A stretch of DNA of 64,000 bases from Gemmatimonadales bacterium (GTDB lineage: Bacteria > Gemmatimonadota > Gemmatimonadetes > Gemmatimonadales > GWC2-71-9), in assembly GCA_041615815.1 (NCBI GenBank), contig JBFJCP010000015.1, forward strand, positions 32,001-96,000. The letters are read 5' to 3'. How positions within the stretch are numbered: position 1 is the stretch's first letter; every line of letters starts with the position of its first letter. Position numbers and translations under genes: made by a program. Of the stretch, positions 1 to 64,000 are shown piece by piece. The notes beneath the pieces were generated by a model. It saw only the letters and a list, made by a program, of their open reading frames with translations. It did not search any database and was not told the origin of the DNA.

Positions 1-2210
1 GCGGTCCGCGTGGCGTCGATCGAGGCACCGAGGATGCCGGGGAGCAACCCCAGGATGGCGAACGCCATCAGCGCCTTCAGGCTCCCGGAAAGCAGGATGA
101 ACCGCAGGGACAGCTGGTCGAGCAGCGGTGCGGCGGGGTCTCGAGGAGGGCGCTCCATCACCCCAGGATTACGATCGAGCCCGAGGGCAAGCGCCGGGGC
201 GCCGTCGGTGACGAGATTGATCCACAGCAGTTGCGCGGCCGTGAGCGGCAGCAACAGGTTACCCGCTTCGTCCCGCAAGCCCAGCAGGAACGACGCAAAG
301 ACGCCGATAGTGACGACGAGCACCTCGGACAGGTTGGTCGAGAAGAGGAACCTGATGAATTTCTGGATATTCTCGTAGATGCTGCGACCCTCTTCGATGG
401 CAGCCACGATCGTCGCGAAATTGTCGTCCAACAAAACGATGTCCGCGACCTCGCGGGTGACGTCACTCCCCCGCTCCCCCATCGCGACCCCCACGTCCGC
501 GCGTTTGAGGGCCGGAGCATCGTTGACGCCGTCGCCGGTGAGGGCCACGATCTCGCCCTCCTGTTTCAGCGCCTCCACGATGCGAAGCTTGTGCTCGGGG
601 CTGACCCGCGCAAAGACATGCGCCTCCCGCACGATGCGACGCAACTCGGGCTCGGACAGCGTGTCGAGGTCGGCACCGCTCACCACCTTCACGTCGTTGA
701 TCCCAACGTTGCGTGCCACCGTCAATGCGGTCGCCGGGTGATCGCCAGTGATCATCAATACCCGAATGCCGGCGGCGCGCGCACGGCGCACCGCATCCGG
801 CACTTCCGGCCGAGGTGGATCCCATAACAGAACGAGTCCGAGCCAGTGAAGCCCGGTCTCCGCATGCCCCTCCGCCCATGCGAGAGACAGGAGCCGGTAT
901 CCCTCCGCCGCATACGCGTCGATCTTCTCCCGCCAGGCTACCCGAGCGGCCGGAGACATCTCGCAGCGTTCCAGAAGGACTTCTGGTGCCCCCTTCACAT
1001 AACTGACGCTGCGTCCACCCTCGTATCCCGACACGCCCATGAACTTCCAGGCCGAATCAAACGGCCGGCTGGAGGTCCGCTCGAAGTCGTCGCGGAGGGC
1101 TCGAGGCTCTCGTTCGTGACGCTGCGCGTACGCGAGGAGGGCGATCTCTAGGGGGTCACCGGCGGCGCCGTCGGTTTCAGCGTCGTTGGCCAGCACCATG
1201 GCGCGAAACGCTCGGTCGAGTTCCGGCGTGTCGATCGCTCGCACCTCGAGGCGATTCTCCGTGATCGTTCCCGTCTTGTCGGTCGCGATCACGGTGACAG
1301 AGCCCAGGGCTTCGACGGCCGCCAACCGTCGCACGACGGCCTTGCGCTTGGCCATCCGCTCGACGCCGAGCGCCAACGTCACGGTGAGCACCGCTGGCAG
1401 CCCCTCCGGGACGGCCGCAACCGCCAACGCCACCGCGAAAAGCAGCACGTGCCCGATACGACTCATCCCCTCCACCAGCACGCCACCCACGGCGATCAGG
1501 ACCGCCAGTGCGAGGATCCACCGCGCCACGCGATGCCCAAAGGCTTCGAGGCGCCGCTCCAACGGCGTGCGCTCGGCCGTGACCTCGCCGAGCATGGTGG
1601 CGAGACGGCCCATCGCGCTCGTGGGCCCGGTGCGCTGGACCTCGAGGTAGGCCTTGCCGCGCACCACCAGCGTGCCCGACAACGCCTCGTCCCCGACGTG
1701 CTTTTCCACCGGCAGGGACTCTCCGGTGAGCACCGATTCGTCCGCCGCCAGGTTTTCCGCCGTTCGGAGCGCCGCATCCGCCGGCACGCGGTCTCCGGCC
1801 TGCAGCCGAATGACGTCGCCCGGAACCAACGCGCGGCTCGGGAGATGGACGAGCGTGCCGTCGCGGAGCGTCCAGACCATGGGCGCAGCCAGCGCACGCA
1901 GCTTCTCGAGGGCGCTCTCGGCCTTGTGTTCCTGCCAGACACCGAGCGCTGCATTGAAGAGCAAGATCAGCCCGATGGCCACCGCCTCGAGCGGAAGCCC
2001 TTCACCCCGTTCGCCCACCCACACCGCGAGATCAACGGCCAGCGCAAACAGCAGAATGTAGATGAGGGGACTCTGGAACTGTCTTGCGAACCGACGCCAC
2101 AGCCGTTCGGGTGGCGTCTCGGGAAGCGCGTTGGGTCCAACTTGCTCCAGGGATCGTCGAGCCTCCTCAGTAGAAAGTCCCCGCGGCGAGCTCAGCGATT
2201 CGACTGGCAT
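1..2210 (-). CDS. Cation-translocating P-type ATPase (P2/Ca2+-like); runs off the left window edge
   Basis: Not in the ORF track because there is no stop in the window. Manual translation from ATG 2210 gives MPVESLSSPRGLSTEEARRSLEQVGPNAL...FQSPLIYILL, with LTGES (~1720), AVPEGLP (~1400), phosphorylation site DKTGT (~1270) and GDGVNDAP (~525). Confidence 0.95.
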   Translation of the reverse strand, partial: MPVESLSSPRGLSTEEARRSLEQVGPNALPETPPERLWRRFARQFQSPLIYILLFALAVDLAVWVGERGEGLPLEAVAIGLILLFNAALGVWQEHKAESALEKLRALAAPMVWTLRDGTLVHLPSRALVPGDVIRLQAGDRVPADAALRTAENLAADESVLTGESLPVEKHVGDEALSGTLVVRGKAYLEVQRTGPTSAMGRLATMLGEVTAERTPLERRLEAFGHRVARWILALAVLIAVGGVLVEGMSRIGHVLLFAVALAVAAVPEGLPAVLTVTLALGVERMAKRKAVVRRLAAVEALGSVTVIATDKTGTITENRLEVRAIDTPELDRAFRAMVLANDAETDGAAGDPLEIALLAYAQRHEREPRALRDDFERTSSRPFDSAWKFMGVSGYEGGRSVSYVKGAPEVLLERCEMSPAARVAWREKIDAYAAEGYRLLSLAWAEGHAETGLHWLGLVLLWDPPRPEVPDAVRRARAAGIRVLMITGDHPATALTVARNVGINDVKVVSGADLDTLSEPELRRIVREAHVFARVSPEHKLRIVEALKQEGEIVALTGDGVNDAPALKRADVGVAMGERGSDVTREVADIVLLDDNFATIVAAIEEGRSIYENIQKFIRFLFSTNLSEVLVVTIGVFASFLLGLRDEAGNLLLPLTAAQLLWINLVTDGAPALALGLDRNPGVMERPPRDPAAPLLDQLSLRFILLSGSLKALMAFAILGLLPGILGASIDATRT

Positions 2211-2223
2211 CGAGCGCACATCC

Positions 2224-3219
2224 TCATGGACTGGTGAGGCGGTAGGTCGCGTACAACCCGGCGAGATACGTGAAGACCATGAACGCCGGCCCGGGTTCGA
2301 GGATCCAAATCCGGCGCTCCGATTTGTTCATGACGTCCAGCATGGCGAGCGTCATCAAGAGCGTACCGAACAGACCACCCACGGCGAGGCCCGGGTCGAC
2401 CTCGGCCAGCATTGAACCGGCTCCATGGACCAGGTCGAGCGGCACTAGCGCTGCCATGTTGAAGCAGTTGCTCCCCAGGAGATTGCCCACGGCCAGGTTG
2501 TAGGAGCCCGCCCTCACACTCCTGAACGAGACCGCTGCCTCCGGCAGCGATGTGGTGATCGCGAGTAAGAGCATCCCAGCGAAGCCCTGCGCGACGCCGA
2601 GTTGGTCAGCGAGACGCGCCGTCGAAGCAGCCAGCGAGGGTGCGGCCACCAGAATCACGAGCGCCGCCAAGGCGAACCAGACGAAGGCACGCTGGAGCGC
2701 GCGGGGGTGCGCCTTCCGTTGCTCGACTTCCGCGGGTGTCCGAAACGGTGGCTCCTCACGATTGCGATGGAGCAAACGCATACCGACGATGTACACGAAC
2801 CCTACCACCGCCGTAGACCAGCCGAAGGGAACGCTTCGCGGTCCCGCACCGGCGAGCACACCCAAGACGGCAAGCACGGTCAGAAGCACGCCGAGGGTAC
2901 CCACCAGCACCTGATTCATGGCAACGCGGGTGAGCAGCCGGGGCTGCCTCGTGGTCAGATCTGCCACGGCGAGGACGAACATGTTGGCCATACTCGAGCC
3001 AAACAGATCGCCCACGGCCAGCGAGACATTCTGTTGCAGCACGGCGTTGATGTCGGTGACGAGCTCGGGGAGCGACGTGGCCGCCGCCACGAGAATCGCG
3101 CCCACCCACATGCCCCCGAGCCCCGTGCCGCTGGCGATGGTGTCACCGTCTTTCGCCAGCCGCATACCGGCGCCGGCCACGGCGGCACCGCTCAGGAGAA
3201 AAGTGAGCCATATAGGCAT
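2224..3219 (-). CDS. Sodium:calcium (CaCA family) antiporter
   Basis: Hydrophobic protein with two alpha-repeats (ATSLPE...GDLFGS and TTSLPE...GNLLGSN). Start moved to MPIWL, which follows AAGGAG. Confidence 0.9.
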   Translation of the reverse strand: MPIWLTFLLSGAAVAGAGMRLAKDGDTIASGTGLGGMWVGAILVAAATSLPELVTDINAVLQQNVSLAVGDLFGSSMANMFVLAVADLTTRQPRLLTRVAMNQVLVGTLGVLLTVLAVLGVLAGAGPRSVPFGWSTAVVGFVYIVGMRLLHRNREEPPFRTPAEVEQRKAHPRALQRAFVWFALAALVILVAAPSLAASTARLADQLGVAQGFAGMLLLAITTSLPEAAVSFRSVRAGSYNLAVGNLLGSNCFNMAALVPLDLVHGAGSMLAEVDPGLAVGGLFGTLLMTLAMLDVMNKSERRIWILEPGPAFMVFTYLAGLYATYRLTSP

Positions 3220-3538
3220 CGCGGGCACGCTCCTTCGCGCGCTGTGCACTGGAGCAAGAGTGCCGGATCACCGAGAGGCACTACCGGAAGCCCCGCTCTC
3301 GCGACGGGCGAGTCCGCGCTGCGGGGTACGCGCGAGCATGGACGGCTACCACGGCCAAGCTCGGTGCGTTCGGATGAAGGAAGTGTGAAACGGTGTTCAG
3401 CGAGCGGTCAAGCGGCACGCCACGCCGCGCGGGGAGAATGCGAGATGCGCGTACCCTGCGGCCGGTCAGGACCTAGACCCTCAGGCGGCCGCGGCGACCT
3501 CCGAGATTGCGAATCCCCGGCCTAGGGCGTGACCGGGA

Positions 3539-3760
3539 TTATCCTTTGTAGCGGTAGGTGATACGGCCGCGGCTGAGATCGTAGGGCGAGAGAGCCACGG
3601 TGACCCGGTCACCGGCGAGCACGCGAATCCTGAAGCGGCGCATCTTCCCGGCGAGGGTACAGAGCACCGTATGCGAGTTCTCGAGCAGCACGCGGAACAT
3701 GGCGTTGGGCAGCACCTCGGTGACCGTGCCTTCCAGCTCGATCGCATCAGTTTTTGCCAT
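3539..3760 (-). CDS. infA: Translation initiation factor IF-1
   Basis: [24 protein letters not shown]...[33 protein letters not shown], 73 aa. Confidence 0.97.
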
Positions 3761-3771
3761 CGGGAGCCGTT

Positions 3772-3966
3772 CTAGGATCGGCGCTGGCGGAAGCGGCGAC
3801 GTCGACGTGCGGCAGCCTGCGCTTTCTTGCGCTTGGCCTCGCTGGGCTTCACGTAATAGCGCTTCTGCCTGAGGTCTTTGAGAATCCCCGAACGCTGCAC
3901 TTTGCGTCGAAAGGCCTTGATGGCCCATTCGACTCGATCGTCATCCCCGAGAATGATCTCGGTCAT
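3772..3966 (-). CDS. rpsU: 30S ribosomal protein bS21
   Basis: [58 protein letters not shown] upstream. Confidence 0.93.
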
Positions 3967-3998
3967 CGAAACTCCTTTCGTTCCACCAACTGGAATTG

Positions 3999-4033
3999 AA
4001 ACGGGGCCACCCCCATCGGAGTGGACCCCGTTT
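3999..4033 (-). terminator. Terminator/attenuator-like hairpin between csp and rpsU
   Basis: AAACGGGG-CCAC ... GTGG-A-CCCCGTTT stem; on the minus strand it ends in TTTCAATT (short U tract). Confidence 0.5.
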
Positions 4034-4062
4034 TGACTCAATCACGCAACAACAGAATGGAC

Positions 4063-4275
4063 TCAGTCGCCGACTGGGCTAACGTTCTGCGCCGCAGGTC
4101 CCTTCTGCCCCTGGACCACGTCGAACTCCACCTGCTGTCCCTCGCGGAGGGACTTGAAGCCCGTGCCGTTGATCGCCGAGTGATGGACGAATACGTCCTT
4201 CTCTCCGTTCTCGGGCGTGATGAAACCAAAGCCTTTTGCGTCGTTGAACCACTTCACGGTTCCTCGGGTACGCAT
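4063..4275 (-). CDS. csp: Cold-shock protein (CspA family)
   Basis: [15 protein letters not shown] (RNP1) and DVFVHHSAI (RNP2), 70 aa; GAGGAG RBS. Confidence 0.97.
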
Positions 4276-4398
4276 GCCGTACTCCTCTTGTTCTGTCGAT
4301 GTTCGTCGGAGTCCGGTCGTACCGTACTAGCCGAGCGTCCATCTTTTTCCGCGCGGCGCTGTCGCCCCCGCGCTGGGCTGCCGCGTTCGCGGCACGGA

Positions 4399-4434
4399 CA
4401 ACAAAAACGAGGACTGGCGTCCTGCCGGTCCTCG
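4399..4434 (-). terminator. Intrinsic terminator-like hairpin between the DEAD gene and csp
   Basis: Minus strand CGAGGACCGGC-AGGAC-GCCAGTCCTCG followed by TTTTTGTTG (11-bp stem, one mismatch). Confidence 0.6.
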
Positions 4435-4554
4435 AGCATGTCACTCGTATGGTCGCACCCCCCAGAGGGGCGCTTGTGACGCCAGCACAATGTAATGACT
4501 GGGCCCCTCCAGTGCCAGGGCAGACGGCCTGGAGCTCCGGGGGCCCTGCGCCCA

Positions 4555-5769
4555 CTACCGCCTCCGGGCCCTCCCCCGTCTGTGCCCCAGGGAAGGGCCG
4601 GTCGGCCGGGGCCGGGAAGCGCGTTCGTCGGGCTGGAGCGGCGTGACGGCGGGCTCGAAACCCGGCAGAATTTGCCGCTCAAACGTGCGACCCATCAGCT
4701 TCTCGACATCGCGCATCATGAGCCACTCATCGGGAGACATGAGCGTGAGAGCCAGCCCCTCCGCGCCCGCCCGAGCCGTACGCCCCACCCGATGCACGTA
4801 CACTTCCGGATCATTGGGGACGTCGAAGTTGACCACGAGAGCAATATCGTCGACGTCGATGCCGCGGGCCGCCACATCGGTGGCTACCAGGATCCGGGTT
4901 TTCCCCTCCCGGAATCGGTCGAGCGCCCGGTTGCGCAATATCTGGGTCTTGCCGCCGTGGAGCGCCATCACGTCGTTGCCCTCGCGGCGCAGGTGGTGGG
5001 CCAACTTCTCCGCCCCGAACTTGGTCCGGGTGAAGACCAGGGTCTTCGCGGCTGGGAGCTCAAGGAGCATTTTGGCGAGGACACGCCGCTTGGCCGCCTT
5101 GTCCACGGCCACCAGGATGTGCTCCACGCCGTCGGCCGCTTCGGCCCGCTTCCCGATCTCCACGGCCGCATGGCCGTTTAGCGCCCGCTGGGCCAGTCGG
5201 TCCACATCCCCCGAGATGGTGGCCGAGAAGAGCATCGTCTGGCGCTCAGCCGGCAACGAGTCGAGGATCCGATTGACGTCTCTCGCGAACCCCATGTCCA
5301 GCATCCGGTCCGCTTCATCGAGCACGAGCACTTCGAGGCGCGAGCTGTCTACGTGGCCACGACCCATGTGATCGAGCAGCCGACCCGGTGTCGCCACTAC
5401 GATATCGACGCCTCCCTTCAGCGCCCGCGTCTGCGGATGCATCGCCACCCCGCCGTACACGGCGACTGCCTGCATACGGCTGTGTCGGCCGTAGGCGCGG
5501 GCACTGTTCACCACCTGCTCGGCGAGCTCGCGCGTGGGCACGAGCACCAATGCCCTCAGTGTTCGTCGCTGCCCACCCTGCAACCGCTGCAGGATGGGAA
5601 GCAGGAAGGCAGCGGTCTTCCCAGTACCCGTTTGCGCCGAGCCCACCAGGTCGCGACCCTCCAATCCCAACGGAATGGCCTCCCGCTGAATGGGCGTGGG
5701 CTCGGTGTAACCCTCGTCTTCGACTGCCTGTAACAATTCGGGCGCAAGGCCCAGAGACGCAAAAGTCAT
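4555..5769 (-). CDS. DEAD-box ATP-dependent RNA helicase (RhlE-like)
   Basis: Q motif (PTPIQ), AQTGTGKT, PTRELA, TPGRL, DEAD, SAT, ARGID, HRVGRTAR; basic C-terminal tail. Confidence 0.96.
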   Translation of the reverse strand: MTFASLGLAPELLQAVEDEGYTEPTPIQREAIPLGLEGRDLVGSAQTGTGKTAAFLLPILQRLQGGQRRTLRALVLVPTRELAEQVVNSARAYGRHSRMQAVAVYGGVAMHPQTRALKGGVDIVVATPGRLLDHMGRGHVDSSRLEVLVLDEADRMLDMGFARDVNRILDSLPAERQTMLFSATISGDVDRLAQRALNGHAAVEIGKRAEAADGVEHILVAVDKAAKRRVLAKMLLELPAAKTLVFTRTKFGAEKLAHHLRREGNDVMALHGGKTQILRNRALDRFREGKTRILVATDVAARGIDVDDIALVVNFDVPNDPEVYVHRVGRTARAGAEGLALTLMSPDEWLMMRDVEKLMGRTFERQILPGFEPAVTPLQPDERASRPRPTGPSLGHRRGRARRR

Positions 5770-5852
5770 TTGTTCCGTACCAATCCTCGTACCGGTGTAC
5801 GCACGCATGCCGACGACGCTCCAGTCATCGGAGACACGTGCCGTTGTGAATG

Positions 5853-5970
5853 TGAACCTGAGGAGGTCAGCGACGAGACTCGACGCGCGTCGGTACCCCT
5901 GAGCCGGGGACCATTCTACAGGAGAGAAGATGCCAGCTCGCGGTTCTTCCTACAGCATGCAAGCTAACGG
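5853..5970 (-). promoter_or_regulatory. Conserved upstream/leader element, copy 1 (upstream of DEAD helicase)
   Basis: CCGTTAGCTTGCA...AAGAACCGC.GAGC.GG.ATCTTC...CCCC/GGGG hairpin...CTCCTCAGGTTCA; colinear with 27876-27993. Confidence 0.7.
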
Positions 5971-6004
5971 GTTATGGCCCAGCGTGGTACCCGGGGCTCG
6001 AAAC

Positions 6005-7171
6005 TCAGAACTCGATGGAAACTAGCCGGAATCCAAGACCGGGGCGGCGGCCCACGCTGCCGTCACGGTTCAGCCTGGGGATGGTCACGGGTACTGGCAG
6101 TGGCACCCCGAAGCGATCACCGCTCCCCCGCTCGAAGAGGGCGGCGGCCCCCAACCCCCCTGGGGCTGGCTCGTCCGATCGGCCCTTCCCAAGGGTAGCC
6201 GCCGCACCGATCACCAACCCGACGATGGAGCCGACGGCAGGAATCGCGACAGCGACTTTCTCGTCATCCGGTTCTGCGATGAGGTCAATCCCCAACCCGG
6301 CCAGACCCCCGGCGACACCGGCAATGGAGACAAGACGCACCTGGCTCACGCTCGGCCGCCACCTCCGGGCGGCCGGAATCCCCGTAAGCAACAAGCCGTT
6401 CCCCCCCAACAACCCATAAGTCAGGAGGGCGTCGTGCTCCGCACCGGCCAATACGCCCGCCACGAAGCCAAACCACGTACCCCATAAGGCGGCGTCATTC
6501 ACGAGCGCGGCATCCCCGGCCGGAATGTTTCGTCCGGCGAGGAAGCCCCCGACGGCCATCCCGCTCAACCCTCCCACGAGCGCAGCCACCCATGGAGCCT
6601 CGTCCGTGGTATCCTCGAAACAGAACTCCCCACCATTCGTGAAGCAGATTTCGTTTTCCCCGAGATCCAGCACCTCCCGCCACCCGAGCGCCTGCCAGGA
6701 GCCCCACGTGAAGCTGAAGCCATAGGCGCGAGCTTGACCCGAGCTGATCCCGTGCCGGCGGGTGAGGGCGAGCGAGCTCAACAATCCCGCAGTGGGGCCG
6801 ACGAGCAATCCCGCCCCGTAGGGCGGTGACTCGTCCGCTCCGAGGGCCGCGGGTACCACGACCCCGAGCCACGCGCCGATCAGTGTATTCGTCACGACGA
6901 ATTCCGTGCGACCCCCACCCGCCACGCGCGCACGATCGATCGTGTCCAGCAGGGCGGCTGCATCAGCGGCCACCGGCGTGGTGCGGTACCAGCGAAGCAC
7001 GTAGCGCAGCAACTCGACGGCGAGGTCGCGCTCCCCTTCGGCAGCAAGTCGATGGGCCGTCTCGACGAGCACTGCGGCGGAGTCGTTAGGCGTCATTTGG
7101 GCACGGACGGGCGGCGAGGAGACGCCCATGCCGAGGGCAGCGAGAATGAGTCCGAGAACGGCGGCGCGCAT
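6005..7171 (-). CDS. Exported glycine-rich membrane protein of unknown function
   Basis: Signal peptide MRAAVLGLILAALG...VRA-Q, a short helical TPR-like segment, repeated Gly-rich hydrophobic hairpins, C-terminal Phe. The longer ORF-track N-terminus is unlikely. Confidence 0.75.
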   Translation of the reverse strand: MRAAVLGLILAALGMGVSSPPVRAQMTPNDSAAVLVETAHRLAAEGERDLAVELLRYVLRWYRTTPVAADAAALLDTIDRARVAGGGRTEFVVTNTLIGAWLGVVVPAALGADESPPYGAGLLVGPTAGLLSSLALTRRHGISSGQARAYGFSFTWGSWQALGWREVLDLGENEICFTNGGEFCFEDTTDEAPWVAALVGGLSGMAVGGFLAGRNIPAGDAALVNDAALWGTWFGFVAGVLAGAEHDALLTYGLLGGNGLLLTGIPAARRWRPSVSQVRLVSIAGVAGGLAGLGIDLIAEPDDEKVAVAIPAVGSIVGLVIGAAATLGKGRSDEPAPGGLGAAALFERGSGDRFGVPLPVPVTIPRLNRDGSVGRRPGLGFRLVSIEF

Positions 7172-7595
7172 GGCTCGGTCCACACTGGAGTCTGTGATGG
7201 TACCCCGCGGGCAGAGGTGAGTTCGAGCGCGCATCCCGAACCTCGCTTGGCGTCGATTCCAGGCCCCATCCATCCACCAATCGCTCGAGCCTTCTAGCCT
7301 GACTCGACCCCGCTCGCTATCCTCTTTATATCGATCCGGATATGCAATCCGTGATCCGACCAGTTCCTCGCCCCCGAGGGAGCATGACGGTCGGAGCCGG
7401 ATCGAGCCGGAGGCTGGCCGTGATGGGGCGGCCGGTCGGCTATATTGCCAAGAGCCGCGACCAGCGCTTGCGCGCAGCGAAGGCCACGGGGGGATGTGGC
7501 CGCTCTCGCGAGGTTGCACTCGTAACTTCACATCCTTCACCACTCAATCGTAACGCGCAGCGGCGTGTTCTGGACGCTGTGTTTGTTCGTGGAGC

Positions 7596-8735
7596 ATGAA
7601 TTCCTTAGGCGTCTTACAATTGACCGACCGCGGCTCCGGGTTCATTCGACGGCGCGAGGCGAATTATCTTCCGTCGTCCCGCGACATCTTCGTGCCACCG
7701 GGCGTCGTGCGGCGTTTCGAGCTCCGCACCGGTGACGAGATTGCTGGCGACGTCGGCAAGTCTCCGGGCCGTGGGAAGAAACCACCACTGAAGAAGGTCA
7801 CCGAGATCAACGGGCGACCGCCGGCTGACGTGAAGGGACGGCTCGAGTTCACGCGGCGGAGCGCCATCCATCCCGATGAGCAGCTCGTGCTCGAGTGCGG
7901 GCTCGAGCGCTACGGCCAGCCCGACTATACCAATCGCGTCATCGATCTCTTATGCCCCTTTGGACTTGGTCAGCGCGCGCTCATCGTGGCGCCAGCCAAG
8001 GCGGGAAAGACCATGGTGCTGCAAGCCGTGGCCCAGGGCATCGTGCAAAATCGCCCCGATTCGCAGCTCCTCATTCTCCTGGTGGATGAACGTCCGGAGG
8101 AGGTAACGGAGATGGAATCGTGTGGCTTTGGGGAGGTCGTGGCATCGAGCTTCGACTTTCCGCCGGATCGGCACATCGCGTTGGCGCAGCTGACCCTCGA
8201 GCGCGCCCGGCGGCGCGTCGAGTTGGGGGAAGATGTCGTGATCATCTTGGATTCGATCACCCGACTCGCGCGTACCTTCAACGCCGTCGAGCGTGGCAGT
8301 GGAAAGACACTCTCCGGGGGGCTCGACGCCACGTCCCTGGAGGAGCCCAAACGGTTCCTCGGCAGCGCGCGCAACATCAACCGCGCCCAGGGGGGTGGCT
8401 CGCTCACCATCATCGGGACAGCCCTGATCGATACGGGATCCAAGATGGATCAGGTGATCTACGAGGAATTCAAGGGAACCGGCAATAGCGAGCTAGTGTT
8501 GAGCCGTGAGCTCGCCGAACGCAGGATCTTCCCGGCCTTTGATCTCACCGCTTCGGCAACACGACGAGAAGAGCTCTTGCTTTCCGAGGAGGTGCTCCGA
8601 GCCTCGCAGTTGCTGCGCAAGCGGCTGGCCAACGTCCCACCGGTGGACGCGATGAACGAGCTCTTGTCGCTGATGAAAGGGACGAAGACGAATGCCGAGT
8701 TCGTGCAGAAGATCGTAAGCGCAGACCAGCGCTGA
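7596..8735 (+). CDS. rho: Transcription termination factor Rho, short form
   Basis: RNA-binding domain GVLQL..GSGFIR; Walker A APAKAGKT; DERPEEVT; LDSITRLAR; EFKGTGN; TRREELL. Confidence 0.95.
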   Translation: MNSLGVLQLTDRGSGFIRRREANYLPSSRDIFVPPGVVRRFELRTGDEIAGDVGKSPGRGKKPPLKKVTEINGRPPADVKGRLEFTRRSAIHPDEQLVLECGLERYGQPDYTNRVIDLLCPFGLGQRALIVAPAKAGKTMVLQAVAQGIVQNRPDSQLLILLVDERPEEVTEMESCGFGEVVASSFDFPPDRHIALAQLTLERARRRVELGEDVVIILDSITRLARTFNAVERGSGKTLSGGLDATSLEEPKRFLGSARNINRAQGGGSLTIIGTALIDTGSKMDQVIYEEFKGTGNSELVLSRELAERRIFPAFDLTASATRREELLLSEEVLRASQLLRKRLANVPPVDAMNELLSLMKGTKTNAEFVQKIVSADQR

Positions 8736-8893
8736 GTGAGTGCGCTCGGAACCGTAAGACCTCCTGACATCCCCTCTTGACGTGTCCCGAGTGCCCGGTG
8801 CCTTTTTTGTTTGGTATGTGTCGCAGTCGGCCCTGGCTGTTGGCCGACGGCACGGCCCCTCCACCGAGAGCCAGCCGGCTCTAAGGGGGTTTC

Positions 8894-11500
<2,607 letters not shown>

Positions 11501-11530
11501 ATCGGGCATCCGCCAGATCGAAGATCGGAA

Positions 11531-11561
11531 GAGGCTCGGCAGGCAGCGCCTGCCGGGCCTC
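11531..11561 (+). terminator. Strong hairpin downstream of the TonB receptor
   Basis: GAGGCTCGGCAGGC-AGC-GCCTGCCGGGCCTC, 14-bp stem with one G-U pair and no U tract. Confidence 0.5.
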
Positions 11562-11719
11562 GCTATATCGACGGCGAAAATAGTCGGCCACGGCATGAAG
11601 CGAGCCGTGGGGCCGCTCACCTGCCGACACCCACCGCCGCGTGTCTCGCGCCCGCCGACCCCGCCGACTACCTTATCGCGACCCCGACCTGTAGTCACTT
11701 GCCGGAGGACCGCACGTCC

Positions 11720-14700
11720 ATGAATACGTTCCCGGGCTCTGCCCTCACCACGCTCTCGTTCGCACTGACCTGCCTCGTGGCACCCACACTGCTGGCGCAA
11801 CAGGTCACTCCGGAGACCGTTCATGGCCTCCAGTTCCGTAATATCGGTCCAGCCACTATGAGTGGTCGGGTGGTGGATCTCGCCGTCATCGATGCCAACC
11901 CGTCCACCTTCTATATCGCAGCAGCCACTGCCGGCGTGTGGAAGACGGTGAACAATGGCATCACCTTCGAGCCGGTGTTCGCGCACGAAGGCAGCCATTC
12001 CATTGGCGACATTGCCGTGAGTCAGACGGATACCAACATCGTGTGGGTGGGAACCGGAGAGCGAGCCAACCGTCAATCCAGTGGATGGGGAGACGGAGTC
12101 TACAAGTCCACCGATGGCGGGAAGACATGGCAACACATGGGACTTCGCGACAGTCACCACATTGGACGAATCGCGATTCACCCCCGAGACCCCAACGTCG
12201 TGCTCGTCGCCGCCATGGGACACCTCTGGGGCTCCAACGACGAACGCGGACTCTACCGCACCACCGACGGTGGTGCCACGTGGGAACGGGTCATCCGTGT
12301 CGATACGCTCACGGGAGTCGTGGATGTGGCCATCGACCCCGAGGAACCGAACGTCATGTACGCGGCGTCGTACCAGCGGATGCGGAGACCGTACGGCTTC
12401 GATGGCGGCGGCCCTGGAAGCGCGCTCTGGAAATCCACAAACGGCGGCAGCACGTGGCATACGCTCACGGCGGGACTCCCGAGCGGTGAGAAAGGCCGCA
12501 TGGGCATCTCGATCTATCGCAAGGATCCGCGGATCGTGTACGCCTCCGTGGAGCAGGGATATCGCTACAACGCATCCACGCAGTACACCGAGCGGGCGGC
12601 CGGCGTCTATCGCTCGGAGGACAAGGGCGAGACCTGGCAACACATGAGTGATTGGAACCCTCGGCCCATGTATGCCAGCCAACCGCTCGTAGACCCCAAT
12701 GACGACCAGCGGATCTACATGCAGAACTCGTTTTCATATTCGGACGACGGGGGGAAGACGTTTACACGAGCCCGTCAATCGCTCCATGGTGACGATCGGA
12801 TCCTGTGGGTGAACCCCCACGATTCGCGTCACGTGATCAAGGGAGACGACGGCGGCCTCGGTATCTCCTACGACCGCGCCAAGACCTGGTTGTACCAAAC
12901 GGCGCTACCCATCAGCCAGTTCTATCGGGTCTCGGTGGACAATCGACAGCCGTATTGGGTCTATGGCGGACTCCAGGACAACGGTACGTGGATGGGCCCG
13001 TCGGCCACATATTTGAACGCCGGGATTCGCTTCGAGGACTGGTTTCGATTGGGTGGCGGCGACGGCTTTCAAGCAAGACCAGACACCGTGGACAACCGGA
13101 CCGTCTACGTCGAATCACAGTACCTGGGGCTCGCCCGCGTGGATCTCGAGACCCGCGAGCGCAAAGACATTCGGCCGGGTGACCCTCGCGGCGCGATAGC
13201 GGCACGCCGCAATTGGGATGCGTGGGGACCGGGCACCCCGGAGCCTGAGCTTGGCAATGCGATGGCGCCGGCCAACTGGGACGGGCCATACATCATCTCT
13301 CCGCACGACCACCGCACCCTGTACGCGGGGACCAATCAGCTCTGGAAGAGCACCGATCGTGGCGACACCTGGGTCTCGCTCGGTGATCTCACGACCAAAG
13401 TGAATCGACGTGAGCTTCGGATCATGGGCCGGCGTGCCCGGGATTCGACGCCCTCGCTCGACGATGGCATTCCTTATTATCCCACCCTGACGGCCATTGC
13501 AGAGTCACCCCTCGTCCGGGGTGTCCTGTACGTCGGCACCGACGACGGCAACCTCCAGGTGTCACGCGACGACGGAAAAACCTGGCAAAACGTAATCGAT
13601 CGCGTGCCGGGAGCCCCTCGATCCCCCTGGATCAACGGACTCGAGCCCTCACGCCACGCGGCGGGCACGGTGTACCTGACGATCGACAATCATCGAAACG
13701 ACGACTACGGAAACCATGTGTATCGATCCACGGACTACGGCCAATCGTGGATCTCCATCGCCGGCGATTTGCCACCTCGGCGGGCAACGCGAACGCTTAG
13801 GGAAGATCTCCGGAATCCCACCGTGCTCTATTTGGGGACGGAGCTCGGACTTTTTTATACGAACGACGGCGGGCGACACTGGGTGGAGCTCAGGGGTAAC
13901 ATGCCGACGGCCGCGTTCAACGATCTGGTGATCCACCCACGGGAGAACGATCTCGTTCTTGGCACGCACGGACGCGGGATCTGGATCCTGGACAAGATCA
14001 ATGCCCTCCAAGAGCTGACGCCCCAGGTCCTGTCCTCGCCGGCACACCTATTTACGCTCGAGCCCGCCCACCAAATCCGCTACTCTCGCGAAACCGGACA
14101 CACGGGCGACATGATCTTCCGTGGCCCAAACCCACCGTCCGGCGCCATTATCGACTACCACCTGCTTTCGGCCGAGCCCAAGAACCGCGTATCCATCACG
14201 ATTGTCGGGGCCAACGGACGCGAAGTGAACCGCATCGACCCCGACACCACCGCTGGGCTCAACCGGGTCATTTGGAACCTCCGGTATGCCGATATTGTGG
14301 TGCCCGATGAGGATGACGAGGAGGAGTCGGGTTTCGGACCACCCCGCCGCATCCGCGGTCCGTGGGTTCTCCCCGGCACCTATTCAGTGCAGCTGACCGT
14401 GGGAGACATGGTGCAAGAGCAACGGCTGGCTGTCCGACAAGACCCCAGACACGACGTGCGGCAAAGCGATTTGGTGGCCTGGCACGACACGATGACGGTG
14501 CTGGCCGGGCTCATCGGCCCGTTCTCACCGATGGTGGACAGCGTTCGGCAGGTACAGGCGACCATCGATAGCCTCCCGGAGGACCAGAGGCGGCGTCACC
14601 AGCAAGCGAAACAGCTCGCGGATTCGATCGCTCCGATGCTCATCGAGCTTCGAAGCCGTCTCTTCCGCTTGTACGGCGAGATCGATGGCTGGACGGGGCG

Positions 14701-14797
14701 CCCCACCGCCGATCAGTACGCGCAGCTCGCGTACTATCGGGGCTGGATCGATCGCCTCACACCGCAGGCGCGGCGACTCCTGCGAATGCCGCTCTAA
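11720..14797 (+). CDS. Secreted VPS10/sortilin-like beta-propeller (BNR-repeat putative glycosyl hydrolase)
   Basis: Signal peptide, RNIGPATMSGR, many S/T-x-D-G-G-x-T-W Asp boxes, C-terminal helical region; GGAGGA RBS. Confidence 0.9.
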   Translation: MNTFPGSALTTLSFALTCLVAPTLLAQQVTPETVHGLQFRNIGPATMSGRVVDLAVIDANPSTFYIAAATAGVWKTVNNGITFEPVFAHEGSHSIGDIAVSQTDTNIVWVGTGERANRQSSGWGDGVYKSTDGGKTWQHMGLRDSHHIGRIAIHPRDPNVVLVAAMGHLWGSNDERGLYRTTDGGATWERVIRVDTLTGVVDVAIDPEEPNVMYAASYQRMRRPYGFDGGGPGSALWKSTNGGSTWHTLTAGLPSGEKGRMGISIYRKDPRIVYASVEQGYRYNASTQYTERAAGVYRSEDKGETWQHMSDWNPRPMYASQPLVDPNDDQRIYMQNSFSYSDDGGKTFTRARQSLHGDDRILWVNPHDSRHVIKGDDGGLGISYDRAKTWLYQTALPISQFYRVSVDNRQPYWVYGGLQDNGTWMGPSATYLNAGIRFEDWFRLGGGDGFQARPDTVDNRTVYVESQYLGLARVDLETRERKDIRPGDPRGAIAARRNWDAWGPGTPEPELGNAMAPANWDGPYIISPHDHRTLYAGTNQLWKSTDRGDTWVSLGDLTTKVNRRELRIMGRRARDSTPSLDDGIPYYPTLTAIAESPLVRGVLYVGTDDGNLQVSRDDGKTWQNVIDRVPGAPRSPWINGLEPSRHAAGTVYLTIDNHRNDDYGNHVYRSTDYGQSWISIAGDLPPRRATRTLREDLRNPTVLYLGTELGLFYTNDGGRHWVELRGNMPTAAFNDLVIHPRENDLVLGTHGRGIWILDKINALQELTPQVLSSPAHLFTLEPAHQIRYSRETGHTGDMIFRGPNPPSGAIIDYHLLSAEPKNRVSITIVGANGREVNRIDPDTTAGLNRVIWNLRYADIVVPDEDDEEESGFGPPRRIRGPWVLPGTYSVQLTVGDMVQEQRLAVRQDPRHDVRQSDLVAWHDTMTVLAGLIGPFSPMVDSVRQVQATIDSLPEDQRRRHQQAKQLADSIAPMLIELRSRLFRLYGEIDGWTGRPTADQYAQLAYYRGWIDRLTPQARRLLRMPL

Positions 14798-15363
14798 GCA
14801 CTCACCCCGGGAGCGAGCCCGAGGCTAGTCAGAATCTCCTCCGCACGTGCCCGGAGTCCCGCGGCAGCGTGCACGGCGTCCAACAGCTTCCCATCGGCGG
14901 CGGCTTTGGACGCCTCCCGCAAGCCTTCCGCGATTTCCTGGGCGGCCGTCTTCGCACTGGCGAGTTGCTCCCCGGTGATGGTCCCGCTCCCGGGACCTCG
15001 CGCCACCCGCTCTTCGATGGCCTTCACCATGGTGGATACGCTGTCGCGAACCGCGGCCCAACTCGTTTCCAGCTCTTTTCGGTTGGCGGTCGCCGCCCTA
15101 CCCACCTGGGCAGCCAGCTCCACGGCACGTTCCGCACTCCGGACCGCTCCACGATAGTTCTCTTGTGCAAGATGCTCGCGCGCCGCGCTGTACTCGTCCA
15201 TCACCACCTTGAACTCATCTGGGGCGTAGCGAATCGCATACGCGTGCACATCGGTGATCGCCCGCTCGGCCTGAGCGATCGCTGCACGGGCCGCGTCGGA
15301 CGAAGATCCCCCACACGCGATGAGTAGTCCGGCCGCCACCGCGGCCATCCAGCCTGTCTTCAT
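14794..15363 (-). CDS. Helical alanine-rich lipoprotein, unknown function
   Basis: MKTGWMAAVAAGLLIA-C lipobox followed by amphipathic helices. Confidence 0.75.
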   Translation of the reverse strand: MKTGWMAAVAAGLLIACGGSSSDAARAAIAQAERAITDVHAYAIRYAPDEFKVVMDEYSAAREHLAQENYRGAVRSAERAVELAAQVGRAATANRKELETSWAAVRDSVSTMVKAIEERVARGPGSGTITGEQLASAKTAAQEIAEGLREASKAAADGKLLDAVHAAAGLRARAEEILTSLGLAPGVSA

Positions 15364-15532
15364 GATTGTCACCTTGTCCAATGGCGACCGCATGGTACTA
15401 CGGCACTCACACGGAGCGCTAGGGCAGTTCCAGTTCCAGGGGGTCGCAACCACCAGCACTGCATCGAGGGTTGCCGAAACTCGGACGTTCCCCCCACCGT
15501 AGACATTGATAGACCTTGCCCGCGAGGAAGCG

Positions 15533-17929
15533 ATGGACACCCTCCGCCAGGATCTCCGGTTCGCCGTTCGTTCCCTGCGATCCCGCCCTGGCCTCACGCT
15601 GCTGGCCGTGATTTGCCTGGGCATCGGGATCGGCGCCAACACGGCCATCTTCTCGCCCGTCGACGTCTTCATGCTCCGGTCTCTGCCCTATGAAGACGCA
15701 CATCGGCTCGTCGTCACGTGGAACACCAACGAGGAACGGGGCTGGACCGAGGTCAGTCTCTCGGCGCCGGACTTTCTCGACTACCGGGCCCAAAGCCAGA
15801 CCGTGGACCTAGCAGCGTACACGGGACGGAGCTTCAACCTCTCGGGTGATGGCGCTCCGGAGCGCCTGGTGGGCGATGCCGTCTCGCACAATTTCCTTCG
15901 CGTGCTGTCCACCAGACCGTTCCTCGGACGAGGGTTCACCCCCGAGGACGAACGGCCGGACGCTGCTCCCGTGGCGGTATTGAGCAATCGGCTGTGGCAG
16001 CGCCGCTTCGGGGGTGAGGAGACGGTGATCGGCACGCCACTGCGATTAGACGGCAAGATGTTCACCATCGTGGGCGTGCTGCCCGCGGGCTTCGATTTTC
16101 CCAGCACCCAGACGGACCTCTTCACTCCGCTCACGTTCGACGGCGCGGAGGTGCGGAACAGCCACTACCTCGAGGCCATCGGTCGTCTCGCGCCGGGCAC
16201 GACGCTCGACGAGGCGCGGGCGGAGCTGTCCGCGCTCGCGAGTCGACTCGCTATTGCCTATCCCGAAACCAACACGGGGAACGGCATCCGGGTCTTGTCG
16301 CTGCGAGACCAGCTGTTCGGCCCCGAGTTCCGGGAGGCGACGACTATCGCTACCATCGCGGTGGCGCTCTTGCTGCTCATCGCAGCCGCCAACGTGGCCA
16401 ATCTCCTCCTGGCACAGACCGCCGTTCGGGAACGGGAGATCGCGGTTCGCGCCGCGCTTGGAGCAGGCCGGGGACGCATCGTGCGCCAGCTCTTGACGGA
16501 GAGCATGATCCTCGGACTCCTAGGTGGTACGCTGGGTCTCGCACTCGCCTACCCTGGCGTCAAAGGCCTCGTCGCAATCATGCCAGATTGGTTCCCTCGC
16601 GTGGAGGAGATCGGTATCGATGCCCGCGTGGTCGCCTACGGATTTGGGATCACCTTATTGACCAGCCTGCTCGCCGGTCTCGCACCCGCACTGCAGACTG
16701 CGCGCCAGGACCTCCGATCGTCGCTTCACGAGAGCGGCCGCAGCGCCGCCTTCGGCCGGCGGGGGACCCGCCTACGGAACGTCTTCGTTACCGGGCAATT
16801 GGCCCTGGCGGTGACGCTGTTAGTGACATCGGGTCTCCTGATCAAGGGGTTCCGGCAGCTGAGCCAGGTGGACCTCGGCTATGACCCGACGGGGGTCTTG
16901 ACGTTCCGCACCACGATGCCGGAGACGAAATATCCCGAAGGCCCCGATCAGTGGCGCTTCACCCGGCTGTTGGTCGAGCGTCTGGCCGCCGTTCCCGGTG
17001 CTCAAGTAGTTGCAGCGACGAGTCGGCTGCCCATGACGGGAACCTCGGGAACGTATTACCAAGTGGAAGGCGAGGACGTGCCGGAAGGCCAACGCCCAGT
17101 GGTTGGGTTTCGCTCCGTGACTCCCGAGTACTTCGATGCGTTGGGTATCGGTATCCTGCGAGGACGAAATCTCCGATACGCCGACGACGATCAGGCGCCG
17201 TTGGTCATCCTGGTCAACGAGGCCCTGGTGCGCCGTCATTGGCCCGAGGCCGATGCCCTTGGCAAACGCCTCGAATTCTATAGTGGAACGCGGGAGATCG
17301 TCGGTGTGGTGCCGGATATTCGCGAGTCCGGCCTCGAGCAAGATGCTCCGGGACCCATGGTCTATTTCCCAGGCGCCCAGTCGCCGTTTCGATTCGCGGG
17401 GTTCCTCGTGCGCGCCACCGGTGAGCCGCTCGCCCTGGTGAGCGAGGTACGGAGCGCTGTGACCGGCACGGACCCAGACCAACCCATTTACGACATCCAG
17501 ACGTTGGAGCGCCGCATGCGCGAAGACATCCGCGCGAACGGAGTGCTGTCCCAGGTCATGCTGGTGCTGGGTGCGATCGCCCTCTTGCTGGCGGTGATCG
17601 GTGTATACGGCGTCATGTCCTACGCCGTGAGTCAGCGCAGACAGGAAATCGGGGTGCGGATGGCACTCGGCGCCCGCGCCCGCGATGTCGTGGGAATGGT
17701 CGTGCGTCAAGGAGGCCGAACGGCAATCATCGGGGCCGCGATCGGGCTCCTGCTTGCCGTGGGCGTGAGTCGAGCGATGAGCATTTTCCTGTTTGGCGTG
17801 CGCCCGCTGGATCCGGTGACGTTTGGCGGCGCAGCGCTCATTCTGGCCGTGGCCACGGTCCTGGCAAGCTATCTCCCGGCGCGGCGGGCGGCGCGGGTGG
17901 ATCCGCTCATTGCGTTGCGGGCGGACTGA
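15533..17929 (+). CDS. Duplicated MacB/FtsX-type ABC permease (ADOP-like)
   Basis: MDTLRQDLRFAVRSL, GIGANTAIFS, ANVANLLL, REIAVRAALGA, EIGVRMALGA, PARRAARVDP. Confidence 0.95.
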   Translation: MDTLRQDLRFAVRSLRSRPGLTLLAVICLGIGIGANTAIFSPVDVFMLRSLPYEDAHRLVVTWNTNEERGWTEVSLSAPDFLDYRAQSQTVDLAAYTGRSFNLSGDGAPERLVGDAVSHNFLRVLSTRPFLGRGFTPEDERPDAAPVAVLSNRLWQRRFGGEETVIGTPLRLDGKMFTIVGVLPAGFDFPSTQTDLFTPLTFDGAEVRNSHYLEAIGRLAPGTTLDEARAELSALASRLAIAYPETNTGNGIRVLSLRDQLFGPEFREATTIATIAVALLLLIAAANVANLLLAQTAVREREIAVRAALGAGRGRIVRQLLTESMILGLLGGTLGLALAYPGVKGLVAIMPDWFPRVEEIGIDARVVAYGFGITLLTSLLAGLAPALQTARQDLRSSLHESGRSAAFGRRGTRLRNVFVTGQLALAVTLLVTSGLLIKGFRQLSQVDLGYDPTGVLTFRTTMPETKYPEGPDQWRFTRLLVERLAAVPGAQVVAATSRLPMTGTSGTYYQVEGEDVPEGQRPVVGFRSVTPEYFDALGIGILRGRNLRYADDDQAPLVILVNEALVRRHWPEADALGKRLEFYSGTREIVGVVPDIRESGLEQDAPGPMVYFPGAQSPFRFAGFLVRATGEPLALVSEVRSAVTGTDPDQPIYDIQTLERRMREDIRANGVLSQVMLVLGAIALLLAVIGVYGVMSYAVSQRRQEIGVRMALGARARDVVGMVVRQGGRTAIIGAAIGLLLAVGVSRAMSIFLFGVRPLDPVTFGGAALILAVATVLASYLPARRAARVDPLIALRAD

Positions 17930-17938
17930 CCGCGATTC

Positions 17939-18424
17939 CTACCGCTTCATTCGCCAGGAGCCGTTCCACGAGATGACCAGTCGCCCGTCAGGATACTGGG
18001 ATTGCACCGCGGTCGTGCCACCGCCTTCGATACCCGCGTACTTCCCACGACCGCCCATGAACCCCCAAGTGTTCTCCGTCGGGCTGTTCTTCCACCAGAT
18101 CCACCACATATCGCCGTCCCGATCGGTCCCTTCACAGTAGCCGTAGCCGGAGATCACTTGGCCCTCGGCGGACACGATGCTGGAACCGGGGCAGTCCTGC
18201 GCGCTCAGGTGGAACGGCACGCTGGGATCACTCGCGAGCACCACCCCCCTGAGATACGAGCGCTGCAGCATCGTTCCATCCGAGAGCTCGACCATTTCCA
18301 TGGCATCGGGGACGTAGGTCACCGTTCCCGAGCCCCGCATCGCTTGTCCATGCAGCTCAGAGGACGATAGGCCGATCAAGGTGAAGACCAGGAATGAAAT
18401 ACCGATGAGGGTGCCGAAACGCAT
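17939..18424 (-). CDS. Secreted small beta-rich protein (dirigent/AOC-barrel-like), unknown function
   Basis: Signal peptide; GGRGKYAGIEGGG motif; two Cys; AGGAG RBS. Confidence 0.7.
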   Translation of the reverse strand: MRFGTLIGISFLVFTLIGLSSSELHGQAMRGSGTVTYVPDAMEMVELSDGTMLQRSYLRGVVLASDPSVPFHLSAQDCPGSSIVSAEGQVISGYGYCEGTDRDGDMWWIWWKNSPTENTWGFMGGRGKYAGIEGGGTTAVQSQYPDGRLVISWNGSWRMKR

Positions 18425-18535
18425 CACCAGCTCCTTGTGGGCAAGGGCGAACCCGACGCTCGCGGCCGGCTAATATGGTGGCGAGACCGACAACGGCAAG
18501 GTCAGCGGACCAAGAGGCCGGGCTCGCCGTCCTGT

Positions 18536-19480
18536 CTATTGGATTCCTTTGGAGGTCGCCGATGGTGCGAGCTCCATCTGCGCTTCTGGTTCTTCCGCGT
18601 TCTCCGGCCCCTCTGCCGCCCTCGCTGCCCCCGCCGCCTTTCGATAGAACCGCTCACACTCATTCTCCCGCCCACGCACGATGCGCTTTCCTTCGAGCGG
18701 GCCCCAGCGGGACGTGATCACAGTGTTCGTGTGCTCTCCGTGACCGCCGTCGTGATAGAGCACCACCCAATCATGAGTCCGGCCGAGCCGGTGGGCGCGG
18801 GCCGTATTCGAGAACAGGGCCGTGTATTCGCGGTTCCCGCGCTGGGTGTGCAAGATCGGCAACCATGCTTCCCGTGCGGGATTGAATCGATGCGGGGCAA
18901 TGCGTCGAAGCCCACCCGCCTCGGCCTGGGCGCGGTACTCGGCATCCACATCCAGCAGTTCGGAAACGGGGGGACGGTCCTCGACGGGCCGTGGTGCTGC
19001 GTCTCGGACTCGCCCGAGGCGAGTGGCGAGGCTATCGCGGATGCCGGTCAGACGCTTGTCACCGATCCCGCCGATGTCTCTAAGCCGCCCGTCATGCGCG
19101 GCCATTTCCAGTTCCTCGAGGGAATCGATACCCAGATCCTCGTGCAGGCGATGCGCGAATCGCTCGCCGATGCCGGGAACGGTCATGAGCAGCGCAATGG
19201 GATCGTGCTCGCCCCGCAGCCGGTCGAGCATCGGGATGCGACCCAGCACGATGAGGTCGCGAATGGCGCCGGCAATGCTGCGCCCAATGCCCGGGAGTGC
19301 CTCGAGCCCAGCCACACCCTCTTCGCGATAGATCCCGACGACCGATCGGTGTTCGTGCCGCAGCGTATTGGCGGCGCGATGATACGCCTGGACACGAAAC
19401 GGATTCGCCCCCTGCTCCTCGAGCAGGAGCGCGACCTCGTCCAGCCGACTCGCGATGGTCGCATTCTGGATCTTCGGCAT
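18536..19480 (-). CDS. Helix-hairpin-helix DNA-binding protein resembling the PolX N-terminus
   Basis: NATIASRLDEVALLLEEQGANPFRVQAY, LPGIG and VPGIG HhH motifs, LGIDSLEELE; no polymerase or PHP domain follows. Confidence 0.85.
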   Translation of the reverse strand: MPKIQNATIASRLDEVALLLEEQGANPFRVQAYHRAANTLRHEHRSVVGIYREEGVAGLEALPGIGRSIAGAIRDLIVLGRIPMLDRLRGEHDPIALLMTVPGIGERFAHRLHEDLGIDSLEELEMAAHDGRLRDIGGIGDKRLTGIRDSLATRLGRVRDAAPRPVEDRPPVSELLDVDAEYRAQAEAGGLRRIAPHRFNPAREAWLPILHTQRGNREYTALFSNTARAHRLGRTHDWVVLYHDGGHGEHTNTVITSRWGPLEGKRIVRGRENECERFYRKAAGAARAAEGPENAEEPEAQMELAPSATSKGIQ

Positions 19481-19662
19481 GACACAGCTCCGGCAATGCC
19501 CGAAGCAAACGTCGGTGCTGCAGCGTGAATGAATGGTTAAGGGGATTGCAATGAGTCTTGGTGACGAGGGAAGAAGTGGAAGCGGAGGTACATCGGTTCG
19601 TGAAGGCGAAGGAGCCGAACTGGATCCCTGGCCTCCCCCCGCTTCTTCCACCCTTGCGACCC

Positions 19663-22128
19663 TTATTCGTCCCGCAGCACCGCGAGCGGCTCGACCCGGG
19701 TGGCTCTCCCTGCAGGCAGCAGACACGCAGCGGCCGCCACCGCGCTCAGCAGCACGGCCACACCACCGTAGGTCACGGGGTCGGCAGGGCTCACGCCATA
19801 CAGCAGGGCGGTGAGGAGACGGCTCAGCCCGAATGCCGCCAACAGACCGACACCCACGCCGATCAGGGTCAGCAGCATGCCCTGGCGAAACACCAGGAAG
19901 CGCACATTCTGCCGGCTGGCGCCGAGTGCCATCCGCACGCCGATCTCGTGGGTCCGTTGGCCCACAGAGTACGAAATCACACCGTAAATCCCCACGGTCG
20001 CGAGAAGCAACGCGATACCGGCGAACGTGACGAGCAACAGGAGATTGAACCGTGGTTGAGCCACTGCGCTCCCGACCCTGTCGCGCATTGTCTGAACATC
20101 CGAAACGGGCTGGTCCGAATCGAGCGCCCATACCTCGCCACGGATGCTGCTCGTGAGTGCCACCGGATCGCTCGCGGTGCGCACGGCGAGATACATCGTC
20201 CCCACGGGGAATTGCGGATGCGGGAAGTAGACCTGTTCGCGACCAACGGTACTGAGGTCGTAGTGCTTCGAGTGGCGCACAACCCCGATGACCTCGCGCC
20301 AGATCAACTCTCCTTCGTCGTTACGGTTGATGGCCACCCGCTTGCCAATCGGCTCTTCCGTGGGCCAGAACCGCCGGACGAACTCCTCGTCGACCATAGC
20401 CACCAACGGCGCTTCCGACCCGTCGAACGCGTTGAACGTTCGCCCCTGCAAGAGCTGCACTCCCATGGTCTCGAAGTACTCAGGCGTGACCCACCGTCGG
20501 TCCGCCTCGATGAACGGATGCTGCGCCCCATGCACTGGCGTGACGGTACGCGATTCATTCACCCGTGTGGTCCCGGACGTGTACGATCCGCTGAGTGGGA
20601 GATGGGAGATGGCACCCGCTTGGGATACCCCCGGCAAGGCCCGCACGCGCTCGAGTAGCTGACTGTAGAACGCTTGCTGCGCCGGCCCGTCGTACCGGCT
20701 CGACGGCAGCGCGATCCGCATGGTGAGTAAGTTGTCCGTGCGATACCCCGGATTGGCGCGAAGCAGGTTGTCGAGGCTTCGAATCATGAGTCCCGCACCA
20801 ACCAACAAGACGAGCGCCAGCGCCACCTCCGCCACCACGAGCGCAGTCCGAACCCTCCGTCCGCCCACACCACTCGTGGCCCCTCGACCCCCTTCTTTGA
20901 GTGACCCCACGATCGACTGACGCATTCCATAGACCACCGGGGCGAGCCCAAAGAGCACGCCGGTCACCAACGCAATGGCGAGCGTGTACCACAGGACCGA
21001 TCCATCGACCCCCACCACGTCCCGGAGCGGCAGATCCGAGGGCGCCACCGCCATCACGACCCGAATGAGACCAAACGCCAGGACGAGACCCAAGAGCCCA
21101 CCCACCAACGCGAGCACAACACTCTCGGTCAGGAGCTGTCGGACGAGTCTGGTGCGATCCGCCCCAATGGCGGTCCGCACCGCGATCTCGCGTTCACGTC
21201 CCGCGGCACGGGTCAGCTGCAGGTTGGCGACATTCACGCACGCAATCAGGAGCACGAATCCCACAGCGCCGAGCAGAATGAGCAGTGCGGGTCTCACATC
21301 CTCGACGAGATCCGCGTGCAGAGACAGGACCGTGACACCCCACCCGGGGAAATCGTAGTAGTCGGGCGACTGCTCTTGAATCTGCAGCGCCACGCGGTCC
21401 ATGTCGGTCTGAGCCTGCTCCAGCGATACGTCGTCGGCGAGCCGCCCGAAGGCCCGAAGGAAATGGCTTCCGCGGTTCAATTCGGGATACGTCGTCCCAA
21501 ACACCGGCACCATGGGCACCCACACATCGATCGCATCGGGGAACTGCGCATCGGGATGGCGGACCGCAAAGCCAGGCGGTAGCACCCCAATTACGGTGTA
21601 GGTCGTGCCGTTCGCGGTGATCGTCTGGCCCACCATCGCGGGATCCGCGCCAAACCGACGTCGCCAGAATCCATGACCCAGGACCGCCACGGGATTGGAG
21701 GCCGGAGTGTCGTCGTCTGGTCCAATGAGCCGTCCGTAGAGCGGACGCACGCGCATCACCCGAAAAAACGTCCCCGAGGCGGCAGCGGCATCGATCTGTT
21801 CTGGCTCACCCAAGCCGGTGAAGCTCACCGTCGTCGGAGCAACCACCGCAATGGCATCGAACAGCGTGGCAAATTCCTGCATCTCGGCATACTCGGGACC
21901 CGAGACCCAGTTCTGTGGGAGGTCGGCGCCGAAATTGGTCCAAATCAACGCCAGACGATCGGGATCCTCGTAGGGAAGCGGCCGGAGCAGCACACCGTTC
22001 ACCACGCTGAAGACTGCCGTGTTGGCACCGATCCCCAACGCAAGCGTGAGCGCAGCGACGCTCACAAAGACGGGATTGTGCTTGAACGATCGAAATGTGT
22101 AGCGGAGATCCTGAAGCAGCGCTTCCAC
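19663..22128 (-). CDS. Duplicated MacB/FtsX-type ABC permease (ADOP-like)
   Basis: GTG start (V)EALLQDLRY; LALGIGANTAVFS, LLIACVNVANL, HEIGVRMALGA. Confidence 0.95.
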   Translation of the reverse strand: MEALLQDLRYTFRSFKHNPVFVSVAALTLALGIGANTAVFSVVNGVLLRPLPYEDPDRLALIWTNFGADLPQNWVSGPEYAEMQEFATLFDAIAVVAPTTVSFTGLGEPEQIDAAAASGTFFRVMRVRPLYGRLIGPDDDTPASNPVAVLGHGFWRRRFGADPAMVGQTITANGTTYTVIGVLPPGFAVRHPDAQFPDAIDVWVPMVPVFGTTYPELNRGSHFLRAFGRLADDVSLEQAQTDMDRVALQIQEQSPDYYDFPGWGVTVLSLHADLVEDVRPALLILLGAVGFVLLIACVNVANLQLTRAAGREREIAVRTAIGADRTRLVRQLLTESVVLALVGGLLGLVLAFGLIRVVMAVAPSDLPLRDVVGVDGSVLWYTLAIALVTGVLFGLAPVVYGMRQSIVGSLKEGGRGATSGVGGRRVRTALVVAEVALALVLLVGAGLMIRSLDNLLRANPGYRTDNLLTMRIALPSSRYDGPAQQAFYSQLLERVRALPGVSQAGAISHLPLSGSYTSGTTRVNESRTVTPVHGAQHPFIEADRRWVTPEYFETMGVQLLQGRTFNAFDGSEAPLVAMVDEEFVRRFWPTEEPIGKRVAINRNDEGELIWREVIGVVRHSKHYDLSTVGREQVYFPHPQFPVGTMYLAVRTASDPVALTSSIRGEVWALDSDQPVSDVQTMRDRVGSAVAQPRFNLLLLVTFAGIALLLATVGIYGVISYSVGQRTHEIGVRMALGASRQNVRFLVFRQGMLLTLIGVGVGLLAAFGLSRLLTALLYGVSPADPVTYGGVAVLLSAVAAAACLLPAGRATRVEPLAVLRDE

Positions 22129-22237
22129 GGCCGACTCCCGCAGTGAGGGCTCAGGTTGGAACGGCTCACTGGAGGTTGGACACACTCAACCCCGAGAAGG
22201 TTTACGTGACCGCACCCGAAGGAGTTTCGCGCTCTCT

Positions 22238-23749
22238 CTACGACGCTCCCGCCAGTTCGACGAGCATCGCCGTGTACATCTCGAGGTTCAACAGAAGTTG
22301 CGCCCGTGTCATGAACTCGTGTTCGCTGTGCCCGGTGTATGGCTCGCCCGGCATCGCCGGTCCAAAGTTCACCCCGAACGGAAGCAGCCGGGCATTGGTG
22401 CCACCACCGATGGCAATGGGTTGGGCGTCCTCCATGCCGGAATAGAATCGGAAAATGTCGAGCAACACCGGCACTTGCGGCGCGTCGTCGATGTAGTACG
22501 GCTCACCGATGAGTGTCGAAATCCCCGCGTCGATCCCCGTCTCCCGCTTCCAGGATTCCACCGCTTCATCAATCGCGCGCTCGAGCGCTTCCCCGCTCAT
22601 GCCCACCGGACTGCGGATGTTGATGCCGGCAACGAGTGTATCGGCATCACCCGGGCCCAGCATCGTGAGGGAGAGGGTGAGGGGACCCATGAAGTCGTGC
22701 TCGTAGGCTACTTTGCCGAAGCGTTCGCCGTAGTCGCCGGTGCCAACGAGATCATTCACCATACGAACCATCCGACCGGCTTGCGTCGATGGCCAATCAT
22801 GCACGCCCAGGAGAGCAGCGAGGTGGGTGATGGCGTTTCGGCCTTGCCACGGCTTGGACGAGTGAGCCGCGAGACCTCGAGCCGCGACATTCAGTGTGTC
22901 CCCCACCCGCTCGAACGTGAATTGCGCGAGACTGTCGCTGGCCGCGGCCTCGCGCAACGCGTGCTCCAGCTCCAACGAAGGCCCCATGATCGTGGCCTTG
23001 GCATCCTCCGGAATCTGGGACAGGAATTCGCCACCCGTGAAAGCCGCGAGCCGGGGACCCGGACCGGCTGTCCGATCCGGAGGGATCTTGAGAAAGACGC
23101 CGTTCCAGGCTTTCTCCGCGATCACCACGGGATATTCGGAATCCAACGCCACGTTGATGCCCGGAGGATCCCACTGCGCCACGAACTCCCGAATCGGTCC
23201 CCAGTCCGACTCCTCCGTATAGGTGATGACAAGCTCGATACGGCGCTCGAGCGGGACGCCGCGATCACGCACGGCACGCATCGCATAGAGCGCGGCGGCA
23301 ATGGGGCCCTTGTCGTCCTCGACCCCCCGGCCAATGAGCCGCCCATGCTCACTGTGCGCATCCAACTGGAAGGGGTCCTCCATCCATTTGGCCGGATCCG
23401 CCGGCTGGACGTCGGCGTGAGCCAGCACACCGAGGCGCTCATCGGCATCGCCGAGCCCAATGATGATCACGGCGCCGTGATCGACGAAATCGAGTCCGAG
23501 GTCGGCGGCGAGCTGGGCCAGATACGCGGTCAACGCCCGAAACTCGGGATGCTCGGCGTTGGGAATCCCGTCCTGTGCCACCGTTCGGAACGCGATCAAT
23601 TCACCGAGCCGCCGTTCGACGGAGTCCCCATAGGTCTCGACGGCGTAGCTCGCCACGTCTCGAGCTAGCGCAGAGGGAGTGGGCGCTCGCTCGCCGCACG
23701 CGACCAGGAACGCTAGTCCCACGAGCAGGCCAAGACCGTGAGGTCTCAC
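22238..23749 (-). CDS. M20 family dipeptidase (PepV/Sapep-like) lipoprotein
   Basis: LVA-C lipobox; HADVQP, GRGVEDDKG, TEE, AHSS, GGGT, HSEHE metal-binding motifs. Confidence 0.9.
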   Translation of the reverse strand: MRPHGLGLLVGLAFLVACGERAPTPSALARDVASYAVETYGDSVERRLGELIAFRTVAQDGIPNAEHPEFRALTAYLAQLAADLGLDFVDHGAVIIIGLGDADERLGVLAHADVQPADPAKWMEDPFQLDAHSEHGRLIGRGVEDDKGPIAAALYAMRAVRDRGVPLERRIELVITYTEESDWGPIREFVAQWDPPGINVALDSEYPVVIAEKAWNGVFLKIPPDRTAGPGPRLAAFTGGEFLSQIPEDAKATIMGPSLELEHALREAAASDSLAQFTFERVGDTLNVAARGLAAHSSKPWQGRNAITHLAALLGVHDWPSTQAGRMVRMVNDLVGTGDYGERFGKVAYEHDFMGPLTLSLTMLGPGDADTLVAGINIRSPVGMSGEALERAIDEAVESWKRETGIDAGISTLIGEPYYIDDAPQVPVLLDIFRFYSGMEDAQPIAIGGGTNARLLPFGVNFGPAMPGEPYTGHSEHEFMTRAQLLLNLEMYTAMLVELAGAS

Positions 23750-23991
23750 GCCGGTGTCGGCCCCTGGGCTTCGAGGACGACCTTGCCGCCCGGCATATAG
23801 GCGCGGATATCATCGGTCGACCCCCGGCGGACTTCGCTGGTCCCATAAATGTTGCCTTCGGTGGCGTACAGCTCGAAGTAGGTACCGTCGGTAAACACCA
23901 GAAACACCTGACTCTGCGGCGTCCGGGTACGCTCCTTGACCAGTACGGCCCGGATCGTCTTACCGACGACGTGTTTGAGGCCGTGTTTCAT
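23746..23991 (-). CDS. Small hypothetical protein coupled to the dipeptidase
   Basis: 81 aa after a GGAGGA RBS; stop overlaps the next start (GTGA). Confidence 0.65.
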   Translation of the reverse strand: MKHGLKHVVGKTIRAVLVKERTRTPQSQVFLVFTDGTYFELYATEGNIYGTSEVRRGSTDDIRAYMPGGKVVLEAQGPTPA

Positions 23992-24177
23992 TTGGCAGTC
24001 CTCCAACGAGTGGGGCCCTCAAGATTGGCATGGCGATACCGCTGGAGGCAATGGGGTTGGGGACGGGAGCGGCTGCCGCGGCTCGATCCCATCCCTCCCA
24101 TCCGAGTGACACTCATCACGGCCACCTCGCAGTGGCGGGACTAGGTTAGCCTCACCTCTCCTCCCTCGAGAAACTCG

Positions 24178-26565
24178 ATGTTCTCACGAAGCTTCGGCGC
24201 GCCACTCGTGCTGTTGGCAACCATCGCGACCGGCTGTCTGGTAGACGGACCGCAAGTCCCCGCCTCGATCGTGTTGGACGCCGGCACGGTCACGTTCGAT
24301 GCCATTGGCGCCACCCAGCAACTGACGGCCACGGTGCTGGATCAGGACGGAAGCCCCATCGCCGATGCCACCGTGCATTGGTCCACGGGGGATGATCAGG
24401 TGGCGATCGTGAACGCCAATGGCTTGGTCACGGCCATGGGCAACGGCGGCACGCAGATCACGGCGACCGTCGACCTGGTGACGGGTCAGACCACCGTCAC
24501 GGTCCAACAAACGCCGGCCCAGGCCACGGCGGCGTCCGGCAACGCGCAGATGGGAACAGCCGGCAGCGCGCTGGGCGATCCCGTTGTCGTGAGAATCACC
24601 GACCGACTCGACCAACCGATCCAAGGGGTTGCCGTCACCTTCGCGGTCACCGGAGGCGGCGGCAGCGTGGATCCCACGGCGGACACGACAGGGGTCACGG
24701 GTGAGGCCGCGGCGACCTGGACGCTGGGACCAGCCGTGGGGAGCAACACCCTCGAAGTCACGATTGGCGGCATTGCCCCGGTCAGCTTCACAGCCACGGC
24801 CATGACTGGCCCACCGGCAACCGTGGCCGCGGCGGGAGGGGACGGGCAAACCGCAACGGTCGATACGCCGGTCTCCACCGCCCCTTCCGTGATCGTCACC
24901 GACGCCGGCGGTCGCGCCGTGGAAGGCGTGACCGTCACCTTCCAAGTGGCCACGGGAGGCGGAAGCGTCACGGGAGGCACCCAGACCACGGATGCCACCG
25001 GAACCGCCACGGTGGGCGCGTGGCGGTTGGGCCAGACTGCCGGGCAAAACACACTCACCGCAACGGTCTCCGGGCTGCCGGCGGTCCCGTTCGCGGCCAC
25101 TGGGGAGGCAGGGCCCGCCACCAATCTCGCGATCGCTGACGGGGACGGCCAATCGGCATCGGTGAATACCGACGTGGCGGTTCCTCCGGCGGTGCTCGTG
25201 ACGGACGCCTTCGCCAACCCGGTGGCAGGCGAGAGTGTGGCGTTCGTCGTGACGGTCGGGGGTGGCATGGTCAGCGGATCCCCGGCGCTAAGCGGAAGCG
25301 ACGGCATCGCGCAGGTGACCGCCTGGACCCTGGGCCCGGCCGAAGGCGCCAACGCGCTGGAAGCGGCGGCGGCCGCGACCGGCCCCGTGACCTTCAACGC
25401 TACGGGGACGGCGGGGACGTCGCCGGGCTCGGTGATGATCGCGGACGGTGATGGGCAGACCGGGCTAGTGAGTACCCCTGTGAATTTTGCCCCTGCCGTG
25501 CAACTGCTGGACGCGGGCGGCAATCCGGTGGCCGGTGTCGAGGTGGTGTTTGCACCGACGAGTGGCGGGGGAAGCGTGACCGGCGGAACGATCATGACTG
25601 ACACCAACGGAAGGGCGGCTGTGGGAGGCTGGACGCTCGGCCCGTCCGCTGGCACTCACACGCTCACCGCCACGGTGACCGGGAGTGGTATCACAAACAA
25701 CCCGATCACGTTTACGGCTACGGCGGTCACAGCGGCGTTCGACATCGAGGTTCGGCACGTGGCGTCACCCACCGCCTCACAACAGGCGGCGTTCGACAAC
25801 GCCGTGGCTCGGTGGGAGCAGCTTTTGATCGGGGACCTGACAGATGTCGATTTCACGTCCAGCCCGGTGGCGGCCGGTGCGTGCGGCGTCGATCATCCCC
25901 AAATCAACGAGGTAGTGGACGACCTGATCATCTACGCCGAGCTGGAGCCGATCGATGGCCCGGGATCGGTCTTGGGATCGGCCGGGCCCTGCATCGTACG
26001 GTCGGGCGGCGGGCTCACGATCGTGGGCATCATGCGCTTCGATACGGACGATCTCGACGGCCTCGAATCGTCGGGTCAACTCGAGGCCGTGATCCTCCAC
26101 GAGATGGGGCACGTCCTGGGGCTGGGCACGTTGTGGGGTGGCTTCCTGCAAAACCCCTCGCTCCCCAACAGTCCGGGTGTGGATACACACTTCGACGGCG
26201 CCACGGCGATCAAGGCGTTCGACCTCGCGGGTGGCACCGACTACGGCGGCGGCGCCAAGGTACCGGTCGAGAACGAGCAGGGCGGACAGGGAACCCGGGA
26301 CGCGCACTGGCGGGAATCGGTGTTCGATACGGAACTCATGACCGGGTTCCTCGACAGCGGGGCCAATCAGCTTTCCATCGTGACCGTCGGCTCGTTTGGT
26401 GACATCGGGTATCTATTCAGTTTTGCTGGGACGGACGAATATGCCACACCGGCCCCGATGGCTGCGGCCGTAGCCGGCGGCCATATCGAGTTGGTGGATG
26501 ACCTCTGGTTTGGGCCGCTGTGGATGGTGGACGCGGTGGGGAGGGTGACCCGCTCGGTGCGGTGA
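24178..26565 (+). CDS. Surface lipoprotein: Ig-like repeats plus leishmanolysin-like (M8) zinc metalloprotease
   Basis: ATG-C lipobox, Ig-like repeats, HEMGHVLG, downstream HWRE and ELMTG Met-turn. Confidence 0.88.
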   Translation: MFSRSFGAPLVLLATIATGCLVDGPQVPASIVLDAGTVTFDAIGATQQLTATVLDQDGSPIADATVHWSTGDDQVAIVNANGLVTAMGNGGTQITATVDLVTGQTTVTVQQTPAQATAASGNAQMGTAGSALGDPVVVRITDRLDQPIQGVAVTFAVTGGGGSVDPTADTTGVTGEAAATWTLGPAVGSNTLEVTIGGIAPVSFTATAMTGPPATVAAAGGDGQTATVDTPVSTAPSVIVTDAGGRAVEGVTVTFQVATGGGSVTGGTQTTDATGTATVGAWRLGQTAGQNTLTATVSGLPAVPFAATGEAGPATNLAIADGDGQSASVNTDVAVPPAVLVTDAFANPVAGESVAFVVTVGGGMVSGSPALSGSDGIAQVTAWTLGPAEGANALEAAAAATGPVTFNATGTAGTSPGSVMIADGDGQTGLVSTPVNFAPAVQLLDAGGNPVAGVEVVFAPTSGGGSVTGGTIMTDTNGRAAVGGWTLGPSAGTHTLTATVTGSGITNNPITFTATAVTAAFDIEVRHVASPTASQQAAFDNAVARWEQLLIGDLTDVDFTSSPVAAGACGVDHPQINEVVDDLIIYAELEPIDGPGSVLGSAGPCIVRSGGGLTIVGIMRFDTDDLDGLESSGQLEAVILHEMGHVLGLGTLWGGFLQNPSLPNSPGVDTHFDGATAIKAFDLAGGTDYGGGAKVPVENEQGGQGTRDAHWRESVFDTELMTGFLDSGANQLSIVTVGSFGDIGYLFSFAGTDEYATPAPMAAAVAGGHIELVDDLWFGPLWMVDAVGRVTRSVR
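24535..25735 (+). repeat. Four intragenic ~100-aa Ig-like repeats
   Basis: Recurrent G(D/N)xQ...P.V...D...V.F...GGG.V...W.LG...G...L pattern; boundaries approximate. Confidence 0.75.
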
Positions 26566-26646
26566 CCGGGGCGGGGAGCCGACCCTCCTCAGGCCGTCAT
26601 GGAGCCTGGGGCACCGGGTCGTCGCCCGCCAGGACACCCGGCTCGT

Positions 26647-27837
26647 CTACGCCGCGCTCGGAGACGGCTCCAACAGCTCCGTGGCGATCGCCTCGAGCAT
26701 GAGCTCACGCGCGCGAGCCACGATTTCGTCGAGCGAGGGTGTGGTCGCGAAGACCTTCCGGGCCCGTTCACGTAGTTGGTCCACGGTTGGCACGTGCGGC
26801 AAGTGCATCTCGCTGAGCATGGCCACCGCATCGGCGCGGGCGGTGCGCGCCCGAGCACGCAGCTCCTCGAGCGTGGGCGTGTGTGCCCATGCCTCCCGCA
26901 GTTGGGCGCCCATCCGCTCGACCGACAACGTCGCCGCGAGCTGCCGCGCCACCTTCTCGACCGTACGGCGACCCAGCTTCCGCTCGTTGCGTACGAGAGC
27001 CCTGGGCGGCTCGTTGAGATCCCACACGATGCGTGCCCACGACAGCAGCTTGAGGGCATAATACGTGGGATCGAACTCCCACCACCGAAATCCCTGACGG
27101 GTGGACGCCATGTAGGCGTGGTGATTGTTGTGCCACCCCTCGCCCAGGGTGATGAGTGCCAGCCACCAGTTGTTCCGCGAATCGTCGCCGGTCACATACC
27201 GCTGCTTCCCATAGACATGCGCCAGCGAGTTGATGCTGAATGAGCCGTGGTACAGAAGCACCGTGCTCCAAAAAAAGCCAACCACCAGCCCCGGCCAGCC
27301 AGCCAAAAGCCACGTTCCCACCCCCAGCAGCGTGGCCGGCACGTAGGGGTGCCGGTCCAGCCAGACCAGTTCGGGAAATCGTGTGAGGTCGGGAACCGCC
27401 GAGTAGTCCGTCTCCGTCTGGCGCGGCACGAAGATCCAGCCCACGTGCGCATACCAGAATCCCCGCTGCCCTGGGGAGTGGACATCCAATTCGGAATCGG
27501 AGTGCTTGTGGTGGTGCCGGTGTTTCGCGGCCCACCACAGAATCCCGCGCTGGGCCGAGCTCTGGGCGAGCGCCGCGAGGACGAACTGGCCAACCCGGCT
27601 CGTCCTGAAGGCCCGGTGCGAAAAGTAGCGGTGATAGCCCGCCGTCACCGCAAACATGCGCATGAAATAGAGGACGACGCCGATCGCCAGCGCCTCAAGA
27701 GTGACCCCAGTCCAGAACGCGGCCAGACAGACCAGATGCACGAGCACGAACGGGATCGGCCCGGGATAGATGATGTCGTCGTGCGGTTGGGGCTGGGGCG
27801 CTTGCCAGCCACGGGAAATGGTGCCCTTCGACGCCAT
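26647..27837 (-). CDS. Acyl-CoA/fatty acid (delta-9-like) desaturase with C-terminal helical extension
   Basis: His boxes HRYFSH, HRHHH, HNNHH; GGAGGA RBS before MASKG. Confidence 0.95.
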   Translation of the reverse strand: MASKGTISRGWQAPQPQPHDDIIYPGPIPFVLVHLVCLAAFWTGVTLEALAIGVVLYFMRMFAVTAGYHRYFSHRAFRTSRVGQFVLAALAQSSAQRGILWWAAKHRHHHKHSDSELDVHSPGQRGFWYAHVGWIFVPRQTETDYSAVPDLTRFPELVWLDRHPYVPATLLGVGTWLLAGWPGLVVGFFWSTVLLYHGSFSINSLAHVYGKQRYVTGDDSRNNWWLALITLGEGWHNNHHAYMASTRQGFRWWEFDPTYYALKLLSWARIVWDLNEPPRALVRNERKLGRRTVEKVARQLAATLSVERMGAQLREAWAHTPTLEELRARARTARADAVAMLSEMHLPHVPTVDQLRERARKVFATTPSLDEIVARARELMLEAIATELLEPSPSAA

Positions 27838-27875
27838 GCGCATCCTCCGGATGGTGGAATGATCCAACGACGGAC

Positions 27876-27993
27876 TGAACCGAGGAGTGCATCGCGGTGG
27901 GCGCAGCACCAGCGTTCGAGCCACCCCAAAAGGGGGCGGCGGCTGGGGAAGATACCGGCTCTGCGGTTCTTGTCGGCAGCTGCAAGCTAACGG
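27876..27993 (-). promoter_or_regulatory. Conserved upstream/leader element, copy 2 (upstream of desaturase)
   Basis: CCGTTAGCTTGCA...AAGAACCGCAGAGCCGGTATCTTC...CCCC/GGGG hairpin...CTCCTCGGTTCA; colinear with 5853-5970. Confidence 0.7.
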
Positions 27994-28021
27994 AAGACCG
28001 TGTCCGACACCAGCCTACGCC

Positions 28022-28050
28022 TTTTCAGAATGCCCTCAACCCGCTATAAT
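28022..28050 (+). promoter_or_regulatory. Sigma70-type promoter for the small-protein/HTH operon
   Basis: TTTTCA-17 bp-TATAAT (perfect -10 in GC-rich DNA). Confidence 0.65.
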
Positions 28051-28228
28051 TCGAGGGCGGAGAATTAGCCATCGAACTCCGTCTTTCCGATGTTTCGCTT
28101 CCTCCTGGAGTCGCGATCGTTCATTCAGTGTCGCATTGGTCCACGCTCCCGTCTGTGACGTTCGGTCGCTTTCGGGTCCTCATCGGGCCGGGAGCGCCCG
28201 GCACCTTAGCTCGCGATGGCGTTGCGGC

Positions 28229-28441
28229 ATGACGGAGATCCCCACGCGGTACTTCAGATTCAAAAAGAACCGCTGCCCCCGTTCGGTGAAATGGCTTGAC
28301 CGCGACGGGATTTATGAAGGCAAGTTGATGTCGATGACGAAACGGGTCGTTCGCCTGTATGCTCCGGAGGGAACACCCGACGACCCGCATGTCGATGTCT
28401 CCTACGATTGGCTCATTCCGGTGCAAGGAGGCCCGCATTGA
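28229..28441 (+). CDS. Small hypothetical protein, possibly an SH3/Sm-like beta-barrel
   Basis: 70 aa MTEIPTRYFRFKK...GIYEGKLMSMTKRVVRL...VDVSYDWLIPV; stop overlaps the next TTG. Confidence 0.65.
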   Translation: MTEIPTRYFRFKKNRCPRSVKWLDRDGIYEGKLMSMTKRVVRLYAPEGTPDDPHVDVSYDWLIPVQGGPH

Positions 28442-29124
28442 AGTTGTCACCCCCGCTGAAAAAGCCCGTGAAGGTGGGAGAACTGTTGCGTCGACGCTTG
28501 AAAGAGACCGAGCGCACGCCGGAGGAGTTGGCCGAGGCGGCGCAGGTACCACCGGAGTACATCGACGACCTGCTCGCCGGTCGGCGACGTCCTCCGCGTC
28601 CCGGACGTACGGATCTCTACCAGAAGATGACGGCCTTTCTCCGGCTCAGTCGGAACGATCTCGCGTTGTGCGCTCGGGCCGAGCGAGAGGAGAGCGCGCC
28701 GAAGCGGGCTGCCGGTCCCAAGCCCAAGGTCCGGCGCTTGCTGCTCGAGTTGTGCGAGCCGACGACGGCCGAGGAGCTCGAGCGCCGGCGAACCAAAGAC
28801 GGGGGGGCTGAATTCGTCGACCTCATCCAGCGCCTACTCGACGTGGCTCAGGGGGCGGTGCGCAAGGTGTTGGACGACCAAATCGGGCTCCGGATTGCGG
28901 CCGAGCGAAGCGGCGGGAGTTACGTCGCCGCCCGCTTCAGCGTCTTGGAGTTTCTGGACGCAACGCCGGACAGCCTCACGGTCGATCACCTCACACGGTT
29001 TCTGCGGCCTCGCGTGGCCATGTGGGACGTCGACTTGGAAACCGGCGTCCTGCGCGTCGTGCTGCGCGGTCAGGAGCCTCAAGATCGGTATCGACGCAAG
29101 CCAAGCCGCAAGGCGGCCTTCTAG
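28438..29124 (+). CDS. XRE-like HTH protein with an uncharacterised C-terminal domain
   Basis: GELLRRRLKETERTPEELAEAAQVPPEYIDDLLAGRRRPP; AGGAGG RBS with TTG start. Confidence 0.8.
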   Translation: MKLSPPLKKPVKVGELLRRRLKETERTPEELAEAAQVPPEYIDDLLAGRRRPPRPGRTDLYQKMTAFLRLSRNDLALCARAEREESAPKRAAGPKPKVRRLLLELCEPTTAEELERRRTKDGGAEFVDLIQRLLDVAQGAVRKVLDDQIGLRIAAERSGGSYVAARFSVLEFLDATPDSLTVDHLTRFLRPRVAMWDVDLETGVLRVVLRGQEPQDRYRRKPSRKAAF

Positions 29125-29182
29125 CAGGAGGCCGTCCACGCCCGGCGTCCACAGCCGGGATCCACCGCTCGCAGCATACATC

Positions 29183-29226
29183 CGCCGAGCCTTCGCACCA
29201 TCAAATGGACGGAGGCTCGGCGTTTC
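29183..29226 (+). terminator. Intrinsic terminator-like hairpin
   Basis: CGCCGAGCCTTCG...CGGAGGCTCGGCG followed by TTTC. Confidence 0.55.
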
Positions 29227-29452
29227 ACTGCAGCCCTCGCAGCGGTCTCGATCGGCGGAGCCGGCTCACAACCACTCACGGTGCGGGCCACCCCTGTACC
29301 CGCCCTGCAACCAACTTCACTAATTCCTCATCGATGGCGCCCCATGCTTCAACGGTATCCCTCGGTGCACTTGTCAGTGACGGCGAGGTGCCGTGGGAAT
29401 GTTGGGACTGAAGGAGTTTCTCCTTGTTTCCTACGGGTGTTGGGAGGGCGTT

Positions 29453-29626
29453 ATGAAACCCACGATGGAAAGGGATCGAATCCAAGCCCTCGAAGACCGA
29501 CTGGCGAGCCTGGAGGAGCAGTACCGGCACCTGAACCGTCGGACCGCGGAGCTCGACCGGTTGGCCGAAGAGGTCGCGAATCTCAAGATCGAGATCGAAG
29601 AACGCACCGTGTTTGGGGAAGGATGA
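29453..29626 (+). CDS. Small coiled-coil protein
   Basis: 57 aa heptad pattern RIQALEDRLASLEEQY...; GGGAGG RBS. Confidence 0.65.
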   Translation: MKPTMERDRIQALEDRLASLEEQYRHLNRRTAELDRLAEEVANLKIEIEERTVFGEG

Positions 29627-29635
29627 GGTAACGCG

Positions 29636-30181
29636 ATGACGGCGGTACGGGATCTCATGTCGACGGATCTGACGGCCGTGAGTTCCGAGCTCACGCTGCG
29701 GGACCTCGTCACTCTCTTGGATGACCGTCACATCAGCGGCGCCCCGGTGGTGGCAGGTGGAAAGGTGTTGGGGGTGATCACGGCGAGTGATGTGTTGGGA
29801 TTTGAAGCAATGACGCCGGCCGTTCCGCGTGGCCGCGGCGACGAGCCGGACTGGGAACTGGAGCGAGCCCCGGAATGGGAAGAGGGGAGCGAAGCACCGG
29901 GAGCCTTTTTCAGCGACTGGTGGGCGGAGACCGGTGCCGATCTCGTGGCACGGTTTGAGAACGTCGCCACGCCCGAGTGGGATATGCTCGCCGAGCATAC
30001 GGTCGGTGAAGCCATGACCCGATCGGTCTGCTCCATCCAACCCGGCACCACCATCAACGAAGCAGCGGCATACATGATCCGAGCCGGCATCCACCGGTTG
30101 CTGGTCCTGGAGGACGGGAAACTCGTGGGATTGATCACGACCACGGATATCGTCCGCGCACTCGCCGAGGGACGGTTCTAG
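29636..30181 (+). CDS. CBS-domain pair protein
   Basis: VRDLMS, ISGAPVV, GVITASD; VGEAMT, IHRLLV, GLITTTD. Confidence 0.92.
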   Translation: MTAVRDLMSTDLTAVSSELTLRDLVTLLDDRHISGAPVVAGGKVLGVITASDVLGFEAMTPAVPRGRGDEPDWELERAPEWEEGSEAPGAFFSDWWAETGADLVARFENVATPEWDMLAEHTVGEAMTRSVCSIQPGTTINEAAAYMIRAGIHRLLVLEDGKLVGLITTTDIVRALAEGRF

Positions 30182-30405
30182 TGGCCCGTGCAAGACAGCG
30201 CTGGATGTTCGGGGCCGTGGGGATGGGTGCCCTGTGGCTCCTACCCCTCCTCGTGTGGTGGGTGGTGCGGTGGAGTATGGACTATCAGGTAACGGCCGGG
30301 GCATTCGTCGTCGCGATCGGCTTATCGCTCATCCCGCCGGTCGTGCTGACGTGGGCATGGCTCTACCGTCTGACGAGCCGTGGTTCGGCGGGCCCCGAAG
30401 ACTGA
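30181..30405 (+). CDS. Small two-TM membrane protein
   Basis: Two hydrophobic segments; start abuts the CBS stop. Confidence 0.6.
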   Translation: MARARQRWMFGAVGMGALWLLPLLVWWVVRWSMDYQVTAGAFVVAIGLSLIPPVVLTWAWLYRLTSRGSAGPED

Positions 30406-30406
30406 G

Positions 30407-32056
30407 TTAGCGCGGCGGCGCGGGTGCATCACCCGCGCTGCCTTCGGATCTCGATCGCGTCTCGAGTGTCTCGATCACTCCCGCACCGACGCTGTCACCC
30501 CAGACGTTCACGGTGGTGCGAAACCGGTCGAGGAGCCAGTCCACGGCCAGGATGAGTGCGATGCCCTCAATGGGGAGCCCCACGGCGCGTAGCACGATCA
30601 CCATAGTCACCAATCCAGCTTCGGGAATGCCCGCAGCACCGATCGCGGCCAGCGTCGCCGTCACGAAGATCAACGCCTGCATGCCGGGACTGAGTGAGAT
30701 TCCGTAGACCTGGGCGATGAACATCGCCGCCACCGCCTCATAGAGTGCGGTCCCATCCATGTTGATCGTGGCACCCAGCGGCAGCACGAACCCCGCGGTC
30801 CGGTTCGACACCCCGTTCCGTTGCTCCACACCTTGAATCGTGAGCGGGAGCGTGGCCGAGCTGGACGACGTGGACAGGGCGTTGAGCAAGGCGGCCCCCA
30901 TGCCTTTGACATACGTCCACGGATCTCGTTTGCCCACTAGCTTGAGAATCAACGGTAGTACGACCAGTCCGTGGACGGCCAGCCCCAACACCACGGCGCC
31001 GAAGTACTTGCCCAAGGCAAACAGCTCTGGCAAGAAGCCGACGAAACCGCCGGCCCGACCAATCCGCGGCGCCACCAGACCGAAGATCCCGACTGGCGCG
31101 ATGACCATCACCCAGGCCACGAGACGCATCACGGCATCGTTGAGGCTGGTGAGCACTTCGATCGTCGTGCGCACGCGCGGGCCGAGCAGCGACAATGCGA
31201 TGCCGATCAGGATCGAAAAAATGATCAGCGGCAGGATCTCCATCTGTGCCATGGCGGCGAACACGTTTCGCGGGATCAGACCCTGCGTGCCACGTTCCTC
31301 GTTGCCCAAGAGCACCTCGTGTAGTGCACCGCCGATGCTCTGGGCTTCCACATCGCGCAGCTCGGGCGTCACCGGGAGTGTGATACCGATCCCGGTCCCC
31401 GTGTCCGCCACGGTCGGCTCGGTCGACACCAACTCGCCTTCCACCCGCCGAAACGGCAACCGGGTGCCGTCGTCGGCCGTGATGTAGAAGAGGTCTCCAG
31501 TCTCGACCTTCTCCCAGAGCCGGACCGTGACGGTGCTGTCCGCGATCGACTCGATCCTACCTTGCACGTCCTGGTCGAGGAGCACCACGACGTACTTGTC
31601 GGAGTAGCCCGTACGATCCCATGAGGCGCCCCCGAGCGTGACCGTGTGATTTGCCGGTCCGGTCACCGTGTAGGCGCGGTCCGGATGAGACTCTCCCGGG
31701 GCGACACCCTCCCCTGGCCGAACGATGTTGACCACCGCGAGTCCCGCGGTCACCGCCAACGCCGTGGTCGCCGTGTAATAAAGGATTGTTCGCCAGCCCA
31801 AGGATCCGACGTTGCGGATGTCGCCGAGCGCCGTGATCCCCGTAATCATCGAGAGCATCACGAGCGGGATCACGAGCATCATGAGGAGGTTGAGAAATAC
31901 GTCGCCGAGGATGGCGAACCGGACAGCCAGACGCGGCAGGAACCCTCCCATCACCGTCCCCAGGATGATGGCGACGATGATGCCGAGCACGATGTGATCG
32001 CCGGGCTGCCGCTCGGGGCCGTTCGGTGGCTGCGGGCCCGAGCGATCTGGGTTCAC
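30407..32056 (-). CDS. Dicarboxylate/amino acid:cation symporter (DAACS)
   Basis: STSSSSATLP, LGATINMDGTALYE, GAAGIP, DRFRTTVNVWGD. Confidence 0.95.
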   Translation of the reverse strand: MNPDRSGPQPPNGPERQPGDHIVLGIIVAIILGTVMGGFLPRLAVRFAILGDVFLNLLMMLVIPLVMLSMITGITALGDIRNVGSLGWRTILYYTATTALAVTAGLAVVNIVRPGEGVAPGESHPDRAYTVTGPANHTVTLGGASWDRTGYSDKYVVVLLDQDVQGRIESIADSTVTVRLWEKVETGDLFYITADDGTRLPFRRVEGELVSTEPTVADTGTGIGITLPVTPELRDVEAQSIGGALHEVLLGNEERGTQGLIPRNVFAAMAQMEILPLIIFSILIGIALSLLGPRVRTTIEVLTSLNDAVMRLVAWVMVIAPVGIFGLVAPRIGRAGGFVGFLPELFALGKYFGAVVLGLAVHGLVVLPLILKLVGKRDPWTYVKGMGAALLNALSTSSSSATLPLTIQGVEQRNGVSNRTAGFVLPLGATINMDGTALYEAVAAMFIAQVYGISLSPGMQALIFVTATLAAIGAAGIPEAGLVTMVIVLRAVGLPIEGIALILAVDWLLDRFRTTVNVWGDSVGAGVIETLETRSRSEGSAGDAPAPPR

Positions 32057-32205
32057 GGGTGGCCCTCAGTCACAAGTCACAGCCGGATGCAACGAGATCG
32101 CCACGAACCTCGAGTTGGCTCGTCACGACGGATCAAGAGCAGCAGGAACCGAGAATCGCGCTCTGCGGCCCGCACCCACGCCGCAAAGGCGCGGTGGAAA
32201 GACGC

Positions 32206-32850
32206 TCAGTGTCCACATCGCGGCTCACCTGCCCCCGCCGCCTCGATCAGCTCCACGATCTCCCTGAGCGTCTCCCGGCCCCGGTCACTGTCATACCAGG
32301 CGTACTTCTGTTCGTGCAGCGTGTCCTCATCCAGTTTGGGCTCATTCTCCAGAAACCACGCCTGGAGCTTCCGTGGACGCTCCACCCAACAGCCGACCTC
32401 CTCGAACGCCTCGTCGAGCAGAAGAACGGTGGGTGTCGCCGCTCGGCCGTCGGGAGTTCTGTGCGACTCCATGATCTCGCGGCCGAGCTCGGAGTCGATG
32501 ATGCGCATCTCCAGATTCCCGGCACCATCCACGAGCTTCGCTACATACGGAATCGTGTTTGCCGAGTCACCGCACCAGTCTTCCGCCACCACGAGCAGTC
32601 GCCACTGGCCCGGTACTGCTGCCATGCGGGTGGTCAGCGCATCGGGAACCTGGGCGTCGGCGTAGTGCTGCTTCCATGCCTTCTTCCGCTTCTTCGCCGC
32701 ATCCCGAAATTCGACATACGTCTTTCCTTTGGCGTACACGGATCGGAAGTCGGTCTTCCCGACCGCGTTCACCGAAGCCGGTGGCGCAGCAGCGGAACAC
32801 ACGGGAACACCGCCGGACAGTGCAGCAACGGTGACGAATATCGTCAACAT
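32206..32850 (-). CDS. Exported thioredoxin-family protein
   Basis: Signal peptide MLTIFVTVAAL; AEDWCGDS; TPT...WVERP. Confidence 0.85.
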   Translation of the reverse strand: MLTIFVTVAALSGGVPVCSAAAPPASVNAVGKTDFRSVYAKGKTYVEFRDAAKKRKKAWKQHYADAQVPDALTTRMAAVPGQWRLLVVAEDWCGDSANTIPYVAKLVDGAGNLEMRIIDSELGREIMESHRTPDGRAATPTVLLLDEAFEEVGCWVERPRKLQAWFLENEPKLDEDTLHEQKYAWYDSDRGRETLREIVELIEAAGAGEPRCGH

Positions 32851-33008
32851 GGTCTTCGTCCCCTCATCGAACGACTCGGCCAAAATGTCCTTCGCTCTGT
32901 AACAATGCGAGATCACACCGGTTCTGGAAAGGCTGGCCCGGTCCACATTCCCCGTTCCGTACCGTCCTGCTACCTTCATCCGGAACACCGACCAGAGGGA
33001 TCAATCCG

Positions 33009-33509
33009 ATGGCATCGCAGTCGTCATTCGACGTTTCGACTGGTGCGGACCTTCAAGAGGTGGACAACGCCGTCAACCAAGCGCGGAAAGAAGTCACGCA
33101 GCGTTACGATTTCAAGGGAACGCGATGCGTGCTCGAGCTGGACAAGAACGCCGCCGCGATCGACCTCGAAGCCGACACCGAGTTCCACATGAAGGCGCTC
33201 TGGGACGTCCTGCAGTCGCGGCTGGTGCGGCGGAAAGTATCCCTCAAGAACGTGACCGCCGGTGAGATCACGGAGGCCGCCGGAGGGCGGGCCCGCATGA
33301 AAGTGACGCTCCAACAGAGCCTGCCCGCGGACACGGCCCGGGCCATCGTGAAGGACATCAAGGACCTGAAGCTCAAGAAGGTCCAGGCGGCCATCCAGGG
33401 CGACGAGGTCCGGGTGTCGTCACCCTCCAAAGATTCCCTTCAGGAAGTGATCGTGTTTCTGAGATCCAAGGACTATGGGGTGGAGCTGAAGTTCGGCAAT
33501 TACCGATAG
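33009..33509 (+). CDS. yajQ: YajQ family nucleotide/c-di-GMP-binding protein
   Basis: SFDVS...QEVDNAVNQA...RYDFKG...KVQAAIQGDEVRVS...NYR. Confidence 0.95.
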   Translation: MASQSSFDVSTGADLQEVDNAVNQARKEVTQRYDFKGTRCVLELDKNAAAIDLEADTEFHMKALWDVLQSRLVRRKVSLKNVTAGEITEAAGGRARMKVTLQQSLPADTARAIVKDIKDLKLKKVQAAIQGDEVRVSSPSKDSLQEVIVFLRSKDYGVELKFGNYR

Positions 33510-33541
33510 TGACGAGCGCGGGCTCACGGGAGACGGGTATG

Positions 33542-35314
33542 CTATCGATACTCCAGCTCTCGCCGCGTATAGATCTCACCACGCCGCACCACGAGTGCTG
33601 CACGCCGCACGTTGGCGATGTCCGTAAGGGGATCGGCATCGAGCACGACGAGATCGGCCACGGCGCCGGGAGTTACCGTCCCGGTGCTGTCCAGACCCAT
33701 GGCCATTGCACCGTTTCGGGTAGCAGCCACGAGCACATCCATGGGCCTGAGTCCCGCGCCCTGCATGGCCTCGAGCTCCATGTAGACTGAGGCACCGTGG
33801 AGGGTGAGCGGGTTTCCCGCGTCGGTCCCCAACACCACCGGGATGCCCGCGCGATGGATCCGCGCCAGGTTGGTACGCGCATTGGCGAAGCGCCGCTCCG
33901 TCACGCTCGTCCGCCGCCTTACCTCGTCTGGCGATGGACGTCGCTCCATCGCGACCGTGTCCGTCGCCAATGCCTTGCCCCTCATCCCGGGATCCACGCA
34001 AGCAAGCGGTTGCCGATCGCGCGCGAACCGGCGGGCGGCGACCTGGCGGTAGCCATCCGGCACCAAGAGCGTGGGCGTGTAGATTGTGCCTGCTGCGCGA
34101 GCCAGCTGGAGGAATTCGTCGTCCACCGGCTCCCGGCTCACGGAATGCACGAGGAGATGCGCTCCCGCCCGGACAGCATCCTTGGCTTCCCAGAGTCCGG
34201 TGGCGTGCACGATGAGAGGTACGCCGGCCTTTCCCGCTTCGTCGCCCGCCGCGTGCACCAACGCCGAGATCCGCGCGGTATCCGGCGGTTGCGGCGGCAT
34301 GATGTACCACACTTTGACCGCCGCCGCACCCCACGCGGCGTGCGCGCGTATCGTGCGGCGCACTGTCTCCTCGTCCGTCATGTAGACGAACTGCTGATGG
34401 CCCGGAAGGTTCAACCAAAAGTCGACCGTCGAAAGCAAAGGACCAGCAGCCCGTACCACCGGCGCGACCGTGCTGGTCCTCGTGGCAACCTCCAATTCCC
34501 ATGTCCACGGATAGCCGCCCACATCGAAGACACCAGTGACTCCGGCACACAGGTAGGACCGGAAGAACCGCTCCGGCTGCCGTGCGAGGTCGGCAACGAC
34601 CTGCTCGTAGGGATGCTGATCGCGCAGATCGAGCGCGTCGGGTCGGCCATCAACCCATCCGGTCTGCGAGAAGTGCACGTGGGCGTCGATGAGACCGGGA
34701 ATGATCCATTTGCCCTGCGCGTCCACCGTGTGCGCGTCCGCCGGAACCGGACAGTCGCTTCGCCGGCCGGCGCAGGCAATCCGGCCGTCCCGCATCACGA
34801 CCGCCGCGTCGGGAACGGCGGCCGCCCCGGTGCCATCGACGAGCGTGGCGCCAACCAGCGCCATGGCCGGCGGCGCGGCCCCCGGCGTCGAGAACGCGGT
34901 AGTCACCGCCACCTTCCAGCCGTCCGCGGTCCGCACGAACACCCGCTCACTGATACCGCGATCCGTCGACCCGCCCGTGACGACGCGATAGCGATAGGTG
35001 CCGTACGCCACGTTCTCAGTGAGCGGTATGATTTCCAGATGGGTGGCGACCAGCGTGTCCGGCCAACTCTGACCCGCCCCGGCGGCAAACGAGTCGTAAC
35101 CGCGGGTCAGACCAGCGGGTCCAACGCGAGCGAGCTCCGGACTCTGGAGATAACTCGATAGGTATGCCGCCCGGTCGCGGGCGTGAATAGCCCCGATATT
35201 GGCGCGAAACGCTTCGAGTGGCGTTTCCTGGGCGGGCAGCGGGTTGGTGGCGCCGGCGGCAACGAGTGCCAACAACGCCAGCCTCCACGTGCGAGACATC
35301 CTGAGGTTCGTCAT
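33542..35314 (-). CDS. Secreted amidohydrolase with an N-terminal NTF2/SnoaL-like domain
   Basis: Signal peptide; PGLIDAHVH, HATG, VHS, GTDAGN; start is 35314 or 35299. Confidence 0.88.
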   Translation of the reverse strand: MTNLRMSRTWRLALLALVAAGATNPLPAQETPLEAFRANIGAIHARDRAAYLSSYLQSPELARVGPAGLTRGYDSFAAGAGQSWPDTLVATHLEIIPLTENVAYGTYRYRVVTGGSTDRGISERVFVRTADGWKVAVTTAFSTPGAAPPAMALVGATLVDGTGAAAVPDAAVVMRDGRIACAGRRSDCPVPADAHTVDAQGKWIIPGLIDAHVHFSQTGWVDGRPDALDLRDQHPYEQVVADLARQPERFFRSYLCAGVTGVFDVGGYPWTWELEVATRTSTVAPVVRAAGPLLSTVDFWLNLPGHQQFVYMTDEETVRRTIRAHAAWGAAAVKVWYIMPPQPPDTARISALVHAAGDEAGKAGVPLIVHATGLWEAKDAVRAGAHLLVHSVSREPVDDEFLQLARAAGTIYTPTLLVPDGYRQVAARRFARDRQPLACVDPGMRGKALATDTVAMERRPSPDEVRRRTSVTERRFANARTNLARIHRAGIPVVLGTDAGNPLTLHGASVYMELEAMQGAGLRPMDVLVAATRNGAMAMGLDSTGTVTPGAVADLVVLDADPLTDIANVRRAALVVRRGEIYTRRELEYR

Positions 35315-35348
35315 GACGGTCCGGGTGGCGGGACCACGGATGCCGTCC

Positions 35349-35882
35349 TTAGAAAAACGCGAATCCCGGGGGTGCCATGCCGTGGTTTCGGAAGTTGGCA
35401 ACCACCTGTCCGGCCGTCCAAATGGTGTGTTGGTGAATCTCGTCCCACACCTGCCAGCGGGGCATTTCCTGGCCGAAGAACGTGACCATCTGGTGTCGCT
35501 CGTCGTGCGTCTCCCGCTCCAGCAGCCCTGCCATGTAGTCGTACGCCCCATTGATCAGGCTCCGGAGCCCATCACGGCTGTTGAGCGCAACGGCCGTGTC
35601 GGGAAGCTCGGGCCGCGTGCCGCCGCCGATGTAGCGAGCGGTGATATTGGCCGCGCCGCTCGCAGCGTGCTGGATCTGCGAGGCGAAGTCGCGCTGCTGG
35701 GGGGTAGCCCGGTCGCGATACAGTCGTTCGGGCATAGAGTCCGCCATCGCGAGAAGGAGCGACCGCTGGAGCTCGATCATCCGATGTTGACCCTGACGGT
35801 GAGCGTCGTGTCCTTCCTGTGCCGCGAGTGCCGCTGGCAGCGCCAGGAGCACCAGGGAAAGAACCGATTGCCGTACGCGCAT
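35349..35882 (-). CDS. Exported DinB-family protein
   Basis: ADSMPE..Y..RATP..RDFASQIQH; H...TAGQVVANFR.HG..PP. Confidence 0.8.
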   Translation of the reverse strand: MRVRQSVLSLVLLALPAALAAQEGHDAHRQGQHRMIELQRSLLLAMADSMPERLYRDRATPQQRDFASQIQHAASGAANITARYIGGGTRPELPDTAVALNSRDGLRSLINGAYDYMAGLLERETHDERHQMVTFFGQEMPRWQVWDEIHQHTIWTAGQVVANFRNHGMAPPGFAFF

Positions 35883-36105
35883 GAGTGTAGCCTCTGAAGA
35901 AGGTCATCGTTCATGGAAGCGGGATGCGGCCACGTTGCGGCAGCCCCTAGAAGGCCACGTACGTGGATCCCATTGGGATACAAACGTACCGCCGCGACGG
36001 GGGACGGCCAAGCGGGTACCTGGCCGACCACGATTGCCCGCGCATGTCTCTGTGAGCAATTTTGCATCGAGTGAAGCGACGACCATCCTGTGCCAGAGCG
36101 ACCCT

Positions 36106-36387
36106 ATGTGCCGAAATATCAGAACTCTCTACAATTTCGATCCACCGGCAACGGAGGACGAGATCCGCGCCGCCTCCATCCAGTTCGTCCGCAAGGTGAG
36201 CGGGTTCACCAAGCCGTCCAAGGCGAACGAAGAGCCGTTCGAGCGAGCTGTGGAGGAGGTCACAGAGGTCGTCCAGCGCCTGATGAACGCCCTGGTGACG
36301 ACGGCTGCACCGAGAGATCGCGAAGTGGAAGCGGCAAGAGCCAAGGCTCGGGCGGCCAAGCGGTTCGGATCTCCCGCTACGCGCTAG
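36106..36387 (+). CDS. DUF2277 family protein
   Basis: MCRNIRTLYNFDPPATEDEIRAASIQFVRKVSG. Confidence 0.9.
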   Translation: MCRNIRTLYNFDPPATEDEIRAASIQFVRKVSGFTKPSKANEEPFERAVEEVTEVVQRLMNALVTTAAPRDREVEAARAKARAAKRFGSPATR

Positions 36388-36415
36388 GGTCGCCCCCGTA
36401 GCGGCCGGAACCAGC

Positions 36416-36829
36416 TTGCATCCCACACCGGGAGCTGCCCAGACCGTGACGGTCGGTTACGAACGTATTCGCGGGTTGCGCGACATCGGACAGCGTCGTG
36501 GTGGGTCATACGAAGCGAGCAAGAGCAAAACGATCGCCGTGCCCCGCTCGACGCTGCACCGGGCCTGGAGCACGAAACAGACACGAGATCAGTGGCTTCC
36601 CGGTGTCGATTTCACCGTTCGCACGTCGAGCAAGGACAAGTCGATGCGCCTCACATGGCCGGACGATACGTGGGTGCTAGTCTATTTCACGTCCAAGGGG
36701 CCCAGCAAGAGCCAGGTGGCGGTGCACCACACGAGATTTCCTGACAAGAAGGCCGTGACCGAGGCCAAGTCCTATTGGGCCGAGCGAATCGATGTGCTCG
36801 AGGAAGTGCTCACCACGTCCGCTGCCTAG
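36416..36829 (+). pseudogene. Probably 5'-truncated SRPBCC/START-like protein gene
   Basis: The coding-like frame begins abruptly at AQTVTVGYERIRGLR, with no RBS or ATG and only ~30 bp after the DUF2277 stop. Confidence 0.5.
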
Positions 36830-36847
36830 CGGTCTGTGGACTTGACG

Positions 36848-36882
36848 GAAGGGGTCGGGTCGTTGGCGTCCCCGGCCCCTTC
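36848..36882. terminator. Hairpin between convergent genes
   Basis: GAAGGGGTCGGG...CCCGGCCCCTTC, 12-bp stem. Confidence 0.55.
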
Positions 36883-39793
36883 ACAAGCTCTGCGGCTCCC
36901 CAACGAGGCGCGCCAGTTCCGTCTTGACCGAGTCGACCTGAGGTCGAACCGCCGGATCCGGATGCGTTCGGAGCAGCAGATAGTGGCGGTAGGCACGGAT
37001 CGCGCCGGTCGTATCGCCGGCACGGGCGGCCAGACGCCCCTCCTGGCGCAAGAGCGCCGGCACCACCAGGAATCGAAACCCGCCCCAGCTTCGGCCACGT
37101 CGCCTCACAGCGGAGAGGGCACCGCTGATCTCACCCCGTGCTTCCCGCCACCGCGCGACAGCCAGGTTGGCAACCGCCGCGTTGATCTCCCGGCGGGGGC
37201 CTTGCCTCATCAACGCGTCGAGCCGGTCGAGGGCGGGGGAGGCTCCACCAGAAGTGTCAAACCACTCGATCATGGCCTCCAGCAAGACGGGGCAGAGCGC
37301 CGATCCGGTGTGGCTGGCGAGGTCGTGGGGCGGCCTCCATTCATGGACCAAGCGATTGACGCGGCCGATGGTTCGCCGTGTCTCGCTCGTGTCACCATTC
37401 GCCACACGCCAAAGTTCATGGTGACACACGACGTCCAGGTTGCCCGTGGTGTCCACGACGCCGGCGAGGCGTCTTGCCGCGTCGGTGGCAGCATCCTCGT
37501 AACCGGGCTCGAGCAGACCGAGGTTGATGACCGTCGCAGCCATGGAAAAGGAATCCGTGGCGCCGGTGGCGACGACCGTGTCCAACAGCGAGGCGGCATC
37601 CCGCGCCCTCCCCTGGGCGGATGCGATGGCGGCTCGCGCCCATGCCATTCCCGACCGCCACGGCTGGGTCAGCATGCCCTGCTGCCATCGTCGTTCGATC
37701 ACCAGCTCCGCATCGTCCAGCGGGAAACCGTCATTGATGCTATGACGCAGAAGCTGATTGGCACTCAGATTGGGAATCGCATGGAGACGCTCCCTGAATC
37801 GATCCAGCTCGACCGTATCACCCAGAGCGGCGGCCACCCACCACCGCCGGGCGTCCACGATGTCACTTGAGTCCACCCGGAAGTAGCGACGTGCCCATTC
37901 CCGAATTTCGACTGGATCGCCTTCCAGCACCGCGGCCTCGAGCCTCCAATTCACCGCTTCCACGAGCGTAGGATTGAGCGCGAGTGCGCTGTCGAGCACC
38001 CACGTCGCGCGTTCCAGCCAGTCGCGCGAGCCGACATACGGGCCCACAACGAGGAGCCACGAGCCCCAGTGAAGCCAGATTTCGGCCCGATCCGGGATAA
38101 CCGCGGTAGCGGCGCGTTGAGCTTCGAACAGCTCAGCCCACGTCGATGGGGCAGGATAGTTGGGACCCACCCATGTCAAGGAGCGCAGGTACGTTTGGTC
38201 CCGATCCGGCAACCGATCCCGCAGGGCCCACGCGTGCTCGACCGCCTGTTGCTCCACGCCGATCCGCTCACCCAGCTCCACCAGCGCCAGGGCGGCGAGG
38301 GCGAAGCCGGAGTCGATTTCCAGGGCTCGATCAAAATGCCGTTGTGCCTCCCACCACTCTTGATCGCGAACGGCCTGTCGTCCCCGCAGATACGCCTTGT
38401 TGGCCGCGAGCGAGTCACTGAGAACAGCGAGACGCTGTTCGTCGGTGGGAGTCTGTCTGGCCAGCAACTCCGAGATCAAACGGTCAATGAGGAGCGAAAG
38501 CATCTGTTCCGTTCCAGAGGTGGACGCCTGGGCTCGAATTCCACCATCGGGAACGCTCAACAGCGTGGCCGTGATGGCCAGACCGGTCGGCATCCCAACC
38601 AGTGATCCGAGGATCACCTGCTGGGCACCGAGACGCTCGGCCAACTGGAGTGACTCCTCCCTCGAAAGCTCTTGTCCATCCGCGGTGCGCTCCCACGCCA
38701 CGATAGCCGTGGTCGGGTCGATGGCCCGCGGAGCATCGTCTCCGGACAGCTTCGAGTGCAATAGCACCACCAGGCCCTTCCCGAGATAATCGTGCGTTGT
38801 GTCCGGTGTCTCGACGCGAAACGGAAAGACCGCAATCGTCGGCGTGGCGCTGCTGATGTTGGCAGACCCCGCGGTACTGCGGCTTTGCACGGCGAAGACG
38901 GTTGCTCCGAGAAACAGGAGTCCCAAGATCGTCAGCGCGGCCAATCGCCGACGGGCGCGGGCCCGGGTCGGTGTCCCGAGATCGGTGATCAATTGTTCCC
39001 GTGCGAGTGCGTCGGCCAACTCCCGCGCCGTGGAGAACCGGGCGTTGGGATTGGGAGCCAACGCTCTCCGCAGTATCCGTCTCATCCCTCCCGGCAACTG
39101 TCCGTGCTGATGGGTCAAGGAGGAGAGCGCGGCGGGCGGGGTGGCGGGAAGGGATCCCGTCAACATCTCGTGGAGCACGCAACCGAGGCTGTAGATATCG
39201 CAGCGCCCGTCCTCCTGCAGCGTTCCTTGCAGCTGTTCGGGACTCATATACGCAGGGGTCCCAACGACGATGCCGGTCTCCGTCAATCGTGTGCTACCGG
39301 CGGCGGAAATGGCTCTCGCAATCCCGAAGTCGGCCACGAACGCATGACCCTCTTCGAGTAAAATGTTCTCCGGCTTGACGTCTCGATGCACGACGCCGTG
39401 TCGATGAGCGGAATCCAGTGCATCCGCAACATCGCGCGCGATCTGCAAGGCATCAGCAACGGCGAGCTTCCCTAGACGACTCAGCCGGTGACGCAAGGAC
39501 TCCCCTTCGACGTACGGCATGACGTAGTACAGAAAGCCACCGCACTCGCCAGAATCCAGAAGGGGCAAGATGTGGGGATGATTGAGACGGGCCGTGAGTT
39601 TGATCTCGCTCAGGAACCGGCTGGCACCGACCCCAGAAGCGACCTCGGGACGCAGCACCTTGATGGCTACGGACCGCTCATGCCGAAGGTCTCGCCCCAA
39701 ATACACCACGGCCATACCACCTCGGCCAATGACCCGCTCAACCGAGTACCGGGGAGCAAGCGCACTCTCGAGCTGACCAACGTCCAGCCTCAC
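36881..39793 (-). CDS. Hanks-type Ser/Thr kinase with TM segment and large TPR-like C-terminal region
   Basis: GRGGMAVV, VAIK, HRDVKPEN, DFG, GTPAYMSPE; TM LAALTILGLLFLG; IAVFPF domain. Confidence 0.95.
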   Translation of the reverse strand: MRLDVGQLESALAPRYSVERVIGRGGMAVVYLGRDLRHERSVAIKVLRPEVASGVGASRFLSEIKLTARLNHPHILPLLDSGECGGFLYYVMPYVEGESLRHRLSRLGKLAVADALQIARDVADALDSAHRHGVVHRDVKPENILLEEGHAFVADFGIARAISAAGSTRLTETGIVVGTPAYMSPEQLQGTLQEDGRCDIYSLGCVLHEMLTGSLPATPPAALSSLTHQHGQLPGGMRRILRRALAPNPNARFSTARELADALAREQLITDLGTPTRARARRRLAALTILGLLFLGATVFAVQSRSTAGSANISSATPTIAVFPFRVETPDTTHDYLGKGLVVLLHSKLSGDDAPRAIDPTTAIVAWERTADGQELSREESLQLAERLGAQQVILGSLVGMPTGLAITATLLSVPDGGIRAQASTSGTEQMLSLLIDRLISELLARQTPTDEQRLAVLSDSLAANKAYLRGRQAVRDQEWWEAQRHFDRALEIDSGFALAALALVELGERIGVEQQAVEHAWALRDRLPDRDQTYLRSLTWVGPNYPAPSTWAELFEAQRAATAVIPDRAEIWLHWGSWLLVVGPYVGSRDWLERATWVLDSALALNPTLVEAVNWRLEAAVLEGDPVEIREWARRYFRVDSSDIVDARRWWVAAALGDTVELDRFRERLHAIPNLSANQLLRHSINDGFPLDDAELVIERRWQQGMLTQPWRSGMAWARAAIASAQGRARDAASLLDTVVATGATDSFSMAATVINLGLLEPGYEDAATDAARRLAGVVDTTGNLDVVCHHELWRVANGDTSETRRTIGRVNRLVHEWRPPHDLASHTGSALCPVLLEAMIEWFDTSGGASPALDRLDALMRQGPRREINAAVANLAVARWREARGEISGALSAVRRRGRSWGGFRFLVVPALLRQEGRLAARAGDTTGAIRAYRHYLLLRTHPDPAVRPQVDSVKTELARLVGEPQSL

Positions 39794-39894
39794 TGCGCCG
39801 ACCTCCGCAATGCCGCCGCTGCTACATCACGTGAGGGCGGTGAACACACGATGAAGTTACTCTGAACTGTCCAGCCTAGCGGTGGACACACCCG

Positions 39895-41049
39895 CTATGG
39901 CGGGTCGAGTTCGAACTTGAAGAGCGCGAGGATGGGATGGTGATCCGAGTAGAAGCGATCTTCGATCCGACGATAGCTACCCGGAACGAGCGTGGCCGCA
40001 GCGCCAGGTCCATGGTGGCGGCGAAACAACACATGATCGGTCGGGAAGGGACCGCGCGTGCGATCCATGAGCGGACGGGGAGAGTCAGGAAAGAACTGGA
40101 GTAGGAAGCGCAGCGCGCTCTCGTTGGTCGACCAGGTGTTGAAGTCTCCCGCCAACACCGTAGAGGTCCACTGCGTCACGCCGTTGGTCGCTGGACGGCG
40201 TTCGATACTATCGAGAACGGTGCGGATGGCCGCAGCCTGACGAAAGCGTGACGAGTTGGCAGTCGTGAGCACACGCCAGGCCTGGGGTGTGGTGATCAGG
40301 TGGGCGCTGAGGATGCGCAGTCCACTGCCTCTCGCGTCCCGCACCGTAGCGCCCACCACGACACGGCGTGCGGACTCGAACGGCAGCTCGATCACCACGA
40401 ATTCGGACAGCGGTAAGGTCGACAGAATGGCGTTTCCTTTGTCTTCTCCACTTCCGCCTCGACGCTGATGCCCGTTCCGGGCGGCCGGGACATAGAAGAG
40501 AGCCAGCCCGCACCGCCGCGCCACCTCGGTCACATCCAACCGCTGCCCTGGTCGGTCCACTTCCTCGACCGGCGGCGGGGTAATCCAACTCTCGGCAAGG
40601 GCACCGAGCTGCGGTGACCGCCGCAGCGCCTCCTGGAGGAGTAGGATGACATGGGGCCCGCTCCCTCGCCTGGCCGAAGCGGGCCCTGCGCACGTGAGAC
40701 CCAGCTCCGACTCGAGAAAGCCGACGACATCGCCGGCGCCGGCGTCAGTATTCCACACCGCGAGCGCCACCGGCTGATCGCTCTCGAGCACTCCAAATCG
40801 TGCGCTCGGCACCGAGTCGATGACTGGCGGTCCGATGACCTTGCACCATCGTTCCAAGTGCTCGTTGTCCCGGGACGTGACGGGGAAGTACCACTTGGGC
40901 ACCGCATCTTCCCCATTCTGGCTCGGGCATTGCCGGTCGAGGGGACGAGTGCCGGTCATGCCCGGAGATGGCATGCAGCCGGCAACGCCCCAGATGGTCA
41001 GCACGGCCTGGGCCAGGGTTGGTAGCCGGTACGCGCGATTAGAACGCAA
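39895..41049 (-). CDS. Endonuclease/exonuclease/phosphatase (EEP) family lipoprotein
   Basis: VAG-C lipobox; WN, LQE, GNAILS, HL, GDFN, DH, SDHHP; start uncertain (TTG 41049). Confidence 0.85.
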   Translation of the reverse strand: MRSNRAYRLPTLAQAVLTIWGVAGCMPSPGMTGTRPLDRQCPSQNGEDAVPKWYFPVTSRDNEHLERWCKVIGPPVIDSVPSARFGVLESDQPVALAVWNTDAGAGDVVGFLESELGLTCAGPASARRGSGPHVILLLQEALRRSPQLGALAESWITPPPVEEVDRPGQRLDVTEVARRCGLALFYVPAARNGHQRRGGSGEDKGNAILSTLPLSEFVVIELPFESARRVVVGATVRDARGSGLRILSAHLITTPQAWRVLTTANSSRFRQAAAIRTVLDSIERRPATNGVTQWTSTVLAGDFNTWSTNESALRFLLQFFPDSPRPLMDRTRGPFPTDHVLFRRHHGPGAAATLVPGSYRRIEDRFYSDHHPILALFKFELDPP

Positions 41050-41680
41050 GCCGATACGAGAGAAGGGTGAAGGCAGGCCCGTCCGCCGCGGATCGGGCGT
41101 CATGCGCGTCGAGGATCCATTGCGCGAGACCACCCAGCGCCATCCCCGCCGCTGCCATGCCGATCGCATCGGGCCACCCGAGATCCGTCATCCCCACGAG
41201 CACCAGTCCGAAGGCCCCACCCACTCCCAGTCCTATCCCGACCCCACGAGGGACCGCACCCACCGCACCCCCGAAGAGGGCGAGCGCACCCACATCACGG
41301 AGCCCGACGCGCTGCGTCACCTGCCCGAGTACCAAGCCTGTGAGCGCACCGATTCCGACACCGATCCCCACGTCGCGGCTCGCCCGCCAGATGCGATCCT
41401 CGTCAGCGGAGCCTAGCAGCACTCCGCTCACGGACGCGACCGCCGCCGTGGTGCCGGCGCTGATCTGAATGCAGCGCACCGCCTCGAGCCGCTGCGAACA
41501 CGGGATGATCGACCCCGTGAACCCGAGCAACAACCCGGAGTAGGCGCCCAGCACCCCCCCGACGACCGCAGCGGCAGGTGAGCCCGATGCGGACTGCGCG
41601 ACGGCGTGCTGCGCCAGGACGGCAGCGAGCATACCAAAGCATGCCGCGGCCCTGCTTCTGCACAGGATCCGCCGGCTCAT
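41039..41680 (-). CDS. Exported glycine-zipper membrane protein
   Basis: Signal peptide, GxxxG-rich helices, C-terminal YRLAF. Confidence 0.7.
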   Translation of the reverse strand: MSRRILCRSRAAACFGMLAAVLAQHAVAQSASGSPAAAVVGGVLGAYSGLLLGFTGSIIPCSQRLEAVRCIQISAGTTAAVASVSGVLLGSADEDRIWRASRDVGIGVGIGALTGLVLGQVTQRVGLRDVGALALFGGAVGAVPRGVGIGLGVGGAFGLVLVGMTDLGWPDAIGMAAAGMALGGLAQWILDAHDARSAADGPAFTLLSYRLAF

Positions 41681-43050
41681 GGGAAAAACGCCATACTCAC
41701 GCGGAACTGGGGATTGCGTTCGTGCACGTCTTCGAAGTCCCGGTAAAAGCTGTTCCGCACGAGCAACAGGTACTCCGTGGCCACGCCGACTCGGCGTACC
41801 AGCGGCGCGCGGACGCCCAGCGAAACCACGTGCACCACGTGATTGCCCGCCGCCCCGTTCAGCGTGTGGGAGTACACGCCGAGATACCCGAGTGAGAAGA
41901 TGTTTACCCCGGAGCGTTGCACCTCGGCCCGCATCCGCAGCCCCGCCCCACTGCCGAAGTCGTAATCGCGTCCCGTCGCGTCGGCAAATTCTGAGATCAC
42001 GGCCCAGATCGCCGCTCCGAACGGCTCCACCACGGTCCGAATCGCGAGATCACTCCGCAGCCGGAACAGCGATCGTAGCGTCACCCCGAAAGACTGCCCC
42101 CCCACCTCATACGTTTCGTTGTTGAAGTAATCGTAATGCTGATCCACGCCGAACACGTGCCGAACCCGAGCAGTTTCTTTCCACACCTTGCCGTAGAGTG
42201 TGCCGTCGATCTGGAGTCGTCCCACGGTGTGCGCACTACTCCCGTTGACCTGCATTGTCAGGGTGAACGCATCGAACGGATGCTCCAGATCGTAGAGGTG
42301 ATCCCCGTAGTGGACCGTCATGTCGACATAGGGTGTCGTGCGACCTGATTCCGGATCGCTGCCGTCGCCCACACTGCGAAACCCGAACGCGATGACGCTG
42401 CCAAAACGTGATGGCAGACGATCCACGGGGCTCGACCCCACACGGGTCATCTCGCCACGCCATAGCCGATTCAATCCGCCCACAGGATTGAGGAGGAGGT
42501 GTCCAAACTCACGCCATGTCCGTTCACCACCGGTCGCCTCGTTATCCACGATCGCACGCGATGTACGCCACAATGCCTCTCCCAGCGCGATGCCCCCCAT
42601 GCTCGTGTTCACCCAATCGTTGATGGCTCCCCGATTGTTTTCACCGAACATCTCCCACAGCAGGCTGCCAGCCCACGCCAGCGCAGACGACTCGAAGAAA
42701 CTGTATCCGTTCGTGCGCCCAGCGTTGAAGTACAAGTTTCCATGAAACGGGTGCATGAACATGTTGGTCTCGAAGCTATTCGGGTCCCACTCGAGCCCTT
42801 CCGCCAGGTTCCGTCGCCAGGAGCGCAAGGACAACACGGCGGTGGAATCAACGGCAACGTATCGGTTGAAATACCAAGGGATGACCTGGACAGCAATGAG
42901 CTCCGCCACCGCTGGAAGGACACGATGCTCCCCACAGCAAAACGGCAGGGAGTCTTGGGGCACGGCCTGCGCCGCCAACGCCGGGCCGTGAGCCAGCATC
43001 AGCGTACCGCCAAGTACCAGGACCTGCCGCGACGAGCGCACGCTCACCAC
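41677..43050 (-). CDS. DUF3943-like outer-membrane protein
   Basis: WDPNSFETNMFMHPFHG..YFN.GR.NG, WEMFGE, INDW; beta-strand-rich C-terminal half. Confidence 0.85.
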   Translation of the reverse strand: MVSVRSSRQVLVLGGTLMLAHGPALAAQAVPQDSLPFCCGEHRVLPAVAELIAVQVIPWYFNRYVAVDSTAVLSLRSWRRNLAEGLEWDPNSFETNMFMHPFHGNLYFNAGRTNGYSFFESSALAWAGSLLWEMFGENNRGAINDWVNTSMGGIALGEALWRTSRAIVDNEATGGERTWREFGHLLLNPVGGLNRLWRGEMTRVGSSPVDRLPSRFGSVIAFGFRSVGDGSDPESGRTTPYVDMTVHYGDHLYDLEHPFDAFTLTMQVNGSSAHTVGRLQIDGTLYGKVWKETARVRHVFGVDQHYDYFNNETYEVGGQSFGVTLRSLFRLRSDLAIRTVVEPFGAAIWAVISEFADATGRDYDFGSGAGLRMRAEVQRSGVNIFSLGYLGVYSHTLNGAAGNHVVHVVSLGVRAPLVRRVGVATEYLLLVRNSFYRDFEDVHERNPQFRVSMAFFP

Positions 43051-43827
43051 TCAGCGCCGGGGGACCGTGACAACGGCACCGAAGAACCAGCCTTGTTGTA
43101 CGCCGTTGTCCCACCGATAGGTCTTCAATCCCTCCTCCTTGTTGTCGTATTGCACCTCGCGGTACATGTACCGCATGGCCAGATCCAGGGGCGGCGCGAC
43201 CCTGAATGCAAGCGTGCCACTCAAGGTCCATGTAAAGTCTGACCCCACGGCGAAACCACCGATGTCGCCCGCAATAGCTACGAACAACCGGCGCCCGATC
43301 TTTACCGCGTACTGCGTGCCCTCCACCGGCTCGAGCCATACCTGGGTCACCGAAACGTCGCCGCCGACCTGATCGCGCAATCGCTGACCTTGCCGAACGT
43401 AGCGGGCACCGAGGTACACCGTAAAGCTGCTCTGGGGATCGTACGGACCGATCTGCAAGGTGCCGTGTGCCTCGATCGTGGTCCAAGAAAAGTCGTAACG
43501 TCCCAGCGTTCCGTCGGTTGGTTCGGTCACTGGCGCAATCGTGCCGGGGTTACCGATCGTTGCCCACGTGGCAGCTACCCGAAATCCCACCCGACGTTTC
43601 CGTGCCTCGACACGAATAGCGCCGGCCGGAGTCAGGACGGAATCCCCAACCACCGTCTGGCGCTCTCCGACGACGCTCAGTCCTCCGAGATTGGAGAGCC
43701 ACAGAGACGGCGCCACTGACCACCGCCACCCTGACTCCGCCGTTTGGGCCTGAGCCGGGGTAGCGGCCTCGAACACGACGAGGCCCGCGATCCCAACCAT
43801 CCTCATGACGCGCGCGCGCATTGCCAT
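43051..43827 (-). CDS. Outer-membrane beta-barrel protein
   Basis: Signal peptide; W...P.LW, W.EP..G, GDIGGF..GSDFTW; alternating strands. Confidence 0.75.
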   Translation of the reverse strand: MAMRARVMRMVGIAGLVVFEAATPAQAQTAESGWRWSVAPSLWLSNLGGLSVVGERQTVVGDSVLTPAGAIRVEARKRRVGFRVAATWATIGNPGTIAPVTEPTDGTLGRYDFSWTTIEAHGTLQIGPYDPQSSFTVYLGARYVRQGQRLRDQVGGDVSVTQVWLEPVEGTQYAVKIGRRLFVAIAGDIGGFAVGSDFTWTLSGTLAFRVAPPLDLAMRYMYREVQYDNKEEGLKTYRWDNGVQQGWFFGAVVTVPRR

Positions 43828-43836
43828 GACGACGTC

Positions 43837-44520
43837 CTAGAACAGTGGCAGCGAGAATCCCCCGGTGAACGACCACGAGCGATTCCTCGCGGATTCGCCG
43901 GAGGGTACCAGGTCCGGAAGCACCTGGGTCAGGCCCACCTCATGCCGCACCGCAGCGGAGAAGCGGGCGCCGCCTGGATAGCTTCGGACGAGACGAAGCC
44001 CCACCAAGATGTCCAGCTGCACGGCGGCGGTTTCCGTGGCCGGGATGGCGACGCCGCAGTCCTCCTCGAACTCGAAGGTCGCTGAATCCTTGACCTGGCA
44101 GTCCGCCGTGACCGCTGTTGCCACTCCCGCATGCGGGTTGACCATCCAGCCGCTCGCGAGCGGAACCTCCCGTCCTACGGTGACCGGGATTGCGAGGTGG
44201 GAGGACTTGAAGTCTGCGGCCACCAAGGCGTCCCTTGCGCGAACGTTCGACGCCCCTTTTTGCTGCCATACGCCCGCCGCCGCCACCGTCCAGCGTCCAA
44301 GGAAACGGTGCTCGACCTGGACGGCGAACCGCGCACCCCAGATACCAGAGGCTTCGACAAAACTCCCTGACCACGTGGCGTACGTCGGCCCTGCTTCGAG
44401 CCCGAGATACCACTGGGCCGGGGCGGGTACCGCGGTGACGACGGTCGCAGTGAAAAGACAGAGCGCAACACGGACGGCGCCCAGGGCCACGCGGCTGATG
44501 ACCAATGGGATGCCACGCAC
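43837..44520 (-). CDS. Small outer-membrane beta-barrel (porin-family) protein
   Basis: Signal ending APA-Q; GLEAG, QKGA, LAIPV; Cys pair; C-terminal Phe; start approximate. Confidence 0.7.
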   Translation of the reverse strand: MRGIPLVISRVALGAVRVALCLFTATVVTAVPAPAQWYLGLEAGPTYATWSGSFVEASGIWGARFAVQVEHRFLGRWTVAAAGVWQQKGASNVRARDALVAADFKSSHLAIPVTVGREVPLASGWMVNPHAGVATAVTADCQVKDSATFEFEEDCGVAIPATETAAVQLDILVGLRLVRSYPGGARFSAAVRHEVGLTQVLPDLVPSGESARNRSWSFTGGFSLPLF

Positions 44521-44703
44521 CTGCAGCACCAGGTGGCCGTGCCGGCCGAACCGAGCGCTTGGATGTCCGCGGTTGTCCAGGTGTCCACGCACTCGAGTCA
44601 CCCCGAACCTCAAGGTCTCTCGGTGATTTTTGAATGTGAAGATACCGAGTCCGCAACGGCCACGAACACCGCACCGCGCAAGACGCGGGTAGCGCACCAG
44701 GGA

Positions 44704-46494
44704 TCACCGTTTCCGATTCGAGCGTGTTGCCACGTCGCTCACGGGGGGGAGTGTCCGCAGCACCCCGGCGTCATACACCCGTTTCCCGGCAAGGAAGGTG
44801 GCCAGCACCCGGACCTCCAGCAACGAATCTTCCGGTACGGTCAGCGGATTGGCCGAGAGGACTTGGAGATCAGCACGCGAGCCCGCGCGAATCACAGCGG
44901 GCCGCGGGTCACCACCGCCCGCTGGGTACCGCATGGTCATGAGACGGAAAGCACGCTCGCGACCCGCCGCGCCGCTTCCCCAGGTCCCGAGGGCGTTCTG
45001 CCGAGTGAGCGCTGCATGAAAACCCAACAGTGGCGCGCCGGGCATCGTAAAATAATCAGATCCTTCGGCGAGGCGCCCGCCCATCTCGCCGAGCGTCCGC
45101 CACGCGTACACCCTGGTCGCTCCAGCAGCTCCCACTCGCCGCTCGCCGAACGACGGTATGTCCCCAGGCAACGAGTTGAAGTTGGACTGCATCGAAATGA
45201 CGATCCCCAGCCGCACCACGCGTTCGAAGTCCGCTTCTCGCGCATACGAAAAGTGCTCGATGCGCAGGCGTCGAGGGTCCAGGTGAGGATCATCCGTCAA
45301 GAGGCGTTCGTAGGCATCGAGAGTTCTCCGCACCGCTTCGTCGCCAATGGCATGCGTGGCGACGTCCAACCCGACACCCAACGCGCGCCTGGCCCACATC
45401 TCGATTTCCGCTTCCGTCATCCGAGGCACTCCCGTGACGGTTGGATCGTCCCCGTACGGATGCGTGAGCGCCGCACCCCGACTTCCCAGAGCCCCGTCCG
45501 CAAAAAGCTTGAGATGGGTGATGCGAACGCGGGGGGAAGAAGCACGCTGCACGTCCGGCGACGACGTCAGAGCCTCAGCCAGATCGCTCGGCGCTGGAAC
45601 CATCAGATTGACCGCGACGCCGAGCGGCTGCTCAAGGTCGGCGTTCGCCAAGAGCGTGAGATAGCGGCGAAAGTCGACGTTCAGAGCAACCACAGATGGA
45701 ACCGCCAGAAAGCCGGCATCGAAGACTTCGCTGACTCCCCGTGCCGCCATCGCGGCAGTGGCGAGCCGAAAGGCACGTGTGACGTCTTCATCACTTGGTG
45801 GCGGGATGTGGACGAGGACAGCTTCATTCGCTCGCTCGAGCAGGACGCCAGTGGGCTGGCCACTTTCGAAACGCAGGATGGCGCCGCCGGCGGGGTCGGT
45901 GCTTCTCTCATCGATGCCAACCATCCGCATGGCCGTGGTATTGACCCAACCGGCGTGTCCATCCGTCCGCGTGAGGAACACGGGATGATGTGGCGCGGCC
46001 CTGGAGAGGAACTCGTGCGTCGGGAGCGTCTCGGTCCCCCACGCCGCCTGGTTCCAGCCTGCCCCGAGAATCCAGGATCCCCGCGGGACGCCGCGGACCC
46101 GTTCGCGTATGCGCGTGACCAGTTCCTCGAGTGATGTGATGGAGGACAAGTCGAGGAAGAGACGTTCCCCCTCCCGCGCATTGAGCAGCGCGAAACCCAT
46201 GTTCAGGAGATGGACGTGGTGATCGACGAACGCCGGCGCAAGCACATGGCCCCCAAGATCCACGATTTCGGTTTCCGGTCCTATCCAACGATGAAGCGCA
46301 CCGGAGTCGCCGAGAGCCGCAATGCGTTCACCGAGCACGGCCACGCTCACCGCTCGTGGAGTACCCGTTCGTTCACCGGTGAGGACGGTCCCGTTCACGA
46401 GGAGGACCGTTGCGCGCTCGCCGCTCGAACGCCCGCAGGCGACGATGGCAACGATGAACACGGTCACAACGAATCCAACGCGGGCCCCTGGCAT
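44704..46494 (-). CDS. Amidohydrolase 3 (YtcJ-like) lipoprotein
   Basis: IVA-C lipobox; PAFVDHHVH, DGH, KLFADGALGSRGA, HAIGD, RIEH, GSD. Confidence 0.92.
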   Translation of the reverse strand: MPGARVGFVVTVFIVAIVACGRSSGERATVLLVNGTVLTGERTGTPRAVSVAVLGERIAALGDSGALHRWIGPETEIVDLGGHVLAPAFVDHHVHLLNMGFALLNAREGERLFLDLSSITSLEELVTRIRERVRGVPRGSWILGAGWNQAAWGTETLPTHEFLSRAAPHHPVFLTRTDGHAGWVNTTAMRMVGIDERSTDPAGGAILRFESGQPTGVLLERANEAVLVHIPPPSDEDVTRAFRLATAAMAARGVSEVFDAGFLAVPSVVALNVDFRRYLTLLANADLEQPLGVAVNLMVPAPSDLAEALTSSPDVQRASSPRVRITHLKLFADGALGSRGAALTHPYGDDPTVTGVPRMTEAEIEMWARRALGVGLDVATHAIGDEAVRRTLDAYERLLTDDPHLDPRRLRIEHFSYAREADFERVVRLGIVISMQSNFNSLPGDIPSFGERRVGAAGATRVYAWRTLGEMGGRLAEGSDYFTMPGAPLLGFHAALTRQNALGTWGSGAAGRERAFRLMTMRYPAGGGDPRPAVIRAGSRADLQVLSANPLTVPEDSLLEVRVLATFLAGKRVYDAGVLRTLPPVSDVATRSNRKR

Positions 46495-46642
46495 GAAGTG
46501 CTCCTCTGGGCGTGATGTCTAGAACCTTACCGCCCCACGCCGCGCCGGCTAGCTTCCCTTTCTCATCGTACCGATCGGTAGGAGCGTCATACATGAATGA
46601 CCACCAGCGGTGTTGGTTGCGTCCAGGTCAAGGCCGCAAATC

Positions 46643-48838
46643 GTGAGGCGTTGCCGCTTGCCCACGATTCTCGCGGCGTCCCTCCTCTGCGCCGGCGCAC
46701 ACCTCCTGCCTGCCCAGGGCGTCCGTGACGCCAAGACCCTCATCGGGTTCTCGGCCCGAGCCGCCGAAGCACAACGTCGGGTCGAACATCGTCTCGCCAC
46801 CCTCTTGAACAACGACTCGACCGGTCGGCATTTCCGGTATCTCACCGAAGAGCCGCACGTGGCCGGGTCGGTCAGGAACAAGCAGCTGGCCGATTACATA
46901 GTCCAGCGATTTCGTGAGTACGGATTGGAAGACGTGCGCCTGCACCGGTATGACGTCCTCCTACCGTTCCCGGAATCGGTGAGCGTCACGATGCTCGAGC
47001 CGCACCGGTTCGAGCCATCGCTCAAGGAGGACGGAGTTCCAGGAGACAAGGACACGTGGGCCGACGTCGGGCTCACGTACTTGGGAATGTCCGCCTCGGG
47101 GGACGTCACGGGCGATCTCATCTACGCCAACAGCGGCAACCCGGAAGACTACGATTGGCTCGAGGCACACGGCGTTGACGTGACGGGCAAGATCGCGCTC
47201 GTCCGATACTCGGTTCCTTACTCCTATCGTGGGTACAAGGCGCTCACCGCCGAGCGTCGAGGCCTGGCCGCCATGCTGATCTACTCCGATCCCCACGACG
47301 ACGGGTATCGCAAGGGGCTCACGTATCCAGACGGACCGTGGGGACCGGCGAGTCACATTCAACGAGGAGCGATCACGTACGATTTCTTCGTTCCGGGGGA
47401 TCCGTTGACGCCGGGCTGGGCGTCCGTAGACGGAGCCCCCCGCATCCCAGAGGCGAAAGCGCGCTCCGTGCCGCGCATTGTCGCTGTGCCCATGTCCTAC
47501 CGCGATGCCGCACCACTCCTCGAAGAGCTGGGAGGCCCCGTGGCGCCCCCCGCGTGGCAGGGTGGCCTTCCGTTCACCTACCGTGTGGGTCCGGGCGCCA
47601 CGAAAGTCCGGGTCACCGTACAAATGGATGGCAGAACCCGACCGATCTGGGTCGTTGAGGGCCGGATCCGCGGCTCGGAGGCGCCGGACCAGATGGTCGT
47701 ATTGGGCAACCATCGCGACGCATGGGTGTACGGCGGCGTGGATCCCAGTAGCGGCACGGCTACGCAACTGGAGCTGGCACGGGCCTTGGGAACCTTGGTC
47801 CGGGAGGGTCACCGTCCCCGCCGCACCATCATCCTCGCGAGTTGGGACGCCGAGGAGTGGCACCTGACCGGCTCGACGGAGTGGGGCGAGCAGTTTGCCG
47901 AGGAACTCCAGCGCCACGCGATCGCCTATCTCAACGTCGACGGCTCGACGAGCGGTGCCGAGTTCGAAGCAGGCGCCGTCGCTAGTCTCAACCCACTCGT
48001 GGTGGAGACCGTGCGAGATGTCATCGATCCCAACGGACGTGGGAGCGTGCTGGATGCATGGATCGAGCGTCGCGCTCAGGCAGGCGCCGAGTCGGTGATC
48101 GGAGGTGGCGGCACCGGGAGCAGGGGGGACGATCTTGACGAGCTCGATCTCGTGGACAACCAACTCGGGAGCGGATCCGACTACACCGTGTTCCTCAATC
48201 ATCTCGGCGTGCCGATTGTCGGCATGAGCTTCGATGGGCCCTACGGCGTGTACCACTCTCAGTACGACAACTACACCTGGATGACGAAGTTCGGAGATCC
48301 GGGTTTCCGCTACATGACGACGATGGGCGAGATCTGGGGCCGCATGGCGCTACGACTCGCCAATGCCGACATCCTGCCGTTCGACTACGCAGGCTACGCT
48401 GCGCGAGTCGGAACGTTCCTCGACACGTTGGCCGCCCAGCCCGGCGTCACCGAGCGGCTCGATCTCGGCCCCGTGCGAGCGGCGCACCGTCATTGGACCG
48501 AGCACGCCGCCAAGTTGCAGCAAAGGATGATGGCGGCCCTTCGTTCGCCACCGCAGGCGCGAAGCCGTGTCCGACTCAATGAAGCCATGCTCGCGGTTGA
48601 GCGGAGCATGTTGTTGGAAGAGGGAATACCGGGCCGGCCGTGGTTCAAGCACGTATTGTACGCCCCGCGGTACACGTACGCCGCCATGGAGCTGCCGGGC
48701 GTCCAGGAGGCTGTGGACGCGGGTGACTGGCCACGGGCCCGCGAGCAGCTGTCCCGGCTGACCGAGCGTCTGCGTGCCGTGGGAGACGCCGTGGGACGGG
48801 CAGCCGACGCTGGACCAGCGGCGTCCGAGGGACGCTAG
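46643..48838 (+). CDS. M28 glutamate carboxypeptidase II-like peptidase (PA and TfR-dimerisation domains)
   Basis: GNHRDAW, DPSSG, WDAEE, YLNVD, GSGSD, YHSQYD, RPWFKH; start 46643 (GTG) or 46610. Confidence 0.93.
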   Translation: MRRCRLPTILAASLLCAGAHLLPAQGVRDAKTLIGFSARAAEAQRRVEHRLATLLNNDSTGRHFRYLTEEPHVAGSVRNKQLADYIVQRFREYGLEDVRLHRYDVLLPFPESVSVTMLEPHRFEPSLKEDGVPGDKDTWADVGLTYLGMSASGDVTGDLIYANSGNPEDYDWLEAHGVDVTGKIALVRYSVPYSYRGYKALTAERRGLAAMLIYSDPHDDGYRKGLTYPDGPWGPASHIQRGAITYDFFVPGDPLTPGWASVDGAPRIPEAKARSVPRIVAVPMSYRDAAPLLEELGGPVAPPAWQGGLPFTYRVGPGATKVRVTVQMDGRTRPIWVVEGRIRGSEAPDQMVVLGNHRDAWVYGGVDPSSGTATQLELARALGTLVREGHRPRRTIILASWDAEEWHLTGSTEWGEQFAEELQRHAIAYLNVDGSTSGAEFEAGAVASLNPLVVETVRDVIDPNGRGSVLDAWIERRAQAGAESVIGGGGTGSRGDDLDELDLVDNQLGSGSDYTVFLNHLGVPIVGMSFDGPYGVYHSQYDNYTWMTKFGDPGFRYMTTMGEIWGRMALRLANADILPFDYAGYAARVGTFLDTLAAQPGVTERLDLGPVRAAHRHWTEHAAKLQQRMMAALRSPPQARSRVRLNEAMLAVERSMLLEEGIPGRPWFKHVLYAPRYTYAAMELPGVQEAVDAGDWPRAREQLSRLTERLRAVGDAVGRAADAGPAASEGR

Positions 48839-48902
48839 CCGCGAGGACGGCCCGCTTCGACCCCAAAGGGGCATTATGATTCGGTTTCCACGAGGTACGC
48901 TG

Positions 48903-49469
48903 GTGAAGAAGCTCTTCTATCCAGTTCTCGCCGTCACGTTGTCTGGTTTGATGCTGCACCCCACCTCGTCGCTTTCGGCGCAGAGTGAGCGGCTCGTGGT
49001 CCTCGTTCGTCACGCCGAGGCCGGCGGCGAGCCGGAGAACGATCCCCCCCTGACCGACCGGGGGCTGGCTCGGGCAGCAGCGCTGGCGCAGGCGCTCGAG
49101 GATGCGGCGATCGCGGCGGTAGTCGTGAGCCCCCTGGCCAGGACACGACTCACGGCTGAGCCACTCTCGGAGCGCTTGGGGCACGCGCCCATCGTCGCCG
49201 GGATCGGCGGCGGCCTCGAAGAGCACGTGGCGGCTGTCGCACAGGCCGTGCACGAGCAAACCGACGGCGCAGCCGTTCTCGTGGTTGGGCACAGCAATAC
49301 CATCCCACGGATCATCGCAGCGCTCGGCGGGCCCGAGCTCCGCGATCTCTGTCACTGGGAGTTTTCACGGTTGTTCGTCTTGGTGGTGGGTGGCAAACGG
49401 TCCGGGCGTCTCGTCACGGCATCCTACGGAGAGCCGGACGAGGCACGAGACGACGGGTGTCCCGAATGA
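48903..49469 (+). CDS. Exported histidine phosphatase (phosphoglycerate mutase/SixA-like)
   Basis: Signal peptide; LVRHAE, SPLARTRLTA, VVGHSNT. Confidence 0.88.
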   Translation: MKKLFYPVLAVTLSGLMLHPTSSLSAQSERLVVLVRHAEAGGEPENDPPLTDRGLARAAALAQALEDAAIAAVVVSPLARTRLTAEPLSERLGHAPIVAGIGGGLEEHVAAVAQAVHEQTDGAAVLVVGHSNTIPRIIAALGGPELRDLCHWEFSRLFVLVVGGKRSGRLVTASYGEPDEARDDGCPE

Positions 49470-49557
49470 GCGCGTTCATCGAATCTCAGAACGCCATAAG
49501 AGAAAACGCCGGTGCGGCTCGGGGCCGCACCGGCGTTTGCATCTCAAGGCTCGAAGC

Positions 49558-50742
49558 CTACAACTCGAGCTGATCGGAATCGCGAGACTCGTCCTCGCTT
49601 CCGGGCTTCGCGTCTCGACGTTCCTTCTCGAGTCGATCGAGCATCACGTCCCGCAGGACGTACTTGCCTTGATCCTCGTAGAGCGTGGCCAGGTTCATGA
49701 GTGTGACCTCGTCCCATAGTGAATGGTCCCATGCCCCGGCGTCCCTGAGGGCGATGGCCCGCAGGTACATGTCTTCGGCTTCCTCGTCTCGGCCCTGGAT
49801 CTGACACACGAGGGCAATGCGGTCACAGGCGTACGCCATCTTGGGGTGCTCGTGGCCGACCCCTGAGAGCAGAAGGCTCAGCGCATCGCGGAAACATTCT
49901 TCCGCGGTCGCCAGATAATCGCCTGCCGGTTGCTTCGTGAGCAGAATCATCCCATGCCTAAGGCTCTGGTCGGCATCCCGCAGAGCCCGAGCGCCCGTAC
50001 CAGTGGCACCCGGAGGATCGGTCGGACCGGTCAGGTACGTCACGATTCCCCAGGGCCCGCGGTCGGCCGGGGCCAGTACGAGTGCGGGACCATAGTTCGC
50101 TTCGTCGTCGTCCACGGCTGGCATGCCCGGTCCGGCTTCCTCGGTGTGCGCGATCTCGGTCTCCGCTTCGCATGCCGTGTTGGGGACCGCTTCGTCGAGC
50201 GGTCGGACTTCAAAGAATGGGCTGTCGATCACGAGACGCAGGATGGCCGCCTGCACGGTCCGCTCTCTCAACAGCGCACGGGCCAGAGCCGCCCCATCGC
50301 CTCGCGCGATCGCGCGCTCGGCCCTTCGGGCCGCGCGGCGAGCCCGGCTGAACACGGATGGGCCGCTCACCGAGAACCATTCGAGCGGCGACTGGCTGTG
50401 AGTGGTTTCGTGCCCCCCAAACCCATCGGGGTCGAGACCCGCGTAGTTGACACACCATGTCACGAACCGCTCGAGGCCGTTGTGCACCGCGGTGCCTTCG
50501 TCCAGATATCCACGCCGCGTGGCGTGTCCCAACAAGAAGATCATCAGTTCGGGGTTCCGCGAAGCGTGCCAGACTTCGTCCAGCGACCCGTACCGAGTCG
50601 CCCAGTCGCTCCACTCCTGGAGGAGCGGCACGTCACCCGGCTGGATGCCGGTTCGGGCTTCACAGAAAAACTGGGTGATGGCGGGCAGCGCCTGGCGCTC
50701 GCCATACGGACGTCTCGTTTCCGGCACTCGCTGTGAGGACAT
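49558..50742 (-). CDS. Hypothetical protein with C-terminal TPR repeats
   Basis: GGAG RBS before MSSQR; AEECFRDAL...GHEHP...QGRDEEAEDMYLRAIAL...NLATLYEDQGKY. Confidence 0.75.
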   Translation of the reverse strand: MSSQRVPETRRPYGERQALPAITQFFCEARTGIQPGDVPLLQEWSDWATRYGSLDEVWHASRNPELMIFLLGHATRRGYLDEGTAVHNGLERFVTWCVNYAGLDPDGFGGHETTHSQSPLEWFSVSGPSVFSRARRAARRAERAIARGDGAALARALLRERTVQAAILRLVIDSPFFEVRPLDEAVPNTACEAETEIAHTEEAGPGMPAVDDDEANYGPALVLAPADRGPWGIVTYLTGPTDPPGATGTGARALRDADQSLRHGMILLTKQPAGDYLATAEECFRDALSLLLSGVGHEHPKMAYACDRIALVCQIQGRDEEAEDMYLRAIALRDAGAWDHSLWDEVTLMNLATLYEDQGKYVLRDVMLDRLEKERRDAKPGSEDESRDSDQLEL

Positions 50743-50831
50743 CTCCAGCCCCTTTGCTGGCGGATTCCATCTCACTCGTGCAAATCGCTGGGCCGTTGTG
50801 CCCAGCTCTCTCCTGCGATGACCCCTAGAGT

Positions 50832-50847
50832 TGCACTCTCCGTGCCG
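50832..50847 (-). promoter_or_regulatory. Putative sigma54 -24/-12 promoter
   Basis: CGGCACG-GAGA-GTGCA versus consensus TGGCACG-N4-TTGCW, with exact GG-N10-GC spacing. Confidence 0.45.
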
Positions 50848-50880
50848 CAAATCGGGGATGGTCTGAACGGGATTGGGAAT

Positions 50881-50896
50881 TGTGATGCGGGGCACA
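50881..50896. promoter_or_regulatory. Putative CRP-family site
   Basis: TGTGA-N6-GCACA with AT-rich flanks (9/10 match to TGTGA-N6-TCACA). Confidence 0.45.
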
Positions 50897-50952
50897 AAAC
50901 GGGGTCGAGCCTACCTGGGGGGGTCCGACCTGTGGCTCGCGGTGGCTGGCTC

Positions 50953-52896
50953 TTACTCTGCTCCTGCGAGCTCCACCCTTACCTCCCCCATCGCCACCGG
51001 CCATCGTGCCGTATACGACGTTCCCTGCAGGGTCTCCTCGAACCCCCGCTCGGACTTGGAGACGGTCGCTATGGGAAATTGCCAAAGATCGGCATTCGGC
51101 ACGCTGACAATCCGCAGCGGTCGTGCGAGCGACATCTCCGTGGTAAAGAGCGCTCCAGCGTTGAAGGCGCTCGGATCCCATCGATAGTGGACGCTCAGCG
51201 CACCGGACGCCTCGAATCGCAGGCGCTTGTCGATCAGTCCCCGAGGGGCACTGGGCCCCGGACGCATGATCACTTCGAGCGCCCCATGATCTCCAGAAAC
51301 GGCGAACTCGAAGGGCGCCCCGGCCCAGGACGATTCGGCCGTGAAGCGCCCGCTGCGGTACGCATCGAGCGTCACGTCGGGGGCCAGAATCCGGTCCACG
51401 AACAGGGCGCGGTCCGCCGTATCGACGGGTGGAGGAGCGGCCAGTACGGCAGACTTCTCGATATCGTGTATGCTCGGCGCACGATCGGTATCCGCCGATC
51501 CTGATGCAGCATCGGACGCTCCGTGGCGGTGCTCGTGATACGCCTCTCTTCTGCGGCTGAGGACGTCCGCGTAATTGCATCCACTGGCGAACACCGTGTA
51601 CTCCTCGATGACGCCTCCCCGACTCGGACTCACGACGGCTGAGAATGCCGATGAGTGAATCCACAGCTCATCGCGACCGTCGAAATCGAAGTCGACCACC
51701 TCGGCGACCAATCCCTCCCCCTGCCTGAGATCTCCTTCGGCCCGTGCCAAGTGTTCCCAGATCGCGGCCCGCAGATGCGGCAGATAGAGACCGCCGAACA
51801 CGCCGTGCCAGTAGGCATCGTTACACTGTGCCTTGCCGATGGCGCGGCGAATCTCCTTCGGATTGCCATCCGCTCGACATTTCGTCGAGAGGTGAACCAT
51901 CTTCTTGTGCATCCGGTTGGACTCGGGATACTTGGCCAGGAAGTTGCGCCAGTGCGCACCACGAATCAGCGAGCCGTCCGGACCCGCCACGCGCTCCGGT
52001 CCCAGGTCCTCCTCGAATGTGGCGAGGCGCACCGCTGCCCTCGGTGGCAGCGACCACCCTTCCATCTCGCGATACGACGCGGTGGGTAAGTAACAGAGCC
52101 CGGCACTGGGCACCGCGGTCAGCGCATCACCAAAGGTCGAAAGCTGGACCTCGCCTGTCTCCACCAGCGATACGATCGCCGTACAAAAGCGGTCCAGCCA
52201 GCCGCGATCGTATACCCACTCGATGGTGCCGGGCCAGCCGCCGAATTTTTCCCCATCGTCGGCAAAGATCGCCATCGGGTGGCCAGCAGCTCTCAGTTCC
52301 CGCAGGTAGGCGGCCGTGGCTTGCTCCGGCTGAAACGGCACGAGATACCGCAGCCGTTCGTCGATGGGAAACAGCGCGACTCGCTTCCCGTCGCTCTCGG
52401 TGAACCAGGGGGCGTGAAGCTGGTTTCGCTCGAACCCGCTCACGAGAAAGTGACGGTCGTCCACCAGCGCATAGCGCACTCCGGCGGCCGCCAGGTCGGC
52501 CGGCAAATCCGGCTCCCAGACGCGCTCGGTGAGCCAGAGGCCCGTGGCGTCCACGCCGAATCGGCTTCGCAGCACCTCACGCATCCATCCGATCTGTTCG
52601 ACCCGATCGACTTTCGGAAGGGCGGCCAGAATCGGCTCGTAGTAGCCCGCTAGCAAGAGCTCGGCCTTTCCCTGACTGACAAGCGTGCCGATCAGATCCA
52701 AGTACTTGCCCCCGTGAGCCCCGAGCCAGTCCAAGAGCGGACCCGAAATGTGAATGGAGATGGGCAGAAACCCCCGTTCCGCCACGCACTGGAGAAACGG
52801 CAGATACGCCTCCCGCACGTGGCTCTCGAACACGTGGTCGAAATTTCCAACCGGTTGGTGCACGTGGATGCCAAACGCGAATCGTAATGGTTCCAT
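50953..52896 (-). CDS. GH57 alpha-amylase/4-alpha-glucanotransferase
   Basis: HVHQP, WLTERVWEP, DDGEKFG, QCNDAYWHGVFGGLY. Confidence 0.93.
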   Translation of the reverse strand: MEPLRFAFGIHVHQPVGNFDHVFESHVREAYLPFLQCVAERGFLPISIHISGPLLDWLGAHGGKYLDLIGTLVSQGKAELLLAGYYEPILAALPKVDRVEQIGWMREVLRSRFGVDATGLWLTERVWEPDLPADLAAAGVRYALVDDRHFLVSGFERNQLHAPWFTESDGKRVALFPIDERLRYLVPFQPEQATAAYLRELRAAGHPMAIFADDGEKFGGWPGTIEWVYDRGWLDRFCTAIVSLVETGEVQLSTFGDALTAVPSAGLCYLPTASYREMEGWSLPPRAAVRLATFEEDLGPERVAGPDGSLIRGAHWRNFLAKYPESNRMHKKMVHLSTKCRADGNPKEIRRAIGKAQCNDAYWHGVFGGLYLPHLRAAIWEHLARAEGDLRQGEGLVAEVVDFDFDGRDELWIHSSAFSAVVSPSRGGVIEEYTVFASGCNYADVLSRRREAYHEHRHGASDAASGSADTDRAPSIHDIEKSAVLAAPPPVDTADRALFVDRILAPDVTLDAYRSGRFTAESSWAGAPFEFAVSGDHGALEVIMRPGPSAPRGLIDKRLRFEASGALSVHYRWDPSAFNAGALFTTEMSLARPLRIVSVPNADLWQFPIATVSKSERGFEETLQGTSYTARWPVAMGEVRVELAGAE

Positions 52897-52901
52897 TGAC
52901 C

Positions 52902-54923
52902 TTACGTGGATTCAGCAAAGCCTAGTCGCCGGCCGATGGGCGCGGTGGCATCGCGCCACGCGGAGGAACTCTCCTCCCACAACCGGTGATAGGCGGTTTG
53001 CACGTCGAACGGAACGTAGTATCCCAAGAGCTCGAGCAGGTCGGCGAAGGCGAGCACCCGTGCCACCCCAGCGTTGGACACATCCGAGCGAAGATCCGTC
53101 ACGGCTCGGTGGAGCCCCTCCCGTACCGCCTCCTCGATTCGCTTGTCGCCGCGGGCCACCGCGTCCAGATCCGATGGTGCAAGCCAGCGAGCTACCAGTG
53201 ATCGCCGAAGCACCGCGGTCACGGCGCGACGATACGGCTCGGGAAAATCGGCCAGCTCGAGACGAGTTGGATCTCCACCGTCGCCACACACCGTGACGGC
53301 CCGACCCGGTTCCTCGACCGTGACAGAGAACTGATGCCTGCGCCCGCTCCGTCGATGCGTGAGCGTGATCGTGCTTCCCTGGGCGGTGACGTCGTACGCC
53401 GCAACCCCGCACTCCTGCGCTTCCTCGTCCGCGGCACTGAGCGCGGCATGTCCAGCGGCCACGCGGGCAGGCGCCGGCAGAGAAGGACGCACCCGCGCGT
53501 CGTAGATGTCACGACCGGTCCCCGCGCTGGGGTCATTGCTCTCCGCCGTCGCGAGCCGCTCGAGAAACTCCCGTTCGAGGCGTGGGGCATCCGCGCCGGC
53601 GAGCTCGATCCCGTGAGCCGCGTACCGCAGCACCTGGACTGGCTCGATCCCCGCGAGATCGTCGTGGAACCAGCCGCAGGAGGTTTGCATCCTGAGTGCG
53701 TCGCGCTCCATCTCGAGGAGCTCGAGCGCCCGTATACGATCGGCGGCCTTGGCCGCGGTCGGTTGCATCGCTCGCTGGAGAAATGCATCGCGATCAGCGA
53801 GCGAAGGCAACGCCCGCACATAGTCATCGCGTGCATCCCAAGGATGGGCGAACAGCGGTGCGGCGTCGCGTTCGAACACCGCAGCGAGCTCGTGACCCAG
53901 CCAATCGATCGCTTCCCTCAGGCCCTGGCGCCACCGTTGCTGCGTCTTCGCCGCCGGACGGATCTTGCAGCCACAGTCCGAGCGCCACCGTTCCACCCCG
54001 TGTGCGCAACTCCACGAGCTCGGTGCGACGAGCTCGATGTCTTGGACGGGTGGATGCCGGGCCAAGAACGATGCGAAATTCTCCACTCGCGCCGTCGGAT
54101 CGCCTTCGAGCTGGGTGATGAGCGCGGCCAAGGCCATTTCTCCGAAGCGATGATGGTGCCCGTAGGTCTCGGCATCCGTCGCCACACTCACGAGCTTGCG
54201 GGACTGGCCGCCCCCGGTGGACGTCAGGCGCGCGGCCCACATGCCCGCGTCTCGCAACAACGGTCCGAAGGCCACATCGTGCGAGATGGGGCCGTCATAC
54301 ACGAACACCGCAAGGGTCCGGCCTCCAGTTCCTTGGAACAGCCCCGGCAAGCCGAGGGCCGGAACCGCTTCCACTTGCGTGGGGCCGACCACGGTGAAGG
54401 CGATGCCTTCCTGCGCCAGCACGTCGAGCGTCTCGTGATCTACGGCAGTCTCCGGAAGCCACATGCCCACCGGGTCGCGTCCAAAGCGACGTCGAAAGTC
54501 CGCCATCCCCCACCGAATTTCCGTCACCTTGTCACGTCGCGAGCTCAGCGGAAGGATCGCGTGGTGATACGGCATGGCCATCGCATTTCCATGACCACCC
54601 AACCGCGCCGCGCTGCTGCGATCCGCCTCGAGGATCCCCCGGTACGTCTCCGGTGCAGCGCGCTCCAACCAATCCAAGAGGGTGGGCCCCACGTTGAAGC
54701 TCGTGTATGCGAGCGTGTTCAGAATGCGAAGGATCCGCCCCTGCGGCCCTTGGACCCGCGCGGCCACCATCGGCCGATAACACTCCCGCTCGATCCGCTC
54801 ATTCCAATCATGATACGGCGCCGCTGACGGCTCGGCCTCGACGTCCTCGAACCAGGGGTTGTCTCGTGGAGGCTGATACAGGTGTCCATGAATGACCACC
54901 GAGCGGCAGTCGACGCTCATCAT
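52902..54923 (-). CDS. GH57 family DUF3536 protein
   Basis: HGHLYQPPRDNPW, WLPETA, DAETYGHH, WSCAHGVERW..DCGC, TSCGWF. Confidence 0.92.
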   Translation of the reverse strand: MMSVDCRSVVIHGHLYQPPRDNPWFEDVEAEPSAAPYHDWNERIERECYRPMVAARVQGPQGRILRILNTLAYTSFNVGPTLLDWLERAAPETYRGILEADRSSAARLGGHGNAMAMPYHHAILPLSSRRDKVTEIRWGMADFRRRFGRDPVGMWLPETAVDHETLDVLAQEGIAFTVVGPTQVEAVPALGLPGLFQGTGGRTLAVFVYDGPISHDVAFGPLLRDAGMWAARLTSTGGGQSRKLVSVATDAETYGHHHRFGEMALAALITQLEGDPTARVENFASFLARHPPVQDIELVAPSSWSCAHGVERWRSDCGCKIRPAAKTQQRWRQGLREAIDWLGHELAAVFERDAAPLFAHPWDARDDYVRALPSLADRDAFLQRAMQPTAAKAADRIRALELLEMERDALRMQTSCGWFHDDLAGIEPVQVLRYAAHGIELAGADAPRLEREFLERLATAESNDPSAGTGRDIYDARVRPSLPAPARVAAGHAALSAADEEAQECGVAAYDVTAQGSTITLTHRRSGRRHQFSVTVEEPGRAVTVCGDGGDPTRLELADFPEPYRRAVTAVLRRSLVARWLAPSDLDAVARGDKRIEEAVREGLHRAVTDLRSDVSNAGVARVLAFADLLELLGYYVPFDVQTAYHRLWEESSSAWRDATAPIGRRLGFAEST

Positions 54924-54939
54924 GAACCGCTCGTGACGA

Positions 54940-56652
54940 TCAGCCTCGGACGCGCGCGTGCTCTTCGCTCATCGTGCGCTCCAGGGCCTGTAGAATGTCC
55001 GGGAAGAGATGGTCACGCTGATAGAGCTGCTCAGCGTCCCGTCGTGCGGCGTCGAGCAGATTTGGCGAGGCGTCCTCCGCCAACGCTGCAATCAGGCGTT
55101 CGGCGTCGTCCGCGTGGAGGACGAGCCGACGGCTGCCGTAGTCGGTGACCGCACCAGTGGAGACGATGAAGGGCCAGTCGGACGATTGCGCCAGTAAGAG
55201 CTCTCTCGCCGCTTGGGCGAGGACCGGACGCAGGTGTTCGGACGTGATTGCGCGTGGGGCCGCCGTCCAGAAGGCCTCTTCCAAAGGCCAGAGCCGCTCC
55301 CACATCCATCGCGTGCCATCGTTGAGCCACATGCTCTCGTCTCCGTTGGCACCCCAGGACCCTCGCGCCAGTCGGAGTGCGCGCCGCGGCGGATGCGCCG
55401 CCAAATGTGCCGACGCCGTGATTGGACGGACGTCAGGATGACGGGCCAGTGCCCGGTAGAGCGCGTCAAGGAAGTCGATGCCCTCGAACCACCAGTGACC
55501 GAACAATTCGGTATCGAACGGCGCCGCGATGACGGTGGCACCGCGCTCCCGCCCCGCCGCGATTTCCGAGAGGAGTGCGACAAAGTGCTCCGCGTGCGAA
55601 CCAACTTGCGTGAGAGCCCGAACCGGCTCGTATGCCCTCTTCTCCGCGAGATCCGCCCGCGGCCCGGTGACCCGCCAGTACTTGAGCCCGCCGGGCCAGC
55701 GAATCTTGTGGAATTCGAGATACCACTCGTCGCCGGGGTACCCGTGATCGCGGCTCCACACCTGCATCGAGGATCTGGGATCCCGTACCAACGCGGCGAC
55801 GGGGGTGGCCCGGGCCGGCGACACCCGATAGGCTCGATAGGGTGAGCGGGTCTCGGTCTGGTCGGTGGTCTCGGGATGGTCATGGCGTGCCGCATCGAAC
55901 CGCTCCACACCCAGCGGGACATCCGCATACATGCCGAGCGCGGCGCCGGCCCCCGCCAGATGGGCGTCCGTGAAGAAGTACCGAAACCCCGCCCACCCCA
56001 CGTGCTCCTCGATCCCTTGGCGGACGCGAGGATGAAACGGGGCACCGTCAGGAGCCCATTTCCCCCGAGGCCGGTAGCCACACTCGGGAAGCCAGCACCC
56101 GGTAGGCGCCTGACCGAAGAGGCGTCGGTGTTCCGCAAACCCCACCGCGAGCTGGAGCCGAATGCTCTCGTCGCGTCCGAGCAGCGGGAGGTACCCATGC
56201 GTCGCGGCCGAACCCATGATCTCGATGACACCACGGGCCTGCAGGTCCCGAAACGCGGTCACGAGATCGCCGTCCACCGATCGAAACAAGTCGCGCAACC
56301 GTCGAAATCTCGCGCGCCAGAACGCAGCCAGTGGCTCCAGTGCCCCGTCGCCCGTGGCGGCGAGGGAGACGGGCGCTTCGTCGCAGGCCGTGAGCCGCTG
56401 CTCGAGGAACGCTTCGAGCTCCTCGCCGAACAACGGATTCGCCAGCTGATTGGCGAGGACGGGCGTGAAGCCGACGGTGATCGGCGCGGGCACTCGTTGG
56501 CCCTCGAGTTTCTGTAGCGCTTCGAGGAGCGGAAGGTAGGTATCGACGGCCGCTTCAGTGAGCCAATCGCTTCCGTGTGGCCACCGACCGTGTTGCAGTA
56601 CGTACGGAAGGTGGCTGTGCAGCATGAGGACGAAATCCATGGAACGGCTCAT
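54940..56652 (-). CDS. GH57 1,4-alpha-glucan branching enzyme (DUF1957)
   Basis: HSHLPYV, WLPECGY, FDTELFGHWWFEG, LLAQSSDWPF. Confidence 0.93.
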   Translation of the reverse strand: MSRSMDFVLMLHSHLPYVLQHGRWPHGSDWLTEAAVDTYLPLLEALQKLEGQRVPAPITVGFTPVLANQLANPLFGEELEAFLEQRLTACDEAPVSLAATGDGALEPLAAFWRARFRRLRDLFRSVDGDLVTAFRDLQARGVIEIMGSAATHGYLPLLGRDESIRLQLAVGFAEHRRLFGQAPTGCWLPECGYRPRGKWAPDGAPFHPRVRQGIEEHVGWAGFRYFFTDAHLAGAGAALGMYADVPLGVERFDAARHDHPETTDQTETRSPYRAYRVSPARATPVAALVRDPRSSMQVWSRDHGYPGDEWYLEFHKIRWPGGLKYWRVTGPRADLAEKRAYEPVRALTQVGSHAEHFVALLSEIAAGRERGATVIAAPFDTELFGHWWFEGIDFLDALYRALARHPDVRPITASAHLAAHPPRRALRLARGSWGANGDESMWLNDGTRWMWERLWPLEEAFWTAAPRAITSEHLRPVLAQAARELLLAQSSDWPFIVSTGAVTDYGSRRLVLHADDAERLIAALAEDASPNLLDAARRDAEQLYQRDHLFPDILQALERTMSEEHARVRG

Positions 56653-58136
56653 GCTTCACCGCGGGACGCCAGGGCGCGCTCGTACACCTGCGCGTATCGT
56701 GCGGTGGGCCCCTTCCAACCGAACTCGCGGCCCATCGCCTCCCCCATGATGCGCTGCCAGGCCGCTTGATCAGCGAACTGATCAACGGCTCGTCGCGCGG
56801 CCACATCGAACTCCGCTGGCGTATACTCGTCGAACAGAAAGCCGGTCACGCCGTCTTCGATGGTGTCCGCCAGCCCCCCCACACGCCGCGCAACGGGGAT
56901 GGCACCATACCGCTGCGCGCGCATCTGTGTCAGTCCACATGGCTCGTACAACGACGGCATCATCAACATGTCCGCACCGGCGATCAAGCGATGCTCCAGC
57001 TCCTCCGAGAAGTCGAGCTCTACCGCAATCCGGTCCGGCAAGGCATCCCCGAGTTGGCGAAGCGCCTGTTCATAGCGCAGTTCGCCCTCCCCGAGAAATA
57101 CGAACTGTGCATCGAGCGCCGTCAGCGACGTTCCGCCCAGCAGCAGATCCAGACCCTTCTGTGCGACGAGACGGGCGGTCATGCCAATCACCGGTGTTCC
57201 GTCCTTTGCCGGCAGACGCAGCTCCTCACGCAGGGCGGCTTTACACTGCGCCTTTCCCGAAAAGTCCGTGGGGGAATATCGAGCGGCGATGGAATGATCG
57301 CACGCAGGATCCCAAATCCCGATATCGATGCCGTTGATGATCCCAACCAGGCGATCCTTGAGGTTGATGAACGTCTCGTCGAGCCCGAAGCCTCCGTCTT
57401 TCGTCCGGAGCTCGTGCGCATGCGTAGGACTCACCGTGACGCTCATGTCCGCGAACACCAGGCCCCCCTTGAGCCAGTTGACGCGGCCGTACCATTCGAG
57501 TCTCTCCCAATCGAACAACGTTCTGGGAAGCCCGACCTCCGCCAAGGACTCGACCGAAAAGTGTCCCTGGAAGCCGGCGTTGTGTACCGAGAGGACCGTG
57601 GCGACGGCGTCATAGAACGGCCGTCCCACGAACGTGGTTCGCAGGTAGACCGGCGCCAGCGCAGTGTGCCAGTCGTGGGCGTGAAGAACCAGGGGGGCAG
57701 CATGCAGCTGGGGCAGCACCTCCAGCGCAGCCAGCGTGAAAAACGCGAATCGGACCGCATTGTCCGGGTAATCGCCGGTCGATTCGCCGTAGATCCCCGG
57801 GCGATTGAAGAACCCGTCGTGCTCGAGGAAATACACTCGCGGACCCTCCTCGGTCTCGGGAATCTCCCACAATCTCGCCTGCTCTTCCCGAGACCCAACC
57901 CGAACGGGGAATGGAGGGCCTGCCGGCCGAAGCGTCGGTGCATGCTCACGGGCCTTGCGGTAGAGGGGAAGGAGGACCGAGCAGGGAACACCTTGCCCTG
58001 CCTGGTGGGTGGCGAGCCCCCGGGCCGCTTCCGCCAGGCCACCCGTCCGGGCAAACGGCCAGTACTCCGCGACAAGGTGGACCACGGCCGGTCCTGAATC
58101 TCGTGACATCTGGGACTCAGCCGGTGGGGGGGTCAT
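56649..58136 (-). CDS. glgA: Glycogen synthase (GT5)
   Basis: RTGGL, HAHDWH, HNAGFQG, RLVAQKG, PSLYEPCGLTQM, VGGLADT. Confidence 0.95.
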   Translation of the reverse strand: MTPPPAESQMSRDSGPAVVHLVAEYWPFARTGGLAEAARGLATHQAGQGVPCSVLLPLYRKAREHAPTLRPAGPPFPVRVGSREEQARLWEIPETEEGPRVYFLEHDGFFNRPGIYGESTGDYPDNAVRFAFFTLAALEVLPQLHAAPLVLHAHDWHTALAPVYLRTTFVGRPFYDAVATVLSVHNAGFQGHFSVESLAEVGLPRTLFDWERLEWYGRVNWLKGGLVFADMSVTVSPTHAHELRTKDGGFGLDETFINLKDRLVGIINGIDIGIWDPACDHSIAARYSPTDFSGKAQCKAALREELRLPAKDGTPVIGMTARLVAQKGLDLLLGGTSLTALDAQFVFLGEGELRYEQALRQLGDALPDRIAVELDFSEELEHRLIAGADMLMMPSLYEPCGLTQMRAQRYGAIPVARRVGGLADTIEDGVTGFLFDEYTPAEFDVAARRAVDQFADQAAWQRIMGEAMGREFGWKGPTARYAQVYERALASRGEA

Positions 58137-60288
58137 CGTCGGACCAGGCTCCGCGCATAGCCGGCAGGTAGAGATCGCCGGCGTACTCGGCGACCATCCG
58201 CCGCGCGGTGAAGCGACCGGCGTCCCGCATCGCGTGTTTCATACGCACCACCCATTCCCGGGGAACGTTCCGGACGTCACGCTCATAGTACAGCGGTACC
58301 ACCTCGTGTTCGAGCAAGTCGTAGAGCTGCGCGGCATCAGCCTCGTCCGGATCCGCCTCGTCGGCCGGCTCGATCACCCAACCGTTCAGTCCCGTGTAGC
58401 CCTCGGCCCACCACCCATCGCGAGTGCTCAGCTGCGGAATCCCGTTGAGCGCGGCCTTCATGCCGCTGGTGCCGGAGGCCTCCATGGGGGGACGGGGGAT
58501 GTTGAGCCAGAGGTCCACTCCCTGCACCAGGCGGTGGGCCATATGCAGCTCATAGTCCTCCAGGAACGCGATGCGGCCCTCGAAGCGGCGATCCCGAGTA
58601 AAGGAATAGACCTGCTGCAGAATCTGCTTCCCCCCTTCATCCGCCGGATGTGCCTTCCCGGCAAACACCAGTTGAACGGGGCGGCGGGGATTGATCAACA
58701 AGGTGCGCAGCCGTTCGGGATCTCGGAAGATCAGATTCGCCCGTTTGTATTGCGCGAAGCGTCGTGCGAATCCAATGGTCATGGTCCCGGCATCGAGCAG
58801 GGTACCGGCGCCCACCAGATGCGCGGACTCCTCCCACCGGTCGCGCCACCGAACCCGGGCCTCCTCATGAATGTATCGAAGGAGCAGATCCTTCATTCGA
58901 ACGTGGACCGCCCAGAGCTCTTCGTCGTCCAAGGACAGCACACGGTCCCACAGCTCGTAGATCTCCGCCCGCTCTTCCCAATCCGGCCCGAGATGGGAAT
59001 CGAGCAGCACTCGTAAGCGGTGGGACATCCACGTGCCAAGGTGCACACCGTTGGTGATGTGCACGATCGGGACGTCCGCCGCCTCGCGGCCTGGCCAGAG
59101 ACAACGCCACATGTTCCGCGTGACGTCTCCATGCGCTTTGGAGACACCCGTGACCCTGGCCGAGAGACGGATGGCCGCGGCCGTCATGTGAAAGGCATGA
59201 TGATCATGTTGCGGGTGGCGCCCCAACCGTCCCGCCCCATCCCGCTCCTCGCCAAAGCTCTCCAGATACTCGGACATCACCCCGGCAAACAGCTCAGGCG
59301 GAAAGATGTCGTGACCGGCGGCAACCGGGGTATGGGTGGTGAACAGGCTCGAGGTCCGCACCCGGCCGACGGCCTCGTTCCACGAAACACCCTCGACGAG
59401 ATGCTCGCGCACCCGTTCGAGCATCATGAACGTGGCGTGTCCCTCATTGGCATGCCACACGGCCGGGGCGATGCCCAGGGCTCGCAGCACCCGGACACCC
59501 CCAATGCCCAGCACGGCCTCCTGTCGAAGTCGCAGCTCGGCTCCACCCGGGTAGAGCTTGTGCGACAGCTCTCGGTCATCGGGGTGATTGGCGTCGAAGT
59601 CGGTATCCAGGAGATACACCTGCGCCCGGCCCACCAACATACGGTACGCACCCACGTGGACCGTCCGGCCCGAGATGGGGAGGCTTGCGAGGGCAACGGC
59701 GCCGTCGGGACCCAACACCCGCGCCAGCGGTGTGCGGGAGAGATCGAAGGTCTCTGAAACGTCTTCTTGCCATCCATCGAGGCGGATGCGCTGGTCGAAG
59801 TAACCTCGGGTGTAAAGCAAACCCACGCCCACCAGGGGGACGCCCAAGTCGGATGCTCCCTTGCAGTGATCGCCCGCGAGCACGCCGAGCCCGCCGGAGT
59901 AGGTCGGGACGGAGTTGTGGAGCGCAAACTCCGCGCAGAAGTATGCCACCGGTCCACCTGGCAGGGGGACACCGGCCAGCTCGGCGAACCAGGTATTGGA
60001 CGCGTCGGTGCCACGTCGGTACGCCGCCATCACCCGCTCGTACATTTCCAGGATTTCGGGGTCGCGGGCACAGGCGTCGAGGCGAGTGGGGTCGACTCGT
60101 GCAAGGAACTCGATGGGATTATGACGCGTGGCGCGCCACAACGGCTCGTCGATGACGCGGAAGAGAATGCGCGCCGCGCGATACCAGCTCCAGAAGAGGT
60201 TGCCGGCGAGCGTCGACAATCCCGTCAGCCGATCCGGGATCTGTGGCGCACGATTGGGCTGCGGCGTTACGCCGCCAGGGATGGACAT
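58117..60288 (-). CDS. glgP: Alpha-glucan (glycogen) phosphorylase
   Basis: YSGGLGVLAGD, NEGH, TNGVH, ARRFAQYKR, GKAHP, PLP site EASGTSGMKA. Confidence 0.96.
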   Translation of the reverse strand: MSIPGGVTPQPNRAPQIPDRLTGLSTLAGNLFWSWYRAARILFRVIDEPLWRATRHNPIEFLARVDPTRLDACARDPEILEMYERVMAAYRRGTDASNTWFAELAGVPLPGGPVAYFCAEFALHNSVPTYSGGLGVLAGDHCKGASDLGVPLVGVGLLYTRGYFDQRIRLDGWQEDVSETFDLSRTPLARVLGPDGAVALASLPISGRTVHVGAYRMLVGRAQVYLLDTDFDANHPDDRELSHKLYPGGAELRLRQEAVLGIGGVRVLRALGIAPAVWHANEGHATFMMLERVREHLVEGVSWNEAVGRVRTSSLFTTHTPVAAGHDIFPPELFAGVMSEYLESFGEERDGAGRLGRHPQHDHHAFHMTAAAIRLSARVTGVSKAHGDVTRNMWRCLWPGREAADVPIVHITNGVHLGTWMSHRLRVLLDSHLGPDWEERAEIYELWDRVLSLDDEELWAVHVRMKDLLLRYIHEEARVRWRDRWEESAHLVGAGTLLDAGTMTIGFARRFAQYKRANLIFRDPERLRTLLINPRRPVQLVFAGKAHPADEGGKQILQQVYSFTRDRRFEGRIAFLEDYELHMAHRLVQGVDLWLNIPRPPMEASGTSGMKAALNGIPQLSTRDGWWAEGYTGLNGWVIEPADEADPDEADAAQLYDLLEHEVVPLYYERDVRNVPREWVVRMKHAMRDAGRFTARRMVAEYAGDLYLPAMRGAWSDDDPPTG

Positions 60289-60324
60289 ACGGCGCAGTAA
60301 GTAAACGGCGCCGGTGTGTGGAAG

Positions 60325-61578
60325 CTAGTGGGTGGGGTCCTGGGCTTCCGCGCTCTCTTCTTTCCACCCCTCTTGCCGCGCCAATACCACCGCCACCGCC
60401 ATGTCCGCCGTCACATTGGTCGGGGTGATGAACATGTCCGGAATCAGATCGAGGGCGATCAGGATTCCAATGCCTTCCACAGGGAGATTCAACGCAATGT
60501 AGATCGGGGTCATGATGAACAGTCCGCCGCTCGGAATGCCCGGTGAGTAGAACGCAAGCAGCGCTACCGCGCCCGCAATCGCCGCGATCTCCCACGCCCC
60601 CAGGTCGATGCCGAACAGCTGGGCCACGAAGAACGTGCCGGTCATCCGCGCGATGGGAGATCCATACTTGAAGAGCGAGACCGCCACGGGGAGGACGATA
60701 CCGGACACTCGGCCCGGCAGCCGGAGGTCTCGTTCCGCGGAGTCGAGCATCGCCGGAAGCGACGCGAGCGACGAGCGAGTGCTGAACGCCACCGCCTGGG
60801 CGGGCGCACAGGCCCGGGCGAACCGCCTGAGGGAGATTCCTCCCAAGACCGTGGCCGCGGGGTACAGCGCGACCAAGGCTACCACCAGGAGGCCGCACAC
60901 GATCACGAGATAGAGCCCCATCGCACCGACGAGCTCGATCCCCGTCCGCGCCGCCAACGGGAGCACCAGGAAGAAGACACCCACCGGTGCGACGGCCAGG
61001 ATCCACTCGACGAGTACGAACGTCGCTTTGGCAATGGCCTGGAAGAAATCAATGAGCGACTGACGGTACCTCGTCTCTACCCGTGCGATCGCCAACGCAA
61101 AGATCGTGCTGAACACGATGAGCGGTAGCATGGCCCCATCAGCTGCGGCCTTCACCGGATTGGATGGGATGAGCCCCACGATCCAGTCTCGAACGGGCGG
61201 CAGCAGCTCGGCCTCACTGCCGGCCGTCGGCTCGCTCAGCGCGGTGATGGCACTCGTGTCGAACTCGACGAGGCTCAACAGCGGCGGTGCGACGACGGCG
61301 GCGACGAGTGCCCCGCTGGCGACGAAGCCGACGAACCATGCGAGCGCTCTTCCACCGATTTTTCCCACCCCACCCGCCGTGTTGGATGCGATACCGGTGA
61401 TCAGGAGCGACACGACGAGGGGGATCACCGTCATACGGATCGCATTCACCCAGAGCGCACCAATCGGCTCCACGGCGGCCGCGAGGACGAGGAGCGACGA
61501 GTTTTGACTCACCGAGACGCCCACACCCGCGGCCAGACCCGCGAGCAAGGCAAAGAGAACCCATGCGGTAAGCGACAC
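60325..61578 (-). CDS. Dicarboxylate/amino acid:cation symporter (DAACS), divergent
   Basis: IPLVVS, PSNP, FSTRSSLASLP, PGIPSG, DMFIT..NVTAD. Confidence 0.9.
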   Translation of the reverse strand: MSLTAWVLFALLAGLAAGVGVSVSQNSSLLVLAAAVEPIGALWVNAIRMTVIPLVVSLLITGIASNTAGGVGKIGGRALAWFVGFVASGALVAAVVAPPLLSLVEFDTSAITALSEPTAGSEAELLPPVRDWIVGLIPSNPVKAAADGAMLPLIVFSTIFALAIARVETRYRQSLIDFFQAIAKATFVLVEWILAVAPVGVFFLVLPLAARTGIELVGAMGLYLVIVCGLLVVALVALYPAATVLGGISLRRFARACAPAQAVAFSTRSSLASLPAMLDSAERDLRLPGRVSGIVLPVAVSLFKYGSPIARMTGTFFVAQLFGIDLGAWEIAAIAGAVALLAFYSPGIPSGGLFIMTPIYIALNLPVEGIGILIALDLIPDMFITPTNVTADMAVAVVLARQEGWKEESAEAQDPTH

Positions 61579-61590
61579 TCCAGTTTCCTG

Positions 61591-63252
61591 CTAGATCTCC
61601 CCGCGCCGCGCGAACCGCGCAATGTGCTCGCCTGCGCGGAACGCCAACGCTTGAATGGTCATTGTGGGCTGTCCACGCCCCGAAGTCACGAAGCTGCTGC
61701 CGTCACAGATGAAGAGATTGGGAACGTCGTGGGCGCGGTGGTATCGATCCACGACGGACGTTGCAGGATCGTGACCCATACGGCACGTGCCGAGCAAATG
61801 CCCGCCGAGCACCTGGGACACAACCGGCGTGCGCCAAATCCTCTTGGCGCCCGCAGCCTCGAGAATCTCCACGCCGCGCTCCTGCAAGAATGTCATCATC
61901 GCAATGTCATCGGGGTGATCCCGATACGTCGTGCGCAGCGCCGGGCGGCCCCACTTGTCTTTCACGTCTGGATCGAGCGAGATCGAATTGGTTTCGACCG
62001 GCAAGGATGTCGTATGTCCGTTCACGTCCATCGTGCGCGTGAAGTACTCTTTCAGCATCCGCTTGTATTCCCCACCCCACCGTGGGGCATCCGGCGGTAA
62101 CCCCTGGAGACCAAACAACACGGGGAACCATTGCCAGCGTGCATCGATACCGCCGCCACCGTAGAAGCCACGGGCGGGGTCAGAATTGTAGTAATCATGA
62201 ATGATCCGAGTGACCTGCACGCTCTTGAATTCGTTGAGCGGCTCCTCGAACAAGCCGTGGGCATAGGACAGTCCGTTGAACATCAGGTACTTGCCCACAT
62301 ACCCGCTGGAATTGGCGAGACCCTGCGGGAACCGGTTGGATTCGGACATGAGCAGTAACCGTGTGGTCTCGGCACCGTTGGCGGACAGCACCACGGCCTT
62401 CGCCCGCTGGGCATGCTCCGCGCCCGCCGCGTCCCAGTACCGCACCTCGCGCACTCGCCCATTGCGATCGATCTCGAGCCTGAACGCGGTGCTCTCCGCG
62501 CGGATCTCGCACCGGCCGGTGGCCTCGGCTTTCGGGATGACCGACACGAGGCTCGAGGACTTGGCCCCATACTCACACCCAAATGCGAGACAGAACCCGC
62601 AATGCTGACATGGCGGGCGGCCATCGTGCGGTTGAGAGAGAATGGCCATGGGAGCGGGTTGTGGATGGAGCCCCAGTGCCCGCGCTCCGCGTTCCAACAG
62701 GACACCGGACGACTTGACCGGTAGCGGTGGCACCGGATAGGGACGCGAGCGCGGCGGATCGAACGGGCCGGGTGCCCCGGAGACTCCCACTTCCCAATCC
62801 ACCTTCGTGTAATACGGCTCGAGCTCCTCGTAGGTGATGGGCCAATCCGCGAAACCCGTACCCCCAAGGGGCCCGAGCAGGCTCCGCTCCTTGAAATCCA
62901 CGGGATGAAATCGCCAGTAGTTGGCTGTGTAGTGCACGCTGCTGCCGCCGACGACCCGGGCGTACAACAGGAACGGAAGCCCGCTCGCAAGGCGTGTCTC
63001 CTCTCCGGGAGCGGTACGGAATGTCTGGGGAAAATCTTGCAGTGAGCCCATGAGGTCGAGCTTGAACAGCTCGCCCACCTCGTCATGCCGGAAGTCCGCA
63101 CTCTCGAGTCGCGGACCTTGCTCCAACACGACGACCCGAAACCCAGCCGTCGAGAGCTCTTTCGCGATGACGCCGCCGGCTGCCCCAGACCCCACCACGA
63201 CGAAATCGACCTCGTCCTGCGGACCAAAACGTACCGGACTCAGCCGCTTCAT
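61591..63252 (-). CDS. GMC family flavoprotein oxidoreductase (gluconate 2-dehydrogenase-like large subunit)
   Basis: VGSGAAGG, VGGSSVH, CQHCGFC...GC cluster, HLLGTCRMG, PTMTIQALA. Confidence 0.93.
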   Translation of the reverse strand: MKRLSPVRFGPQDEVDFVVVGSGAAGGVIAKELSTAGFRVVVLEQGPRLESADFRHDEVGELFKLDLMGSLQDFPQTFRTAPGEETRLASGLPFLLYARVVGGSSVHYTANYWRFHPVDFKERSLLGPLGGTGFADWPITYEELEPYYTKVDWEVGVSGAPGPFDPPRSRPYPVPPLPVKSSGVLLERGARALGLHPQPAPMAILSQPHDGRPPCQHCGFCLAFGCEYGAKSSSLVSVIPKAEATGRCEIRAESTAFRLEIDRNGRVREVRYWDAAGAEHAQRAKAVVLSANGAETTRLLLMSESNRFPQGLANSSGYVGKYLMFNGLSYAHGLFEEPLNEFKSVQVTRIIHDYYNSDPARGFYGGGGIDARWQWFPVLFGLQGLPPDAPRWGGEYKRMLKEYFTRTMDVNGHTTSLPVETNSISLDPDVKDKWGRPALRTTYRDHPDDIAMMTFLQERGVEILEAAGAKRIWRTPVVSQVLGGHLLGTCRMGHDPATSVVDRYHRAHDVPNLFICDGSSFVTSGRGQPTMTIQALAFRAGEHIARFARRGEI

Positions 63253-63830
63253 TGGTCACCACCCCGCGCGTCCCCGTTCGTGACCTGAGCATCGTAGACG
63301 CCAAACGGCGGCTGCCATACGTAGCGGTCTTCGAAACCGAGAAGTCCCCACCCGACCTTGGCGCGATTCCCTCCGTAGCTCGGGTTTGCAAACATGCCCA
63401 TGACGGTGAGTGTCCGGATCGTAGCGAAGAACGGGGTGGTCTCCATGTCGCGGAGCAGCTCCGTCTGCCGCTCGTACGGGAGCTCGACGAACGGCCCCCA
63501 CTCGGTGCGCAGTTCCTCCAGTCCTTGCCGTACGGGCTGCAACGCCTGAGCCGCGAATCCCTCCAGCGCCTTGTCGATGAAGAACACGACACCGGCTTCG
63601 GACGCTCCTGGTGTCTCATCCGTCGGAAAGATCTGCGCGGCAATGGCCTCGACGTCACGGGCTTCGGTTGGTGTCAGCACCGCAAACATCCAAGCCTCGC
63701 CCGAACGTGCCTCCTGCGCGTACACGGCGGCCGCACGGATAGCAGGAAGGTGGGCGGCGAGCCATGCGCCACCCAAGAGCGCACCGGAAGAATAAAGGAA
63801 CTCGCGGCGGGATCTGGCGGAGTCGGTCAT
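63249..63830 (-). CDS. Gluconate 2-dehydrogenase subunit 3 family protein (Tat-exported)
   Basis: SRREFL Tat motif, PGASEAGVVFFID, GMFANPSYGGN...GW; ATGA overlap with the GMC gene. Confidence 0.92.
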   Translation of the reverse strand: MTDSARSRREFLYSSGALLGGAWLAAHLPAIRAAAVYAQEARSGEAWMFAVLTPTEARDVEAIAAQIFPTDETPGASEAGVVFFIDKALEGFAAQALQPVRQGLEELRTEWGPFVELPYERQTELLRDMETTPFFATIRTLTVMGMFANPSYGGNRAKVGWGLLGFEDRYVWQPPFGVYDAQVTNGDARGGDQ

Positions 63831-64000
63831 GGCATCGAATCGTTGCTGAGAGTCTGCAAACCGAGGCGACGAGTCCTCGACAAGGGAAAACGAAAGGTGG
63901 CCAACGGGACGCGGGTTCGTCCAGTGCGGTGTTGCACAGAAAAACTCCCTCCGCCCTCTTCGGAGGACAACTCGGTCGCAGGTCGTGTTTCTCGATCGCC

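Follow-up and report, generated by a model that had tools for sequence, protein, structure and literature searches.

A 118-nt stretch of DNA that stands in two places in the genome of a Gemmatimonadales bacterium is the promoter and folded RNA leader of one RNA helicase gene, and it represents a real cis-regulatory RNA family, apparently undescribed so far. Sequence comparison shows that a ~90-nt part of the leader (domain 1) is conserved by covariation as a three-way junction in front of one clade of DEAD-box helicases. As judged from folding models, the leader probably switches translation of the helicase. The best explanation, to which modelling and analogy lead us to assign a probability of about one half, is a kinetic translational switch that would be open first, with the junction folded, then closed at the site of ribosome binding (RBS), and reset by warmth and/or the helicase. 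All coordinates refer to the window, i.e., the whole stretch of 64,000 nt that was analysed (contig JBFJCP010000015.1, positions 32,001 to 96,000).

Results

Two related but unequal copies in the window

The initial annotation had described an element shared, with the same span and orientation, by two 118-nt stretches on the minus strand, 5853-5970 upstream of a DEAD-box helicase gene (PF00270/PF00271) and 27876-27993 upstream of a fatty-acid desaturase gene (PF00487). The similarity is real. Both copies align locally with a score of 89, compared to a mean of 44.5 (sd 5.6) in 20,000 random genome windows, and the sole random window reaching 89 was one overlapping the query (score 232). BLAST with the desaturase leader retrieves the helicase copy at E 0.0012, confined to the first 45 nt. 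Everything that the annotation quotes is there exactly as given, CTCCTC(A)GGTTCA and both CCCC/GGGG hairpins included. However, the copies are not equals: the helicase copy scores 71.8 bits against the family model R1 and is a typical member, whereas the desaturase copy stays at 15.4 bits (E 0.15), i.e., at chance level. Searching the 4.19-Mb genome with a two-sequence profile brought up no further copy. Rather than the many copies of a dispersed repeat, placed regardless of gene and orientation, there are two in this genome and mostly one per genome among relatives.

In all 89 leaders of the non-redundant set that could be assessed, a TAnnnT hexamer is found 6-20 nt before the GAACC motif, as opposed to 5.3% of windows drawn at random from the genome, a lenient control because these windows are mostly coding DNA; this supports the earlier reading of TAGCTT as a −10 box. 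GTTAGCTT has 15 occurrences in the window's genome, one of them before a cold-shock protein (csp) gene. Therefore, the 13-nt identical start of the two copies is promoter DNA, not RNA, and we infer that the RNA starts immediately upstream of GAACC. In front of these leaders, the −10 hexamers conform to YTA(G/C/T)(C/T)TT, not TATAAT, and this pattern is possibly the clade's usual promoter.

Table 1. Positions of leader, promoter, and gene features in the window.
Feature	Position	Strand	Remarks
−10 hexamer TAGCTT, helicase operon	5961..5966	−	DNA element; start site expected a few nt ahead of GAACC
Domain 1, conserved three-way-junction RNA	5854..5946	−	71.8 bits to R1; MFE fold of the isolated domain is the junction
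Domain 1, P1	5942-5946 with 5854-5858	−	GAACC with GGUUC
Domain 1, P2	5933-5939 with 5901-5907	−	GAGCUGG with CCGGCUC, closing inner hairpin 5910-5931
Domain 1, P3	near 5896-5899 with CC of 5860-5865	−	GG(GG) with CC, closing GACG/CGUC hairpin 5872-5891
CUCCUC strand	5860..5865	−	Pairs in P3 or alternatively with the RBS; pairing with GAGGA predicted at ~0.8 for the full leader
Domain 2, long irregular hairpin between junction and RBS	5801..5842	−	Structure conserved, sequence variable among leaders
Shine-Dalgarno-like GAGGA	5784..5788	−	14 nt before ATG at 5769; from sequence
RhlE-like DEAD-box RNA helicase, 404 aa	4555..5769	−	Short Arg-rich tail; Pfam DEAD and Helicase_C only
Cold-shock protein	4063..4275	−	Own, different leader at ~4306-4381
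Ribosomal protein S21 (rpsU)	3772..3966	−	TIGR00030 above cut-off
Translation initiation factor IF-1 (infA)	3539..3760	−	TIGR00008 above cut-off
−10 hexamer TAGCTT, desaturase gene	27984..27989	−	Same context as helicase copy
Derived domain 1 duplicate	27877..27969	−	15.4 and 16.3 bits; folding
Desaturase RBS GAGGA	27843..27847	−	From sequence
Fatty-acid desaturase, 396 aa	26647..27837	−	PF00487
Small divergent gene, 70 aa	28229..28441	+	Marks probable ancestral site of the leader-helicase(-desaturase) operon

The helicase finds its best NCBIfam model in RhlE (445 bits, under the cut-off of 743). Translation most likely starts with the ATG at position 5769 (M-T-F-A-S-L-G-L), in agreement with the starts of its orthologues. 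The spacing between Shine-Dalgarno sequence and start is 10-18 nt in most B-type leaders, which is unusually long (window 5770-5783 and relatives). Downstream of the helicase, the gene order in the window is csp, rpsU, infA. These genes accompany the helicase in shifting order: they follow it in the window (3539-5769, minus strand) and precede its leader in G001, csp-rpsU follows the helicase in G133, and infA is divergent in G067 (loci L318, L333, and L307 compared).

Domain 1 is a covarying three-way junction

In the consensus of domain 1, P1 pairs GAACC with GGUUC, P2 pairs RAGC(N)GG with CC(N)GCUY and closes a variable hairpin, and P3 pairs GG(A) with (U)CC and closes a second variable hairpin. 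The strongest covariation is located in P2. Its first pair is G-C in 111, A-U in 20, G-U in one, and mismatched in one of 133 parsed cores and has the highest mutual information of all pairs. On a tree of 102 helicase proteins, this pair changes its state eight times, one of these being the G-U row, which leaves ~7 independent switches between G-C and A-U. The adjacent GG/CC pairs (GG with the CC before GCUC) hold in 133/133 and 131/133 cores; as partners of CUGG, the 3′ CCAG and the YGG strand were both weaker and were rejected. In P3, G-C is compensated to A-U in 3/73 rows. P1 displays one-sided changes only, and its invariance is partly an artefact because the search pattern fixed P1 in part.

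Overall, covariation exceeds that of all 500 shuffles in the MAFFT alignment and the model-fitted alignment alike. Because related genomes are not independent, p-values here and below overstate the case. The number of two-sided pairs on the unfitted (MAFFT) alignment is not above the shuffles (5 vs. 3.9), and RNAalifold recovers P1 and two short helices from the gappy alignment, nothing more. The MFE z-score of domain 1 is only −1.1, and that of the domain 2 hairpin averages −2.0 over 45 leaders. Alignments and folding sets were assembled without the chance matches L093, L121, and L153 and without L021 and L185 (unpublished genome); the count of 133 cores additionally leaves aside L060, three indel cores, and two mis-anchored ones (L059, L141).

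Two of the hairpins proposed at the outset look different in the light of this consensus. The AAGA/UCUU hairpin is unconserved: the base before GAACC is C in 28/51 relatives and A in 12, and GAACC pairs with the terminal GGUUC. The CCCC/GGGG hairpin stands as a real competing fold: the same CC can pair with the GG of P3 in 131/133 cores.

The proposal of a structured 5′ leader belonging to no known RNA family is borne out. At the gathering threshold, no Rfam 15 family matches the window; the two copies draw only chance-level matches (10-16 bits), and in 18 relatives nothing overlaps the motif at E 10. The cspA thermoregulator RF01766 does not match the element even at E 10; its sub-threshold matches in the window's genome sit on csp genes. 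We found no published description of the leader family in the literature, where survey supplements and subscription papers could hold one. In the main texts of the motif surveys PMC11109978 and PMC8632094, neither Gemmatimonad nor DEAD is mentioned; their supplements could hold the motif.

The leader belongs to one helicase clade

The leader is present at each of 15 loci fetched for close helicase orthologues, which have 68-80% identity and of which one stems from an unpublished genome, compared to 0/14 more distant DEAD loci. Scanning the GTDB species genomes for the pattern gave at least 119 loci. Among the 119 matches listed, 113 directly precede an RhlE-like DEAD helicase, whose start lies roughly 50-170 nt downstream, three are the same motif at contig ends, and three are chance matches in other phyla. 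The helicase thus stands behind 113/116 family copies listed, the other three ending with their contigs. This location, in the predicted 5′UTR of the helicase gene with a −10 box upstream in 89/89 cases, is the one expected of a helicase-autoregulatory leader. According to the record titles, the matches stem from Gemmatimonadota, mostly Gemmatimonadales.

Strong R1 matches occur in 69/150 genomes of the window's family, exactly one copy in 67 of these 69, and in 15/31 genomes of one family of another order. R1 matched once, in diverged form, among 70 genomes of a further family, in 0/24 genomes of two sister families, and in none of 78 phylum-sample genomes outside the window's family and the other-order family at the strong level. 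The motif was found in 0/6 genomes of the other class of the phylum, and the two matches in viral contigs are both chance. Misses of R1 mean "not found" only, because the genomes are incomplete MAGs. The family tallies include unpublished genomes (G016; G016, G093, G158), of which the structural claims are independent.

Two unusual copies were observed. In G127, a second helicase-leader copy (L324:354-447, plus strand; 45.9 bits) precedes a YchF-like ATPase gene. In G508, a second leader copy (L359) is fused straight to the helicase coding sequence, without domain 2 and a normal start.

The initial annotation had proposed the element as a candidate leader of a cold regulon. This does not hold: the 113 of 116 family copies listed precede the helicase only, and the leader was not found before the five csp genes of the window's genome, which bear a different one. 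Because the csp genes use another leader, the element is not a cold-regulon element but a helicase leader occasionally recruited by other genes. The second, unrelated leader is conserved and pseudoknot-like and precedes four of the five csp genes (window 4306-4381, minus strand, and L002, L003, and L004). Its pattern, GCAnCCCnRCGCGGGGG..CCGCG..GUCGG..CCGGACUCCGA, lies shortly upstream of a csp gene in 16/17 exact matches, in 8/61 genomes; no Rfam family matches this leader at threshold.

Folding predictions and a proposed kinetic switch

As proposed earlier, CUCCUC can pair with the GAGGA RBS, and this is predicted for both window copies. In isolation, domain 1 forms P1 with a probability above 0.5 in 90/90 non-redundant leaders, a fold that is favoured because the ends were trimmed to P1. 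In full leaders, the mean P1 probability drops to 0.04-0.31. Opening the RBS region of the full leader is predicted to cost 10.9 kcal/mol, versus 8.7 kcal/mol without domain 1 and 9.2 kcal/mol with shuffled domain 1.

Temperature hardly alters these equilibria. In the helicase copy of the window, predicted RBS pairing remains at 0.76-0.80 from 5 to 45°C, which amounts to no equilibrium switch, and the family average of predicted RBS accessibility is flat between 10 and 50°C (0.24-0.26). As far as the helicase copy is concerned, the suggested thermosensor is therefore not supported in its simple form of an equilibrium thermometer.

The partners of the RBS region differ between subgroups. At 37°C, the invariant CC is predicted to pair with the RBS region at a probability above 0.5 in 16/41 leaders of B, the subgroup of the window's copy, and in 1/37 A and 0/12 C leaders. 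Complementarity between anti-RBS and RBS exceeds that of permuted combinations overall (p 0.004) but not significantly within subgroups (p 0.07, 0.30, and 0.43), and family-wide anti-RBS covariation was rejected on these within-subgroup values. Two other subgroups possess a CA-rich loop, which pairs with a GU tract immediately upstream of the RBS. Loop and tract are both present in 12/16 and 12/12 leaders; the cognate combination has an advantage in the first of these subgroups, A1 (p 0.003), and none in the second. P3 pair, anti-RBS strand, and RBS have changed jointly in L335, as read from the sequence.

A kinetic switch is favoured because anti-RBS covariation is non-significant within subgroups and equilibrium access to the RBS is flat with temperature. 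The junction would be transcribed first and fold at once, thereby locking away a pyrimidine strand (CUCCUC, or the CA-rich loop in the other subgroups) that could pair with or beside the RBS. Fresh mRNA with a folded junction would be translatable. The equilibrium fold predicted for the whole leader would break the junction and close the RBS region. In the cold, or when the helicase is scarce, the open form would persist, and warmth or active helicase would speed up refolding to the closed form. The outcome would be cold induction with negative feedback. The neighbouring genes, encoding csp, S21, IF-1, desaturase, and YchF, were counted in favour of this switch.

The desaturase copy as a probable remnant of a split operon

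The desaturase copy retains GAACC/GGUUC (extended to 6 bp), a re-formed GAGCC/GGCUC helix (27957-27961 with 27918-27922), and CUCCUC (27882-27887). Its centre has been swapped for a GCCGCCCC/GGGGUGGC hairpin, and the invariant GCUCAGG block and domain 2 are gone. Between 15 and 37°C, this copy is predicted to give up the junction in favour of RBS pairing. The size of the effect depends on the 5′ end that is assumed; with one such end, the probability of CUCCUC-RBS pairing climbs from 0.05 (15°C) to 0.64 (37°C).

A DNA search of 400 family genomes found no desaturase-type copy elsewhere; other matches were at most 44 nt long and at chance level. A subfamily of desaturase-type leaders was likewise rejected: R1, applied to 29 other desaturase loci of family genomes and to seven of 80 metagenome loci, gave two matches, both of them helicase leaders of operons. 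Of 88 motif loci with sufficient DNA downstream, four have the desaturase immediately after the helicase, the two genes sharing one leader; both genomes of the same genus are among them. In L321 (G082), DNA homologous to the region of the divergent 70-aa gene is located upstream of a leader-DEAD-desaturase arrangement, and in L307 (G067), such DNA is located upstream of leader-DEAD. Because this small gene also flanks leader-helicase-desaturase and leader-helicase in these genomes, the desaturase copy is probably at the ancestral locus. Such comparisons point to the split of an ancestral helicase-desaturase operon, in which the desaturase copy is probably the old operon leader, a worn duplicate left behind when the helicase moved with the intact one. 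That it still works as a simpler cold switch has slightly less than an even chance; it may instead be decaying.

In G326, a truncated 5′ half of the leader stands directly before a desaturase gene (L322:29-115, plus strand; identified by eye, no model match), and its AGGAUGGGAG block appears to serve as RBS. On the plus strand of the window, a consensus promoter TTTTCA-17-TATAAT (28022-28050) precedes the conserved 70-aa gene of unknown function (28229-28441), and an HTH gene (28408-29124) also lies behind this promoter.

Discussion

Alternative readings of the junction

The most serious competitor of the kinetic switch, though an unlikely one, is that the junction is an element of mRNA stability or termination, i.e., a 5′-end shield or a gate for RNase E or Rho, and that temperature or helicase would act via decay, not via RBS pairing. 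By its spacing, the junction begins ~0-14 nt from the expected start site, and an unpaired A-rich linker follows P1; the weak anti-RBS covariation fits as well. The available text on deaD describes autoregulation via stability and Rho (PMC7430678), and that on rhlE reports a 5′UTR which raises expression in transcriptional fusions (PMC5472812). Nevertheless, the RBS region is predicted to be closed more tightly by native than by shuffled domain 1, the long-range CA/GU pairing covaries in subgroup A1, and no intrinsic terminator was found in the leader. Less likely again, domain 1 could be the aptamer of a small-molecule or ion riboswitch with domain 2 and the RBS as its expression platform. 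As in riboswitches, a conserved aptamer-like domain with covariation and a putative expression platform are present; the gene context suggests no ligand. Size and three-way-junction shape would suit an aptamer, stabilization of the junction would open the RBS, and the invariant nucleotides at or beside the junction (24 invariant columns in 51 rows) exceed what pairing needs. This invariance, however, was partly selected by the pattern, and the near single-gene association without a metabolic theme, the narrow distribution, and the lack of Rfam similarity even at E 10 argue against a riboswitch.

Leaders of ribosomal protein genes mimic rRNA, and the conserved block might analogously mimic helix 90 of 23S rRNA and be bound by the helicase as a ribosome-assembly factor, a reading we consider improbable. 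In G094, CGCGAGCUGG and CGGCUCA match both helix-90 strands of the 23S rRNA, with the 10-nt block above 60/60 shuffles; one extra leader copy precedes the YchF-like ATPase, and the available text on DbpA places its action at H90/HP92 (PMC8536315). On the other side, the match is missing in two of the three rRNAs, 32-37% of shuffled cores also yield a match of 10 nt, leader and rRNA do not co-vary within one genome (G094, G102), the pairing register is unlike that of H90 in Rfam, model R2 finds nothing at H90, and the helicase has no DbpA RNA-binding domain by Pfam. Mimicry was thus rejected as unsupported on the three fetched rRNA operons, where the likeness does not go beyond chance. The least probable reading is that the element is a dispersed repeat or that a cold regulon shares it as a DNA operator or promoter module. 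The 13 nt with which both copies start identically are indeed promoter DNA, and the same −10 context occurs before a csp gene, but the operator offered as an alternative in the initial annotation is already largely refuted by compensatory changes over 45-90 nt, since two-sided covariation indicates RNA pairing. Fixed orientation, a single strong copy in 67/69 positive family genomes, and csp genes without the element speak against it as well.

Relation to known leaders

The E. coli cspA leader has a kinetically trapped cold form. Like the leader described here, this thermoregulator (RF01766) is a long structured leader of a cold-shock-type gene with alternative folds; unlike it, our element has no RF01766 match. 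[quoted passage not shown] In contrast to the one long hairpin of S. aureus, the open form here is a three-way junction, the gene encodes a DEAD helicase, and switching is only predicted (PMC8034633).

Among DEAD helicases, 5′UTR-dependent self-regulation is described for E. coli deaD (PMC7430678) and indicated for Caulobacter rhlE (PMC5472812), according to the available text of these papers. Both share a long 5′UTR with the present leader, and the 186 nt of rhlE are close to the 170-260 nt found here. Unlike our element, neither UTR is presented in that text as a compact conserved RNA family (PMC7430678, PMC5472812), and deaD acts via decay and Rho over 838 nt, which differs from our proposal (PMC7430678). 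A plant DEAD RNA element senses the activity of its own helicase (bioRxiv 10.64898/2026.01.23.701338, available part). It resembles our proposal as a conserved structure in a DEAD-helicase gene within a negative loop; being eukaryotic and controlling splicing, it serves as an analogy only.

Implications

Going beyond the kinetic switch itself, the leader might be a compact, conserved bacterial RNA that senses DEAD-box helicase activity (or cold-type folding conditions) as the helicase's own refolding substrate, and a portable module that has been duplicated and re-tuned on two occasions ahead of a membrane desaturase (in G000 and in G326) and once ahead of a YchF-like ribosome ATPase (G127). 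We regard this reading as possible but doubtful. Regulation of DEAD-box helicases is poorly known, and in the literature as accessible, the bacterial cases (deaD, rhlE) rest on long UTRs, not on a defined RNA family. For the ~90-nt element, more than 130 distinct variants from nature are available, together with a fold backed by covariation and the exact residues at which to make compensatory changes; therefore, helicase sensing, thermosensing, and ligand binding can be told apart directly by reporter assays. Moreover, the two copies in the window would show how a regulatory leader is duplicated and remodelled upon the split of an operon.
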